DNA from: Spirochaetia bacterium
Lineage (GTDB): Bacteria > Spirochaetota > Spirochaetia > DSM-16054 > Sediminispirochaetaceae
Direction of reading: 5' to 3'
Assembly (NCBI GenBank): GCA_034520965.1
Contig: JAXHMY010000009.1
Coordinates: forward strand, 1-64,000
DNA: 64,000 bases
Shown: in pieces, positions 1-64,000 of the stretch
Numbering within the stretch: position 1 is the first letter of the stretch
How the letters are laid out: every line of letters starts with the position of its first letter
The notes under the pieces: model-generated
Databases searched by the model: none
Told to the model about the DNA's origin: nothing
The model's input: the letters and a program-made list of their open reading frames with translations, nothing else
Program-made: the position numbers and the translations under genes

Positions 1-1179
1 GGTAATTTCATCGAGATTTTGTACATTTCCAGGTAGATATCCAATTTCTTCAAAACTAAGTTCATATAAAGAAATAACAATAGAATATAATAGATTACGA
101 ATGAAAGAAATATTTATAGAAGCAGAAACAACCGAGGATAAAAGCGTTTGAGTTCTAACACGTGCCTCGTTCCTATCTAGCTTAAAAGTGTGCTCAACAT
201 CCCGAATCGCTGCTATAATTTCTATACTATCTAATTTTGTCGGTTCAGGTATTGTAGCGTAAAATGCTAAGGGGTGCGAATGGAAAAATCTATAATTTAG
301 TGCTATTGAAGCTTCTTCCCAAGCAAAATGAGCCTCAGTAAGAATTTTGTGCACTTGACTACTACCTACACTAGGAAAATCTCCTAATTCCTTTACTATA
401 TCGACGAGAGTAGAACCAACACACGTGGCTATTTCTTGAACATCAGAATTGCTATAAGCATACACAAATATTGCAAATCCTTGGTCACGAACAAGAATAT
501 CTACAAAAGATGCCTTGTATCTATTTAGAAGCTGGGCCAGTCTGGACCTGACAATATCACGAAACAAGCAACCCTTATTACCAGCAAGCAGATATATCAC
601 CTTTGAAAATAATATAACATTTGATATTTATATTTAGTTCCTCTGCTACTTTAATTTAGCCTTTTCTTCACTATCAAATGTTTCTAAGGAGTCAGATACG
701 TGAAAAAAACTTCTAATGAAGTTTTTATTATTTTGTTGCATCTTACGCTTAAGACTTTGGTTCTGTACTTGAAGTTCTCTTGATTTATTTATGTTATAAT
801 GCATTTCATCAAGCTTCCTCACAGCACTTTGGAAAACAGAATACATGTGCTCATCGTCTATTGGTTTCAGAATAAGCTCAAAAGCTCCATAATGAAGAGC
901 CTTCTGTGCATATTCAAACTCATCATAAGCAGTTATCAAAATTACTACAGTTGTTGAGGAGTTCTCTTTTACAATGCGGGTTAGTTCAAGTCCATTAATT
1001 CTTGGCATACGAATATCTGTTACTATAATATCCGGATTAAAATCAATAAAAATTTTTTTAGCGGAAAGACCGTCTGTAGCCTCACCCACAATAGTGCATC
1101 CTAAACCTTTCCAGTTTACATTTTCTTTTAATGCTTGAAGAATGAGCGGTTTATCATCACAAATAAGAACTTTATACAT
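1..1179 (-). CDS. YesN-like two-component response regulator (receiver domain; frameshifted near 646, runs off the left edge)
   Basis: ORF 646..1179 MYKVLICDD...DIIVTDIRMP...TAYDEFEYAQKAL...KPID is a classic receiver; coding-like sequence continues to the window edge. Confidence 0.8.
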
Positions 1180-2929
1180 CTATCCCCTCATTGTACACTA
1201 ATGTAGCTGGTAATTTTAATATGCATTGTGTTCCTGTATTAGGGCTACTATTAATTTGCATCCCATAGGATGAACCATATAATGTTTTTATCCGCATCAA
1301 AACACTTCGTATTCCAAAACTATTCGATACTTTTTCATTTGCCATAGTATCTGAAAGTAAAATTTGTTTTATTTCTTTTTCATTTATCCCTTTACCATTA
1401 TCATATACGTTAATATAAAGTTTTCCGTCATATATCTCTGCTGTTATTTTTATTATACCAACAGCATTTGACTCTTCAATTCCATGGGTAATAGCATTTT
1501 CAATAAGCGGTTGAAGAATAAATCTCGGAACCCTGCATCTGCTTGCTACGGATTCTATATGATAAGTTATAAAAAATTTGTCACCTAGCATAACTTTTTG
1601 AATATTAAGATAGTTTTTCACATATTCTAACTCTTCAGAAGCGAAACAAACTCATCAAGTCTGAGCTTCTCCGTAACAGGATTCCGAGTGCGTGATGCAC
1701 ATGAGCGATGTCCTTATGTCTTTTGAGTTTTGCCATGCTACTTATAGATTCTAATACATTATATAGGAAATGTGGTCTCACTTTAGATTGAAGAGCGTTA
1801 TACTCAGCCTGCAGCAAACGGTACTCTGCTCGTTCTTTTTCGAGAATCGCCTCAGATTTCCTATTTATCGTTTCTTGCAGAGTATCCGTCATACGGTTAA
1901 ACGATAGTGCTAATTGACCAATCTCATCATAACTATGGGGTTCTATTCTTCGATCAAAATGTCCCTCTTCAATGAACTTAATATTGTCTATAAGTACCTT
2001 TATGCTCTTTGTAATAGTATGATTTATATAGAAACCATCAGATTCCTAATACAGAGAAGAAAAGAGAACCTAAAATCCAAGTTTTAACTTTATTTGGCAC
2101 TGACATAAGCCTCGTGGTGGAAATAAATTTGATAATATATAAACTACCGTCTTCTGACTGGCTAGAAAGTATTTGAAATTCTTCTCCATCAAGAGATACA
2201 GATTTCGACGGATATTTTGTTCCTGGGAGAAAATAACGTTGAGCTTCTCGTACAAATTTTTGGCCATCTGAGAAATCGAAAATGACCACTCCATAGGCAT
2301 TACACACAATAAGATTTTGTTTGAAATTTTCTTCTTGATGAAAAAGTAAGCTCGCGAGATATTTCTTCGAAAAACCAGCTATATAGAATCCTCTATACTT
2401 AAAATATTTTATACTATTTATTGGCTGAATCATATGGATAATATTCTGCTTTTCATCAAACTGAATAAATAACGGATCAATAATCCAATTGTTCTTGATA
2501 AGATTACTGTTCAACTTCATGAAGTCATATAATGGTATATCTTTAAAGTCATCTATAATTCCACGTTCATCAAAAAAAAATGTCTCATCGAGGTCTGAAA
2601 CATAATAAAAAGCTTCAGTTATGCCTGTTTTTGCATAAGAGTATATTTCGATTTGCCGTTGATATCTTTGAATTTCGGATATAGCTTATCAAAATCGATT
2701 AGATAGGAAAGAAATAAGTCCGCTCCATAATCATGTATTACCGTAGTCAAATCTCTAGCGATCTGATCCAAATACTGTTGAGTTAAGGTAATAGTTTGAT
2801 CATAAAGATTGTTTCTGAAAACCCAATAAAGTGCTGAGCTAATAAAAGAACTTGTGAATATTATTAAGCAATATAAGATATATAGATCTTATTACTAATA
2901 CTATTCCTTAAAAAATTAAAGCATTTCAT
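1172..2929 (-). CDS. YesM-like sensor histidine kinase (HAMP, His_kinase, HATPase), broken into several frames
   Basis: Fragments contain LQSKVRPHFLYNVLESI, ILQPLIENAITHG, DNGKG and FGIRSV; TM segments upstream; overlaps the regulator start. Confidence 0.8.
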
Positions 2930-3474
2930 TTACTATACCTAAAATTTTAGAGTTTTTTTCTTTTTTTTTCAAAATGGTGATGCTATAATGTCGCTCGTCA
3001 TACAAAGTTTTCTAGATTAGCTCAAGCTATTAGGATGAAACACCTACTATTGGTGTAATGAGTTATAATAACAACCAAAAACATCCATGATGAAAAGTAA
3101 TGCTGCTCTAAGAAGCCGAATATGTCAAGCATAAAATGACAGCATAAAATAGACTATTCAAAAGCAGCTAAGTAGAAAGTCATTTAATGGACTTTTCTAC
3201 TCCTGCCCTCCTATTTGAAGATAAGGCATTATGATGAGGAACAATTTATAACTCCCCCTACTTCACTATATTAGTAACAAAATCTGCTGAAAGCTTGCCA
3301 GTAATTTCAGTTGTTTCTGTGCAGTCAACGGAAAACCATTGCTCTATGGGCGGGTTTTAACTGTTTTACCGCACTCGAATGGAACAATGAGTGTTAAAAA
3401 CACCATATTTCATTGCACTGCTACTATATTGACCTCCTTAGGCTTCAAAAAAAGAAGTTTTTCAGGGTGGGACT

Positions 3475-3702
3475 ATGTCAAAAAAAAATTCTCCTCGTAG
3501 AAGGTGAAACCCTCATTGCAATGAATGAAGCCCAAATGCTCAAAAAGCATGGGTATGAGGTGGTAACCGTTTATAATGGTTAGAAGGCTATCGAGGCGGT
3601 AGACTCAGACCCCGAAATCTCTCTCATCCTCATGGACATCGACCTCGGAAAGGGGATGGACGGAACTGTAGCGGCCGAGGAAAAAAATCAGCATTGCACA
3701 TG
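3475..3702 (+). pseudogene. Truncated response-regulator receiver fragment
   Basis: Manual translation MSKKILLVEGETLIAM..GYEVVTVYNG*KAIEAVDSDPEISLILMDIDLGKGMDG, with an internal TAG and a frameshift, then abrupt end. Confidence 0.7.
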
Positions 3703-3857
3703 ATAGGTGAAATATATTGTTTAGGATAAGGGCCGTTATCGGCAAGGGCCTGGCTTAAGCTGGTTCTTTGGAAGAGAAACCGCAGTCATGCATGCTTAAG
3801 AGAAGGAATAATCAAGGTGTTTTGTCTTGATAAAATAAACTTTATTTGGAAGAAATA

Positions 3858-4800
3858 ATGAAAAAAAACATAATTTTATTATCAATTACGTTGATAGTCT
3901 TAGTCACAGGATGCAATTTGTTTATAAGCAGTTTGGTTATGAATGAGCTTGGAGAAGAAACATCGGAAAAGTAATCGACATAGCGGAGATACCCGGCGTA
4001 ACAGCACCGGCTATCGGTGAAACACCAGTAACAGAAATTACCGATACAGCTCAGTACACAGGAACCGTTTCATGGGAACCGGACGATGATCCTTTTGAGC
4101 ATGGAACTAAGTACACAGCGACGATTACGCTAACAGCCAAAGATGAGTATACTCTAAGTGGTGTAGAAGAAAACTTTTTCACTATTGATGGAACAGATTC
4201 CGTTTCAAATGACGCGGATTCAGGTGTGGTAACGGCGGTATTTCCGGCGACAAAATATGCCTTGGGTGATTTTGATATAGGCGACGATGGTCCTGCCAAT
4301 GGCATTATTTTTTGCGTTGATACAGCAGATGAACATGACTGGATATATCTTGAAGTAGCCCCTGCATCAACCGAGTGGACAGATAAAGAATGGGTGATTA
4401 TGGTACAGAAATAAGCGGCGACGCAGCTTTAACTGGTATTGGCGATGGGCAGGCAGCAACCACAGCCATTGTGCAGCATTTAGCAGACAATACAAGTGAA
4501 ACAGGCAGAGCTGCACAGCTTTGTGACGGCTTGAAGCATGAACATGAAGGAACAACATACAAAGACTGGTTTCTGCCGAGTAAGGATGAGCTGTATGCTA
4601 TATGGGACAATATAGTGGATGACGGCAGTGGAAGTAATAGTGGTGTTGGTGGGTTTGCCAATGAGGGCTATTGGTCGTCGTCCGAGCTAGATAGTGACTA
4701 CGCGTGGGGCCAGGTTTTTAGCAGCGCCTTGGGCGGCGGCTACCAGGACGGCGGCTATAAATCCAACGACGGGCGGGTTCGGGCTGTTCGGGCTTTTTGA
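3858..4800 (+). CDS. Lipoprotein: signal peptide II, Ig-like stalk, C-terminal DUF1566/Lcl C-type-lectin-like domain (two frameshifts near 3970 and 4392); candidate DGR target
   Basis: MKKNIILLSITLIVLVTGC lipobox; GVTAP..TAQYTGTVSW..YTATITLTAK stalk; IGDDGPANGIIF, DWFLPSKDEL, YWSSSE..AW..F..VRAVRAF*. Confidence 0.8.
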
Positions 4801-5117
4801 TCTAAGACGGTATTCTGTCAGAAGACTAACCGGGACACTTAGCTCAGTCAAATTATGTACTACAATTTTCATATTACATAAGTGGCAGTTATGTAATATG
4901 TTATATTTCTACTACTTCATCTATCTCTTTCATTTTCCTATCGGTTTCAGTAAGTGCAACTATTATTTTTTGGTAATGGAAGATATCATCAGTAGATAAA
5001 TCACTTTAGATAATTCCAAGCACCTTATGTAATCAATAAACTTTAAAGACATATTTGCCATTATCTTCCTGTTCAATAGATATATAGTCTATTCCAGATG
5101 TTTTATTCTACTTTTAT

Positions 5118-5146
5118 TTGACAAACATATTTAACAATACTATATT
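5118..5146 (+). promoter_or_regulatory. sigma70-like promoter
   Basis: TTGACA(5118)-17 nt-TATATT(5141). Confidence 0.55.
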
Positions 5147-5185
5147 TCTAACAGAAATCAAAGATGTTATTTAGTAATCAGTATT

Positions 5186-5250
5186 GGGCATGCTACCTAA
5201 TTTATATTGTGTGGTTTACTTTTAAATGGGTAGCACTGCCCTTTTTTTCT
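5186..5250 (+). terminator. Long hairpin followed by a T-run
   Basis: GGGCATGCTACCTAATTTA ... TAAATGGGTAGCACTGCCC TTTTTTT. Confidence 0.55.
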
Positions 5251-5312
5251 AAGAATTTATTATTCTCATCGTTTTTTTTCTAAATATTTCTAATTTTAAT
5301 TTAATATCATTT

Positions 5313-6842
5313 TTAGTCGATTGTTTTTATAATATCCAAAATTTTCTTATATGCATCATTGCTTACATCTATGGGAATAGCTCCCACACCCTTGATCTTT
5401 TGTTTTTTTAATATACTTTCTTTTGACAACAATTCTTTTTTTGGATATTCTTTTTGATAAAATGCGAACTTGCTTCCTGGATACAAAATCATTGCAATAT
5501 CAGCGCCATATATAGCATCTAAATAACTGTGCATTTTATCAATATCATTATACTTAAAATTAATATTTATCTTATCATCACTATCAATATTTGCGTTTTC
5601 ATTTAAATTCAAAGAATTTTTAAATTTCGCGTCAAGTAAATAGTATTTTTTGTTTTTTTGTATAGTGATATCAGGTCTAAAATTATGAGAATATGATTCT
5701 TTCCGGTTTTTACTAAAGGTTCGATTATATGATACCTTATAATTACTATTTTCAATTGTATATCCATATTGTATATTTTTTTCTTTCTTATTATATGCAG
5801 GATATATTAATTCCTTCATCAAATAGCATATTTGCCACTTTAAAGAAAGACCATAACTCAAATATTGTAGAAACTTTTTTTAGTCCAGATTTCTGATGAT
5901 ATTTTTCTATTTTTTTGAAAATACTAAAATGACCTTTTTTACTGTTTAGATAATGTAATAACATTTCCCTATATCCTGCTTTTGACAATAATACTGTAGA
6001 ATATTCAGGAAGCAAACTTAATTTTGGTAAATGGTTAAACATTGGATTGTAAAGAAATCTTTTTACTATATGACTTACTTTAATAGAATCATTATAAAGT
6101 TTTGTATTTGGAAAAGATGTTGCAATTAAATTACATGTATTATATATTTCCTCTAAGAAATATTTTATTAAAAGCATTTTCTTTTGTATCATAATTGTAT
6201 CTATGTTTGTTAATAACTTTCTCAGATAGATAATACTTTCCATTTTTGTTTTTGCCATAATTTATTTTACCTTTACTTATTTTCCTTTTTGTCGCCTTTA
6301 TATTTATTCTTCCTTTTTTGTTAGCACTAACCATTTGGTTATCGTTGTAAGACCTTTTATGAGGCTCATTAATTATTAGATTAAGAAATGTTTCAATGTT
6401 CTGTCCAATGGATAATCTAGTGATCTGTTTAATATTGAATCTCCACTATTGTTGCTAAAGAATAATTTTTATGCAGTAAATTCTTATAATAGTAGACAGG
6501 TGTATCATATTTAAAACTTATACTACTTATCTGCTTGTTAATTTCTTCAACAATTCTGGTATATTGATTTTCTCCTACATCATCTTCAATGAACTTGCTT
6601 GTTCTTAGGTCATAAGTTATATCAAATAGTTTTAAATAACCAACATAGTCTCTAATTCTAAGTTTAGCAAAATTATTTCCTGGTATATAATCAACCGCTT
6701 TATCTAAACTATTTTTGTACAATTCATCTATAATGCTTTTGCTTTTTTTATTTCTTAAATCGATGTAATACGTTTCATTTTCATATAAAATGTTATTTTC
6801 TATTGGTATTGATAGCTTTTTATCTTGGTATATTATTTGCAT
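5313..6842 (-). CDS. McrC-like DUF2357 + PD-(D/E)XK nuclease, split by frameshifts
   Basis: Fragments with YDTKEN, YREM, IFELWSFF and C-terminal RPDITI..YYLLDAKFK..DIDKMHSYLDAI..ILYPG; immediately downstream of the McrB-like gene. Confidence 0.75.
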
Positions 6843-6843
6843 A

Positions 6844-8450
6844 TTACTCGATATAGTTTGTGAATCCGTTTGCAAAAACATTTTTATACATTCTCTTTAG
6901 TTTTGCTATGCTTAGATGAAAATCCATTGTAGTTACTTCTTCAATATTATCGATACTAATATCTTCAAAATCAGTCGTTTTATCAGATAGATAGTAAATA
7001 AGCTCTTTTAAGGGCGCTTCAAGTTTGTTATACGTTCCATTTAATTTTGTAAGTATTTTCTGTAAAATTTGTTGGTCTAACGCTATAACTATAGTTTTTT
7101 CTTCACCGTCTACATATTTTATTGTGTTATTGATATATTTCGATATTTCATTTATTACTCTATAACCAAAATGTAAATTATTTTTTTTAAGAAGGGATAC
7201 GATTTCTTTTAGTTTTTCTTTTACTAAACTATCTGTTTCAATAAAATCATTTCTTGAGCAAGGGAGGCTTTACCAAATACAGGCATTTCATTCAAAACAA
7301 AATCACTTTTTTTTTCTTCAGACTGCGAATAATTATTCTCATATCCATCAATATCTACTTCATTAAATTCTAAAACATTTGCTCTATCCAAAACCTTTGG
7401 ACTAAACATATATGTGGTTTCATCTATATTTACCGTACCCGTAATGTACAAATTATCGGGTATATATATCTTTTCCACTTCTTCAATTAAAGAGTCATCG
7501 GCTTCAACAGGATTAGAATGAAGAGTTACAGGTTCTTGAACACTCTCTCCTTTATCGTTTAAGTATTTACTTTCCATAACGCTTAGAACATCGCTAAAAT
7601 AGTATTCTACCTTTGATAAATTCATTTCATCAAAAATCAAGAAATACGGTATATCAGAGTTTTCATTTGCTTCAAAAATAAATTTTAATATTTTTGTTAT
7701 ATGATATTTTCCAGAAAATGAGTCATAATATCCAAACACATCTGTTGCATCAACCCAATCGCTGCGAACTGATACAAAACACTGATTATTTAACTTCTTG
7801 CTTTCTAGTTCATTAGAGATCTGTAAAAAGTATTTATTTGTACTTTCACTTTGGCTTAATATTTTAAATGTATTTTCCTCTACTTTTTTTAGCAATAGTT
7901 TTGAGTTAACTGAATAATTTGTTCTAAAATAACTACGACTGTCAAATGTATCTTTATCAGTATTCTTTGATTTGAGCCTTATTCTCAAAAGTGGATTACT
8001 TGCTCTTTGTAAATATATTTGAATAGGTATTTTTTCATCGTCTTCTGTTACTAAAATTATTTTTTTTGGTTTAGTAATATTGTCTTCTTTACCCTCTTTT
8101 TTTAATGTCTCAATTCTTCTATCTATCTCTCCTAACTCTCGTTCATTATAAAGATTATCTCTATAGCGATATTGCATATTACCCCTTCCACCTCCATCAA
8201 TCATATTTTTTGTAATATTAATAACGACATCATCATCGTTAACAGTCTGTGATTGACTAAAAATGTCTATTAAAAACTTATTTATTATTGGTTGAAATAG
8301 TTGTGCAATCTTTGTTTTTCCTGTGCCAGATATTCCAGATAAAATAACGAATGGTTTTGTGTGTAGACTCAGACAGTATCTTGTTAATATTTCATCAGAA
8401 AAAAAGAAGCCATTCTCTTGATAAAAATCAAAAAACTTTTTTATATCCAT
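6844..8450 (-). CDS. McrB-like AAA+ GTPase (NxD type), frameshift near 7240
   Basis: Walker A GISGTGKT, VSVRSDW, Walker B FDEMNLSKVEYYFSD, GTVNIDETTYMFSPKVLDRAN; second frame HFGYRVINEI..QKILTKLNG..GFTNYIE*. Confidence 0.85.
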
Positions 8451-8463
8451 TATTTATCACCTC

Positions 8464-10352
8464 TTAATAACCTATAAATATATACTCGGAAACACTATTA
8501 TTATTGTTATTAATTTTATGTTTATGATTTCCAAAAGAATATTTGTAATCTAACTCTATTACTTCAACATGTTTTTTACTTTGGGCTAACAAATCTATCA
8601 TTTCTTCTAAACTAGGTAATGAATTCGATGAGTATGATATCAACAAAATACTATCAGTGTATTTCTTAAACAAATCACTAAAGGCGCTATAGGCACCAAC
8701 CTTTGATGAGAAAGGTGTTGGATAGTTTCTTATTTTCTTTGTTTTAGTCTCCCACTGAATTTCAACATCTTTCCAATCACAAGCTATTCCTTCAAGAAAA
8801 TGATATCTTCTTACGTATTCATTATCTGAATGTTTACTGTAATAGGGAGGGTCCATATATACTAAATCCGCATCAAAATTAAAATTCATAGCATTTTTAT
8901 TTACAGCAAAATTAGTGTTCTTATTATCAAAAACTGCAAAATTTAATGTTTTAACAGCTTCCATAAAATGTTCGCTTAAAGAAACCTTTAAATCTTTTCT
9001 ACCGTCATCATATTTATACCCAGTGTACGTAAAAATTCCTCTAGGTCTTTTTTTTAGACAGGCTCTCATTAAAGCTGCTTTTGCAATAGAAATTTCATAT
9101 TTATTATTTAGTTCTTTTATATTGGCTCTAATATTATCAATTATTGCATTATCGTAATCTTTAAAATATAAACCAGAAAAATTATTTTGAACAAAAAAAT
9201 CATTTTTTGTAGTGTTGCTACTCATCAATTCTTCTGCCATCTCTATTGGGAGTATATTATTGTTATTCTCTATCAAAGCAGTCGATATATGATAATTCAT
9301 TGACATATAGTCATTACTTATCACTTTCTTATTTTCAGTTTTGAATGCATAGCTTACAACTCCAGACCCTGAGAAAAGGTCTATTACACTTTCATATTGA
9401 AATTCTCTTGCGATTGATATGATATTTCCTATAATTTTTGATTTAGAACCCATAAAACGTGTCGGTGGATATTTCTTTAGTTGACTAGAAAGAGTAATAT
9501 TTTTATTAACTAGAAAAGACTTTCTGTAAGGATTGGCTGTAATAACAACATCTTCTCCAACTCTTTTCTTACCATGACTATTGATATTTCTTCTTGTAGA
9601 AAACACTTCCACTTTAATTTACTATATAATTCATGTACCAAAGGATGATTGGAGTTAGTCAGTACCACATAACATCCCATCTGATACATATCATCAACGA
9701 CTTTGGCCAGTTCAATATGGTCTTCTTTATAAAACTGCTCTTTTGTATATCTCTTAAAATCACTATATTTAGATACAGGAAGGTATGGAGGGTCTAAATA
9801 TATAAAATCTCCTTCAGTAGCATTTGAGTATAAAATTTTTTTATAATCATCACAATTAATACTAGTATTTTGTAGTAGATTAGACACAGCCCGTAAATTC
9901 TCTGCATCACAAATATTGGGATTTTTATATTTACCATATGGAACATTAAAAAAACCTTTACGATTCACTCGATACAAACCATTATAACATGTGCGATTAA
10001 GAAATATGGTTCTGGAAGCTTTTTCGATTTCATGTAAATTATTCTGGTTAATACTTCTAACTCTGTAATAGTATTCTTCACTATTTTCATGCTCATCTAA
10101 TAATTCAATAAGTTTTTCTACGTTGTAAGCAATTTGTTTGTAAACATTAACCAACTCAGGATTAGAATCAGATATGATAGACATTTGGGGTTGTAGAGCG
10201 AAAAACAATGCCCCTCCGCCAAAGAATGGTTCAAAATATGTATTATAACTCTCTGGCACTCTTGATAATAGGACATTAATTAGTTGTGTTTTACCACCAG
10301 CCCACTTAAGTGGTGGACGAACTTTAAGTTTTTTGCTCGCTATTGATAACAT
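8464..10352 (-). CDS. Fused two-domain D12-class m6A DNA methyltransferase (M.FokI/M.LlaI-like), frameshift near 9615
   Basis: Domain 1 LKWAGGK, EPFFGGG, YLDPPY; domain 2 RFMGSK, DLFSGSG, YMDPPY. The start of ORF 8464..9612 (EVFSTRRNIN..EDVVIT) is the normal Dam-family C-terminal tail of domain 1. Confidence 0.8.
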
Positions 10353-10789
10353 AATTCCCTATATTTTTCCATCTGAAAATTTATCTGCAATATTATATCT
10401 AATTACTTATTAAGATCGATTTTTTATCAAGTCTGTTATTACTATACCATAGAAACATACGTTTATAAATAGTAGTTTTCTTTTAGTATTAACAGGGAAC
10501 AGGTAGTGCTCCCTTTAAAGCCACCAAGAATCGTCGTAACTGTGTATAAATTTAAGCAATGCCTACAGTAATGAATGCTTTGATTATCTTTTGTAGATTG
10601 ATAGTAAAGGAAAAGCAAGTGACTATTATCTCTATTGCATTAATGTTAGTGCTTATTCATCTGAGGAACTATATAAAGTATTCGATAAACTCCATGAGAT
10701 TGCTCTTAGGAGATGAAAAGGTTTTCCAGAGTTAAGATCCATCTTCAAATTGACAGTTTTCGATAACGGTAATACAATGAAATAAAGAT

Positions 10790-11140
10790 ATGAAAAAGTT
10801 TCCACCTGATATAAAAAAATTCATCGAAAACAACAACTGGATATTTGCTAAGACATATGCCTCCACTTGGCCGCACTATTACATTGTAAGAGAGCAAGTT
10901 GACGGGAATCTATTCCTGAAGTTAGTCAGACATATTAGGACGTATGGATATGAGGGAAGGTTTTATCACTTAAAAATAACCTATTACGAAGAAGAGGGTA
11001 TGGTGTATTGGACAATGGTACCATCCCAAGGACATCCAAAATGGTATCCCCCGGAGGATGAGGATATAGTAAACCGCTGTCCAAAAGAAAGCACCTATGA
11101 GCACCGCTTAGCACATGGTACATTACCCAAGGATACTTGA
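10790..11140 (+). CDS. Conserved hypothetical protein
   Basis: 116-aa ORF, WIFAKTYA..WPHYY..YWTM motif. Confidence 0.6.
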   Translation: MKKFPPDIKKFIENNNWIFAKTYASTWPHYYIVREQVDGNLFLKLVRHIRTYGYEGRFYHLKITYYEEEGMVYWTMVPSQGHPKWYPPEDEDIVNRCPKESTYEHRLAHGTLPKDT

Positions 11141-11348
11141 TGAATAAACAAGAAGTAGATAAAACTTCCTGGAATGTATTCGATAATTGGAATTCTCCAC
11201 ACGTTCAGGATTATTCAGTTCACTGTCTGTTGTGAGAGCGGCTGTCTCTCGATAGAATGATTCCAGTACGAATGGGTGTCGATTCTTCATAACTCATCAT
11301 AAACAAAAATGTAGGCTACTCTCAAGAAAAGTTTTAATCTTTTCATAA

Positions 11349-12023
11349 CTACAAAACTCCCACAAAATCTAAAATCCTCTGTCTTTCCTTACACCCTTCC
11401 TTGTGTTCCAAAGGAGGAGAGTTATAGATCTCAACAGCCCTCCGCATTAGAGAGTGTACGCCCTCCCTCTCTAACGTGAAAGTCTTAGACTCAAAGAGCA
11501 TTGTAAACCCGTTCTCAGCAATATAGTATCCAACATTGGAAGTCTTTATTCCGGTAAAGGGCTCGTAATAAACCAATATAAGGTCTGAAACAGGGCTCAT
11601 GCCATTGTGTTCTGCTATCAAAGCATAGCCATTCAACTGTACCCTGTAAAGAGGCAACAACTCATCCTGACCATTCGTATACCGGGCAGTCTTATAGTCT
11701 ATGATTGCATAGGAGCCATCATCTTTTTGGATAATAGAATCAGGTACTCCAGTCAGTAGGACTCCCGTCTCCTCATCAAACCATTGAAACTGCTGAATAG
11801 AAGGAACTTTTACCGGCCGTCCCTGTATACCCAACCACGGAGGTACAATCCCATGCCTATTGTAGTATTCATCGGTAATCTTCTTTGAATAGCTGTCTAT
11901 CGAGCTGAATATTCCCGGAAAGACTTGATATGGTAATTTGAAAGACAGTTGTACCTTTATCTGAAAACATCTCTCGCAACTATCCAGTGCCAAATCTCCA
12001 AGGTGCTTTGCTGATATTCTCAT
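11349..12023 (-). CDS. PD-(D/E)XK nuclease (RecB/Cas4-like)
   Basis: LTGVPD..YAIIDYKT..QLNGY; N-terminal CERC. Confidence 0.8.
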   Translation of the reverse strand: MRISAKHLGDLALDSCERCFQIKVQLSFKLPYQVFPGIFSSIDSYSKKITDEYYNRHGIVPPWLGIQGRPVKVPSIQQFQWFDEETGVLLTGVPDSIIQKDDGSYAIIDYKTARYTNGQDELLPLYRVQLNGYALIAEHNGMSPVSDLILVYYEPFTGIKTSNVGYYIAENGFTMLFESKTFTLEREGVHSLMRRAVEIYNSPPLEHKEGCKERQRILDFVGVL

Positions 12024-12511
12024 AGTAGCCCTTTCTCCAAAAAGCTGTAGTAACCATCTTTAGTGAATATGATGTGGTCTAAAAGAGAGATCCCAATGAC
12101 TGTTCCTGCCTCATGAAGTCTTTGAGTAATCTCCTTATCTTCAGCTGATGGTTCTACATTCCCCGATGGATGGTTGTGAGCGATTATCACAGCCACTGCA
12201 TTCTGACTTATAGCCTTCCTATAGACTTCTCTCGGGTGGATAATCGTCCTATTTACCAAGCCTCTACTGATCACATTCCTCTTTATAGGTACATGGGCTC
12301 CATCTAAGGTAATGGCAATAAAGTATTCCTGTTTCCTCTTTGAGTAGGTCTCAACCAAAGGAAGAATATCAGCGGGATATCTTATCCTCTGTACCTTCTC
12401 TTTATTTCGCCTTAGGTACTCCATTCCCAATACATAGGGACTGTATTCTGATTGCTCCATCAGTTGGAGCAATTCCTGATCTGAGACATCCTTTAGGCTG
12501 ATACTTTCCAT
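12020..12511 (-). CDS. radC: RadC-like JAB domain protein
   Basis: QEYF..HPREV..AHNHPSG..PSAED..LLDHII. Confidence 0.9.
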   Translation of the reverse strand: MESISLKDVSDQELLQLMEQSEYSPYVLGMEYLRRNKEKVQRIRYPADILPLVETYSKRKQEYFIAITLDGAHVPIKRNVISRGLVNRTIIHPREVYRKAISQNAVAVIIAHNHPSGNVEPSAEDKEITQRLHEAGTVIGISLLDHIIFTKDGYYSFLEKGLL

Positions 12512-12780
12512 GGCTTCAGCTCCACATGTTCTGCTATGATTATGATACCTTCATTCTGTTTCAGCCGTCCTACTACTCTTACTCCCCTCTCTTTTCTCAG
12601 TTCAGGCGATAAATGGTCAGCAGCCTTTCCAAAATAGTAAACTTCAATCTCATTCCTCTCGATGATAGTCTCTCCCTCATAGGTATACTTTCGTACATTT
12701 TCTACAGTGAAAGTACAGAGACCATCAGACTAATCCGTTTCTGTAATGGTGCCTTCGATAATGACTGAATTGAGTTGCAT
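12493..12780 (-). pseudogene. SSB-like (spirochaete-type OB-fold) protein with one in-frame TAG
   Basis: Manual translation MQLNSVIIEGTITETD*SDGLCTFTV..RGVRVVGRLKQ..IIAEHVELKPWKVSA*; fills the gap between DUF6573 and radC. Confidence 0.7.
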
Positions 12781-13152
12781 TTAATCCTCCTCCGGGGTCA
12801 TGATGGTGATTACAGGCTCTCCTTCATCTCCAGGGCCAGCAATAGCCTTCAAAGTGATTTCTTCCATACGGTCGATCTCCATCAGAAATGAGACTTTGAA
12901 AAGGACAGTTGTCCCAGATGAATTTTGAGCTTCAAGCCTTAGGACATTCAGTACATCCCACAGCCGTCCAATGTCAGATTGTCCGTAGGGTTTGAGAGAG
13001 TTAGAAGGATTGATGTAGGTGTGGTAGAGAGTAGAGGTAAGAGCTACAGGCCATTTGTAGCCTGCTTGTCGAGCCAAATTGGATACGTCTATTAAGACTC
13101 CATCTTCAATCGCCTGTCGTCGTGTATAGGTATATATAACATCCCATTGCAT
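12781..13152 (-). CDS. DUF6573-like mobile-element protein
   Basis: YTRRQAIEDGVLIDVS..PVALT..GRLWDVL..GPGDEGEPVITIM. Confidence 0.75.
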   Translation of the reverse strand: MQWDVIYTYTRRQAIEDGVLIDVSNLARQAGYKWPVALTSTLYHTYINPSNSLKPYGQSDIGRLWDVLNVLRLEAQNSSGTTVLFKVSFLMEIDRMEEITLKAIAGPGDEGEPVITIMTPEED

Positions 13153-13236
13153 ATTGTTATTATATCCAATGGGGTGAGATCTCTAAAATGAATTGACACC
13201 TTATATTCTTTCAACTATGCTTTAAGCACATTTTTT

Positions 13237-13917
13237 TTGAAGGAGTTTTCTATGTCTCGTTTTACTGTACTTTTTGAATTATTCTCACGATACGATGATA
13301 AAGATCTAAATCGGAGTGAACTGTCTACAGGATTCTATAAGGGAGATAATGTTGAAGAGGTCTTTCAAGAAATTGAAGATGGTGAAGAATTTGATGATTC
13401 CGAAATAATTGATTTTGACTATTCAGATCAATTGCGTGAAACAGGTCGTGATATAATCTATATCAAGGACGAGAAAGATACTATTGTTTATAGTAGAGAA
13501 AGTAATAGAGTCACAATTAATCTATCCACAGATTTTGAAATGATTTTAGATGAAAAGGATGTTTCAGTTGAAGAACTAACGCGTTTAGGCAATTTACCTG
13601 ATAATGAAAAGAGGAACGAACTTAAACCATATATTTCATCTGTAGTCGAAAGTTTTGAACAAGAATTTGAAAAATACTTTGGGAAACTGTCAGACTATTC
13701 TTCAGATGATGAATTTAGAGAGATATCTCTTTATAATTTAGAACTTATACTTAAATATAAGCTTGATAAAGATATTGAAGTTGGTAAGTTAGATTACATG
13801 ATAGAAAATTTTTCCGAAAACTTTGATGGTAATATTATTATGTATGACTATAGAAATGAATACTATGTTAACTACCAAGACGGTGATATTAGTAGTGGCG
13901 GTTATCTTTCAATTTGA
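13237..13917 (+). CDS. Acidic hypothetical protein
   Basis: Long D/E-rich ORF; AAGGAG before ATG 13252. Confidence 0.6.
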   Translation: MKEFSMSRFTVLFELFSRYDDKDLNRSELSTGFYKGDNVEEVFQEIEDGEEFDDSEIIDFDYSDQLRETGRDIIYIKDEKDTIVYSRESNRVTINLSTDFEMILDEKDVSVEELTRLGNLPDNEKRNELKPYISSVVESFEQEFEKYFGKLSDYSSDDEFREISLYNLELILKYKLDKDIEVGKLDYMIENFSENFDGNIIMYDYRNEYYVNYQDGDISSGGYLSI

Positions 13918-13923
13918 AGTACA

Positions 13924-14574
13924 ATGGAGATGGTAATAGATCGTAATAATTCTATGGTCATCAAAGAATATAAACGTGTAAATTTGCTCGATGACTATTT
14001 TTCAAGACTAAAGATAATTAAACAAATTTCTATGGTTTTTGATCTGCTTACACCAACTTCTTTCACAGTCGATGGTGTAACAGTCTTTTACTATCAAGAA
14101 TATATTATTAAGAAGCGATTACCTTCTGACACTAAAGCAATCTATCATTTATTACTTACATTTGCTAAAGAATATGATGTAGTTTCAGAGCATGGTTTCG
14201 TTCACGGAGACATCAACAAAAAGAATGTATTATACGATGGGGAAAAGCTTTTACTCTGTGACCTCGAACCATCATTAAGACAAATAAGAAACAATAGAAC
14301 AATGTTAATGTACACGCCGCCATATGTTTCTAAAAATGATTTTCTATCTGGTGTTTTATCTTCTGATACTGACAAAATTGGATTCTACTTCTTATGTTAT
14401 AAACTACTTGGATTTAAGACAGAGTTTGACGTCAAAATAATAATGGGCATTAGAAATGCCTATAGACACAATAAGGCAGATAATTGGTATAGCATACTTC
14501 CATTTCCTGAAGAAGAATTACCTGATATGAGTTTTAGAGGATTATTGGATTTTGCTGCCAATCAACAGAAATAA
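13924..14574 (+). CDS. Small protein-kinase-like protein
   Basis: VIKEY, HGDINKKN catalytic loop, CDLE, YTPPY, DKIGF. Confidence 0.7.
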   Translation: MEMVIDRNNSMVIKEYKRVNLLDDYFSRLKIIKQISMVFDLLTPTSFTVDGVTVFYYQEYIIKKRLPSDTKAIYHLLLTFAKEYDVVSEHGFVHGDINKKNVLYDGEKLLLCDLEPSLRQIRNNRTMLMYTPPYVSKNDFLSGVLSSDTDKIGFYFLCYKLLGFKTEFDVKIIMGIRNAYRHNKADNWYSILPFPEEELPDMSFRGLLDFAANQQK

Positions 14575-14575
14575 T

Positions 14576-15172
14576 TTAAACAAACCCTTCCAACAGAGAC
14601 TCAGCCTCTTCTCTCAACTTCCTTCGCTCTTCAACTACACGAGTATCCTTCAACTTACCGTAGATTTCTATATACCGATCTCTTATACGAGTAAACTCTG
14701 ATGAGTGGTATAACTCCTCCATCCATTGAAGATCAGAGTCTGTGATAGCCTCTTTCACCTCATCAAAGATGTAGTCCACATACTCCAGTTCTTCAGTACT
14801 TATCCCATGCCATATATCATACCTCTCAATCTCTTGGCATAGTAAATGGGGTATCATGTAAAGGTTAGAGAGCATTAGGTCTGCGAGTCTGTATTTCGCC
14901 TCTTTATTCTTTCCCATTCTATGAAGGCTCAATGCCCAGCAGAGTTTCTGAATCGGTTCTCCCATATCATCGGGAAACTTCTCCTTATACCATTCGAAGT
15001 AGTCATCCGCATTCTTGAAGTCACCAATGACAAAGTAGAAACAGAAAAGGAGATATCTCTTGCCAAATCCATCGTTAATGTAGCCGGTAAGATTTTTCTC
15101 TTTCTGTAGCTCTCGCTTATACTTCGTGATCCGATTCTTCAGTTTCTTCTCTGTGTCGGGGAACTCAAACAT
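14576..15172 (-). CDS. Hypothetical helical/TPR-like protein
   Basis: 198-aa ORF, DGFGKRY..WYKEKFPDD.GEP. Confidence 0.6.
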   Translation of the reverse strand: MFEFPDTEKKLKNRITKYKRELQKEKNLTGYINDGFGKRYLLFCFYFVIGDFKNADDYFEWYKEKFPDDMGEPIQKLCWALSLHRMGKNKEAKYRLADLMLSNLYMIPHLLCQEIERYDIWHGISTEELEYVDYIFDEVKEAITDSDLQWMEELYHSSEFTRIRDRYIEIYGKLKDTRVVEERRKLREEAESLLEGFV

Positions 15173-15260
15173 GTGGATATCCTAAGGTCTGTGAGTTTGA
15201 ATGTAAACATTATAGATTGTTAAAAATGAGAACAGCATTCAATTCTCATTCTAATACTAA

Positions 15261-16238
15261 TTAATCTAATCGCCTATCGTTTATTTCCCAATAGACGTCT
15301 GTTCCTTTTAATTCTTCATTTTCTTGGATATTTTCCCATACCTTATCCGTAACCTCAGCACCGGCATTAAGCAACACTTCCAGTACTTTAGGATTTTCAT
15401 TATTTTTAGCAGCATACATTAGTGGTGTCCACCCGTCATCATCTCGAGCACTTACATCCGCTCCGCCTTCAAGCAAAACGTTTATAATTTCAGGGTGTTC
15501 ATTATTCCTAGCAGCATACATTAGTGGCGTCTCTCCGTCATTAGTTCGAGCATTCACATCCGCTCCACTTTCAAGCAAAACGTTTATAATTTCAGGGTTT
15601 TCATTATTCCTAGCAGCATGCATCAGAGGTGTCACCCCTATAACAGTTTTAGCATTTATTTCCGCTCCGCCTTTAAGCAAAACGTTTATAATTTCAGGGT
15701 TTTCATTATTCCTAGCAGCAGACATTAGTGGCGTCCACCCGTCAGCATCTCGAGCACTTACATCTGCTCCGCCTTCAAGCAAAACGTTTATAATTTCAGG
15801 GTGTTCATTATTTCTAGCAGCAAACATTAGTGGCGTCCACCCGTAATAATCTCGAGCATTTATTTCCGCTCCGTTTTCAAGCAAAACGTTTATAATTTCA
15901 GGGTGTTCATTACATCTGGCAGCATACATAAGTGATGTCACCCCTATATCAGTTTGAGCATTTATTTCCGCTCCGCCTTCAAGCAAAGCATTTGTAACCT
16001 CAGAGTTTTCATTATTCCTAGCAGCAAACATAAGTGGTGTCACCCCTATATCAGTTCGAGCACTTACATCCGCTCCGCCCTCGATTGCTGATTTAACTTC
16101 TTCTGGAGTCCCTTCTTCTACCAATGAGAAAAAATCATTTCCTTCAACAGTAGGTGCTACAGATAGTATTAGGACACACGCTATTTGTATTATTGTCTTC
16201 ATTCTCCTCTCTCCTTTTTTCAATAGATATAAGTTCAA
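15261..16238 (-). CDS. Secreted ankyrin-repeat protein
   Basis: Signal peptide plus about 7 repeats of GxTPLMxAARNNExPEIINVLLExGA. Confidence 0.9.
   Translation of the reverse strand: MNLYLLKKGERRMKTIIQIACVLILSVAPTVEGNDFFSLVEEGTPEEVKSAIEGGADVSARTDIGVTPLMFAARNNENSEVTNALLEGGAEINAQTDIGVTSLMYAARCNEHPEIINVLLENGAEINARDYYGWTPLMFAARNNEHPEIINVLLEGGADVSARDADGWTPLMSAARNNENPEIINVLLKGGAEINAKTVIGVTPLMHAARNNENPEIINVLLESGADVNARTNDGETPLMYAARNNEHPEIINVLLEGGADVSARDDDGWTPLMYAAKNNENPKVLEVLLNAGAEVTDKVWENIQENEELKGTDVYWEINDRRLD
15345..16080. repeat. About 7 tandem 102-bp ankyrin-coding repeats
   Basis: Near-identical units such as AAGCAAAACGTTTATAATTTCAGGGT recur every 102 bp. Confidence 0.85.
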
Positions 16239-16734
16239 TGCTCCTATTCTAACTAATACTATTTACTATAACAAAGCAATTTTTTTCTAATACGCTTTTA
16301 TGCCGGTCAATTCCTTTAGAACCGGGTAGCGTAGACTTGTAGGATTGCTCAAGTTTTAGTGCCACAAAACTCAATACGGTTTCTACTCTACTACCAATTT
16401 TATTATAAAGGTTATGAGCGTATACGCAAGGGTAGTAAGGTAACTTTTACATTCCAGCAATATCACTTAACTTGTCTATTAACTCCTGCTGTATCTCCTC
16501 TACCGTAAAGTCAATCTGCCTCTCCCACATATTATCTACCCCCTCCATAAACCCATACGCTTTAAGCAACTCCTCCAATCTCTCCACCAACAGTCTCTTT
16601 AATTCGTACATTGAAACCTCCTAATAGTGTTTACCTACTACTAGGGGGTTATTGAATTATTTACTTCTAAAAAAAGAAATTTTTCTTTTAATTATTTCCT
16701 TAGAATGTATAATCAGCATATGAGATAATTTTTC

Positions 16735-17025
16735 ATGGAGAGCATTATGTACTATGTAGCATACGAAGAGAAAAACACCAAACAGAAGAGGTGGAAAGTC
16801 TGCGGGAATAAAAAGGAAGTATTCGACTATTTTAAGAAGATTATGCCTAAGCAAGTACCCGACTCAAATGAGTTAAGCGATTTAAATGAAGCAATTGGGG
16901 ATAGGTGGACTATTGCTAAACTAACCTCAGATACCCGTAAGAAACTTGAAAATCACTTCGGTAAGAAAGGAACTGAACTTGAAGGTAGTAAAGAATATTT
17001 ACCTGAGATAGTTGCGTCTTTATAA
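16735..17025 (+). CDS. Hypothetical protein
   Basis: 96-aa ORF with GGAG RBS. Confidence 0.5.
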   Translation: MESIMYYVAYEEKNTKQKRWKVCGNKKEVFDYFKKIMPKQVPDSNELSDLNEAIGDRWTIAKLTSDTRKKLENHFGKKGTELEGSKEYLPEIVASL

Positions 17026-17056
17026 TATAGCTTAAAGAAAAACATAGGAGATTACA

Positions 17057-17224
17057 ATGAAGATAAAATGTATTAAGTGCCAGAAACAAGAATATGAGTT
17101 TTCTCTAAACGATGTGGACAAAAAACAACCTCTTAAACTTAAGTTTTGTTGTCCTCGGTGCGAAGAAACTACTGTAGTCTATATTGATGATGGGGGAGCA
17201 AGCATTCAGGTTTATTTGGCATAA
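17057..17224 (+). CDS. Small zinc-ribbon protein (55 aa)
   Basis: AGGAG RBS; MKIKCIKC...FCCPRC...YLA*. Confidence 0.55.
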   Translation: MKIKCIKCQKQEYEFSLNDVDKKQPLKLKFCCPRCEETTVVYIDDGGASIQVYLA

Positions 17225-17284
17225 GGTAAAATATACTATATTTTCATGGTAGTTTACAATTATGAACTTCGATATTAATTGTAC

Positions 17285-17783
17285 TTATGCTCTTTTATCA
17301 AACTCCAATGTGTATTGAATTGTTCTTAACAATGGATAATTCTCAGGTATAGACATTACTACTAAGTTTCTTGGGTGAAATTTCTTTAATAATCTGTTCA
17401 AATAGTTCTGAGACAATCATTACTCTTCCACCTCCTATTGTTTTATGGTTTTTATTGCTACCAACATAGAACAATGCTATTTGTTCGATTTCATCTGGAA
17501 TGTCTAAACCAATAAAAAGTTTAGGTATATATTCTAATCCTGCACTAAATTTCTTTGAAAATCTCTCTTCTCTCGTTGCCCACGTATTGGCATCTAGGGA
17601 TGGTTCTATATGAACTATGTGATTCAATTCCGGGCTAAATGCAACGATGTCTAGTTCCCCTATGTATCCTCCTTTTTCTCTTCTACCGACATTTACATTT
17701 TTCTTTACAAAATAACCGTTATACTCATACCACTCTCCTACCAACTTCTCTAAATGATTAGCCATTATCGCTCCTAACTGCAT
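17285..17783 (-). CDS. Small PD-(D/E)XK/restriction-endonuclease-like protein, 3' frameshift
   Basis: LEKLVGEWY..GYFV..ELDIVAF..HIEPS; second frame PENYPLLRTIQY. Confidence 0.6.
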
Positions 17784-17923
17784 GTCTTTTGATATACTAT
17801 AATAATAGTAGTTGAATTGACTATTTACGTATACCCATTTCGAAGGGAAAAGGACTTAACAGGAGTTTTTTGAAAGCTATGTAAATAAAAAATTATTTTT
17901 TTACTTTTAATATTGCTTCTATT

Positions 17924-18544
17924 TTATCCTACATTTTTTATGTTATTATCTACAGTTTTCAAATAATTTTCTGTCCATTGCCTATCTTTGGCACCTAGTA
18001 AATTAACTTTGTTTAATAGATAAGCTAATAACTTTCTTAATTCTTGCCCTTCATTATCAAGAACACCTCTATAAACATGACATCTTCCGCTTTCTAGTTC
18101 ATTCGCACAATTTGAGACAACGGCCATATAAGCGACAGTATCAACATTCCATCCTGTTTCGGAAGCTGAGTTCTTATAAGTATTATATGATTCCTCGCTT
18201 AACATAATCTCTTGCTTCAACTCTTGTATTAAATTTTTAGTATAACTGTGTGCAACTCCGCTTAACTCAGATTGAGCAGCGACATTTTGTAATACCTTAT
18301 CAAAGGAAGCATAAATTGTATTCTTTTCATCACCATCTATACTTGTATTTCTCTTCTTTCTATTATTACTTTTCTTTATAGAGCTATTTCTTTTTTCTGT
18401 GAACATCACAATTAGCCCGATAACAAAATAAATTAAAGTAGGTAAGCAAAAAATCGCAATAATCCAACCAAGAATTTTTATAAAACCCGTTGATAAATTG
18501 ATTATCATAATTCCGATTATAAACCCTATCACAGCAGCTATCAT
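17924..18544 (-). CDS. Membrane protein, hypothetical
   Basis: Two N-terminal TM segments plus soluble domain. Confidence 0.6.
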   Translation of the reverse strand: MIAAVIGFIIGIMIINLSTGFIKILGWIIAIFCLPTLIYFVIGLIVMFTEKRNSSIKKSNNRKKRNTSIDGDEKNTIYASFDKVLQNVAAQSELSGVAHSYTKNLIQELKQEIMLSEESYNTYKNSASETGWNVDTVAYMAVVSNCANELESGRCHVYRGVLDNEGQELRKLLAYLLNKVNLLGAKDRQWTENYLKTVDNNIKNVG

Positions 18545-18970
18545 TAAACAGTACCCCTTGTTTAATTTTAATAATTAACTTTTAATAAAATTATAACTCA
18601 ACATATGTGAAAGAACAATTCCTTTTTTAATTTAATCCATATTTAGATTATTATGCCTAATATTTCAAATAAATTAAAATAAAAGACAAGCCTCTGCATA
18701 ATAACTTATATTTCATTACTAATATATCTTGCCAAAATAAGCCGCGAAATTGAGACTTCCCTCTTCATCAGTCACATATGCAGCTCCTATAGTTTGGGCA
18801 CCTTATAGTGGACCCTCTTGTCAATACAGCTTTTTTCATTTCTTAATGAGATTCAAGCTGTCCATCCATAGACCTAATCTGCGGTTTGAATTCCACTTGT
18901 TGTATGGGGTATGAGACTATTATATTTCTGTATATAGGTACTTTTCCTTTGCTTCTAAGAGTCACTCTCG

Positions 18971-20176
18971 CTACTTGATGATCCTTCTCAGTCTATCCTT
19001 TTCTTCCTCCGACAGGCTCCGGACAGACTGCTCAAGAGAAGGATTATTATAGTACTTCTTTCTCATCCGCTTCTCTTTTAACTCTCGTGCTAATGTGTAG
19101 CCCTGTTTTCCACGGCGTTCTGAAAATGGTGAATTGATTAACTTATACACTCTTTGCTGTAAAGCATTGTCGTTTACCAGGATTAAGTTTAACCGTTTAC
19201 GTGCTTTTTCACGTGCTTTATCGGATAGTTTACCCCAGGCTTTTTTCACCTGTTGTTTGCCCTTCTCATTATCCAAAAAATCGAACTCGCACACAGCAGC
19301 GAAGAAACTAATGTTCTCTTTATTCACGGTTCGAGGTATCGCAATATAAAAGTGGCCTAAAGCCCTTTTATAATCACCTCTATACATGAGATAGATCCCC
19401 AGCCGGCGATTAAGAATAGGGCTTTTTCTATTGAAGAACAAACCACGCTTTAGTGCTGGTATTGCAGTTGCAGCTTTTCGCAAAGGGTATTTTATATACG
19501 GAGAGTGCTTGGTTAGTTTCAAAAACAGTGAAAAGGAGATGAACAGCAGAACGAATTTTACGGCAAGTCCAAATACTAGCCCATACACCACCACTGAGTT
19601 GTAAAGACCATGAAAGAAGGCCATAGCGAAGAACCCTAACATAGCAACCCGGTAAGATCCAGGATCCCTGGAACGAACATTGTTCCACCTTGCCGCAGCG
19701 TATAATCCGCCCCAGATAGCTCCGTAGAGCATGTGTCCACCAGTGCTCAGGATAGGCCGTATAGCAATGTAGAGCTCGGGATACCAGTTAATATAGAGAA
19801 TATTCTCTATAAATCCGAACCCCAGGCCAACGGCCGCTCCTTGAAGAATGCCATCCTGCGGTTCCTTCACTGTGTTGATTGTATGGGCGATAAGAATAAA
19901 GCTCGTCCATTTTACAAACTCCTCAATAATACCAGTTACGAGGACATTATAGAGAAAATCGCTTTCATATACAGATTGAATAAAAAAGGGAAGGGGATAA
20001 ATGTCATGGACCACTTGTACAAAAAAGGTAGATATTACCCCAGCAAAAAAGAATCCCCACAGGCCACTTACATTATCTTTATCAACAATAAAGTGTAATT
20101 TACCTATGAGAAATCTATACCAGATGAAAACCCATACAATGTTCCAAAGGTGTAATAAGAATAAGATTTTCTTCAC
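18971..20176 (-). CDS. PrsW-family intramembrane metalloprotease with C-terminal extension
   Basis: IIEEFVK, GLGFGFIENILY, GGH, FHGLYN motifs. Confidence 0.85.
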   Translation of the reverse strand: MKKILFLLHLWNIVWVFIWYRFLIGKLHFIVDKDNVSGLWGFFFAGVISTFFVQVVHDIYPLPFFIQSVYESDFLYNVLVTGIIEEFVKWTSFILIAHTINTVKEPQDGILQGAAVGLGFGFIENILYINWYPELYIAIRPILSTGGHMLYGAIWGGLYAAARWNNVRSRDPGSYRVAMLGFFAMAFFHGLYNSVVVYGLVFGLAVKFVLLFISFSLFLKLTKHSPYIKYPLRKAATAIPALKRGLFFNRKSPILNRRLGIYLMYRGDYKRALGHFYIAIPRTVNKENISFFAAVCEFDFLDNEKGKQQVKKAWGKLSDKAREKARKRLNLILVNDNALQQRVYKLINSPFSERRGKQGYTLARELKEKRMRKKYYNNPSLEQSVRSLSEEEKDRLRRIIK

Positions 20177-20673
20177 CCCATATGATTATTAAACTTTCAA
20201 ATTCTCTGGTGAATGCGTTAACAACAAAGAATGTATCAATACTGTACAGCATATCATATTTTTATCCGGAGTGATAAGTAACTATATTTCAAGAATTCAT
20301 TTGAACTTTTGAGACTGTCCATGTGTTTGGACAAATGGTTAAACTACTATGAGGTTTATCTTACGAAGGGACAAAGTTGATATCCGCACTCTCAATAAAG
20401 TTTTAGTTATCCACCAATTAATGTAGAATAGGCAGTACACCAAAATATCAATAAAGGTAATGGCAAAAAAAAATATTTAGATTTAGCTAAAAGAAGGTAG
20501 GGAGAAAGACTTTCTGTCAGCCTATAGAAATGAGTATCGGCAAATTTAGCTTAGATTCGGAAACTTCTCTTGGCGGGGAACAGTAGCTATGATAATAAAT
20601 TTGTATTTCATCTATTTTTTAATAATTTTTTCGCTTGCATTTCTCACTTATTTCAAATAATAAAAGTAAAAGA

Positions 20674-21172
20674 CTAATCCATTTTTTGATACTTTAATAC
20701 TGCTGTAAAATTGCCTTTATAAATTGTTTCAATAAAAAAATCAGAATCTGTTGTTGTTTTAATTTTTCTTGTCACTGCTCTTGGCTCAATCCAATCATAA
20801 AAGGAAGGTCCACCTGATGTCAAATTTAGTTCAAAATATACATCCTTACCATCCAAACCATCAACAAATAGTCCTCCACCCATTCCCTCATTTACATATA
20901 CTGTATATTCACCTGCCCATGTGGAATTATCCCATGCAGTATATTCAAAATTGTAAGTTCCTGGTACAGTCTTTTCATATACCTCAGGTTTAATTTCTAA
21001 TATATTTGGAAATGCTGGGTCTATCTGTATATATTATTTCTGTATCACTAATCCAATCATAGGCTATATAAGCCTCTCCATCGCTTCCGGGATTTCCAAT
21101 AAACAAATCACAAGAGAAAAATATTAACAAAAAAATAGATAGAATTAAGAGCTTATAATTATTACTTTTCAT
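20674..21172 (-). CDS. Lipoprotein (frameshift near 21000)
   Basis: LLIFFSC lipobox; two ORF pieces in series. Confidence 0.55.
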
Positions 21173-21197
21173 CTGTAATTATACTCCATATTTAAAT

Positions 21198-21782
21198 TCA
21201 CTTATTCTTTAAACTATTGTTATACTCGATTTTTATTTCGTTAGCTTGATTTACTGGCATCCAATGGTCACCTCGACTCCATGAAATAATGATGGATATT
21301 ATAGTACTAAGTCCTAATGTTAAAGTAGAAACATGTGCTATCTGAAGCATTAGTTCATTTCTATCATATACTATACCCGATTCAACATATTCACCATAAT
21401 CACCTCCATTTACTCTGTCATCATAATATAAAGTGAACCCAAGAGCTGCCACTGTTGTACCTAAAAGTGCCCAACCGATATTGTTATACGTCCTATTTGT
21501 TTTATGAAATTTTCTTGCCTTCTCTGCTTCCTCATCTAACCCTGCAATAATCAAGAATTCTGGTTCACTGATTTTATCGAATCCTTGATAATATCTAACC
21601 TTTTTAACTGTAGTTCCGGTATATATACCAGAAGTAGAACCAATTGTATTGTAGGTTCCAAAAGTTTCTTCCTTAACATCTATCTCTAATCGATTTCGCA
21701 TATAGTATCTATCAATTTCTTGTGCTGTCACAATGTTGACTGACAAAAACCAAATAAGCATAAATATTAAAACTCTTTTCAT
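21198..21782 (-). CDS. Exported/membrane hypothetical protein
   Basis: Signal peptide, two TM segments, GAGGAG RBS. Confidence 0.6.
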   Translation of the reverse strand: MKRVLIFMLIWFLSVNIVTAQEIDRYYMRNRLEIDVKEETFGTYNTIGSTSGIYTGTTVKKVRYYQGFDKISEPEFLIIAGLDEEAEKARKFHKTNRTYNNIGWALLGTTVAALGFTLYYDDRVNGGDYGEYVESGIVYDRNELMLQIAHVSTLTLGLSTIISIIISWSRGDHWMPVNQANEIKIEYNNSLKNK

Positions 21783-21800
21783 ATCTGTACTCCTCTTGAT

Positions 21801-21965
21801 TTATCCACCACAAATACCACAAGCATCTCCTACCTTTTCATCCGTGTAATACCCATCTTTTGTATTCCCATAGTATCGACACTTGTTATTATACTCTCTT
21901 ATTCCATATATCCTGTTCTTATCAGGAGAATTAAGCCTCTTTATCTCCTTCTTTAGAACCTTCAC
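21801..21965 (-). pseudogene. Small ORF duplicating the C-terminal Cys-rich tail of the neighbouring nuclease
   Basis: CRYYGNTKDGYYTDEKVGDACGICGG* is identical to the end of 22952..23887. Confidence 0.65.
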
Positions 21966-21966
21966 T

Positions 21967-22860
21967 TTAATTAAAAAGTCTTTTAATTTTATCCCACACC
22001 CCTTTAAAAACTTCGCCTGGAGGTGTAGGTCCTACTGATTTGTCTGGAGTTATGTCTGTATCAAAATTTTCGTGTTTTGGTTCATCAGGTCCTACATAGT
22101 CGCTACCAGAAAAGTGGTTGAGGTTTTTTACAAAATCATAATCATAATTTTCAAAATACTCTTCAACATCATATTTGTTATTTAAGTGTTCTGCATACGC
22201 AATCAAATTTACTCCCAATTTATCACTTCTATCTATACCATAACTTTCTGGATCAAGGCCCTTAAACATTACATAATTCCCTAAAGGATCATCATAAGGA
22301 CTATCATTAAAGCCTTTGAGAACCGGGTCAGAATAATCATAATCAACAGCTATTTCACCTTGTGTAGAATTTAATAATATCCACTGTCCGTCAATATATG
22401 CTTCAACATACACATGCCCTCCAAGACCATTATGATTGGGATATTCCTCTACAAAATTTAAATTAGCACCATCAACCATAATAGCAGGAGTGTTGTTATG
22501 TCTTAAGATGCTTGCCAAGAACAGCGCTGCAGAATGACATCCTGTGAGTTTTTCATTTTCTAAAATCTTCTCAACAGTCATTGTTCCAATAGTCCTGCCA
22601 CCGGCCGGGACCATTTCATAATTTCTAAAAATATATTTATATACAGAATTTAAGTCAGAAAATTTTTCAATTTCACCAACGACCGAGTCAATTTCTTCAG
22701 CAAATTCGCCAGGAATTTGTGATTGAGGGCCTTGAACAAGATATTTTTCAGGGCTTGAATAATCAATTCCCCATTTGTTTTCAATTTTTTCTTCAATACT
22801 TTCATTAGCAAAAAGTGTAAGAGAAACAAACAACAATAGAACAATCAATAGTTTTTTCAT
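21967..22860 (-). CDS. Secreted transglutaminase-like protein
   Basis: Signal peptide; TGCHSAA, GHVYVEAYIDGQWILLNST. Confidence 0.75.
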   Translation of the reverse strand: MKKLLIVLLLFVSLTLFANESIEEKIENKWGIDYSSPEKYLVQGPQSQIPGEFAEEIDSVVGEIEKFSDLNSVYKYIFRNYEMVPAGGRTIGTMTVEKILENEKLTGCHSAALFLASILRHNNTPAIMVDGANLNFVEEYPNHNGLGGHVYVEAYIDGQWILLNSTQGEIAVDYDYSDPVLKGFNDSPYDDPLGNYVMFKGLDPESYGIDRSDKLGVNLIAYAEHLNNKYDVEEYFENYDYDFVKNLNHFSGSDYVGPDEPKHENFDTDITPDKSVGPTPPGEVFKGVWDKIKRLFN

Positions 22861-22951
22861 GATAACCTCTCATTAAATTGATATAAACATTTTATATTGA
22901 AGATTTAAATCTCTATAACGTACCAAAATACCCAACACTATGACTCTAATT

Positions 22952-23887
22952 TCACCCCCCACAAATCCCACAGGCATCACCAACCTTCTCATCGGTATAA
23001 TACCCATCTTTTGTGTTTCCATAGTACCGGCAGTCAGAATTATGACGCTTATTCCCATTAATCCAATACTTTGCAGGAGCATCAGATTTCTCCACACTCT
23101 GGTCTACATCCTTCTTTTCTACATCGTAATTCCTATTATCAAACCATAATGATCCATCGTACGAAGACTCAAGTCTTTCCTCTATAGAGTCCTCTATAGC
23201 GTGGTAGAAATCAATTCCAGTTATCTGTTCTACCTTATCAATTGAGACAGCAAAGGAGGATAGCGGGTTAGAACTACTCTCATGAGGTAAAAGAAACCCA
23301 ATACCTTTTAATTCCGGCTCTCGCACATCTAAGAGCACCTTGTAGTAATACCGTGGAACAGCGATATTATTCTCTCCGATAGTTCTGTAGTCTACATCTC
23401 TCAATACAGGCCCAGTTACCACCAGCAGTGCTTTATCTCTAATCGCCCACTCCCTAACCAGAGATTCAAGACTCCGCCATATACCACGATTGAAACCGGG
23501 TTCTTGAGGAGACATATTACTGAAATAGAAAGTATCGCTCATAGCCTCTTCAGACCATGAAAAGTCTGCCGCAGGTGCTAAGTGTCCTCGGTCATACCCG
23601 GAACCTCTGTAATCAGATATAGAGGCAGATTCTGTATCAACTTTTTTATCCTCTCTAAAATTATCAGTTCTTTCTACATTACCTCGGAGTTCCTCTACAG
23701 TAAGTTCATAGGCCACCCATTCTGCCTGTTCGTGTTCTTCACTGTAAGAAAGGGTAAAACCTGTGTGGCGGATAACAGTGTCAGCATCGGTATAGTGTGG
23801 TAGTTCTAATGATTGGGAAAACGAAAGGAATGGGAGGAAGAAGAATAGTAGTAGCCCGCAGACTAAGATGTGCTTCTTGAAACTCAC
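22952..23887 (-). CDS. Secreted DNA/RNA non-specific endonuclease (NucA/EndA family)
   Basis: WVAYEL, GYDRGHLAP, SNMSPQ..FNRGIW. Confidence 0.92.
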   Translation of the reverse strand: MSFKKHILVCGLLLFFFLPFLSFSQSLELPHYTDADTVIRHTGFTLSYSEEHEQAEWVAYELTVEELRGNVERTDNFREDKKVDTESASISDYRGSGYDRGHLAPAADFSWSEEAMSDTFYFSNMSPQEPGFNRGIWRSLESLVREWAIRDKALLVVTGPVLRDVDYRTIGENNIAVPRYYYKVLLDVREPELKGIGFLLPHESSSNPLSSFAVSIDKVEQITGIDFYHAIEDSIEERLESSYDGSLWFDNRNYDVEKKDVDQSVEKSDAPAKYWINGNKRHNSDCRYYGNTKDGYYTDEKVGDACGICGG

Positions 23888-24048
23888 TGAGTCTTATCCT
23901 TTGTAAAATCTTTCTTTGTAATCTGTTTACAACAGTTTGGGCAATTTATTGGTTCAACAGGAATTCGTTCTAATCTATAATTACAGTATGGGCACCGAGG
24001 AAATGTTTCGAACGTTAGATTCAATTCCATTTTTTCATAATCAGACAT
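23884..24048 (-). CDS. Small zinc-ribbon protein, copy 1
   Basis: CPYC..CPNC; homologous to 29379..29555. Confidence 0.6.
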   Translation of the reverse strand: MSDYEKMELNLTFETFPRCPYCNYRLERIPVEPINCPNCCKQITKKDFTKDKTQ

Positions 24049-24188
24049 TTTGATTAGAATAAGAGATCGCAATGTTGTTGTAAAGAGTTTAAATGGGTTT
24101 TTTAGCCCGGTTAGATTGTAATAGAAATTGGTTTTTACATCTAAATGTGCTATTCTAATATTCATTACATTAAATCTTATGAAAAGAG

Positions 24189-25085
24189 GTGTATATGTTA
24201 AAAAAGAGTCTTCTATCAGTGTTTTTGTTCTGTGTTCTTTCTTCTGTATATGCAGAGCCAATTATTGGTAAATGGCGATTAGATTACTCTACATCTCAGA
24301 GAATCGATACTACTAAGGGTCCATCTATGAAGAGCCCTATGGATTACCTATCAAATAAATATTTATCCGAACTAAAAGTAACCACTCCCGATGGTATAAA
24401 ACTATATGAATTCACTGAACAGGGGGTAATGCTCGTCTACAATCAAGGAGAAGAGAGACCTGAAATAAAATACCATGATGGGCGAATATCAGCTGCCCAT
24501 TGGCGTTGGAAACTCTCCTCACTGAGACATCAATATGCGTCGAACATCAATGTATATAGGTTGAATTTAGCGACTATGGAAGGTTTACGAACTAGAATAG
24601 TTTTTTTTATAGGTGAAGAAAGTATGATACAGAACCAATATTACATGCCAGAGGATGAGACCTATATATCAATTACTACATTACACTACACTAAAGTTGG
24701 TGACAATAGAAGCGATGTAAAGCACCCGCCTATTGCTAAGGACAGAACAAACTCATCAGTGTCTTTAGCCATAGAAGGTAACAATTCTCGAACATTATTA
24801 AAAAGTCCTATGCCTGAATTAACTACAGAACATACAAGATTGTTACGATCAAGAGTAATTACAACGTTCTCATTTATACTTCATCCCGACGGGAAAGTCT
24901 CTTCTATCGAAGTAATTGATGGTTCCGGAAATGAAGAAGTAGATAATGAAATAATGAATAGTATTAGGAATTGGAGATTTGATCAAAGTAATACTATGAA
25001 TACCGTAAATGGTAAACTTCGGCTAATACTGAGAACAGGAAACGATGTCTATTCAGAAGGTAGCCGTATTGAGTATGGAGATTGA
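24189..25085 (+). CDS. Exported protein with TonB C-terminal-like domain
   Basis: Signal peptide; FILHPDGKV..GSGNEEVDNEIMNSIRNWRF. Confidence 0.65.
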   Translation: MYMLKKSLLSVFLFCVLSSVYAEPIIGKWRLDYSTSQRIDTTKGPSMKSPMDYLSNKYLSELKVTTPDGIKLYEFTEQGVMLVYNQGEERPEIKYHDGRISAAHWRWKLSSLRHQYASNINVYRLNLATMEGLRTRIVFFIGEESMIQNQYYMPEDETYISITTLHYTKVGDNRSDVKHPPIAKDRTNSSVSLAIEGNNSRTLLKSPMPELTTEHTRLLRSRVITTFSFILHPDGKVSSIEVIDGSGNEEVDNEIMNSIRNWRFDQSNTMNTVNGKLRLILRTGNDVYSEGSRIEYGD

Positions 25086-26574
25086 CCAAGTTTGCTCAGA
25101 CTTCGCAAAATTCGTTTTGAGACCAAGCATTGCAAGTATTCGCAGGACGAACTCAACCGAATTATCTTGTTCAGATAGCCGCTCGAGATCGACAGCACGG
25201 TATACCCATGGGTTTTTACCACCCTTTTCCGGTTCCCTATAATAGGAATCCGACACTGTTCCTTTCCACGACGATTTCTGTAGGCTCTTCAATCTACGCT
25301 CGGGTACGCCAACCCATAGCGGCATGCCCTTCTTCTTCCAATCTCCGAAAAAGATCCCGATACCGGCCACCTCTCTCCCATCTACGGAAAAGTAGAGTGA
25401 GTGCTCCCATCGAGAAGCCGCATTTTCTATGGTGACGTTTTGATCCGCTTCGGTAGCAGCTACCTTAGTCTGATCGACGGTCCTGATAAGATTTTGAAAG
25501 GCAGACGGTCCTTCCTTCGTGTCAAATAGCGTGGTGAGAACTGCTTCATTAAACTGAACGTCATCCTCGACTTCGCCTTTTCCTCTTTGATCTGCATTGA
25601 ATGTCGTTACCACAAGCTCCGCGATCTCGTCGAGGGCCGTCGGCCTGGCAAGTAAGCTTCGTGGTACTCCCCAGTAGTGCAGCCCATCCTCATCTTCAGC
25701 TGGGATCAAATTGGCAGTGTTGTTGGTTTTCACGTAGTGCGGATGGACCCCTATCAACAGCGGTGATGGACCATAGATCCACGCGAAGTTGGCAACTCCA
25801 AAGTATCCGATCGTCTTGTCGGCATCGGAGATGAAGAAACCGAAGTCGTAGTCGGTCATCTTTATCCGACTCAATTTTGTACTGCTGGAACTCGAAAACC
25901 GTGCATGGATCACCTCTATCAAGGCCCGAAGTGAGAACAGAGCCTGCCCCATCGATTGTTGAAGCGTCGAACATTGGGTAGGCCTCAGAATCGATCCTCC
26001 CATTAGCAAACCATTCATTTGATAGATCTATGTAATCGCGGAAAACCGAATTTAGTTCTTGTGCTCCCGCATCCATCAATCTTTGAATGAAATCTTCCCA
26101 ATAAAGGACAAGGATTAACAGCTGCTCATCGGCGTCATTCCGTGGCTTGTCGATTTTGTCAGTAATGGCACGTTCATGCGAGTGATACTTTGGCATGAGA
26201 AGAAGAAGTCCTTTCACCTCAGCCTTGTGATGGGCCAAGTCCTCGAGGTAGGTTTCGGGTTGCGATGGTTGAAACCCGGTCCACGTATTCGTCTTCATCT
26301 CTATCACGAGTCGAAGATCGTCCGTATCGATCACGACGTCGGGGTAGGTTCCTGAATCTTCAGCATACCACTGCGTATCAATCTGAGGAAAAGTGAACGA
26401 GAACCCGGATAACGCCGGTGTAGTTTGTGTTTCATCCTTCTTACTACCCTCTATCACGAACCGTGCGAACTCATCTCGAAAAAACCTATACCGACACAAG
26501 TTCCGGAATAATTCTGTGTAGGTACGCTCATTCGTTACCAAACCTTCGAAAATATTTTCATCGTTTTGCAACAC
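25053..26574 (-). CDS. PD-(D/E)XK nuclease-family protein, frameshift near 25970
   Basis: NERTYT..TQ..YPDVVI..LVIEMK..Q..Y; continues in ORF 25053..26018. Confidence 0.65.
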
Positions 26575-26756
26575 TTGCTCCCTCTTTGATGACGATCAGC
26601 TCACGCGCTCCAAATAATAGGAAAAGTGATCGAGGACCGCAAGACCGAAATCGGTAAAATTGCCTTCCCGGGTCTGATAGTATGAAAGAGGGGAATCTGC
26701 TTCAAGAGAGGAAAGGCGTGAATTTACTGAGAAAGCGTGCAGCATTGTATTTTCAA

Positions 26757-26967
26757 TTGGGACTGTCGGCTCAGTTGGAAACTGACAACTGCTTGAATAG
26801 GAAGTTACAACAAAGTTACAACACTTTGACATGAAGTATATGAACTATATGAAGAAATGACCCTTTTCATATTCAAATTCTCTACTATACATGACTAATA
26901 TGTCCAATATAGGTAAAAAGGCGGCCTTCTAAGCCGTAGGTCGCAGGTTCGAATTCTGCTGGACGTA
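26757..26967 (+). mobile_element. att-end of an integrative element: repeat arm plus 3' half of tRNA-Arg(TCT)
   Basis: GCGGC-CTTCTAA-GCCGT-AGGTC-GCAGGTTCGAATTCTGC-TGGACGTA (26921-26967) has no 5' acceptor/D arm; preceded by GTTACAACA x2 and ATGAA repeats at 9-bp spacing. Confidence 0.75.
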
Positions 26968-27136
26968 ATAAAGCTGAATGGGCCGCGAATTCTGTTTCAG
27001 TGTTTATAAAGCTTGATACGAATCGCCGACTCATATCAAGCCCCAAGTTTTTATATGAATTCAGGTTATCCCTCAATTTCTCAAGCAGATGAATGATCGG
27101 CCCAAACAGATCGGATTTTCTTTGAGACCAGGCTCG

Positions 27137-27562
27137 CTACTTCTGCAGTCGGGCGGTGAGATTGATGTTATTCACACCGCCTAGCGCTTTACTCACGGGA
27201 CAACCGCTTTTTGCGCCTTCAGCAATCTTCTGAAACTCACTCTCTTCGATGCCCTCCACCTGCGCTTCCGTTATCAGGTCGATCTGGGAAATCTCAAGCT
27301 CTTTGGCATTCAAGTGAACTTTCGCTTGGGTGGCGATTGACACCGGCGTATATCCGGCGTTTTCCAACTCCAAAGAGAGGGCCATGGAAAAACAACCGGC
27401 ATGAGCAGCCCCGATCAGTTCTTCCGGATTGGTTCCCTGTTCTTCCTCGAATCGAGAACCGTAAGAGTACGAGCCCTTAAAGGCTCCGCTTCCGAGCTCA
27501 ACGGCACCTTTTCCTTTTGAGACTGTATCTTTCCATGCAGCTTTGGCATTACGAATAAGCAT
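27137..27562 (-). CDS. osmC: OsmC peroxiredoxin
   Basis: GTNPEELIGAAHAGCFSMAL, CPVSKAL. Confidence 0.92.
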   Translation of the reverse strand: MLIRNAKAAWKDTVSKGKGAVELGSGAFKGSYSYGSRFEEEQGTNPEELIGAAHAGCFSMALSLELENAGYTPVSIATQAKVHLNAKELEISQIDLITEAQVEGIEESEFQKIAEGAKSGCPVSKALGGVNNINLTARLQK

Positions 27563-27738
27563 TTTCTTCCTCCTATAATTTCAATGATAGTAAATTATTC
27601 TTCGAGCGCAAGTCTGAAACTACAAAAATTGGAGAGACCGGCACATAAATCGCCCTTCCGGATCTGATAACAGGAATGACGGCCCTCTGCAGCGGAAAAG
27701 CAAAGGTGCGTGTCTCCCGGATTTCGTTGTCTCAAATG

Positions 27739-28293
27739 TTAGGTAAAACTGTCTACCACCTCCTTATACTTCTCATGGATCATCCCACGATCAAAGGCGT
27801 AGAACTGCTCCACCATCGCATCTAGCTCCTTTGAGCTAAAGTGACGCTCTGTATCGGGAAAGAAATGATCATCTTCTTTCTCTATGTGTTTTGGATAGAA
27901 GTCGATCAATCGCTGCATCGCATCCATCACTTCTGACAGGCTATTACTGGCCTCTACTACCCTTTTTTTAGCCTCTACGAGCTGTTTCGTAAGCTTCCTC
28001 CCCAGTTTGTGCTCTTCAATCAACTCTTCCATCAGTTGTCGTTCACTCTTAGAAAGGTCCCGCTTCTCGAGGTGCTCGAAGAGGATATCTTCCTCTTTAC
28101 CGTGATGGGTGCGGTCAGCATAGGTCCTAATGAAGTCAGCAAGGGTATCTATAGCAATCGGATCGATTTCTCCGCCACCTGCGAGCCGCTCCTTCTCCTT
28201 CCGCATCAAATCAACCGCACGCTCAATGAGACGATGCTCAATCATCAGACACCCTCTTGGTTTCTTGCATCCGTGTTTCATCATGCCCTCCAT
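27739..28293 (-). CDS. Hemerythrin-domain protein
   Basis: EHRLI, HHGKEE..LF, EEH, HIEKED..FFP. Confidence 0.88.
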   Translation of the reverse strand: MEGMMKHGCKKPRGCLMIEHRLIERAVDLMRKEKERLAGGGEIDPIAIDTLADFIRTYADRTHHGKEEDILFEHLEKRDLSKSERQLMEELIEEHKLGRKLTKQLVEAKKRVVEASNSLSEVMDAMQRLIDFYPKHIEKEDDHFFPDTERHFSSKELDAMVEQFYAFDRGMIHEKYKEVVDSFT

Positions 28294-28889
28294 GCTGTAA
28301 TTCTAAGATATAGAAGGCTGCTTTCGCAAACTTTTATTTGGTAGTGGGTTGTCTGAGAAAGAAGTAATTATAGGTCGGAGATTCGAATCAACTGTAGAAT
28401 ACATCCATCTCCATTGCAGTAAGGGGCTTGTTTTATCATGGACAAACTGTGCATACCGCAATTTTTTTTTGGGGCCGATGGTTAAAATCCTTATGAATTT
28501 TCAAAATAACGTACGCAGTGTATTGGATGAACACCAACTTCTTGCCGATTACATTAGATTTGGCGTGGAAGGTGATATCAATTTGAGTTGTCTCAAAATG
28601 ACATCAGTCAACGATTCGTTGAGTGAACAATCTACGCCGAACGAATATTTCTAAAATATTCCTGGTTTTCACTAAAACGGTGTTGCAAAGGCTGTACCGA
28701 CTGAGAAATCTTGAAAAATCTGGTAGAGCCGTATTTCCTCGACGGCTTTGATTTGTCGGCATACGGCCTCTATAAGCGGCAAACGAACTCTGTAGAATCT
28801 CTATTAATCCTGACTTAGATAAAACACTTTTCTACACACTAAATTTAGATAAAATGGAAGGTCTCTCACAATAAACTAACCGATAAAAT

Positions 28890-29087
28890 CTGATCCAGAT
28901 CATCGGCCGGGCGGCCCAGAATGAACACGGCAAGGTGATTATGTACGCCGACCGCCACTCCAAGGCGATGGAGCAGGCGATCGAAGAGACCGATCGGCGA
29001 CGCAGTATCCAGATGGAATATAGCCGGGCCCACGACGTCACAATGCGCATACTCAAAAAGTATGATGTCTCAAGACGAAAACGATAA
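28890..29087 (+). pseudogene. uvrB: Isolated uvrB-like C-terminal fragment
   Basis: [46 protein letters not shown]-rich patch in an AT-rich context. Confidence 0.75.
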
Positions 29088-29378
29088 GCAAAGCCATTTC
29101 GATCATTATTACGTTTGGCAAGACTGAACTTAGAATCAATGCTGCAATTACATTTTTTAGAAATAAAGATATTATCCATCAAGCTAATACATCAGTTCAC
29201 TTAACGTATTAACCATTGTATACACATTGATACCACTACTTCTTTCAAAAAAATTTCTGTATTCCCTTTCGACACATCTCGAACTACTTTGAGGACTAAA
29301 TTTACCTCACCACTAGCATCTTCTCTGAACAACCCACAACGAGATGGTTAGATAAAAGCGGTAGTTGTAAAAATACTT

Positions 29379-29555
29379 TTATAAATTTAGACTTAAATAC
29401 ACCTTCTTTGAAAAGTCTTTCTTTTCAATCTGTTTAGCACAGTTTGGGCAGTTTATAGCCTTATTGGGGATTCTTTCTAATCTATAATTACAGTATGGGC
29501 ACCGAGGAAAAGTTTCGAACGTTAGATTCAATTCCATTTTTTCATAATCAGACAT
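29379..29555 (-). CDS. Small zinc-ribbon protein, copy 2
   Basis: First 30 aa identical to copy 1. Confidence 0.6.
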   Translation of the reverse strand: MSDYEKMELNLTFETFPRCPYCNYRLERIPNKAINCPNCAKQIEKKDFSKKVYLSLNL

Positions 29556-29794
29556 TTTAATCAGGATAAGGGATCGTAATATTGTTGTAAAGAGTTTAAA
29601 TGGGACCGTGGGCTCAGTTGGAAACTGACAACTGCTTGAATAGGAAATTACAACAAAGTTACTCATTAAGAAGATAAAAATACACCCTAAGAACAGGGGT
29701 AACCTACATTCCTACCCTAGAAATGCTCTAGTGGGTATAAAGTTCTGTGCTCTAGTGGGGTTCGGGTTATAAGGAAGCAAAAACGTGAAATTTT

Positions 29795-29970
29795 AGGTTA
29801 CAACAAAAATACAACAATTTCTCATGAGCCATATGAAATATATGAAATTTGGGGGCAAATATCTCCAATATTGTGTATTATACATGGTAAATATGACTAA
29901 AATGAAGAGTCAGATGGATTCAGGGTCTAGTGGCCTTGCGGCTGTGGGGGTTCGACTCCCCCCCTGGGCA
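29795..29970 (+). mobile_element. att-end of an integrative element: repeat arm plus 3' half of tRNA-Leu(CAG)
   Basis: TGGA-TTCAGGG-TCTAG-TGGCCTTGCGGCT-GTGGGGGTTCGACTCCCCC-CCTGGGCA (29915-29970), long variable arm, no 5' half; same upstream motifs as the Arg scar. Confidence 0.75.
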
Positions 29971-30009
29971 AATTTTTCATAATTCAGACAAAACCGGATA
30001 ATTCTCATT

Positions 30010-30059
30010 TTGATAACTGATAGGTGTGGTCAAACACCACCGTGTCGGTTATAAATTAC
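30010..30059. repeat. About 49-bp hairpin repeat, copy 1
   Basis: TTGATAACTGATAGGTGTGGTCAAACACCACCGTGTCGGTTATAAATTAC. Confidence 0.75.
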
Positions 30060-30376
30060 GCCCAAAAGGGTATGTATTTCATCATCCTTTTCGGTGCCGT
30101 GATCAGCGACAATTATAATTACCGTTTACAGTTTGGGCTGCCGGTGGTGCATAAACCGAGCTGCGAAGCTGGGCTTATTTGGAAGACCGCTGAACCGCCG
30201 TCTGTTAAAACGGAAAATCGGTAGTGATAACAAAAATAATCAAGCTGTTTTCCAGGAGTGACTTAGCCTCAATTTTGGCAAAGTTGGGTTAAAGGGTATG
30301 AGGTTATTCAAATTTCTGTACACAAAGACATTGTGCTTTTAAGTAATTACTTTATAATAACATTTGAGGTGACAGC

Positions 30377-30625
30377 ATGGAAATCTCGGTAATACGGATC
30401 GGAAATTCCAGAGGGATAAGATTGCCTAAAGCAGTGTTGCAGCAGTTCTCCATCGAAGACAAACTCGAGATGGAGGTGCACGAGAAGGAAATTGTACTAA
30501 AACCGCTTCGTCGACAAGCTCGAAAGGGGTGGAGAGAAGCATTCGAAAAAATGCACGACTACGGAGAGGATGAGCTGCTTCTCCCGGATAATAAAGAAAA
30601 GCAGTTCGATTGGGAGTGGGATTAG
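30377..30625 (+). CDS. mazE: AbrB/MazE antitoxin
   Basis: IGNSRGIRLPK; palindrome AAGTAATTACTT in the promoter. Confidence 0.9.
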   Translation: MEISVIRIGNSRGIRLPKAVLQQFSIEDKLEMEVHEKEIVLKPLRRQARKGWREAFEKMHDYGEDELLLPDNKEKQFDWEWD

Positions 30626-30629
30626 ACTA

Positions 30630-30953
30630 GTGAGTATTCGTCAATATGAGGTATACCTTGTATCTCTCGACCCTAGGGTAGGGCAGGAAATACAAAAGAC
30701 TCGACCTTTCACCGTCATTTCTCCGAATGAAATGAACGACACGATATCGACCGTGATAATCGCACCGATGACCACACGATCTCGACCTTACCCTGCCCGG
30801 GTGAAGGTTAGATTCCGGGAGAAAGAGGGCTGGGTGGTGCTCGACCAAATTCGAACCGTTGACAAAGAAAGGCTTTTCAAGAAGTTGGGTAAGCTGGGGA
30901 CGAGCGAGATCGACCACATCAAAACGGTTCTCCAGGAGATGCTGGTTGATTAA
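30630..30953 (+). CDS. mazF: PemK/MazF toxin
   Basis: LDPRVGQEIQKTRP, DQIRTVDKERL. Confidence 0.9.
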   Translation: MSIRQYEVYLVSLDPRVGQEIQKTRPFTVISPNEMNDTISTVIIAPMTTRSRPYPARVKVRFREKEGWVVLDQIRTVDKERLFKKLGKLGTSEIDHIKTVLQEMLVD

Positions 30954-31139
30954 ACATTTTTCTGTGTGATTTTTCGGGCCGATCGAAGTCTCAATTAACA
31001 ATGGCCGGCAACTGAGAAAACTCTTCCTGACTTACTATTTTATCGACTCCGCTTCAACGCTCTTTGCAGATGTGAAAACGGCGTATGAGTGAAGCCATTG
31101 TTTCTGACCCTTCGGTGCGAGTTGCGGGGCTTGGAGCTT

Positions 31140-31532
31140 CTAGTACCAGTCTGTAATCTGAAGACTCTCAACTTTACCGAACTCCCTTGTATTATGAGTA
31201 ACCAGTACGGCGCTATGTGCACGGCAGATTCCGGCGATCAGCGTGTCGTAGGGTCCAATGGGATTGCCGGTTTTTTCAAGGTGGGCGCGAATTTCAGCGG
31301 CAGATTCGGCTTCTTTTTCTCCGAGATCAAAAACAGAGACATTCTGCCGGAAATCCTCCAATTGGCTTGATAGTTTTTTGGGAGATTTCGACTTGAAGAT
31401 GCCTACTTTCAATTCGTACAAAACTATACTCGGGATAGCGATGGTGTAAGGTGCGTGGGAAAAGAGGTTTTTCGCCACAAGCCCCTCTCCCTTGAAGAAA
31501 TATATGAGCGTATTGGTGTCGAGTACGTACAT
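31140..31532 (-). CDS. vapC: VapC PIN toxin
   Basis: YVLDTN, PIGPYDTLIAG, LVTHNTREF. Confidence 0.92.
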   Translation of the reverse strand: MYVLDTNTLIYFFKGEGLVAKNLFSHAPYTIAIPSIVLYELKVGIFKSKSPKKLSSQLEDFRQNVSVFDLGEKEAESAAEIRAHLEKTGNPIGPYDTLIAGICRAHSAVLVTHNTREFGKVESLQITDWY

Positions 31533-31762
31533 TACAGCTCTTCCCGAGTGTAATCGGCCCCGAGATCTCCGCGTAACTTCTCTGCGGTGGGGGCGTCTTT
31601 CCATGATCCGGGTATCTCCCGCACCGATTCGGGCCACCTCTCCCGCAGTCTGTCCTTGATGAGCTCAGCTACCCATCTACTCTGGGATACGTGTTGTGAT
31701 TGCACCACCCGTTTCATTTTTCTCTCGGTCTCGTCGTCGAGATAGATCGTAACTTGTCCCAT
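31532..31762 (-). CDS. CopG/RHH antitoxin
   Basis: MGQVTIYLDDETE..SQSRWVAELI; overlaps vapC start. Confidence 0.85.
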   Translation of the reverse strand: MGQVTIYLDDETERKMKRVVQSQHVSQSRWVAELIKDRLRERWPESVREIPGSWKDAPTAEKLRGDLGADYTREEL

Positions 31763-31935
31763 GCATCCTCCACATATATGTGCAATTATAAGTGATTTAT
31801 ACAGTTTTTTCAAGAATCTTGTTCCATTTCCATGGGAATGGTCAGAATAAAAGAACAACCGGCGGGTAGAGAATTATGACCCGCTATAAGTAGGTGAAGA
31901 AACACAAAGGCAGCGGTAAGAGCATATGGCGATTA

Positions 31936-32145
31936 TTAAGCGTATATCAATCTGCCTTTTTTAGGCTCAGGAATCGTTCTGTTTAATTCTTTTGCTGTTT
32001 TGATCCACTCCTCAATGACGACCTCAGCATTTCTCAATGCCTCTTCATAGGAGTTCCCATCAGCCATGCACCCGGAAAGCTCAGGTACTTCTGCAATATA
32101 AGCATTATCTTCTTCACTCCAAAATAGAATTATTTCATATTTCAT
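31936..32145 (-). CDS. hicB: HicB antitoxin
   Basis: YIAEVPELSGCMADGNSYEEAL. Confidence 0.9.
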   Translation of the reverse strand: MKYEIILFWSEEDNAYIAEVPELSGCMADGNSYEEALRNAEVVIEEWIKTAKELNRTIPEPKKGRLIYA

Positions 32146-32398
32146 TTTTCTTTACCTCCAATTTATACTTGAGAACAATATTACGCACCTGCTTAACCTG
32201 ATACGGTTTCGCCATATTGCCTTTTGGTTGGATATTGATAATTTCATCGATTCCTTCCTTAAAATAGATGTGATGGTCACCCTTTATCCGACATTCAAAT
32301 CCCAAAATATTAAGCACTGTACATAAATCAGAAAATTTTACATTCGAGTCTGAGGTACCGCGTAAAATTACTTGAAGAATCTTTTCATGCCTACTCAT
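32135..32398 (-). CDS. hicA: HicA toxin
   Basis: GDHHIY..INIQP..AKPYQVKQV. Confidence 0.88.
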   Translation of the reverse strand: MSRHEKILQVILRGTSDSNVKFSDLCTVLNILGFECRIKGDHHIYFKEGIDEIINIQPKGNMAKPYQVKQVRNIVLKYKLEVKKNEI

Positions 32399-32542
32399 AA
32401 TTCTGCTACTTATAATAAATCATTTTTGGCTTATAATCTACAATAAGTAAAGATTAAGTATTGTACCTCAAAGGAGTCATCTGTCTCAATAAACAGCCTA
32501 GCAGCATTAAATGCAGTAAATGAAATCCCCGATAGCTTCAGA

Positions 32543-32592
32543 TTGATAAGTGATAGGTGTGGTGAAAAACCACCGTGTCGGTTATCAATTAC
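32543..32592. repeat. About 49-bp hairpin repeat, copy 2
   Basis: TTGATAAGTGATAGGTGTGGTGAAAAACCACCGTGTCGGTTATCAATTAC; directly followed by TTGACA-17-TACAAT. Confidence 0.75.
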
Positions 32593-32634
32593 TTGTCGAT
32601 TGACATAGTTTTATTATGCAACTACAATAAAACT

Positions 32635-32922
32635 ATGGCAAATCTCACTATTAGAAACATTCCCGATGGAGTGCTTGAGAAGATCCGGCATTTGGCACAC
32701 AGAGAAAGAAGAAGCGTAAACAGTGAGCTGCTCATGATAATCGAACGCGGTACGGAGGAAGAGCTCATCGAGGCTGCCGGCCACAGGAAGGGGATCACTC
32801 CATCGAGACAGGTCCGCCTCTGGAAGAACCTCTCCGCAAGGTGGGAGGATGATCGAAGCATCGAAGAAGTAATAGATGAGGTGTATCGTACCCGTACACT
32901 CGGACGGGAATTTGATCTATGA
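32635..32922 (+). CDS. FitA-like RHH antitoxin
   Basis: MANLTIRNIPD..RRSVNSE. Confidence 0.85.
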   Translation: MANLTIRNIPDGVLEKIRHLAHRERRSVNSELLMIIERGTEEELIEAAGHRKGITPSRQVRLWKNLSARWEDDRSIEEVIDEVYRTRTLGREFDL

Positions 32923-33311
32923 TCATTCTCGACACCGATGTGTGCATAGAAATTCTAAGGGGCAGCGAGAAAGTCTTGGAAAAGCGGGCATTATACAAGG
33001 GAGAAGCCGCTGTATCGTTTCTCACTGTCGGCGAGCTCTACTATGGCGCGCGTAAATCTTCTCGGGTCAAATCCAACACTCATCTAGTAGAGGAGTTTCT
33101 CGGCACTATTGATGTCATACAGTCCTCGGATTCAATAATGGAACGGTTCGGCATCTTAAAGGCCGAATTAAGCACCCGGCACCAACTCCTGCCCGATGCA
33201 GACATCATCATCGCCGCATGTGCGTTTGAATATGGAGGAAAGCTTGCAAGCGGCAATACCCGGCATTTCGAACGGTTTTCCAGCCTGAGGCTATTTAACT
33301 GGATGCAATAG
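32919..33311 (+). CDS. vapC: VapC PIN toxin
   Basis: ILDTD, GELYYG, DADIIIAA, SGNTRHF. Confidence 0.9.
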   Translation: MIILDTDVCIEILRGSEKVLEKRALYKGEAAVSFLTVGELYYGARKSSRVKSNTHLVEEFLGTIDVIQSSDSIMERFGILKAELSTRHQLLPDADIIIAACAFEYGGKLASGNTRHFERFSSLRLFNWMQ

Positions 33312-33498
33312 GTTGCAATCTCTAATGGGTGTACACTGAATTAATGGACAGTAGCTGAAGGGCACGCGTGTACATATCTACCATGATGAGTCGTCTATAG
33401 GTAAAAAAACAGGCATTCCGTAGCAAGATAGATTTGTGATATTCACATATTATGTGATACACTTAATATGTGTAATGAGAATTAAAGGAGGTATTTTT

Positions 33499-33732
33499 AT
33501 GGCAAACATCACCATGACCCTCGATGACGAACTTATTAAAAAGGTGAAAAAGATCGCGGTCGAAAAAAATACAACCCTTACCGGTTTGGTACGGAACTAC
33601 CTCAAACAAACAGCCCGGAGAGAGGAGCAGCGTACGGAAGAGATAGTGGCCGAGCTTTACAGGATTATGAATGATAACTCCTTTCATATCGGCTCCGCTA
33701 CATGGACAAGAGAAGAGCTGCATGAGCGCTAA
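33499..33732 (+). CDS. DUF6364-like RHH antitoxin
   Basis: NITMTLDDELIKKVK..TLTGLVRNYL..WTREELHER; palindrome TCACATATTATGTGA upstream. Confidence 0.8.
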   Translation: MANITMTLDDELIKKVKKIAVEKNTTLTGLVRNYLKQTARREEQRTEEIVAELYRIMNDNSFHIGSATWTREELHER

Positions 33733-34144
33733 ATATTTTCTTGACACCAATATTCTCGTCTATGCCCATGACGCGGCAGATCCCGAGAAACAACAGCGCG
33801 CGCAAAACCTCATTTTCGAAGGTATGCGTGAAACTACCGGGGTCATATCGGCACAGGTACTAAATGAATTCTTTGTAACGGCCACAAAAAAAATTGAGCA
33901 GCCCCTTTCAATTCCCTACATCCGGCACATTCTCCTACTGCTCTCGCATTTAGAAGTGGTGGATTTAGACTACGACATGGTTATTCGGGCGGTAGGCATT
34001 CAGCAGGAGTATCGCATAAACCACTGGGATGCAATGATTCTTTCCGCCGCCGAACGAGCCGAATGCGGCATCCTCTATTCCGAAGCCCTTTCACACCGGC
34101 AGAAATATTGCGGAATTGAGTGCATCAATCCATTCATTGACTGA
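33722..34144 (+). CDS. PIN-domain toxin
   Basis: FLDTNILVYA, QVLNEF, WDAMILSAA; LYSEA in place of the usual LYSED. Confidence 0.88.
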   Translation: MSAKYFLDTNILVYAHDAADPEKQQRAQNLIFEGMRETTGVISAQVLNEFFVTATKKIEQPLSIPYIRHILLLLSHLEVVDLDYDMVIRAVGIQQEYRINHWDAMILSAAERAECGILYSEALSHRQKYCGIECINPFID

Positions 34145-34162
34145 TGCACATGATAGATCCGG

Positions 34163-34280
34163 TCCTCGGCTAAGGAAGTCGTAGATGCCCACATTCGCCG
34201 TATCGAGAAGGTCAACTCCGCCCTCAATGCCGTGGTGATCCCGCTTTTCGAGCAGGTTCGCAGGGACGCTTATGGAGTAA
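34163..34280 (+). pseudogene. Amidase N-terminal fragment
   Basis: SSAKEVVDAHIRRIEKVNSALNAVVIPLFEQ. Confidence 0.6.
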
Positions 34281-34503
34281 ATGCAGTGCTACCGGGAGCG
34301 TGAGCGGGCGGAAGGGCGCCGGAGGCGGTGCGGCGCGGGACGCGCCGCACGGAACCCCTGGAGCACGCGACCCCGGGCCGAAGGCGCGGGGGCACGCCCG
34401 GTACCCGTCAGTTCCTTTGTCCAATGGGAAAAAGATGGAAAAAGAGTTACGACTTTTTTGCTGAGTGCATACTTTTCTCTTTTGTGGTAATATAATTACA
34501 GAT

Positions 34504-34701
34504 ATGAGTAGGAGAGTTAACCGTAGCACAACAACACTCAAAAGAAAGTCCACCGAACGGGAAGATTCTTTTGTGCCGGGCACGCCGGCCGAACGTGTCT
34601 CCTGGGTGTGGGAACTGACTGCAGAGGCGTGGTCGCTGGAAGGTTCGGAATATGTTGAACGAAGACTACCAAGAGATGTTACACATCTTGTTAGAAAATG
34701 A
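34504..34701 (+). CDS. Small partner protein of the nucleotidyltransferase
   Basis: TPAERVSWVWELT..RLPRDV; overlaps the downstream gene. Confidence 0.6.
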   Translation: MSRRVNRSTTTLKRKSTEREDSFVPGTPAERVSWVWELTAEAWSLEGSEYVERRLPRDVTHLVRK

Positions 34702-35110
34702 GGTCAAATTTCTTATAGTAAACGCGTATGCATTGTCCGCTTACGGGTACCCACGAGCTACCGGGGATATTGATATTTGGGTCGAAGCTACGCCGGAAAA
34801 TTCTCGCAAGCTCTACAGAACACTTAAAACTTTTGGTGCTCCATTACACGATATCAATCCTGAGACCTTCGAGAACCCCAATCTCATTTTCCAAATCGGA
34901 GTTGCTCCGAGGCGTATCGACATCATTACCGGTATTGATGGAGTAGATTTCGAAAAAGCCTACAACAAAAAAAAACTCGTCAAAATAGATTCCGAAACAT
35001 TACCTTTTATTTCCATGGAAGACCTAATTCGAAACAAACGCTCAACCGGACGCGAGCGGGATCGTATAGACGCCGACTTTCTTGACGATTTGCAGAATCC
35101 TGCACAATGA
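34652..35110 (+). CDS. Minimal nucleotidyltransferase (DUF6036-like)
   Basis: FLIV(N)AYAL..GYPRATGDIDIWV..DLIRNK..GRERD..D; usual GG motif altered. Confidence 0.8.
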   Translation: MLNEDYQEMLHILLENEVKFLIVNAYALSAYGYPRATGDIDIWVEATPENSRKLYRTLKTFGAPLHDINPETFENPNLIFQIGVAPRRIDIITGIDGVDFEKAYNKKKLVKIDSETLPFISMEDLIRNKRSTGRERDRIDADFLDDLQNPAQ

Positions 35111-35269
35111 AGTGCCGCCGCCTACCAAGAGGAGTCCGGGGTAATGCTTCCCCTCCTGTTAGTAGTTTTCTTAGTAACTAAATGACAGCCAGCATTTGTC
35201 TCAAATAATCATGTTCCTACTAAGAGTACAGATGAAAGTAAATAAGTTGGTATTATCTATTTTCATAGC

Positions 35270-35409
35270 AGGGCTGGGTGGTGCTCGACCAAATTCGAAC
35301 CGTTGACAAAGAAAGGCTTTTCAGGAAGCTGGGTAAGCTGGGGACGAGCGAGATCGACCACATAAAAACGGTTCTCCAGGAGATGCTGGTTGATTAAACA
35401 TTTCTCTGT
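35270..35409 (+). repeat. Near-identical copy of the mazF 3' end (30826-30965)
   Basis: AGGGCTGGGTGGTGCTCGACCAAATTCG...GCTGGTTGATTAAACATTT occurs twice. Confidence 0.9.
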
Positions 35410-35732
35410 ATTTTTGGCACTTACCCCTCAAAGTCCCTTTTAGCGCGGTTGACAGCTCAAATTGGTTCTGGGACCATGCACTGCACTCATCGGTTCAGCG
35501 GGCCGGCTCGTCGAGGTCGTTGGCGTAGATAGCGCTGTTGGTATCCTGGTCTTCGATTTTTTCCTCGAAGCCGACGGGCAGCTCGATGGAGACCCGTGTC
35601 GCCCAGCTGAAAAAATGAATGTATTTTGTCGCTTCCATTTCGTTCTTACCTATGAAACTTCACATATGGACCTCTAATTTTAATGGGAGTATAGCACGGA
35701 CAGGGGTTTTTGTCTTTCTATTGCAGCAATTC

Positions 35733-35767
35733 GCAATTTGAAAATTTTCCAAAAATTTTCAAATTGC
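35733..35767. repeat. Palindrome AATTTGAAAATTTT-N3-AAAATTTTCAAATT, copy 1
   Basis: GCAATTTGAAAATTTTCCAAAAATTTTCAAATTGC. Confidence 0.75.
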
Positions 35768-35820
35768 TGTTGCCGTGAGGCTATGCTGGAAAATTTGGCT
35801 TGTTTGTTTTATTATAGGAT

Positions 35821-35955
35821 ATGCCTGTTCTCAGCCGGTTTTATGGGATTGTAATTTTCATGAACTTTCGTGACCATGAACCGCCCCACTTCGTGCGGGA
35901 TTGGGAAAAGGCCAGAGCAAAGAAGAGCCTGGATAGTATCGATCCTCTTGTCTGA
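35821..35955 (+). pseudogene. DUF4160-family protein with an in-frame internal deletion (44 aa)
   Basis: MPVLSRFYGIVIFMNFRDHEPPHF joined directly to VRDWEKAR..IDPL. Confidence 0.75.
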
Positions 35956-35967
35956 GGAGGTGAGGAA

Positions 35968-36225
35968 ATGATGTTGCATGTGGATAGTCTCGAATTAAGC
36001 GGTAGCTACAAAATGAGTATATGGTTTAACAACGGTGAAACTGTAGAAGTGGATTTGGAAAACGAACTGGAGGGAGAAATCTTTGAACCGCTCAAGGATT
36101 CGGAGTATTTCAAGAGAGTTTATCTAAATGAAGAAATCGGCACAGCCCAGTGGCCGAACGGTGCGGATTTTGCTCCTGAATTTCTTCTTGAGTTAGGGAG
36201 AAAACAGGCGAAGAGAAGTGCGTGA
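35968..36225 (+). CDS. DUF2442 protein (TA partner of DUF4160)
   Basis: FNNG..VDL..GEIFEPLKD..GTAQWPNGADFAPEFL. Confidence 0.85.
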   Translation: MMLHVDSLELSGSYKMSIWFNNGETVEVDLENELEGEIFEPLKDSEYFKRVYLNEEIGTAQWPNGADFAPEFLLELGRKQAKRSA

Positions 36226-36334
36226 ATCCCTGTCTGTCTTCCTCTTGGGTCATTTAGTCCGGTAGAAGTGCTATTTCCTTGATTTCCAGTAATCAGGTTC
36301 TTTGTGTAGATGCATGACCGCAAGAATGTATATT

Positions 36335-36649
36335 TTATGACGCTTTCGGATGAATCTTTTCATACTCATCATTATTCTTTTCCATAGCGACATCCAGGTC
36401 ATATAAAGACTGAAGATTAATCCAGTATTCAGCAGAAGTACCAAAATACCTGGATAATCTTATAGCAGTATCCGCGGTAATTTTTCTTGTACCTTTAATA
36501 ATTCTTGAGATTCTCATAGGATCAACTCCAATACTTTTTGATAACTCATATGCGGTTAATCCCATTGGATCAAGAAAATCTTCTTTAAGTACTTCTCCCG
36601 GAGTAGTTAGCTCAATCAACTCTTCACTATATTCTACATTCTCTTCCAT
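36335..36649 (-). CDS. higA: HigA antitoxin
   Basis: PGEVLKEDFL..ITADTAIRLSRYFGTSAEYWINLQ. Confidence 0.92.
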   Translation of the reverse strand: MEENVEYSEELIELTTPGEVLKEDFLDPMGLTAYELSKSIGVDPMRISRIIKGTRKITADTAIRLSRYFGTSAEYWINLQSLYDLDVAMEKNNDEYEKIHPKAS

Positions 36650-36660
36650 ATCTTACCTCC

Positions 36661-36942
36661 CTAATGATAATCACAAAACTCAACATCGTACGCATTTCCA
36701 TCATCCCATCGAAAGCATATGCGCCATTGATCATTTACCCGTATAGAATATTGGCCTTTTCTATCTCCTTTCAAAGCCTCCAGGTTATTTCCCGGAGGGA
36801 TTTTCAAATCATCAAGAACTATCGAACTTTCGATAGACCTCAACCCTTTAAGAGCTTTCTTTGCTGTTAAAGGATGCATTCCTTTTTTCATTTTCCTGTT
36901 AAATATTGCTTCGGTATTCTTATCAGCAAAACTCTTAATCAT
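36661..36942 (-). CDS. higB: HigB (RelE/ParE) toxin
   Basis: MIKSF..PPGNNLEALKGDRKGQYSIRVNDQWRICF. Confidence 0.92.
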   Translation of the reverse strand: MIKSFADKNTEAIFNRKMKKGMHPLTAKKALKGLRSIESSIVLDDLKIPPGNNLEALKGDRKGQYSIRVNDQWRICFRWDDGNAYDVEFCDYH

Positions 36943-37211
36943 AAATTATTATAGCGTGCCAGGCTATTAGCGTAAAGAGCTTGTATCATAACTTTTCCCC
37001 ATGGGCCTTAATAATGATGAAATATTTTCACCTTTATCGTAGCACTCCGCGGTAAGCTCTCGGTAAAATTCGCCCTGTTGTTTTCGAGTTCGTTATTCTG
37101 AGCGGTATAACCGCTACCCCTAATCCCAATTCAAAACTGAAATGAGGCCCTTCATTTAATCACACAGCTGCTGTCAATAGTTTTCGTACAGGAGCAGGCG
37201 GTTTTCCGGAA

Positions 37212-37350
37212 GGGTGTGGTAGAGAAAGGAGAACTGATTGTCGATTATCTCGGATATTCGGCTCCTGTTCTTACCGTCGGAGGAGGAGAGGTCGTTGATG
37301 ATCAGGAACTCCGCGTTCATCGCCGAAGTCCTTGAAGGACTCCGAGATTC
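37212..37350 (-). pseudogene. Fragment of a paralogous S41 peptidase gene
   Basis: GTGTGGTAGAGAAAGGAGAACTGATTGTCGATTATCTCGGATATTCGG nearly equals 39414-39461. Confidence 0.65.
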
Positions 37351-38558
37351 TCACCTCTTCACAAAACGCGGCAGCAGCAGTGCCATAGGAATAGTTCCCA
37401 TCGCGATAAAGACGCTTGCGATATAGGTCTTCTCGAGGCCTATCAGATCTCCCATGAGGCCGAGGAGGAAGACTGCTACCGAACCGCCCCCGAAGCTCAC
37501 CGCCATGTACATGCTGTTCATGAAGGTCGGCATAGGGGAGTCGGTCTCTTGTACCATTGCCAGGAGAACTGGTCCGGTGGAGAAGAGGAAAAGCCCTGTC
37601 AGGGCGAGAAAAGCCACATGGTGTGTGGCAAGGAAGAGCCCCATCGCCCCAATCGATCCGACCGAGGCGGTCAAGAGTGTTCGCGTCCTCCCGAAGCGGT
37701 CGGAGAGGGTCCCGGAGGCAAAGGTGCCTGCGACTCCGAAGAACTGAAGGATAGAGAGGGAAGCTCCGGCGAGCCAGAGTCCGGCGCCGCGTTCGGTGAG
37801 GTAGAGGGGGAGATAGAGGGTCAAGGCGCTCTTCATCACCGACTGGAAGAGGAGGAAGGCGCTCAGTACCACGAAGAATGGTGCATAGCGCTTCAGTATT
37901 GCACGGGTATCCCCCCTCTCCTTGGTACCGGAGACGTTTCGTTGTACGTCTAGGTCCCGCAGCTTGAACCAGAGCACCACCGATGCCGCAACTCCTATGG
38001 GGATGAGGCGAAAGATCCCCTCGAGGCTCCAAAGCGAGACGGCGGTGGTAACGAGAAGGGGGCCTAGGGTCCTGGCGAGCTCTCCGCCCACCATAAAGAG
38101 GCTCATCCCCGTACCCACCTTATCGCCGGAGGACTCGCGCACGAGTACGGGAGAGGGGACGTGAAAGAGGGCTGCAGAGACCCCTGCAACGAATATGAGC
38201 ACGAAGAGTACGGGAATGGTAGGTGCCACAATCCCGTCAGGCTCATGGCGGTGGAGGTAACCGCGGGGGTGAGGATGACCAGGAGCTTTATTCCCCGGTA
38301 CTCGGCGATCATGCCGAATATGGGATTGAAGAGGGTGGGAACCCTGCGGGTAATGTCGAGGAAGGCGCTGACCGAGAGGGACATGCCGAGTTTTGCCGTT
38401 AGAAGGGGGAGAAGCGGGGCGAGAAAGGAGCCAAAGGTGTCGTGAAGGAGGTGAGCCACCGAGAGGGTTATAACCTTCGAGCCGCTGAATCTTTCGGCCT
38501 CGCCCGTCGTGCCCTCCTCTTCGGGACTGTCTGTTTCCGCCATTTTCGTCTCAGCCAT
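37351..38558 (-). CDS. MFS transporter (Fsr-like), frameshift near 38230
   Basis: AHLLHDTF..LAPLLP, AALFH, GTLSDRFGR; about 12 TM across two frames. Confidence 0.85.
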
Positions 38559-38620
38559 GTAGCTTGCCCCTCCTCCAACCAGCTATCATAGCCGAGAGGA
38601 GGAGCTTGGGCAAGTACGCA

Positions 38621-40036
38621 TTATTTTTTTGCAGCGAACTCTGCCACGGGGTCCCGGCCTGCGGCAATGTCATCCACAGTGGGTTTGATTTTGTAATCCG
38701 GTTCTATCCCCCTTCCCGGGCTAAAGCCCTCTACCGCGGTGGTAAAAACCCGGGTGGAGTAGTAGACCCTCAGGCCGGTGTTCGGCAGGACGATTCTCCT
38801 CTTGCCGTCGCTGCAGGAGGCCGAACCGCCCGTCTCTTCTCCTATAAGAGTTGCAATGTCATGGTGCTTCAAGAGGGAAATGAAGTGTGCGGTGGTCGAA
38901 AATCCGCTGCCGCCCATCAGAACGTAGACCGTGCCGGCAAAGGCGTGCTCCTTTGGCTTTCGAAGTCTTTTGTAACCCCACATGTAGAAGGGCGCGTCGC
39001 TGTCGAAATACCGCACAGGCTCCGGGCTGAGATAGGACAAAAGGAGGGCCGCCGGCTTCGGGGTTCCTCCCCAGTTCCCCCTCAGGTCGATGACGAGCTT
39101 CTCTACGCGCTTCTCCTCGAGCTCGAGAAAGAAGTCTTCGAGAAAGGAGGCAAAATCTTTCTGTTCGAGTATAAAGGATCCTACCGAGAGGACCGCATAG
39201 TCGTCGAGCACCCTTGCAGCGTAGTCGGTCTTTATCTCCTCCATATTGAGGAGCACACCGATCGATACAATACCGGGCTTCTCCCCCCACAGCTCGGAGA
39301 AGCTCACACCCTGCAGCGTGGTGCTTCTGATTTCCGCCGGATCGTCATCCGGCTCATCTGATGTATTCGGCAGCCGATACTGTACGGCGAAGGTCTCACT
39401 CTCGTCTATGAGGGTGTGATAGAGAAAGGAGAACTGATTGTCGATTATCTTGGATATTCGGGTCGTGTTTTCCCCGTCGGAGGAGACCGAGCTGTAGATG
39501 GTCTCTATCATCTCGGGGGAGGATATGCCGTTGATGCTCAGAAGCTCCGCTCCGGGAGGAATACGCTTAGAGCCCTTCGACTCCACTACGTAGAGTCCCT
39601 GCTCCAGGACAGTGACCTCGAGGGGCAGGAGGGATACCTCCTGTTTTATGTAGCTCTCGTAAGCCCGTGAGAGGAGTACATTGGAGTGGCCGCATTTGAG
39701 GGCGGCTACTGCAGGGCTGAGCACGCGATAGAAATCGAGATCGCTCATTCCATCTTTGAGAAGGGCGTACTGGCGGTCGAAGATTTTATCGATATCCTCC
39801 TTGTCCGCAAAGAACATGGAATACTTCCTCTCTATCACCGATCGCAGGCGCCCGAAGTCCCCCTGCAGTTCTACGAGGGAGTAGGTTTTCTCGTTGGCCG
39901 CCGATGTTTTGTGGGTCTTTTCCGGCTTTTGTCCCCGGGCCTCGAGGAATCCCCCGCCGGCGGTGAGAAAGAGCACGAGGATCATCAGAATTACCGCTAC
40001 GGCGGATACAATAGGCAAAGTTATTTTGTTCTTCAC
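38621..40036 (-). CDS. S41-family peptidase
   Basis: CGHS, LVIDLRGNWGG, FSTT, IGEETGG, GRGIEPD. Confidence 0.88.
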   Translation of the reverse strand: MKNKITLPIVSAVAVILMILVLFLTAGGGFLEARGQKPEKTHKTSAANEKTYSLVELQGDFGRLRSVIERKYSMFFADKEDIDKIFDRQYALLKDGMSDLDFYRVLSPAVAALKCGHSNVLLSRAYESYIKQEVSLLPLEVTVLEQGLYVVESKGSKRIPPGAELLSINGISSPEMIETIYSSVSSDGENTTRISKIIDNQFSFLYHTLIDESETFAVQYRLPNTSDEPDDDPAEIRSTTLQGVSFSELWGEKPGIVSIGVLLNMEEIKTDYAARVLDDYAVLSVGSFILEQKDFASFLEDFFLELEEKRVEKLVIDLRGNWGGTPKPAALLLSYLSPEPVRYFDSDAPFYMWGYKRLRKPKEHAFAGTVYVLMGGSGFSTTAHFISLLKHHDIATLIGEETGGSASCSDGKRRIVLPNTGLRVYYSTRVFTTAVEGFSPGRGIEPDYKIKPTVDDIAAGRDPVAEFAAKK

Positions 40037-40051
40037 TTGTATTTCCTCCTT

Positions 40052-40690
40052 TTAGAATGCCACCGAGTAGCCGAGACGTCCCCAGAAGCCGTTGAGCTCG
40101 CCGCTTTCTGCCAAATCTGTGCGTATCGGTCCGGTGGCAAGATAGCCGCCGGCCAGGGTGAGCGCAGAGCGTTCGCCGAAGAAGAGCTTTGGCTCGATAC
40201 CGGCGGAGTAGACCGAGTGGTTCACCTGGTCGAGTATCTCCTCGGTCCAGCGCAGCTCCTCCCGGTACTCTCCGAGATAACGGTACTGCAGCATTCCGTT
40301 GCCGCTCTCGAGGGGAAAGCCGATTTCCCATCTCTTGCCGAGGGTGAGTTTCGGTTTGATAACGAGGGTGCCGTAGCCGGAGCTCATGTGGTACTCCCGC
40401 CCCTGGGCATCCTCATAGTCATTCGAAACCTCCGCCTGGGCGTAGGCGCGAAATCCGATCTCGAGGTTCTCTCCGAACTCCCGCATGATCTCCGCTCCGA
40501 GGCCTCCCATGTTGTCGCCGCCGCTCACCGAGCCGCCGAGGGTCAGAGAGGCATTCCAGCGATACTCCTCCTGCGCTGCAAGAGTTCCTGCGATGCTCAC
40601 CAGTACGATAAGCGCCATTACAATTTTTTGTTTCATTCTTCTTTCCTCCATTGTTGTGTTCTTGGCGCCAATATGCACGGAGGAGTTCAA
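40052..40690 (-). CDS. Exported beta-barrel-like protein
   Basis: Signal peptide, alternating beta pattern, C-terminal F. Confidence 0.6.
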   Translation of the reverse strand: MNSSVHIGAKNTTMEERRMKQKIVMALIVLVSIAGTLAAQEEYRWNASLTLGGSVSGGDNMGGLGAEIMREFGENLEIGFRAYAQAEVSNDYEDAQGREYHMSSGYGTLVIKPKLTLGKRWEIGFPLESGNGMLQYRYLGEYREELRWTEEILDQVNHSVYSAGIEPKLFFGERSALTLAGGYLATGPIRTDLAESGELNGFWGRLGYSVAF

Positions 40691-40760
40691 GCGAACAATC
40701 GGACATGAGTATGATTTGGTCGTTTCATATGAAAGTATGAGAGCCTGTCGCGAGTTTTTG

Positions 40761-41684
40761 CTACTGCCGGTAGCCGCTCACCATCCTCAGAAGATGGACC
40801 CGGCTGGTTGCCCCTGTTTTTTGGAAGATGTTGTAGATGTGGGTTCGAACCGTGGTGAGGGAGACGTACATTTTATCGGCGATCTGCTGATTGCTGAGGC
40901 CGAGGCTGATGAGCTCGACCACCTCGGCTTCCCGCTTGGTGATCTTGTAGGCGGAGATGAATGCCTCGCTGACCTTGCCCTCGTTGATCAAAGCAGTGGG
41001 ATTGGAGAGATAGCGCAGAAAGACGGTGATGACAATGAGGCTCCAGAGGGAGAAGTAGATGTAGTCGAGGGAGATATGCAGCCTTTCTATGGCGGGAAAC
41101 CGGTAGGAGATAATGTAGAAGAGGGTGGAGGAGGGGGCGAAGATGAGAGTGAGTATACCGACGCGCTTCAAGAGAATGGCCATGAGCTCGTGCGCTTCGA
41201 GAGCTGCGGCGCGGTAGAGCATCCAGCCGAGAAAGAGCAGGTAGAGCGATATAAGTGCGACTGCGGGTGCGCGGAAGGAGGCGGCTGCCTCCGGAGAGGC
41301 GAGGAGCAGCACGAGTACACGGCCGGCCTGAACCGCAAGGACGAAGGCCGTCATGAGCAGGGCGGCTAACTTAGGCACTCCGGGGGCTCGCAGCATAAGC
41401 AGAAAGAGCCCCCCGTAGAGGGCAAAAGCAATTGAAATGCCAAGGCCGTACCGTAATGGGGCATAGCCGAGAACCGACTCCGAGCTCGAGAGAAAGTAGT
41501 ACTGCACCATGGTCAGGAAGACCGAGGCGAGAAGGCAGCTCATCGCCCAGAGCATCGGCCCGCTTATCGCGTGGCGTATTCGGGAGTGGAGCATGGCCAT
41601 GGAGGCCACGCCGGCGACACCGAAGGAGAGATGTGCAATGTACATAAAGAGAATGAAGTGGTTCACGGGTGGAAATAGTATCAC
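40761..41684 (-). CDS. Membrane-anchored LuxR-family regulator
   Basis: Multi-TM N-terminus; ITKREAEV..GLSNQQIA..TVRTHIYNIFQK. Confidence 0.88.
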   Translation of the reverse strand: MILFPPVNHFILFMYIAHLSFGVAGVASMAMLHSRIRHAISGPMLWAMSCLLASVFLTMVQYYFLSSSESVLGYAPLRYGLGISIAFALYGGLFLLMLRAPGVPKLAALLMTAFVLAVQAGRVLVLLLASPEAAASFRAPAVALISLYLLFLGWMLYRAAALEAHELMAILLKRVGILTLIFAPSSTLFYIISYRFPAIERLHISLDYIYFSLWSLIVITVFLRYLSNPTALINEGKVSEAFISAYKITKREAEVVELISLGLSNQQIADKMYVSLTTVRTHIYNIFQKTGATSRVHLLRMVSGYRQ

Positions 41685-41732
41685 GGCACATTATACCTCC
41701 ACAAGGAGAAAATTCCGGTATATACTCATAAC

Positions 41733-44420
41733 ATGTCTTCTCCGGTACTGGCTACAAAGCTCTTTATCCCGCCTCTGCCGCCGAAAGTACTGAAACGACC
41801 CCGTCTTATGGAGCGGATGAATGAAGGGTTACACAGAAAAGTGACTCTCGTCTCCGCGGCCGCGGGCTTCGGTAAAACTACACTTATCAGTGAATGGGTA
41901 GCGGAGACCGAACTGCCGGTAGCCTGGGTCTCTTTGGATGAAGAACATAACGATCCCTCCCGCTTTCTTGTATATCTCATTTCCGCGGTACAAAAGCTTG
42001 CCCCGGATACATGCACGGGGGTACTTCACTCTCTTATGTCTCCTCAGCCGCCGCCGGCAGACACGGCGGTGACCGTGGTAATAAATGAGCTATCCCAGCT
42101 TTCCCTCCGGTTTGTACTTGTGCTTGATGATTACCATGTGCTGAACGCTTTGCCGGTAGATAGAGTGCTTACCTTTCTTGTGGAGAACCTTCCTCCCCGT
42201 CTTCATCTGGTGATTGCCAGCCGGGAAGATCCGCCGCTTCCTCTGCCGCGGCTTCGGGCTAAAGGTCAGCTGGCTGAGATACGGGCTGCGGAGCTCCGCT
42301 TTCTTCCGGGGGAAGCAGTAGAGCTCTTTACTACACTGATGGGGCTGAGGATAAGCGAGAACGGAATGAAAGCTCTCTCTGCGCGCACCGAGGGATGGAT
42401 CGCAGGGCTGCAATTGGCCGCGATTTCCCTGCAAGGGTCGCAAGATCCTGACCAATTTGTCCGGGCCTTTACGGGGAGCAACCGCTATATTCTTGATTAC
42501 CTCGTGGAGGAGGTTCTGCTGCAGCAGTCTGAAGAGATACAGGAGTTTCTCCTTCAGACCTCCATCCTTGACCGGTTGTGCGGGCCTTTGTGTGATGCGG
42601 TATATGGCAATGCGAACATAAAGGGGAGGGACACCCTTTTATACCTGGAACGTTCTAACCTCTTCATTGTCCCCCTGGATGATCAGCGTCTTTGGTTCCG
42701 GTACCATCATCTCTTTGCCGAGTTTCTGCAGCAACGGCTGTTGAACAAAGCCGGCTCCATCTCTTTAGAAGAAAAAGGAATTGTGAAAACACTTCATGTC
42801 AGGGCCTCCGAATGGTTTGAACAAAACAACTATGATCTGGAGGCCTTCCAGCATGCTGCGGCGGCAATGGACATAGACCGGGCCGCGGGGCTTATAGAGG
42901 GAAAGGGCATGCCTCTGCATCTGCGCGGGGCGGTGTATCCGGTACTCAATTGGCTTGAATCACTTTCCGGAAAGATTCTTAAGAACCGGCCTGTTCTGAA
43001 TATTATGCACGCTTCCGCCCTGCTCTATGTGGGTAAAACCGGCGGGGTGGAAGAGAAGCTGAGAATGGCCGAGGAGGTACTTCGTCAGGAAGAGCAGAGT
43101 GAGCGGAACCGCGATCTTATCGGGCATATTGCCACAATCCGGGCGTCTTTGGCCCTGAGCCGCCACGACAGTGAAGGTATCTTCCTGCAGACCCGGCGGG
43201 CCCTGGAGTATCTGCACCAGGAAAACATTCCCGTAAGAACAGCTACCACATGGCTGCTCGGCTACGCCTATCATCTCAGCCAGGATTATGACAAAGCCCT
43301 TGAACACTACAACCAGGCAGTCTTGGTGAGTGAAAAAATTGGTCATTTTATTGTCACCATTTCCTGTTATCTTGGTATCGGAGAAATCCAGGAACTAAAG
43401 GGGCGGCTGCGCAAAGCAAAAGGAACATACGTAAAAATATTAGACATAGCCGGGGAATACCCCATGCCCGTGGCCGCAGAAGCCTACATGGGGCTTGCCC
43501 GTATCTCGTATGAATGGAATGACCTATCTGCAGCAGAAGAGTATGCTACGGCAGGTACAGAGCTGGCGCAACAATTGGAAAATACCGACAGACCTGTCGC
43601 CTGCGATGTTTTTTGGGCCAGGTTGATGTGTGCAAAAGGCGATTCGACTGCAGCCTTGTCGCTATTAAGAGAAGCCCGGGAAACCGCACGGGAAAAGGGT
43701 TTTTCACGCATTCTCCCCGAAATAGTCCAGGCCCGGATAGAACTCCTTGTACGGGAGAAGCAGATTTCCCGTGCCGCCACCCTTTTCGATGAAGCTCTTG
43801 CCGATGAAGGCCTTGCCACTGAAGCGCATCTTCTGCTGTGTTCAACCAGGCTGCTTTTGGCCCAGAGACAGTTTTCCCAGGCCCTGGAAAAGGTAAACCA
43901 CTACTGCAGTGTAATGGAAAAGAGCTTCCTGTCTAAGGAAGAGCTGCAAGGGGCGCTTCTTCTCTCAGCGGCTCTTTACGCTTCGGGTAAGCCCGAGGAG
44001 GCCCAGGATCTGTTCAATCACCTGCTGATACACTGTGAAGCAGAGGGCTTCATCCGGAGTTTTGTAGACCAGGGGCAGCCGGCGGATGCACTGCTCTCTA
44101 AAGCAATCGCCCAGGGAATTACTCCCCAATACGCGGAAAAAGTGCTGCTGGCATTTCATGAAGTATGGCAGACTGACGGGGCGGTTGATTCTGTTACCGA
44201 AGAATCAATGAAAACACTAGACCAATTAAGCCCCCGGGAATTAGAAGTACTTGCATTAGTTGCGCGGGGACTTTCTAATACCGAGATTAGCGAAAAGCTT
44301 TTCATTTCCTTAAGCACAGTGAAAGGACATAACCGGCAAATCTTTGAGAAACTGCAGGTAAACCGTCGGACTGAGGCCGTTGCAAAAGCCCGGGAGCTGG
44401 GGCTTCTGTACACAGAATAA
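41733..44420 (+). CDS. MalT-like STAND LuxR regulator
   Basis: LATKLFIP, AAAGFGKTT, LVLDDYH, TEGWIAGLQL, C-terminal LuxR HTH. Confidence 0.92.
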   Translation: MSSPVLATKLFIPPLPPKVLKRPRLMERMNEGLHRKVTLVSAAAGFGKTTLISEWVAETELPVAWVSLDEEHNDPSRFLVYLISAVQKLAPDTCTGVLHSLMSPQPPPADTAVTVVINELSQLSLRFVLVLDDYHVLNALPVDRVLTFLVENLPPRLHLVIASREDPPLPLPRLRAKGQLAEIRAAELRFLPGEAVELFTTLMGLRISENGMKALSARTEGWIAGLQLAAISLQGSQDPDQFVRAFTGSNRYILDYLVEEVLLQQSEEIQEFLLQTSILDRLCGPLCDAVYGNANIKGRDTLLYLERSNLFIVPLDDQRLWFRYHHLFAEFLQQRLLNKAGSISLEEKGIVKTLHVRASEWFEQNNYDLEAFQHAAAAMDIDRAAGLIEGKGMPLHLRGAVYPVLNWLESLSGKILKNRPVLNIMHASALLYVGKTGGVEEKLRMAEEVLRQEEQSERNRDLIGHIATIRASLALSRHDSEGIFLQTRRALEYLHQENIPVRTATTWLLGYAYHLSQDYDKALEHYNQAVLVSEKIGHFIVTISCYLGIGEIQELKGRLRKAKGTYVKILDIAGEYPMPVAAEAYMGLARISYEWNDLSAAEEYATAGTELAQQLENTDRPVACDVFWARLMCAKGDSTAALSLLREARETAREKGFSRILPEIVQARIELLVREKQISRAATLFDEALADEGLATEAHLLLCSTRLLLAQRQFSQALEKVNHYCSVMEKSFLSKEELQGALLLSAALYASGKPEEAQDLFNHLLIHCEAEGFIRSFVDQGQPADALLSKAIAQGITPQYAEKVLLAFHEVWQTDGAVDSVTEESMKTLDQLSPRELEVLALVARGLSNTEISEKLFISLSTVKGHNRQIFEKLQVNRRTEAVAKARELGLLYTE

Positions 44421-44485
44421 GAACAGTACCAAAAACAGTACTTAAGTAGCATTACAAGCCTCCTTTACACCCTCTAAAATACCGT

Positions 44486-44683
44486 ATGGACAGGAGCAAT
44501 TACATAATCAGGGTGCGCGGCCACCTGGATGAACAGTGGAGCGGCTGGTTCCAAGGTATGCGCATAAGTCTGGAAGACGACGGAACCACTGTACTCTCCG
44601 GGTATCTGGAGGATCAGGCGGCACTATTTGGGGTGCTGAAAAAAATCCGTGATCTGGGACTACCCTTGTTATCCATTGATTAG
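44486..44683 (+). CDS. Small conserved protein downstream of the MalT-like regulator
   Basis: IRVRGHLDEQWSGWF..DQAALFGVLKKIRDLGLPL. Confidence 0.75.
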   Translation: MDRSNYIIRVRGHLDEQWSGWFQGMRISLEDDGTTVLSGYLEDQAALFGVLKKIRDLGLPLLSID

Positions 44684-44737
44684 GGGGTATGTGAAATGCT
44701 TGGAAATAAAATGATAGAATACAAAGGGGAGATCATT

Positions 44738-45658
44738 ATGAAAGCAGTAATATTTGATAAAAAAAGCTCTACAGAAAGATTAACCTACTGTGATGTTGAG
44801 GAGCCTGTCCCAACTGACAATGAACTTTTAATAGAAATCCACGCAGCATCTATAAACGCTGCAGATTATCGAATGATGCAAATGGGTTTTCCTCCAAAAA
44901 AGAACATATTTGGAGCTGATGTTTCTGGCATTGTTGAGTCGGTTGGTAAAAATGTCAATGCATTTAAACCAGGTGACCATGTAATAGGTGAGCTTTCCGG
45001 TTGTGGATTTGGGGGCTTGGCTGAATATGTTGCTGCCCCGGAGAAGGCTTTCATAATAAAACCTGATGAAATTTCATTTGAAGATGCAGCATCATTTCCT
45101 CTTGCAGCAACAACGGCCTTGCAGGCATTACGTAATAAAGGCGAAGTCAAAAAAGGCTGGCAGGTACTAATAATAGGTAGCAGTGGCGGAGTTGGGACAT
45201 ATGCACTTCAAATCGCCAAATATTATGATGCGATCGTGACTGGAGTATGCAGTTCAAAAAATGAAGAACAAAATCGTTTATTAGGTGCAGATTATGTAAT
45301 TGATTATAACAAGGTAAATCTATCCCAATTAGAAAGCCGCTATGACCTTGTATTAGGAATTAATGGTAATTATTCACTGATCCTATGTAAAAAACTTTTA
45401 AAGAGACGTGGCAGGTACATTATGGTTGGTGGATCTTTACAACAGATATTCAAGTCGATTTTATTTGGATGGATGATGTCTTTTGACTCCAAAAAGATGA
45501 GTTCTCTTGCCGCTAAATCAAGCGCTGAAGATATGAAGTTTGTAATTAACCTTGTTTTAGAAGGGAAAATCCGACCTGTGATTGATAGAAGCTTCAGACT
45601 CAGTGAAACTGCAGATGCGGTTCGATATATTAAAGAACAGCATGCAAAGGAAAAGTAA
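44738..45658 (+). CDS. MDR/NAD(P)-dependent alcohol dehydrogenase (quinone oxidoreductase-like)
   Basis: ASINAAD, GADVSG, GSSGGVG, LGADYVIDY; terminal frameshift at GKVII. Confidence 0.88.
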   Translation: MKAVIFDKKSSTERLTYCDVEEPVPTDNELLIEIHAASINAADYRMMQMGFPPKKNIFGADVSGIVESVGKNVNAFKPGDHVIGELSGCGFGGLAEYVAAPEKAFIIKPDEISFEDAASFPLAATTALQALRNKGEVKKGWQVLIIGSSGGVGTYALQIAKYYDAIVTGVCSSKNEEQNRLLGADYVIDYNKVNLSQLESRYDLVLGINGNYSLILCKKLLKRRGRYIMVGGSLQQIFKSILFGWMMSFDSKKMSSLAAKSSAEDMKFVINLVLEGKIRPVIDRSFRLSETADAVRYIKEQHAKEK

Positions 45659-45707
45659 TTATAAAAGGCAGATGAGAATCATAATGATTGTATATTTCCA
45701 AGCACAT

Positions 45708-45798
45708 CACATAAAAGCGAGTACCCGCTTGCGCTACGCTCCGCCCAGATTGTCTCCCGTTGGTCGCCAACATCAGGTACTCGCAGAAAGGTATGAAC
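45708..45798. repeat. Degenerate attC-like palindrome
   Basis: CACATAAAA-GCGAGTACC...GGTACTCGC-AGAAAGGTATG; long internal inverted repeat. Confidence 0.45.
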
Positions 45799-46329
45799 AT
45801 GAACGCAGTTGTGTATAAAAAATACGGTGGCCCCGAGGTGCTCCACACAGCAGAGATAGAGAAGCCGGAGCCGGAAAAAAACGAGGTGAGAGTAAAAGTA
45901 TATGCCGCAGGGGTAAACTTCGGAGACCTCACCGCACGCAATTTCAGGAGTATTTCTCCAGGAGCTTTTACCATGCCCTTCCTTTTCTGGGTCTTAGCCC
46001 GTTTTGCCTTCGGTCTCACAAAACCCAAACAGCCCATTTTAGGCAATGAGTTTGCCGGTGTGGTGGATACCACAGGTGCGGACATAAAGAAGTTTAGAAA
46101 GGGACAGCACGTATTCGGGTATACCGGGGAGAAGATGGGTGCGTACGCTCAGTATCTCTGTATCGGTGAAGACAGTTTTCTGCGACAAGCCTGAGGGGAT
46201 GAGTTTCGAAGAAGGCGCAGTTTTCCCATGGAAGAAGCTTCCGGGGCCCACCGGTATGTGGAACAGGGGGAGAGAAAAGGGCCTGTGGTTATTGTGATGA
46301 AAAGAGAAGGAGGATCAGATGGAAAATAG
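45799..46329 (+). pseudogene. Second MDR dehydrogenase, internally deleted and frameshifted
   Basis: N-half intact; KPEGMSFEEGAVFP joins directly to MEEASGAHRYVEQG..KGPVVI. Confidence 0.75.
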
Positions 46330-47008
46330 AAGAAAGATATCAGCCATAGTAGGTGTGCTGTACATTTTGGGTACGGTGTTCGGAATTGCCAGTGTGGCAC
46401 TGATGAATCCACTTTCAAACGCGGAGAACTATTTAATAGAGATAGCCGGAAATAATGTTAGGTATATTAGCGGAGCCATTGCGGTGCTGCTGATGGGAGT
46501 ATCCCTCACCTTTATACCTATAGTCTTATTCCCTATCCTGAAACGGAACTATGAGAAGTCAGCTCTTGTGTGTCTTGTGTTTAGGAGCGGATTGGAGATG
46601 GTAAATTACATCTTTGCAGCGCTCCTTGCCCTGGCTCTCTTAGCCTTGGCTGAGAATAGTGTGCAGCTCACTTCAGACGCTGGAATAGCCTACCTTATAG
46701 GGGACACTCTAAAAGAGCTCTACGGAAACCCTGTACTGGTAATTGTCTTCAGCATCTATGCGGCTACCTTATATGCGGTTTTCTACCGGAGTAAACTTAT
46801 TCCCCGCTGGATCTCCCTGTTTGGTCTTGTTGCCATTGCCCTCCATTTCTCTGCCGGGCTCCTGCTGCTCTTTGGTTTGCAGGAAGATTTCTCGTCATCA
46901 AATCTGATCATGAATTTCCCCATCTTTCTTCAGGAAATGGTGATGGCCTTCTATCTGATTTACAAAGGATTTAGCAAAGAGGCCCTGCTTGGGGAGGCGG
47001 TTAGTTAG
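46319..47008 (+). CDS. DUF4386-like membrane protein
   Basis: AIVGVLYI..LFPILK..YRSKLIPRWISLFG..QEMVMAFYLI.KGF. Confidence 0.8.
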   Translation: MENRRKISAIVGVLYILGTVFGIASVALMNPLSNAENYLIEIAGNNVRYISGAIAVLLMGVSLTFIPIVLFPILKRNYEKSALVCLVFRSGLEMVNYIFAALLALALLALAENSVQLTSDAGIAYLIGDTLKELYGNPVLVIVFSIYAATLYAVFYRSKLIPRWISLFGLVAIALHFSAGLLLLFGLQEDFSSSNLIMNFPIFLQEMVMAFYLIYKGFSKEALLGEAVS

Positions 47009-47015
47009 GAATTGA

Positions 47016-47098
47016 GGCTGTCCCACAACCTTTTTTGAGTATCAGACACATATAGTGGTGATTGTAATAGCACCATATATGATGGTTTGGACAGCCTG
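47016..47098. repeat. MITE-like element with terminal inverted repeats between convergent genes
   Basis: AGGCTGTCC(C)A..ACC ... GGT.TGGACAGCCT; internal CATATAGTGGTG/CACCATATATG. Confidence 0.45.
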
Positions 47099-47100
47099 AA

Positions 47101-48702
47101 TTAGCGTTTCAGGCAGCGCTTGGCGGCGATCCTGCCGGTCATGATGGCGGTAGGGCCGCCGGCCGGGCTATAGACCCACTTGCCTGCGGCGTACACGTCG
47201 GGCAGGGCGGTCTTCACCGAATTGGCCATGTGGAACATACTCGTCACGACAGGGATCTCCTCCTCAAAGGACCAGCCCACGATGGACCCTTCTGAACTTC
47301 CTGCTTGGTTGAAAATTGTCACAGGGGAGGCGGAAAAGCTGAACAGTATCCTCTCTTGGAGTCCAGGAAAGAGACTCGACGAAATTACCTCGATAAACTC
47401 CTCCTCAACACGCTTTTTGAACTCCTCGTACCATCCGCCGGCAGCTATTCTCACCGTAAGCTCGTAGTCGAACAGGGCGCTGATGATGAGGCCTGTCTTG
47501 CCTGCAGGTGCCGCATCAGGGTCGCGTAAAGCCGGGATTGATATCTCAAAGGTGTTGAAGCGGCAGAAGCGGCGCAACCATTTGTACACCTCATCTTTCC
47601 TCACTGTATCCCAACGGTCCAGCAGCTTTTTTAGCTCCAGAGTATGAACCTGACCAAGCCCTCTCCGGTTGGGTGTGTAGAACACATGCCCGCTTGCACG
47701 CTTCCCGAAGCTCTCGGGCGGCAGATCCGCCGCTGCGAACACCGTGAATACCGACTCGGCGCCCTTGCCCGCCAGTGTATTCTTCCTGCGCCGGGCGAAC
47801 AGCGTCTGATCCTTCTTCCCGAAGCCATCGACCGTGCTCGAGGCATACAACGCCTTCAAGTCGCCTGCCCAGATCATCTTGTTATAACGGTATACCCCGC
47901 CGGCCGAATCGATGATCTTTTTATCATGGCCCTCCACCCGGACTATCTCGGTTTCGTACCGGATCTCGCCGTCGTGCTTCCGTATCGCCTCGACCAGGGT
48001 TTCGATGAATGCGCCTACGCCTCCCCTGGGGTAGATATAGTCATTATAGAGTGCGAAGTAGCTCAAGGCGAAGAACACCGGTGTATTCCTGAAAAAGTGC
48101 TGGCCGATGATATCCTTGAGGGATTGGTTGGACGAGATCGCATCCAGGTACTCCTCGAAGGGCGTATCCATCTTAGAGATGCGGTACAGGGTTCTGAAAA
48201 ATTTGAGGGTCCAGGCGATCACCGAAGGAGCAATCGTGAGGATGTTTCTTTTCTTTTTCGTGAACAGAGGATTATCGACTCCGTAGAGAACCTTCATATC
48301 TTCGATGATTTTGTGAATGGCGGGGATGATCCTGTCGACATCGGCCCCGCTCTCGGGATATAGCTCCTTGAGCAGCCCGGCGTAGGCGTTCAGACTTTCT
48401 TCACCGTCGATAACAAGTGTTTTATCCTCTATGCCGAGGGTGATAGGATTCGGCAGCACCTGGATATCGAGGTTGAACTCCTTGATGAGAGGCTTCACAA
48501 GGCCGGCGTTGACCAGAGCTCTGGCGCCGCCTTCGAAACGGAAGCCCTTGCGCATAAAGGAGTTCATAAGACCCCCGCAATGCTCATTCTTCTCGATAAG
48601 GAGCACATCCTTACCTTTGTGCGCCAGCGTAAGGGCCGCAGTGAGCCCCGCAATGCCGCCGCCGACCACTATTATATCTTTATCTATTATATTTTTATCC
48701 AT
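47101..48702 (-). CDS. Phytoene-desaturase-family FAD oxidoreductase
   Basis: GGGIAGLTAA..IEK..GG, YPRGG, APAGK, GSIVGW. Confidence 0.88.
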   Translation of the reverse strand: MDKNIIDKDIIVVGGGIAGLTAALTLAHKGKDVLLIEKNEHCGGLMNSFMRKGFRFEGGARALVNAGLVKPLIKEFNLDIQVLPNPITLGIEDKTLVIDGEESLNAYAGLLKELYPESGADVDRIIPAIHKIIEDMKVLYGVDNPLFTKKKRNILTIAPSVIAWTLKFFRTLYRISKMDTPFEEYLDAISSNQSLKDIIGQHFFRNTPVFFALSYFALYNDYIYPRGGVGAFIETLVEAIRKHDGEIRYETEIVRVEGHDKKIIDSAGGVYRYNKMIWAGDLKALYASSTVDGFGKKDQTLFARRRKNTLAGKGAESVFTVFAAADLPPESFGKRASGHVFYTPNRRGLGQVHTLELKKLLDRWDTVRKDEVYKWLRRFCRFNTFEISIPALRDPDAAPAGKTGLIISALFDYELTVRIAAGGWYEEFKKRVEEEFIEVISSSLFPGLQERILFSFSASPVTIFNQAGSSEGSIVGWSFEEEIPVVTSMFHMANSVKTALPDVYAAGKWVYSPAGGPTAIMTGRIAAKRCLKR

Positions 48703-49667
48703 CACAGCGCTACCCCTTTTCCGTGCAGGAGCTCCATCGTCCACATCCAGAGAGCCTCGGCTGCCTCCCGGTCCAGGGCCGGCGGGGCCATCTCCTCCTC
48801 CTTCGTCAGGTGGAAAAACCTATCGCTTATCCCATCCACCTCGTCTGAAGCACCCAGGTAATAGAGTGCCTCGGCCGAGATTTCGGGGGATGCCGAATTC
48901 TTATCGATGATATTCTTTTTATACCATTGATAGAATCTGCCGTTGTCCTTACCCGTCTCTGTCCGCACCATGCCCGGGTGCATGGCGTTTACTGTCACAT
49001 TATACGACTTCAGCTCTTCAGCGAAAGGATGCATCGAAAGAAGCTGAGCAAGCTTCCCCGCCCCGTAAGCCTTGATCCCGGAATACCTTCGGCGTTCCCA
49101 CTGAAGATCATCAAGATCCAGGCCCCAGACCGCAAAGCGGTAAGCTTCCGATCCCACAAAGATGATCCTTCCCCTCCTGTCCCGGGACAGTTTCGGTATG
49201 AGCTTATTCGTGATAACGAAAGGGGCCAGATAATGCAGTGCAAAATTCACTTCTATCCCGTCGGAAGTCACTGTGCGCCTGGCCAGATGCAGTCCGGCAT
49301 TGTGGATAAGGACCTCTATAGGCCTCTCAAGAGCCTCAAGGTAAGCCGCAGCCCCCTCAATATCCTCCAATATGGAGAGATCTGCCAGAAAATACTCGAT
49401 AGAGGTACCAAAGTCCTCGCCTATTACCTTACAGACCCGAGCTGATTTCTCTTTGCTCCTGTTGATCATGATGATATCTGCACCCATGGAGGCATACTTC
49501 CGCGCTGTGTGGTAACCAACACCCGAACTTGCCCCCGTTATGACCACCAGCCTGTCGTGGAACGGCTTCTCGCATCGCTTCGGCTCTACCTTCATGTTTT
49601 TTATCATGGCAAAAACGTTCGACCATTTATACTGCGGCCAATACCGCCGCATCGCCCCCTGTGTCAT
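48702..49667 (-). CDS. SDR oxidoreductase
   Basis: TGASSGVG, HNAG, YGAGK, MHPGMVRT. Confidence 0.9.
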   Translation of the reverse strand: MTQGAMRRYWPQYKWSNVFAMIKNMKVEPKRCEKPFHDRLVVITGASSGVGYHTARKYASMGADIIMINRSKEKSARVCKVIGEDFGTSIEYFLADLSILEDIEGAAAYLEALERPIEVLIHNAGLHLARRTVTSDGIEVNFALHYLAPFVITNKLIPKLSRDRRGRIIFVGSEAYRFAVWGLDLDDLQWERRRYSGIKAYGAGKLAQLLSMHPFAEELKSYNVTVNAMHPGMVRTETGKDNGRFYQWYKKNIIDKNSASPEISAEALYYLGASDEVDGISDRFFHLTKEEEMAPPALDREAAEALWMWTMELLHGKGVAL

Positions 49668-49800
49668 GCAAAGCCCCTCACCTGTTGTACCATAATAGTA
49701 AGCGTTCAGCCATTTCCGGGCAATACCGGAATAGCATCTATCCTATATTCTGGCCTTCTATACTTGCCTTCCCCAATGAAATGTGGTCCAATAGAAAGCT

Positions 49801-50400
49801 ATGAAGACAAAGTACATCCTATTCGTCTCCCTGACCATCATGGCGGGGCTGATTGCCTTTGCTCTTTTCTTCCGGGAAGAGTTTATTGCAGTGCTCAACC
49901 AACCTACCTTGTACAGTCATGCCCTCTTCGTCCATGTTACTGCGGCCAGCTTCTTCTTTGCCAACGCCGTCATAGGTATGCTCTGGGAAATGCGAAGCCT
50001 CGCCAGCGGCCGCAAAGAGGTGATTCTCCATACCTATGCTACTGTAGCCTGGCTGGATGCCCGCTTCTCGTCGCCCCTCATTGTCCTGTCCCTCGTCGCG
50101 GGCCTTTCACTCAGCTTCATGATGGGAGAGCTCTGGGAGATCGGTTGGCTTTCACTGGGCTTTGTTCTCTTCCTGCTCTCCGGTCTCATCTGGATAGTAA
50201 GCGATATCCCCACCCAGTACAGGGTGAAAAGGCTCATGGCCAACCTCGACCCCGGCGACCCCTCCCTGCCGGAAGAGCTGCTCCGGCTCTTCAAGCTGCG
50301 CTGGCGGATAGGGCTGGCGGGCGTCGCGCCTCTGGTGGTCGTCTTTATCCTTATGGTCTACAAGCCCGATATACCCACCCTGGCCTCGTGGTTCCGCTGA
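49801..50400 (+). CDS. DUF2269-like membrane protein
   Basis: LFVHV..F..P..G...LMVYKP. Confidence 0.7.
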   Translation: MKTKYILFVSLTIMAGLIAFALFFREEFIAVLNQPTLYSHALFVHVTAASFFFANAVIGMLWEMRSLASGRKEVILHTYATVAWLDARFSSPLIVLSLVAGLSLSFMMGELWEIGWLSLGFVLFLLSGLIWIVSDIPTQYRVKRLMANLDPGDPSLPEELLRLFKLRWRIGLAGVAPLVVVFILMVYKPDIPTLASWFR

Positions 50401-50557
50401 TAGATAGAGAAAGGGAGCATGTGTTCAAATCGCGTCTGAGGCAATATAAATACTTCAATCATATAGATTTAAGGATCACTAAAAATTATGGTGGTCTTGA
50501 CCCATGGGTCTACCCAATAGTATACTGAGGAAGTTAAGAATGATTTAGAGTATTAAA

Positions 50558-51997
50558 ATGGACGACACGGACAAAAATCGATACCAGTTGCTCTTTCAAG
50601 ACACCTCTTTTGCTGAGGCGCTCTCCAGCATTGGTTTCTTCGCCACCTACTACCCTACCGGCGAGAGCATCGTCAGCGATCTGTGGCCGGCCCAGGGGTT
50701 TAAGCAGGAAGAGTTCGGCAAGGACCTCCGGTGGATCCGGAAAGTCCACCCCGATGATCGGGATCGCATCCAAGCCGCCGCGGGCGCGGTGTATCGCGGA
50801 GATAAGCTCTCCTATGAGGAAGAGTTTCGTATTCTCCACGAGGATGGATCGTACCGGAGGGTGTTTGCTCGGGGGAAGACGATCGCAACTAACTCCGAGG
50901 GGTGGCCGAAACTCTTTGTGGGGGTCGATACCGACGTGAGTCGCTTCAAGACCGTGGAGGCTCACCTGCAGCAACAAAATGCAAACCTGGAAACACTGCA
51001 GGAGGTGGCTGCAGTTATCGGTTCGTCCTTGGACCTCCAGGAGACGGTTCGCCGCATTCTCAAGCATACCCAGCGAATCATTCCGTATGACACCGCCACC
51101 GTCCAGCTTCTGCAGAACGGAGAACTCAAGGTCATAGGCGGGTTCGGTTTCGAGGATCTCAACGAAATCATGAAGCTCCGCTTTTCATACCCGGAGGCGG
51201 GTAACTTGACCACCGAAGTAATTGATGGACAAACGCCCCGTATGTCCCCGGACGTGACTCGTGAATTCCCGACCTTCGTGCAACCCAAGCGGGGCCAATC
51301 GATTCGTTCCTGGATAGGAATCCCCCTGATCCACCGCGACGAAGTCATTGGACTCATGACGGTAGACAGCCTCTACTGCGACGCTTACAACCAATCCCAT
51401 GTGAAGCTGGCCGCGACGATCGGCAATCATATCGCGATCGCTCTGGAAAACGCTCGGCTCCATGACCAGACCTATCACATGGCGATGACCGATGGCCTCA
51501 CCAACACCGGCAGCCGCCGTCGCTTTGAAGTAGAAGGGCGCCTGCTCTACGAAAACGCCCAGCGCACCGGTCATTCAGTGGCGGCTCTCATGGTGGATAT
51601 CGATCATTTCAAGTTGGTAAACGACCGCTATGGTCATGACGCCGGCGATCAGATCCTCCGACGTGTTGCAAAAGCCTGCGGTAGCGACCTCCGCGGCAGC
51701 GACCTGCTGGCCCGCTACGGCGGCGAGGAGTTTGTGGTGCTGCTGCCGAAAACCGGTGAACAGGAAGCCTCTGCCGCCGCCGAGCGCATGCGATCCCGGG
51801 TGGAAGCGGTGACCCATCCCAAAATCGACGGTCCGGTAACGGTAAGTATCGGAGCGGCGGCTGAAGTCCCGCAAAACGCATCGGGCTTCGAGCAGTTGAT
51901 TAAACGTGCGGACCACGCGTTATACCAAGCCAAAGACTCCGGCCGCAACCGGGTGGTCGTGTCCGATTCGGCTGCGCCGCTTTCAGAATCCGATTGA
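50558..51997 (+). CDS. PAS-GAF-GGDEF diguanylate cyclase
   Basis: VHPDDR PAS, GAF, DIDHFK..YGHDAGD, RYGGEEF. Confidence 0.93.
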   Translation: MDDTDKNRYQLLFQDTSFAEALSSIGFFATYYPTGESIVSDLWPAQGFKQEEFGKDLRWIRKVHPDDRDRIQAAAGAVYRGDKLSYEEEFRILHEDGSYRRVFARGKTIATNSEGWPKLFVGVDTDVSRFKTVEAHLQQQNANLETLQEVAAVIGSSLDLQETVRRILKHTQRIIPYDTATVQLLQNGELKVIGGFGFEDLNEIMKLRFSYPEAGNLTTEVIDGQTPRMSPDVTREFPTFVQPKRGQSIRSWIGIPLIHRDEVIGLMTVDSLYCDAYNQSHVKLAATIGNHIAIALENARLHDQTYHMAMTDGLTNTGSRRRFEVEGRLLYENAQRTGHSVAALMVDIDHFKLVNDRYGHDAGDQILRRVAKACGSDLRGSDLLARYGGEEFVVLLPKTGEQEASAAAERMRSRVEAVTHPKIDGPVTVSIGAAAEVPQNASGFEQLIKRADHALYQAKDSGRNRVVVSDSAAPLSESD

Positions 51998-52032
51998 AGG
52001 CGGCGGCTGCGCAAAAGGCTCATGCCGCAGGA

Positions 52033-52075
52033 ATTCTAAATTTGAAAATTTTAATAAAATTTTCAAATTTAGAAT
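52033..52075. repeat. Palindrome copy 2 (20-bp perfect arms)
   Basis: ATTCTAAATTTGAAAATTTT-AAT-AAAATTTTCAAATTTAGAAT. Confidence 0.8.
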
Positions 52076-52119
52076 GCTCACATTGTTGCTAATTGTATTG
52101 CGCATTTAAACGAACGGAT

Positions 52120-52445
52120 AGAAAGTCAGGCCTCAGCGATCAACGAGTCACCGGTCTCAATTGAGGAGATGTCCGGAAACATTAACAGCATCGCCCGGGT
52201 CAGCGAAGAGAAGTTCAAGATGGCCCGGGAACTTGAAAAAACAAGTGAGCAGGGTGAGCAGGATATGGTGAACACCCGGGCACTGATGAAAAAGGTTGCC
52301 GAATCTGCCAACGTGATGATGAACATGATCGGAATGATCGATGACATCGCCGCACAAACAAATCTTCTTGCGATGAATGCAGCCATTGAGGCTGCCCACG
52401 CTGGAGACGCCGGTCGTGGTTTTGCTGTTGTTGTTAGAAATCTTC
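52120..52445 (+). pseudogene. Methyl-accepting chemotaxis protein fragment
   Basis: [32 protein letters not shown], cut off at the end of the convergent PIN gene. Confidence 0.85.
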
Positions 52446-52452
52446 TTTTTCT

Positions 52453-52869
52453 TCATTGAAATAATTTGATAAATTCTTCCGGTAATACAACTGTAATTTT
52501 CGAGTTTTTGTAATCTTCTATATTTCTTGTAATTATATATTCACATTGATTCTCGATAGCGGAATAATATTGCAATGCATCTTCAAAATCTGAGAATTTT
52601 GATCTTAATGCTTCTAATACATTCTGATGATCGATTGTTATTATTGCTATATACTTAACGATATTTTTGATGAATTTTCGTGCATTAGCATCTCCCCCAG
52701 ATTTCCTCAAAATATAGTAGATATTCGCAATGCAATTTGATGACAAATTTCCAATAATAATATTATTCTCTGCCATTGCCAGGATCATTTTGCTGGAAGC
52801 AAAGAATGGATCGCGTGCTAATGCTACATCCAATATTACATCGGTATCGATAAAAGCCTTTTTTATCAT
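52453..52869 (-). CDS. PIN-domain toxin
   Basis: [25 protein letters not shown]. Confidence 0.9.
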
Positions 52870-53120
52870 AAGTATTTTTCCTGTAATGCTTCTTCGAGCA
52901 TATCTTTATATGATTTTCCATTATCAGTAAACATTCCAGAAATACTATCGGTTATTGGTGATTTTATCGATGATAAAGAACTTTCAGACTCATAGCTAAA
53001 AGTTAAATTTTTAAGATACTCTTCTACAATTCGCGAAACGCTTCTATTCTTCTTTTGAGCATATTCCTTCGCCTGTTCCACTACTGATTGATCGATTGTT
53101 AGAGTAAGCTTTGTTAACAT
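52866..53120 (-). CDS. DUF6364 antitoxin
   Basis: TKLTLTID..AKEYA..SVSRIVEEYL. Confidence 0.85.
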   Translation of the reverse strand: MLTKLTLTIDQSVVEQAKEYAQKKNRSVSRIVEEYLKNLTFSYESESSLSSIKSPITDSISGMFTDNGKSYKDMLEEALQEKYL

Positions 53121-53398
53121 ATATCACCTCACACGTATAATATAATACACAAACACGTGTTATTCAATAGGCACATATATAATTTTTATAAAAAAATCCA
53201 ACGTAACTATTCAGCACAATCCAGAAAAAGTCGCCTAAAGGTCTGAAATCCCACGTGATAATAGACTACACTGTGGTTTATGGAAGTGAGTCGAACGCCG
53301 GGCTGGACTTACCCGGATTGACTTCTTAAATGTCTATTGTACCGGTATTATTTAATTAGAGGGAAACTAATGTTACAATTTCTAGAAGGAGGTTGAGT

Positions 53399-53935
53399 AT
53401 GAGTAGTTATGAGATTCACGGTATTCAAATCGAAATAGTTGTGGGAGATATCGCCGCCCAGGACGGAATAGATGCGGTAGTAAATGCTGCCAACGCGCAG
53501 CTGCTTATCGGCGGCGGAGTTGCGGGGGCGCTGCACCGCGCCGCCGGCCCCGGTTTGGCGGAAGAGTGTCGCCCCTACGCGCCAATAAGCCCCGGACAGG
53601 CGGTAATTACAGGGGCACACCAGCTACCCAATAGCCACGTCATTCATTGTCTCGGTCCGATTTATGGAGTAGATGAACCCGCCCAGCAGTACCTGGAAGA
53701 GTGTTACCGAAATGCCGTCAAACTGGCCGAAGAGAATGCCCTCGGTTCAATTGCCTTTCCGGCAATCTCAACCGGAGCCTTTGGTTACCCCTTTGAATCG
53801 GCCACCCGAACCGCGCTGAAGACGGTGTGCTCGCTGCTTCCACAACTTCAACACCTAAAGAGAATTCGATTCGTACTGTTCACTCGGGCGGATAAAGAGG
53901 AATACGAGCGGCTGCTGCCGGAGCTGTGTAAATAG
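53399..53935 (+). CDS. Macro-domain ADP-ribose hydrolase (YmdB-like)
   Basis: GDIA, VVNAAN..GGGVAGA, IAFPAISTGAFGYP. Confidence 0.92.
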   Translation: MSSYEIHGIQIEIVVGDIAAQDGIDAVVNAANAQLLIGGGVAGALHRAAGPGLAEECRPYAPISPGQAVITGAHQLPNSHVIHCLGPIYGVDEPAQQYLEECYRNAVKLAEENALGSIAFPAISTGAFGYPFESATRTALKTVCSLLPQLQHLKRIRFVLFTRADKEEYERLLPELCK

Positions 53936-53975
53936 CTCCCCGCTTCAACGCGGGGAAAGCTGAACACCGCCGCCT

Positions 53976-54581
53976 TTACCCCTGCTTTTTTTCGGCCAGT
54001 TGCTGTTTGGCCAATGTGAGAACCCCTCTTTTCTTTATGATGTCTTTGATGGAGTTCGGGTTGGGAAAACTAATCGCATCATAGATGCACCACACCTGAC
54101 ATGAGGTGCATCCGACCATGCATTGCAGGGGCCGTGCGACCACCGAAACCCCGTTCTCTGCATCAAAATCGAATACACTACGCCCGCAGCTGGTGACGCA
54201 CATTCCGCAGCCGACACATTTATCGGTATCGACGCTAGGATACCATTCGATTTCCTCGCGGGGAATGCCTTTCCATTTTGCAAATTGTTCGGGAAGTCCC
54301 GACGAGCTCTTTGGCTGAGCATCTGCACGCTTGCGGCAATGAGATGTGATAAAGCTTTTAATGTGATTCTTTGACCAGTTGTGACCCTGGGTGAGGATTT
54401 TATCGTCGATCACCAGTGCCGGGGTAAGGAATATCTGTTTTTCCTCCAGCTCCAGAATCTCCTGTATGTTGTGGACCACATCCAACTGGCACTCCAGCTG
54501 TTCTTCGTGAATGATGTCCTCGACATGGCTTTTTAGCTCATTTTGTAATGAGCCCTCAGTACCGATAATTTGAATCTTCAT
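53976..54581 (-). CDS. Thioredoxin-like (MTH895-type, lacking CxxC) domain fused to a 4Fe-4S ferredoxin
   Basis: MKIQIIG..TPALVIDD; CVGCGMCVTSC, CMVGCTSCQVWC. Confidence 0.8.
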   Translation of the reverse strand: MKIQIIGTEGSLQNELKSHVEDIIHEEQLECQLDVVHNIQEILELEEKQIFLTPALVIDDKILTQGHNWSKNHIKSFITSHCRKRADAQPKSSSGLPEQFAKWKGIPREEIEWYPSVDTDKCVGCGMCVTSCGRSVFDFDAENGVSVVARPLQCMVGCTSCQVWCIYDAISFPNPNSIKDIIKKRGVLTLAKQQLAEKKQG

Positions 54582-54591
54582 ACTTTCCTCC

Positions 54592-55359
54592 CTATTTGGA
54601 ATGGTTTTGAAATATGTCCTTGCGCAAAAGTTCTTTCGCCTTCGCGCTCTTGAGCATGGTGTAGGCGTTTTTCTCTCTCGAATTCGGCATTGCCTTCTCT
54701 GAGAGCGCCTCAATATGCTCTTTCACTTTGCCTATATCTTTGTAGGGAAACCCCAGTACGGCCTCGCCGGTGTGTATGTCCGTTGCGTCTCTGCACCCGT
54801 AGCAGCCGTAGCTGAGATTCAGTTTTTGCTGTTGATAAGGAATCAGGGTTGCATCCACACAGGTTGCCTGTAAAACGGCCGTAGAGCTCTCGATTCGCCT
54901 GCCTCCGGTGAGGTTTACATATGCCAACGCGATCCACATGAGGTTTTCCACCGTGTCCTCCACAACAACCACATCGGGGCTTATTGCGGAGTCCTCGAGC
55001 GGGAACAGATATAGTTCTTTGAGTGTATTCGGCTCGAGAGTTGTCATGCCCCGAAACATCTCCGCACCGGTTTCATCTTCCTTGGTAATGCCGAAGCCGG
55101 ACAGGCCTTTACCGCTCTTGAGCCCGGCGGGCAGGTCTTTAAAGCCGAAGGCGGCCGCGGCGGCCGGACAGGAGATACCTTCGCCGTCGAGAACAACGTG
55201 TTCACCCCTGCGTGCGCGCATCAGGGCCTGACAGTAGCGATGATTCCTTACATGCACGGTATCGGCTGGAATTTCTTCTGTGCCATCGAAGTAGAACTTC
55301 ACCCCAACCGGGTATGAAGACAAACCGATGAGTTCTTTTAAAGTTTGTGTAGTATCCAA
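54592..55359 (-). CDS. DUF169-family protein
   Basis: PVGVKF, YCQA, SCPAAAAAFG, PDVVV, QATCVD, GCYGCR. Confidence 0.82.
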   Translation of the reverse strand: MDTTQTLKELIGLSSYPVGVKFYFDGTEEIPADTVHVRNHRYCQALMRARRGEHVVLDGEGISCPAAAAAFGFKDLPAGLKSGKGLSGFGITKEDETGAEMFRGMTTLEPNTLKELYLFPLEDSAISPDVVVVEDTVENLMWIALAYVNLTGGRRIESSTAVLQATCVDATLIPYQQQKLNLSYGCYGCRDATDIHTGEAVLGFPYKDIGKVKEHIEALSEKAMPNSREKNAYTMLKSAKAKELLRKDIFQNHSK

Positions 55360-55445
55360 TTATGTATCCTCCTATTTGGCAAAATAACCAAAAATACGTT
55401 ATTTGTCAAGGTTATATCAGTAGGTAGAACCCCGGATATGCTCTG

Positions 55446-56810
55446 TCAAACTCCCCCTCGAGCGTTTTGGTTTAGCCACGCCGCGGCGGCCATCTGCAGC
55501 GGATCCCAGGGGCTGCTCAGGGGCGGGGTATAACTCAGATCCAGCATAATAAACTCCGCCACGCTGAGACCTCGATGGAGGGAAACAGCCACAATGTCTA
55601 TTCGTTTGGAAATCTCCGCCTGTATCGCTCCGATAATCTGGCATCCGAGGACCTTATGGGTCTTTTGATCGGCGGTAAATCGTATTTTTACATTATACGC
55701 AGGACGATAGTAGCCCTTATGATCGGTGGTCTCGAAACTGCAGGTGTAAGGCTGGTATCCGGCCTCCAGGGCTTCCCGGTCGTTCAGGCCGGTTCTGGCA
55801 ACTACCATATCGAAGAGTTTTAGCGATTGGGTCCCGAGAGTACCGGGGTATTCGCTTTTTAGCCCGCAGATATTCTCGCCGATAATTCTGCCGTGCTTGT
55901 GCGCCGAGGTCCCCAGTGCTATATACGCCGCTTGTCCGGTAATCGCATGGATAGATTCGGCGCAGTCTCCTCCGGCATACACGTCTTTGACGCTGGTCTC
56001 CATTTTCCGATTCACCTTCACCGCGCCCTTTATTCCGGTTTCGACACCTATGCTGCGGGCAAGGGAGGTCTCCGGGAGGGCGCCTACCGCGACAAGCACC
56101 ATGTCCGCCGTAAAATTGTGCTCGGCTCCCGCCGACACCTCCAGCCTGCCGCCCTTTTCTCCGATGTGCTCAACTTTTTTGCCGACGAAGATCTGTGCGC
56201 CCTGTTCCTCAAGGTAATTTTTTACCACCTCACCGAATTCACTATCTACGGTCGTGAGAATATGGTCGAAGAACTCAACGAGTTTTACCTTTATCCCCCT
56301 TCTGATGAGGGCTTCCGTCATCTCAAGGCCGATATATCCGCCGCCGATTATCACCGCTTCACGGGGCTGTTTCTCTTTTATAAATTGGTCGATTCGCCGT
56401 GCCTCATCGATCCATCGGAGGGTAAACACCCCGGGAAGGTCTATCCCGGGTATATTCGGGGTGACGGACTTTCCCCCCGTCCCCAGCACCAGCTTATCGT
56501 AGCGAAGCTCCACTTCCCTTCCCTCGGAGTCGGTAAAGACAATTCTTTTTTCTCTCGGGTCGATAGAGTGAACTTCAGACCCGATGTATAAGTCCAGGCC
56601 GGTAGACCGAATCTCCTCCGCCGTCCGGTGGGCCAAACTCATGTACTCTTCGATCTCTCCCCCCAAGAAAAAGGGGATCCCGCAGATGCTGAAGTTCGGA
56701 AAGTTATTTCCTGAGATTACCGTAACTTCAGATTCAGGGTCGATCTGTCTTATCCTCAAGGCGGCGGTGATACCCACATCGCTGCCGCCTATTACCACAA
56801 CCTTTCTCAT
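55446..56810 (-). CDS. CoA-disulfide reductase/NADH oxidase-family flavoprotein
   Basis: GGSDVG, NFSICGIP, GGGYIGLE, YAGGDC, LDLSYTPP. Confidence 0.9.
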   Translation of the reverse strand: MRKVVVIGGSDVGITAALRIRQIDPESEVTVISGNNFPNFSICGIPFFLGGEIEEYMSLAHRTAEEIRSTGLDLYIGSEVHSIDPREKRIVFTDSEGREVELRYDKLVLGTGGKSVTPNIPGIDLPGVFTLRWIDEARRIDQFIKEKQPREAVIIGGGYIGLEMTEALIRRGIKVKLVEFFDHILTTVDSEFGEVVKNYLEEQGAQIFVGKKVEHIGEKGGRLEVSAGAEHNFTADMVLVAVGALPETSLARSIGVETGIKGAVKVNRKMETSVKDVYAGGDCAESIHAITGQAAYIALGTSAHKHGRIIGENICGLKSEYPGTLGTQSLKLFDMVVARTGLNDREALEAGYQPYTCSFETTDHKGYYRPAYNVKIRFTADQKTHKVLGCQIIGAIQAEISKRIDIVAVSLHRGLSVAEFIMLDLSYTPPLSSPWDPLQMAAAAWLNQNARGGV

Positions 56811-56861
56811 GTGCGATACTCCTTGGAAAACTGTCGCCGTCGAAGTGGATGCCCTTGCTGC

Positions 56862-57275
56862 TCATTGTGTATGGGCACTACTCTTTTGCGTGTGGGTATT
56901 AAATCCCTCAAAAGGTACCCATTGTCCGATGGTTTTGCAGGTAAATCCCCTCCGCCGGTAGTCCTTTAACCTTTCGATATCACCGGCGAATATCTCCCTG
57001 GATCGACTGGCCTGCTCTATCACCCGGTGCAGAAGGCTGCCGTCGGAGCGATGCTCCGGTGCAATGAGAAAATGGATCCACTGGGCTTGTTTGTAGCTGC
57101 TGAGAAATCCGGAGGTGCGAAGACGTTCCAGTTGTCTCGATGTATTTGACTGTCTCATATCCAGTATGTTTTCGAACTCGCAGCCGCACAGGTCCTCGGC
57201 CTCCCACAGAAGCGAGAGGATCCGCAGTCGATTCAGGTCGGACATGGCCTTTAACTCGTCGATTATATCCCGCAT
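56862..57275 (-). CDS. arsR: ArsR/SmtB regulator
   Basis: RLRIL..LCGCE..QSNTSRQL. Confidence 0.85.
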   Translation of the reverse strand: MRDIIDELKAMSDLNRLRILSLLWEAEDLCGCEFENILDMRQSNTSRQLERLRTSGFLSSYKQAQWIHFLIAPEHRSDGSLLHRVIEQASRSREIFAGDIERLKDYRRRGFTCKTIGQWVPFEGFNTHTQKSSAHTQ

Positions 57276-57300
57276 TGTTTTCTATCCCTGCCTCTTTTTT

Positions 57301-58353
57301 TTAAGTGTAGGCTTGAAAGGAGCCGCGGGTAGCTACGGCTATCTTTACCAGGGTCAGCATAACCGGCACTTCCACCAATACTCCGACCACTGTAGCTAAA
57401 GCCGCCCCCGATTGTAAGCCGAACAAGCTTACCGCAACAGCCACTGAAAGCTCGAAGAAGTTGCTGGCCCCGATCATCGCGCCGGGACCTGCTATACCAT
57501 GGGGAACTTTCCATAGCTTGGCCCATCCGTAGGCGATACCGAAGATCAAAAATGTCTGAATGACCAGGGGCACCGCGATAAGCAGAATGTGAATGGGATT
57601 ATTCAGAATCGTCTCTCCCTGGAAAGAGAAGAGAATAATAAGGGTGAGCAGCAGTCCGCCGATGGTGGTGTTATCGAATTTTTTCAAAAACACATTTTCA
57701 AAATAGTCGGAGCCGCGACGCTTGATAATAGTGCGCCGAGAGATGTATCCACCGGCCAGGGGAATGACTACAAACAGGACTACCGACAGGAACAGGGTGT
57801 CGTAGGGAACCTGAATATTGCTCACTCCCAGGAGGAAGGCGACGATCGGGGTGAAGGCCACCAGGATGATCAGGTCGTTGACCGCCACCTGGACAACCGT
57901 GTAGGCGGGGTCGCCGTCGGAGAGGTAGCTCCAGACAAATACCATGGCGGTACAGGGGGCGGCTCCCAGGAGCACCGCTCCGGCCAGGTACTCGGTGGCC
58001 AGGCCGGATTCAATGAAAGGAGCAAACACAATTTTAAGAAAGAAATAGGCGATAAGGTACATGGTGAAGGGCTTGATCAGCCAGTTTGTGACGGTGGTGA
58101 TGGTAAGCCCCTTCGGCTTTTTGGTGGCATTCACGATACTGGTGAAATCGACCTTCAGCATCATTGGGTAGATCATCAGCCATATAAGAATTGCGACCGG
58201 TATTGAAACCCGGGCGTATTCTAGGGTACTGAGAAAATCCGGTATCGCCGGGATAAAACGGCCGATAAGGGTCCCTACCACGATGCAGAGGGCGACCCAG
58301 AGGGTAAGATATCTTTCGAATAAACTGATTTGTTTGGTTTGAGCTTGACTCAT
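57301..58353 (-). CDS. acr3: ACR3-family arsenite efflux transporter
   Basis: FERYLTLWV, MIYPMM, NWLIKPF, APCTAMVFVWS, GASNFFEL, GVLVEVP. Confidence 0.95.
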   Translation of the reverse strand: MSQAQTKQISLFERYLTLWVALCIVVGTLIGRFIPAIPDFLSTLEYARVSIPVAILIWLMIYPMMLKVDFTSIVNATKKPKGLTITTVTNWLIKPFTMYLIAYFFLKIVFAPFIESGLATEYLAGAVLLGAAPCTAMVFVWSYLSDGDPAYTVVQVAVNDLIILVAFTPIVAFLLGVSNIQVPYDTLFLSVVLFVVIPLAGGYISRRTIIKRRGSDYFENVFLKKFDNTTIGGLLLTLIILFSFQGETILNNPIHILLIAVPLVIQTFLIFGIAYGWAKLWKVPHGIAGPGAMIGASNFFELSVAVAVSLFGLQSGAALATVVGVLVEVPVMLTLVKIAVATRGSFQAYT

Positions 58354-58452
58354 GTATTCCGATCCTCCATAAGTATGAATAATTAATCATATAGCAATAT
58401 ACATATAGAAGCACTGCCTGTCAACACAATCTATATGGGGCGTACCGTTTAT

Positions 58453-59337
58453 CTATTCTGTTTTCCAAAAGGGAACAAGAAGAACCGACACAGGGGAATG
58501 ATGGGCGACTTTCTCGCTCACTCCTCCCAGAAGGATCTCCTCTATGTATCCTCTTCCCTGTTTACCCATGACTATGAAGGTTGCACCTTTTTCTGCAACC
58601 GTGGTGAGTATTTCCTGGGATGGATTACCGTACGAGAGAACTGTATCAATTTGCAGAGAGGAGTCTACTTTGTTTAGGTGTTCTTTTAGCTTGTTAAGCC
58701 GCTCGGTATCAATACTGTTAAATTCGTCAAGCTTGTGATTCAGGTGGGGATCTATTTTTTCTTTGTTCTGTACATGTAACAGGGTAAGCCGATGTATTCC
58801 TTTGGAGACAAGGAACTCTAAAACTTGAAACGCGTGGTCGGCATTCTCTGAAAAATCCGTTGGATAGAGAATATGGTCTCCAAATCCGCAGGCGCCTTCT
58901 ACACATTCCTCCCCTTTCTCGTTTTCCCCTTTTTGAAGTCGGAGAAGAAGCGTGGGGCGTGTGCTGTGGATGAGCAGGTTGGTAGCTATATCTCCAAGTA
59001 AAATATCTTCGGCAAAACTGTGCTGGTGTGAACCGACGACAATTAGATCGGCCTGGTTTTTATCTGCAAGTTTATTGATTTTTTTGTGGACCGAACCTGT
59101 AAGAACTTCGGTGTTTACTTGAAACCCCTGTGCTTCAAGACTTTCTTTTTCGGCCTCGAGACTGTGCTTCAAAGTTGTTCCTTGATACGAATATGCCATG
59201 GACGCGGCGGTCCCCATGGACATACATTGCGTAAGTAGTGCTTTTTCGGTTCCAATAAATTTCAGAGCACCCAGACAATCCACGACTTCCTTGGATGCCG
59301 ATGAGACATCGGTTGCTACTATCATTGTATTAAACAT
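58453..59337 (-). CDS. Tandem universal stress protein
   Basis: VATDVS, IVVGSH..LLG; YPTDFS, IVMG..ILLGGVSEKV. Confidence 0.9.
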   Translation of the reverse strand: MFNTMIVATDVSSASKEVVDCLGALKFIGTEKALLTQCMSMGTAASMAYSYQGTTLKHSLEAEKESLEAQGFQVNTEVLTGSVHKKINKLADKNQADLIVVGSHQHSFAEDILLGDIATNLLIHSTRPTLLLRLQKGENEKGEECVEGACGFGDHILYPTDFSENADHAFQVLEFLVSKGIHRLTLLHVQNKEKIDPHLNHKLDEFNSIDTERLNKLKEHLNKVDSSLQIDTVLSYGNPSQEILTTVAEKGATFIVMGKQGRGYIEEILLGGVSEKVAHHSPVSVLLVPFWKTE

Positions 59338-59482
59338 AGACTCCTCCTGTTTCTATCGTATATGATAATATTAACATATAGTGGTAAGCTGTGAGTGTCA
59401 AGTGCTGTCTCAGGAATATCACTAATCTTGATGTTAATGTAACGTTCACTCCCGTTTTGTAAAAAAATTTTCTTGTTCAGTC

Positions 59483-59540
59483 TTGACAGTGTAAAATATA
59501 ATTACCATATTTCATGCATATGTGCGCATGTATGCATGTA
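59483..59540 (+). promoter_or_regulatory. Promoter with downstream palindromic (ArsR-type) operator
   Basis: TTGACA-17-CATATT then CATGCATATGTGCGCATGTATGCATG. Confidence 0.6.
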
Positions 59541-59569
59541 ATAATAGGTAAAGGAGAGTTGAGAACGTC

Positions 59570-60040
59570 GTGGGAGGCGTTACATCCAAGGAGAAGCAGA
59601 TGAACGAAATGATCGAGGTGTTCAAGGTCCTCTCTGATGAGACACGCCTACGTATTGTCCGTCTCTTTCTGCATGCAGAGGTCTCCCTCTGTGTGTGTGA
59701 GATTGTGGATGCATTAGGTCTGCCGCAGTACAAAGTCTCGCGGCATCTATCGGCCCTCAAAAACGCCGGATTGATGGATGCCACGAAAAAGGGGACCTGG
59801 GCCTATCACCAGTTAAAAGTCGATTCACCGCTCCTTTCAAAGCTATGGGAGTTCATCGGCTCTACCTCCTTGGATGAGGATGGCGAGCTGTTGCTGGAGC
59901 GTGACCGTGAGGTATTAGATTGGCGGCTGTCTCTGCGAGATAACGACATGTGTGTGGTTGGGCTCTCTCCCGGCACAGGGAAGGACGAAGCTGGGATGAC
60001 CGAAAATGATGAAAATAGAACGAAACAAAATGATAGATGA
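59570..60040 (+). CDS. arsR: ArsR regulator
   Basis: FKVLSDETRLRI..LCVCEI..VSRHL. Confidence 0.9.
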   Translation: MGGVTSKEKQMNEMIEVFKVLSDETRLRIVRLFLHAEVSLCVCEIVDALGLPQYKVSRHLSALKNAGLMDATKKGTWAYHQLKVDSPLLSKLWEFIGSTSLDEDGELLLERDREVLDWRLSLRDNDMCVVGLSPGTGKDEAGMTENDENRTKQNDR

Positions 60041-60520
60041 GCGACACGAAACAAAACGACTCCGCCGTCAAAATAGAGATTTTCGACCCGCCTATGTGTT
60101 GCCTTGGCGTAATATAAGGAGCGAATTCTTGCCGATGCCCGAGAGAAATACTCCGAAGACATGCTGATTGCGGTAAAAGAGGAGCTCGAGACACCCTGTA
60201 CGGAAGAGATGGCGGCGTTTGACAAGTTTATGTGGTACGTGGAAAGGGAGGCGTACCGGGCTATGGAAGATCTGCGGGCAGCGGGAATCGACACACAATT
60301 TGTGGTAGCAAACCAGGTGCTTGAAGAGGAGTATTGCAGCAACGACTTCTTCCGCAAGCGGCGTGCGATGCAGGAGAAATATCTATCTGAGATAAACCGA
60401 CTCTTTCAGCTGCCGGTAACGGTTATGCCGCTTTTTGAGACTGAGATCACCGGACTGGAGATGGTCGAGTGGGCTGCTGAGGCTCTCTTTGCGGGAGCCA
60501 TGGAAAAGACTTCACTATAG
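60037..60520 (+). pseudogene. arsD/arsA: arsD 5' stub joined to internally deleted arsA remnants
   Basis: KIEIFDPPMCC then EELETPCTEEMAAFDKF, then EAYRAMEDLRAAGI..VVANQVL..QEKYL; P-loop and DTAPTGH absent. Confidence 0.78.
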
Positions 60521-60569
60521 TTTCGGCTGTTGCCGACTCTATGTGTATAAAAGCGAGGAGGGAGATACG

Positions 60570-60869
60570 ATGGAGCATGTAGTTAGAGTGTTCGTGCCTC
60601 CCCTGGGGGAGTGCGCGGGAAAAAATACCTGGGAAAAAGCCTTAGGGGTGGTGGAATCACGCTTACGCGAAAAACTGGAGTTCGAAGTGCGGTTCGAGAT
60701 AGTCACTCTTTTCAGTAAGGAATTCTTTGCCTACCCCGAGGTGGCATCACTCGTGCAGTCCGGAGAGGGAGAGCCGCCGATTGTGACTCTGGACGACCGA
60801 GTCATTCAGAGAGGAGGAAAACTGCGCGAACGGACTATCCGGGAGGCCCTGGAAGAGAATTTTATATAA
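60570..60869 (+). CDS. ArsD/thioredoxin-fold-like small protein
   Basis: VRVFVPPLGEC..PPIVTLDDRVIQRG; GAGGAG RBS. Confidence 0.55.
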   Translation: MEHVVRVFVPPLGECAGKNTWEKALGVVESRLREKLEFEVRFEIVTLFSKEFFAYPEVASLVQSGEGEPPIVTLDDRVIQRGGKLRERTIREALEENFI

Positions 60870-60881
60870 GGTGAAGAAACT

Positions 60882-61247
60882 GTGTCCAATCTTGACGCAC
60901 GAGAGAAAGAGTTTGCAGAAGGAGTCGCCCAAACAGCGGAATACCACGAGTTTCAAACCGCTGTCGATGCGTATCACAAAGACGAAGAGGCTCTGGAGCT
61001 CTTGCAAAAGTTCCAAACGGCTCAAGAGCAAGCACAAAAGTTTGAGCCCTGGGGAGGGGGCTCAACTGGAGACGAAGAAGATCTGGAGACGCTTCAGGCG
61101 AAAGTGTTGGCACAACCGATGCTTGCCCGATACTTCAGGTCTCAAGAGACGCTTCTCCAGGCGCTCCAGGAGACCAACAGATATATGGCCGACAAGTTGG
61201 GGTTTGATTTTGCCGGGCTCACCAGACCAGCCGGTGGCTGTTGTTAA
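60882..61247 (+). CDS. YlbF-like helical protein ending GGCC
   Basis: EFA..EY.EF..A....DEEA..LL..FQ..P....Y..Q..L..L..N; C-terminal AGGCC*. Confidence 0.7.
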   Translation: MSNLDAREKEFAEGVAQTAEYHEFQTAVDAYHKDEEALELLQKFQTAQEQAQKFEPWGGGSTGDEEDLETLQAKVLAQPMLARYFRSQETLLQALQETNRYMADKLGFDFAGLTRPAGGCC

Positions 61248-61271
61248 AGCTTCGAATAAAGAGGATGCAGT

Positions 61272-61643
61272 ATGATTAGTAGAGAATTACAGAACACAGC
61301 GGACGCCTTGGTGACCGCATTAGAAAAAAACGAGAGCATTTCAGCTTATCAGGCGGCAAAACATCGGTCTGAGAAAAACGAGGAGCTCAAGCAGTTTCGG
61401 TCGAACTATTCCGAACTTCTGCCCGAACTCCAGCAAAAGCAAGCGGACGGAAGCCTCACGCAGGAGGACATTGGAAGCTTACGCTCCCTTCAGGAAAAAA
61501 TCAATCAACACCCGGCCTCTGTCGAATTACTTCGCACCTTGCAGGAGGCAACCCCGATACTGAAAGAGTGCAACAGTACGATAAGCCGGATCCTGGGATT
61601 CGACTTCTCTGCACACGCAGCTCCGCCTTCCGGGTGTTGTTAA
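61272..61643 (+). CDS. YlbF-like helical protein ending SGCC
   Basis: Paralogous pattern, LGFDF..GCC*. Confidence 0.65.
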   Translation: MISRELQNTADALVTALEKNESISAYQAAKHRSEKNEELKQFRSNYSELLPELQQKQADGSLTQEDIGSLRSLQEKINQHPASVELLRTLQEATPILKECNSTISRILGFDFSAHAAPPSGCC

Positions 61644-61721
61644 AATTTACACAACGCTTAGCATAAATATCAGCAATTACGTAAGAGCGGGAATTTCCAC
61701 AGGCGGCGGGATAGCCGAAAC

Positions 61722-62111
61722 TCAATCGACCGATTTGTCAGCTTTATCGAAGTGGGGTTCATCGAAGCTTTGCAAGCCGTCGCCGCGCTTCTGCATCGCG
61801 TGGATACACCGAACTATAGAGCGCGTGCAGCCGGGAACTGCGCTGTAGTAACGAAAGGTACCATCCTCCCGGCAGTGTAGTAGCCCGGCATCGACAAGAA
61901 CGTGTAGATGCCGGGAGAGGGTTGAGGGATCGTCACCCACCATTTCGGCTAAATGCATGACACTTTCCGGCTGATGGCTGACTCGATCGAAGACAAACAG
62001 CCGGGTTGGGTGGCCCAAGGCCCTGAAAATCCGTGCCCACTGTGCGTAACTCGTTCCTGGACTCTTGGGACCTAACGATTTGACTGTGGTACGTCTTTTC
62101 ATGCTCGCCAT
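61722..62111 (-). CDS. ArsR/SmtB regulator
   Basis: IFRALGHPTRL..STLSRHL..GC...RC. Confidence 0.85.
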   Translation of the reverse strand: MASMKRRTTVKSLGPKSPGTSYAQWARIFRALGHPTRLFVFDRVSHQPESVMHLAEMVGDDPSTLSRHLHVLVDAGLLHCREDGTFRYYSAVPGCTRSIVRCIHAMQKRGDGLQSFDEPHFDKADKSVD

Positions 62112-62123
62112 AACCGGGTCCTG

Positions 62124-62405
62124 CTATCCCGCGTCGCGTTCGGCGCGTAACTTCTTGAGTTGGGCGACCAGGTCTTTTTGATCCGGGAAGGAAATTGCGT
62201 CGGCAGGACATATCTTCCCACAGGAAGTACAGCCGACAACGCAGTTGTATGGATTCACAACCACGCTTACGGAATCTTCCATGGAGAAAACCTCGTGGTC
62301 GCAGAAATCGACGCACTCACCGCAGCCGGTACATGCGTCGCTGTCAATTGTAGGATACCAGTCTATTTTTTCCCGAGGGATTCCCATATAGCTGTTGTCC
62401 GACAT
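62124..62405 (-). CDS. 4Fe-4S dicluster ferredoxin
   Basis: CTGCGECVDFC, CVVGCTSCGKICP. Confidence 0.9.
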   Translation of the reverse strand: MSDNSYMGIPREKIDWYPTIDSDACTGCGECVDFCDHEVFSMEDSVSVVVNPYNCVVGCTSCGKICPADAISFPDQKDLVAQLKKLRAERDAG

Positions 62406-62407
62406 AT

Positions 62408-62770
62408 CTATATCTCCTCCAATACCGTCTTGATGTCCTGGAAAGCCTGTTCTGTGGTTTTGAACTGGATCGAGACCGGTCTCCAGTTCTCTCCCTGCTT
62501 CATTGGTACACCCGCCTTCTCAAAACCGTCGCGGAGCAGTTTGACTTGCTTTTCGACCTTGCAGGCAGGGGTGACATAGACTACATCATCGCTCTTTAGT
62601 AAATCTTCCATAAGCGCTTCCCCGTTGGATTCACACAAACGCGTGTGCATCAGCATATAGTCATGGGGGAGCTCCATGCGGACCCGTTCCGCGAGTTCGG
62701 GAATGTTCAGATCCTTCATACTCGGGCAGGCAAAACTACAAGTGCACATAAGGATTGTTTTCTTAGGCAT
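62408..62770 (-). CDS. Cys-rich hypothetical protein (possibly HdrA N-terminal-like)
   Basis: CTCSFACPS, RLC, PAC. Confidence 0.55.
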   Translation of the reverse strand: MPKKTILMCTCSFACPSMKDLNIPELAERVRMELPHDYMLMHTRLCESNGEALMEDLLKSDDVVYVTPACKVEKQVKLLRDGFEKAGVPMKQGENWRPVSIQFKTTEQAFQDIKTVLEEI

Positions 62771-62898
62771 ATATTACTCCTTTGCTAAAAGTTTACCGTA
62801 AGCTTACGCTCCGGGTTATGCGACCTTTGCGGCCACTCACTCAGCAGCTGTTATGTCCAGCTGCTTTTTGTTCACCGATTCATCTCGGCTTACATTCC

Positions 62899-62935
62899 TT
62901 ATTGGTAATATAACCAAATTACCAATAATTGTCAA
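62899..62935 (-). promoter_or_regulatory. Promoter overlapped by an 11-bp inverted repeat
   Basis: TTATTGGTAAT-N8-ATTACCAATAA next to minus-strand TTGACA. Confidence 0.65.
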
Positions 62936-63013
62936 GGCAATATTATCGGTTTTTCTTGGAATTAAAACCTCCACACTGATTGTCCCTGGGCTCCAAGGGA
63001 GACTATAGACAGT

Positions 63014-64000
63014 TCACCTATTCGCCTTCCGGATGGCCGCCAAGACCCTGGACGGGGTGAAGGGGAGCTCCCTGATACGGGCGCCGGTGGCGTTGTAAAT
63101 CGCGTTGGCGATGGCCGCCGGAGGAGTGTCGATACCTATTTCCGCTATCGATTTCGCACCGAAGGGTCCGCTGGGCTCGTAGCTATCGGCCAGTTCTGCG
63201 GTGAGTTTCTTTACATCCTCCCGGTTGGGAATCTTGTAGTGCATCAGGTTGTTGGTGCGCATACCCCCCTTGGCGTTGTACTGTACATCTTCGTAGCGGG
63301 TCATACCGATACCTTGCAAAAGCCCCCCTTCGACTTGAATTCGCGCCAGGTTTGGGTTGATTGGAGTGCCGCAGTCTACCACCGCCACGTAGTTCAATAC
63401 ATCTACCTCACCGGTTTCGGTATCCACCTCCACCTCGACAAAACCGGCCAGGTATGGGGGAGGAGCTTTTTCACCGGAGTAGGAGCCTGAGGCGGAGAGG
63501 GTCTTCATGTTGGCCCCCTCGTGGTAGAGGGTGTCGTAGCTGAACTCTTTTAGGCTTACCTTTTTTGCTCCATCCTTTGTGCGCAGTTCCCGGCGGTCGA
63601 ACTCTACCTGTTCCGGATCGACGCCAAACTTCACCGCCGCCGCTTCGCGGAGAACCTGCTTCATGTTTTGGGCGGCTCGAACGACGGCGTTGCCGGAGAC
63701 GTAGGTGGTGCTCGAGGCGTAGGCTCCCACGTCGTAGGGGGTCAGATCGGTGTCGGAGGCGTAGACGACGATGTCGTCGCTGGAGACTCCCAGCTCTTCG
63801 GCGGCTATTTGGGCCAGAATCGTATCGCTGCCGGTTCCCAGATCGGTCGCACCGATGTGCAGCTTGAAGAACCCGTCGTCCTGCAGTTCCAGATAGGCCG
63901 AGCCCATGTCGATGAGGGGAATGCCAGAACCCTGCATGGCCAGGGCCACTCCTTTGGCCCGCACCTTTCCCGGTGCTGTTTCTTGGACGAGCTGTCCCGG
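63014..64000 (-). CDS. Xanthine dehydrogenase-family molybdopterin subunit (3' part)
   Basis: GATDLGTGSDT, AYASSTT, DCGTPINP, QVEGG, GPFGAKSIAE. Confidence 0.92.
   Translation of the reverse strand, partial: PGQLVQETAPGKVRAKGVALAMQGSGIPLIDMGSAYLELQDDGFFKLHIGATDLGTGSDTILAQIAAEELGVSSDDIVVYASDTDLTPYDVGAYASSTTYVSGNAVVRAAQNMKQVLREAAAVKFGVDPEQVEFDRRELRTKDGAKKVSLKEFSYDTLYHEGANMKTLSASGSYSGEKAPPPYLAGFVEVEVDTETGEVDVLNYVAVVDCGTPINPNLARIQVEGGLLQGIGMTRYEDVQYNAKGGMRTNNLMHYKIPNREDVKKLTAELADSYEPSGPFGAKSIAEIGIDTPPAAIANAIYNATGARIRELPFTPSRVLAAIRKANR

Follow-up and report, generated by a model that had tools for sequence, protein, structure and literature searches.

A variable gene of lipoprotein type in a Spirochaetia genome as the probable leftover of a collapsed DGR cassette

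Is an orphan gene that carries the adenine signature of a DGR still being rewritten from elsewhere in its genome, or is it what remains of a system that has gone? The question is raised by a gene that begins at position 3858 of the window, the whole stretch of 64,000 nucleotides analysed here, which is the start of contig 9 (and thus lies at a contig end) in the 3.35-Mb, 86% complete assembly of a Spirochaetia bacterium. An earlier note had described a single gene spanning 3858..4825 and proposed a remote target diversified in trans by a DGR located elsewhere. Comparison with related cassettes points to another history: as far as sequence can tell, this is most probably a DGR target whose cassette was lost by self-deletion, with the gene frozen since then in its final variant.

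Structure and frame breaks of the target gene

The target gene is not one ORF. It runs through three frames, and its two frameshifts, both at homopolymer runs, had been missed in the earlier note. Its parts are the following:

3858..3974, plus strand: 5′ piece with signal peptide, lipobox-like motif and linker; a TAA at 3972-3974 ends the piece through the first frame break
3947..3971, plus strand: interval of the first frame break, with an A4 run at 3967-3970
3971..4393, plus strand: middle piece with a beta-rich stalk and the start of the CLec-like domain (model of homologue P0008); 69-73% identity to four intact homologues
4392..4394, plus strand: second frame break at a G3 run, which is longer in three contigs of related organisms (run X2)
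4393..4800, plus strand: 3′ piece with the Lcl_C/DUF1566 (CLec-like) domain; stop TGA at 4798-4800

The start of the gene is as proposed: the ATG at 3858 is followed by a signal peptide, an LVTG-C lipobox-like motif (Cys19) and a short linker. This motif is conserved in homologues, its Pfam match (LPAM_1) stays below the cut-off with an E of 0.041, and in this assembly the 5′ piece and the remainder lie in different frames. The C-terminal DUF1566/CLec-like domain was also borne out, Lcl_C being matched above the cut-off (Pfam E 4.9e-9). For the stalk, the Ig-like character suggested earlier found a weak match to Big_5 (E 0.0096), below the cut-off. The fold was examined on the intact homologue P0008, not on the window's own protein. 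Its model reached a mean pLDDT of 77.6, mostly above 90 in the C-terminal half, and the top Foldseek match was the C-terminal domain of Legionella pneumophila Lcl (PDB 8q4e; E 1.7e-5, probability 1.00, TM 0.64 on target). Identity to Lcl is 24%, the collagen-like repeats are missing and the adhesin_Lcl model (NF046116) scores 25.3 bits, far below its cut-off of 500. On the strength of the homologue model, the product is likely a membrane-anchored stalk bearing a CLec-class binding head.

Whether the gene is intact today depends on the two frameshifts being real or assembly errors. Four intact homologues (300-320 amino acids) share 67-73% identity with the two larger pieces, in which no further lesion is seen. 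To judge the background rate, we used orthologues from two same-genus genomes, for which 78 of 140 proteins passed an identity and coverage filter. Frame switches were found in 15 of these 78 orthologues (24 in 111 kb), some of which may be alignment artefacts, and two of the three group II intron RT copies of the assembly are split, so indel errors are likely common in it. Run X1, searched with window 3600-5100, yielded three contigs identical to 3659-3944, 3984-4369 and 4399-4849, and both frameshift sites fall in the two holes between them. The holes prove nothing and were not counted, but the coincidence may fit errors left where accurate cover was absent. On balance, we consider assembly errors the somewhat more probable origin of both frameshifts. 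Genuine frameshifts, which would make the gene a dead pseudogene within a decaying island, are possible but doubtful; this matter is separate from the deletion discussed below. Two switches within 0.94 kb are expected with P of about 0.02 at the background rate of this genome, and neighbouring genes are split too, among them a response-regulator stub near 3474-3700 with an in-frame stop. The position of both breaks at homopolymer runs, the switched orthologues and split intron RTs, and the otherwise unharmed pieces argue against it.

The variable region and related cassettes

The 3′ end of the CLec-class domain (Pfam Lcl_C; the part of the P0008 fold that matches the Lcl C-terminal domain) is where the variable region lies:

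4642..4791, plus strand: variable region (VR), homologous to the template repeats (TRs) of related cassettes, with adenine-biased differences
4714..4737, plus strand: two 4-codon units against one in the TRs, a 12-nt in-frame insertion; both units are readable on the same four TR codons

Compared with the TRs of the related loci L064, L105, L026, L029 and L031, the VR is changed at 27-31 of 46-50 adenines and at 9-16 of 90-93 other bases. Against the L105 TR the counts were 27/46 for adenines and 9/93 for the rest, and against the L064 TR they were 30/48 and 11/91. The bias was significant for all five TRs (Fisher p from 3.5e-7 to 7.3e-10), these being heterologous TRs, as the cognate one is absent from the data. 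The adenine-mutagenesis signature that the earlier note had read from codon usage is thus far beyond chance against real TRs, and the details it quoted are in place: the C-terminal residues and codons, the lack of A in 4771-4799, and a GC content of 60.8% in the last 120 nt versus 45.0% at 4501-4620. The VR, which is free of stops and frameshifts, exceeds four of the five TRs by 12 nt and the fifth by 9 nt. This insertion is likely a slippage duplication whose copies mutated separately, in line with the in-frame indels beside AAC runs known in DGRs (PMC5758913). An alignment of the window protein with 21 homologues (22 proteins) placed hypervariable positions between fixed scaffold residues. 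As for variation at adenine positions within the population, the sequencing runs were covered as low-depth contigs.

Related cassettes were obtained from a metagenome scan (79 loci; the best 80 of at least 600 stretches) and from a pattern scan of genome contigs (3 loci), while the DNA context of most of the closest homologues (P0002-P0023) was absent. Loci L064, L026 and L029, from metagenomes, and L105, from a Spirochaetia MAG, share the order target-avd-TR-RT. This order was read from ORF listings in L064 and L105, with Pfam matches to bAvd and RVT_1 in L064, and from tblastn and position in L026 and L029, the RT of L029 being truncated. VR and TR are spaced by 693-698 nt in all four. Their VRs share the frame of the window's VR, their TRs are near-identical, and the C-terminal domain of the window gene is closely related to the L105 target. 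With close relatives in such cassettes and a strong adenine bias, the gene is, by homology, a DGR-derived variable gene of the CLec/DUF1566 lipoprotein type, as the earlier note had proposed. The four cassettes keep the VR tail, GC hairpin, avd, TR and RT (truncated in L029), whereas the window has only the target, with its 12 extra VR nucleotides, and 21 nt of TR tail.

Several of the collected loci are peculiar or damaged in their own way. Directly upstream of the intact DGR target of L064, a tyrosine integrase with an N-terminal SAM-like domain is encoded (L064:7071-8126), which hints at a mobile cassette. In L029 the TR tail is fused into RT codon 85 (L029:1386-1420). L031 has a TR and a damaged avd, hairpin and avd start being deleted and unrelated sequence following the TR (L031:918-1250). 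The hairpin is cut in L127, and L129 contains a TR without a close RT in the locus. Breaks in the damaged cassettes seem to cluster at the two hairpins. In L104 (9900-10020), a short inverted-repeat insertion separates the VR from a normal tail, and one query found no DGR RT in the genome of that locus.

The 3′ tail and the deletion junction

In the related cassettes, VR and TR have different tails. Downstream of the VR come an AT-rich tail, a GC hairpin (z -2.5 in L064) and avd; downstream of the TR, a tail that includes a strong hairpin (z -6.6) leads to the RT. The window lacks the family VR tail and GC hairpin after its stop and shows instead:

4792..4798, plus strand: VR-type end (GC then T5), left side of the putative deletion junction
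4799..4819, plus strand: TR-type 3′ tail comprising the end of IMH* and the 5′ arm of the spacer hairpin, matching the L064 TR tail at 19/21 positions; forms the right side of the putative junction
4820..4900, no strand assigned: non-DGR sequence attached at 4819/4820; other contigs of the genome have related pieces (C1:4105, C1:6470 and C2:4936); contains a 12-7-12 inverted repeat at 4870-4900

The stretch 4799-4819 does not match the VR tail, and by our own arithmetic with even base frequencies its 19/21 match to the TR tail has a chance of about 4e-10 at a fixed place. The tail ends within the 5′ arm of the TR-spacer hairpin. Its last 9 nt could be shared microhomology instead of pure TR sequence, given that TATTCTG is present as well in the related resident segment at C2:4936. 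The weak hairpin that the earlier note had pointed out after the stop folds no better than shuffled sequence (z +0.44; 129/200 fold as well). As a candidate DGR hairpin it was rejected, being a chance fold made largely of that same 5′ arm. The X1 contig that spans 4399-4849 without difference indicates that the first junction does not occur in this assembly alone, with the caveat that X1 is possibly the source sample. In run X3, one contig holds 4820-4900 exactly, with other flanks.

A TR tail in the place of the VR tail and hairpin points to a collapsed local cassette. We infer an ancestral locus of the order target-IMH-hairpin-avd-TR-spacer-RT, as in L064, L105 and L026, in which one crossover at a T4-A2 microhomology common to the VR end and the TR end would have looped out about 0.7 kb (hairpin, avd and TR) while keeping the stop codon. 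A second break within the spacer hairpin, at 4819/4820, would have removed the RT. These deletions may predate the arrival of the gene in its low-GC island and may have taken place in a donor. The VR would then have drifted mostly silently, the protein likely being kept as a surface-binding lipoprotein of fixed specificity. Loss of the hairpin alone is no proof of inactivity, since hairpins are present in 127 of 372 DGRs, and hence absent from most (PMC5758913), and the stem-loop is dispensable in E. coli (bioRxiv 10.1101/2025.08.18.670894).

If the gene were a live remote target, its VR would be rewritten in trans, from a cognate TR with the longer unit, by a DGR in DNA missing from the assembly. 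Non-phage DGRs do have remote targets, which likewise lack an RT beside the gene, but these depend on the genome supplying both RT and TR (Wu et al. 2018, PMC5758913). The earlier note was right that neither lies nearby, and the genome-wide search for a template-like copy beside RT or Avd that it called for came out negative in the 86% complete assembly. Neither blastn nor an adenine-tolerant scan with 40-nt tiles returned a TR copy, only A-rich noise; Avd was not found with NF033474, PF22296 or tblastn with the L064 Avd; and queries with DGR RTs matched only group II introns. Four RVT_1 matches correspond to three copies of one group II intron RT (C1:530074, C2:355984 and C3:55078), one intact and two split. 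As candidate DGR RTs they were rejected, the intact copy being a group II intron RT/maturase (TIGR04416, 370 against a cut-off of 300) and the others near-identical split copies. The missing 14% of the genome, in which a DGR could lie, limits these negative results. Avd was detected in 2 of 16 other genomes of the family, one of them of the same genus, but the RTs beside these two genes are only 29-31% identical to the RT of this clade. Among sequencing runs compared with the L105 cassette, X1 gave 7 short pieces (one contig being the window's own) without substantial TR or RT cover and X3 gave none, an absence that is not proven and was not counted. Run X2, from a different study and containing 0.07 of the window's words, held a related TR-RT contig from another organism.

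The VR itself also bears on continued rewriting. At 7 of 74 non-adenine sites it differs from all five TRs, which are nearly invariant there, and six of these seven changes are silent. Some of the differences could be TR differences, the cognate TR being outside the data. In the four targets of cassettes with a full-length RT, 0-1 of 68 non-adenine sites had changed, and in L104 and L106 none (for this count, the longer L026 TR and one L026 VR were each shortened by a codon so that they could be aligned). The damaged loci L029 and L031 showed 6 and 4 such changes, so drift is not specific to the junction of the window. The excess of silent changes gives p = 0.008 at a null of 0.35 and 0.04-0.10 at a null of 0.45-0.55, if transitions raise the null. 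In the constant region, dN/dS was 0.16-0.46 against two relatives, which, the relatives being distant, reflects old selection and not present function. Taken together, the drifted and mostly silent sites suggest that rewriting likely stopped long ago, and the sequence comparison is suggestive of a gene kept for some time as a protein. With a genome 86% complete and a VR free of lesions, a DGR acting from missing DNA is conceivable; in view of the search results, the TR-type tail and the drift, we consider it very unlikely, and the proposal of diversification in trans is not upheld.

The same tail could also have been written by aberrant retrohoming, with cDNA running into the spacer and the cassette being lost separately. 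Such an event would account for the first base of the tail, which differs from the TR at an adenine, and for the finding of the same junction in two genomes, the second being that of L106, a Fibrobacteria MAG. In L106 the VR end is joined to a TR tail with the stop kept, and beyond the tail comes the beginning of the RT, which is joined to a fragment of type I restriction sequence. That genome contains no close DGR RT but one weak 28% match. At position 4793, however, the window retains the VR-diagnostic non-adenine C to the left of the TR-type tail, where the TR has G. A single crossover predicts this arrangement, and it argues against cDNA overrun, as a continuous cDNA would bring the G; L106 retains the C as well. 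In BPP-1, moreover, cDNA synthesis begins within IMH*, with the spacer as primer (bioRxiv 10.1101/2025.08.18.670894), and the run of L106 into the RT start is what a deletion predicts. We regard aberrant retrohoming as highly improbable. That the gene is an ordinary DUF1566 protein with a codon pattern due to chance can practically be dismissed: DUF1566 genes are common (22 of 41 related genomes, many without an adjoining cassette), but nucleotide homology to real TRs with adenine-biased differences and the 19/21 match to a non-coding TR tail are not expected of one.

Recurrence, leftover targets and genomic surroundings

The deletion reading raises the question of how often cassettes collapse in this manner. 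From the 110 ends listed we removed 8 TRs (at least 12 AAY) and one duplicate of the window. A TR-like tail was seen in 3 of the 101 others, namely in the window, in L106 and, less strictly, in L077. The tail classifier is crude, and by eye many rows that it called 'other' have VR-type tails. The window and L106 share the junction and the kept stop, but the L106 target resembles the L064 type and that of the window the L105 type, so the two events were likely independent. L106 also differs in its lack of non-adenine drift (0/68), which makes its deletion likely recent, and in a tail that reaches the first RT codons. Further junctions were found neither in viral contigs nor in 400 other genomes of the class (at most 2 mismatches), so recurrence rests on two clear cases. 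In both, and perhaps in L077, the junction lies at the 6-nt microhomology and not at a perfect repeat of greater length immediately upstream, in which recombination would cost the gene its stop codon. This stop-preserving junction, found twice, is the one detail that we consider worth a wider count. If stop-preserving IMH-to-IMH* deletion is recurrent, it would show concretely how binding variants made by a DGR can turn into fixed genes. A bolder reading sees in the looping-out between IMH and IMH* a switch, built into this DGR family and used repeatedly, that turns diversification off and locks in a selected binding variant, which is then kept by purifying selection, a form of domestication; this seems unlikely.

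Leftover DGR target genes are known from Treponema denticola strains that carry neither RT nor TR (Nimkulrat et al. 2016, PMC4891356). Subject to the completeness of the genome, the window gene belongs to this kind: it is likewise a target of probable lipoprotein type, its VR differs mostly at adenines from TRs of other genomes, and no RT or TR is found at home. What sets it apart is the TR tail joined to its VR, which marks the point of deletion; the portion of that paper drawn on here describes no such junctions. Our search found no published description of VR-to-TR-tail fusions; supplements lay outside its scope, and the TR-VR alignments of PMC5758913, for example, may hold cases. An orphan gene with a clean adenine signature can thus be a frozen leftover. 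The 3′ tail serves as a test, a VR-type tail with hairpin being compatible with a remote target and a TR-type tail pointing to a collapsed cassette. Such a test costs little and lends itself to large-scale use on orphan DGR targets.

The same genome contains two more DUF1566 genes. The first (L109, C1:94200-94860) has a repeated stalk, a family-type VR tail and a GC hairpin (z -3.85), with no avd seen downstream and many non-adenine differences from TRs, and is likely an older leftover target. The second (L110, C7:160700-161300) is a lipoprotein paralogue with an apparent frameshift near its 3′ end and without a DGR-type tail.

GC content is 27-38% over the first 24 kb of the window, against about 48% for the whole genome, and this low-GC island encodes RadC, two D12-class methylases, PD-(D/E)XK nucleases and a protein that weakly matches DUF2357, in agreement with the defence/mobile setting proposed earlier. 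Just downstream of the target gene, the perfect 12-bp inverted repeat with a 7-nt spacer at 4870-4900 (z -7.0), which has a half copy at C1:6470, may be a recombinase or repressor site. The short intergenic segment 4820-4870 and its relatives (C1:4105, C1:6454 and C2:4936) lie near the starts of three contigs and are possibly a repeat family that breaks the assembly; response-regulator paralogues are clustered at the start of C2 and the end of C5. Response regulator, histidine kinase and DUF2357-like genes in 1-2520 and 5313-8450 are apparently split over several ORFs, through assembly errors or island decay. On the minus strand, 5313-10352 encodes the two D12-class adenine methylases, a 408-aa ORF and DUF2357-like and PD-(D/E)XK ORFs, likely a restriction-modification cluster, in which the 408-aa ORF (no Pfam hit at 0.001) is presumably McrB-like.
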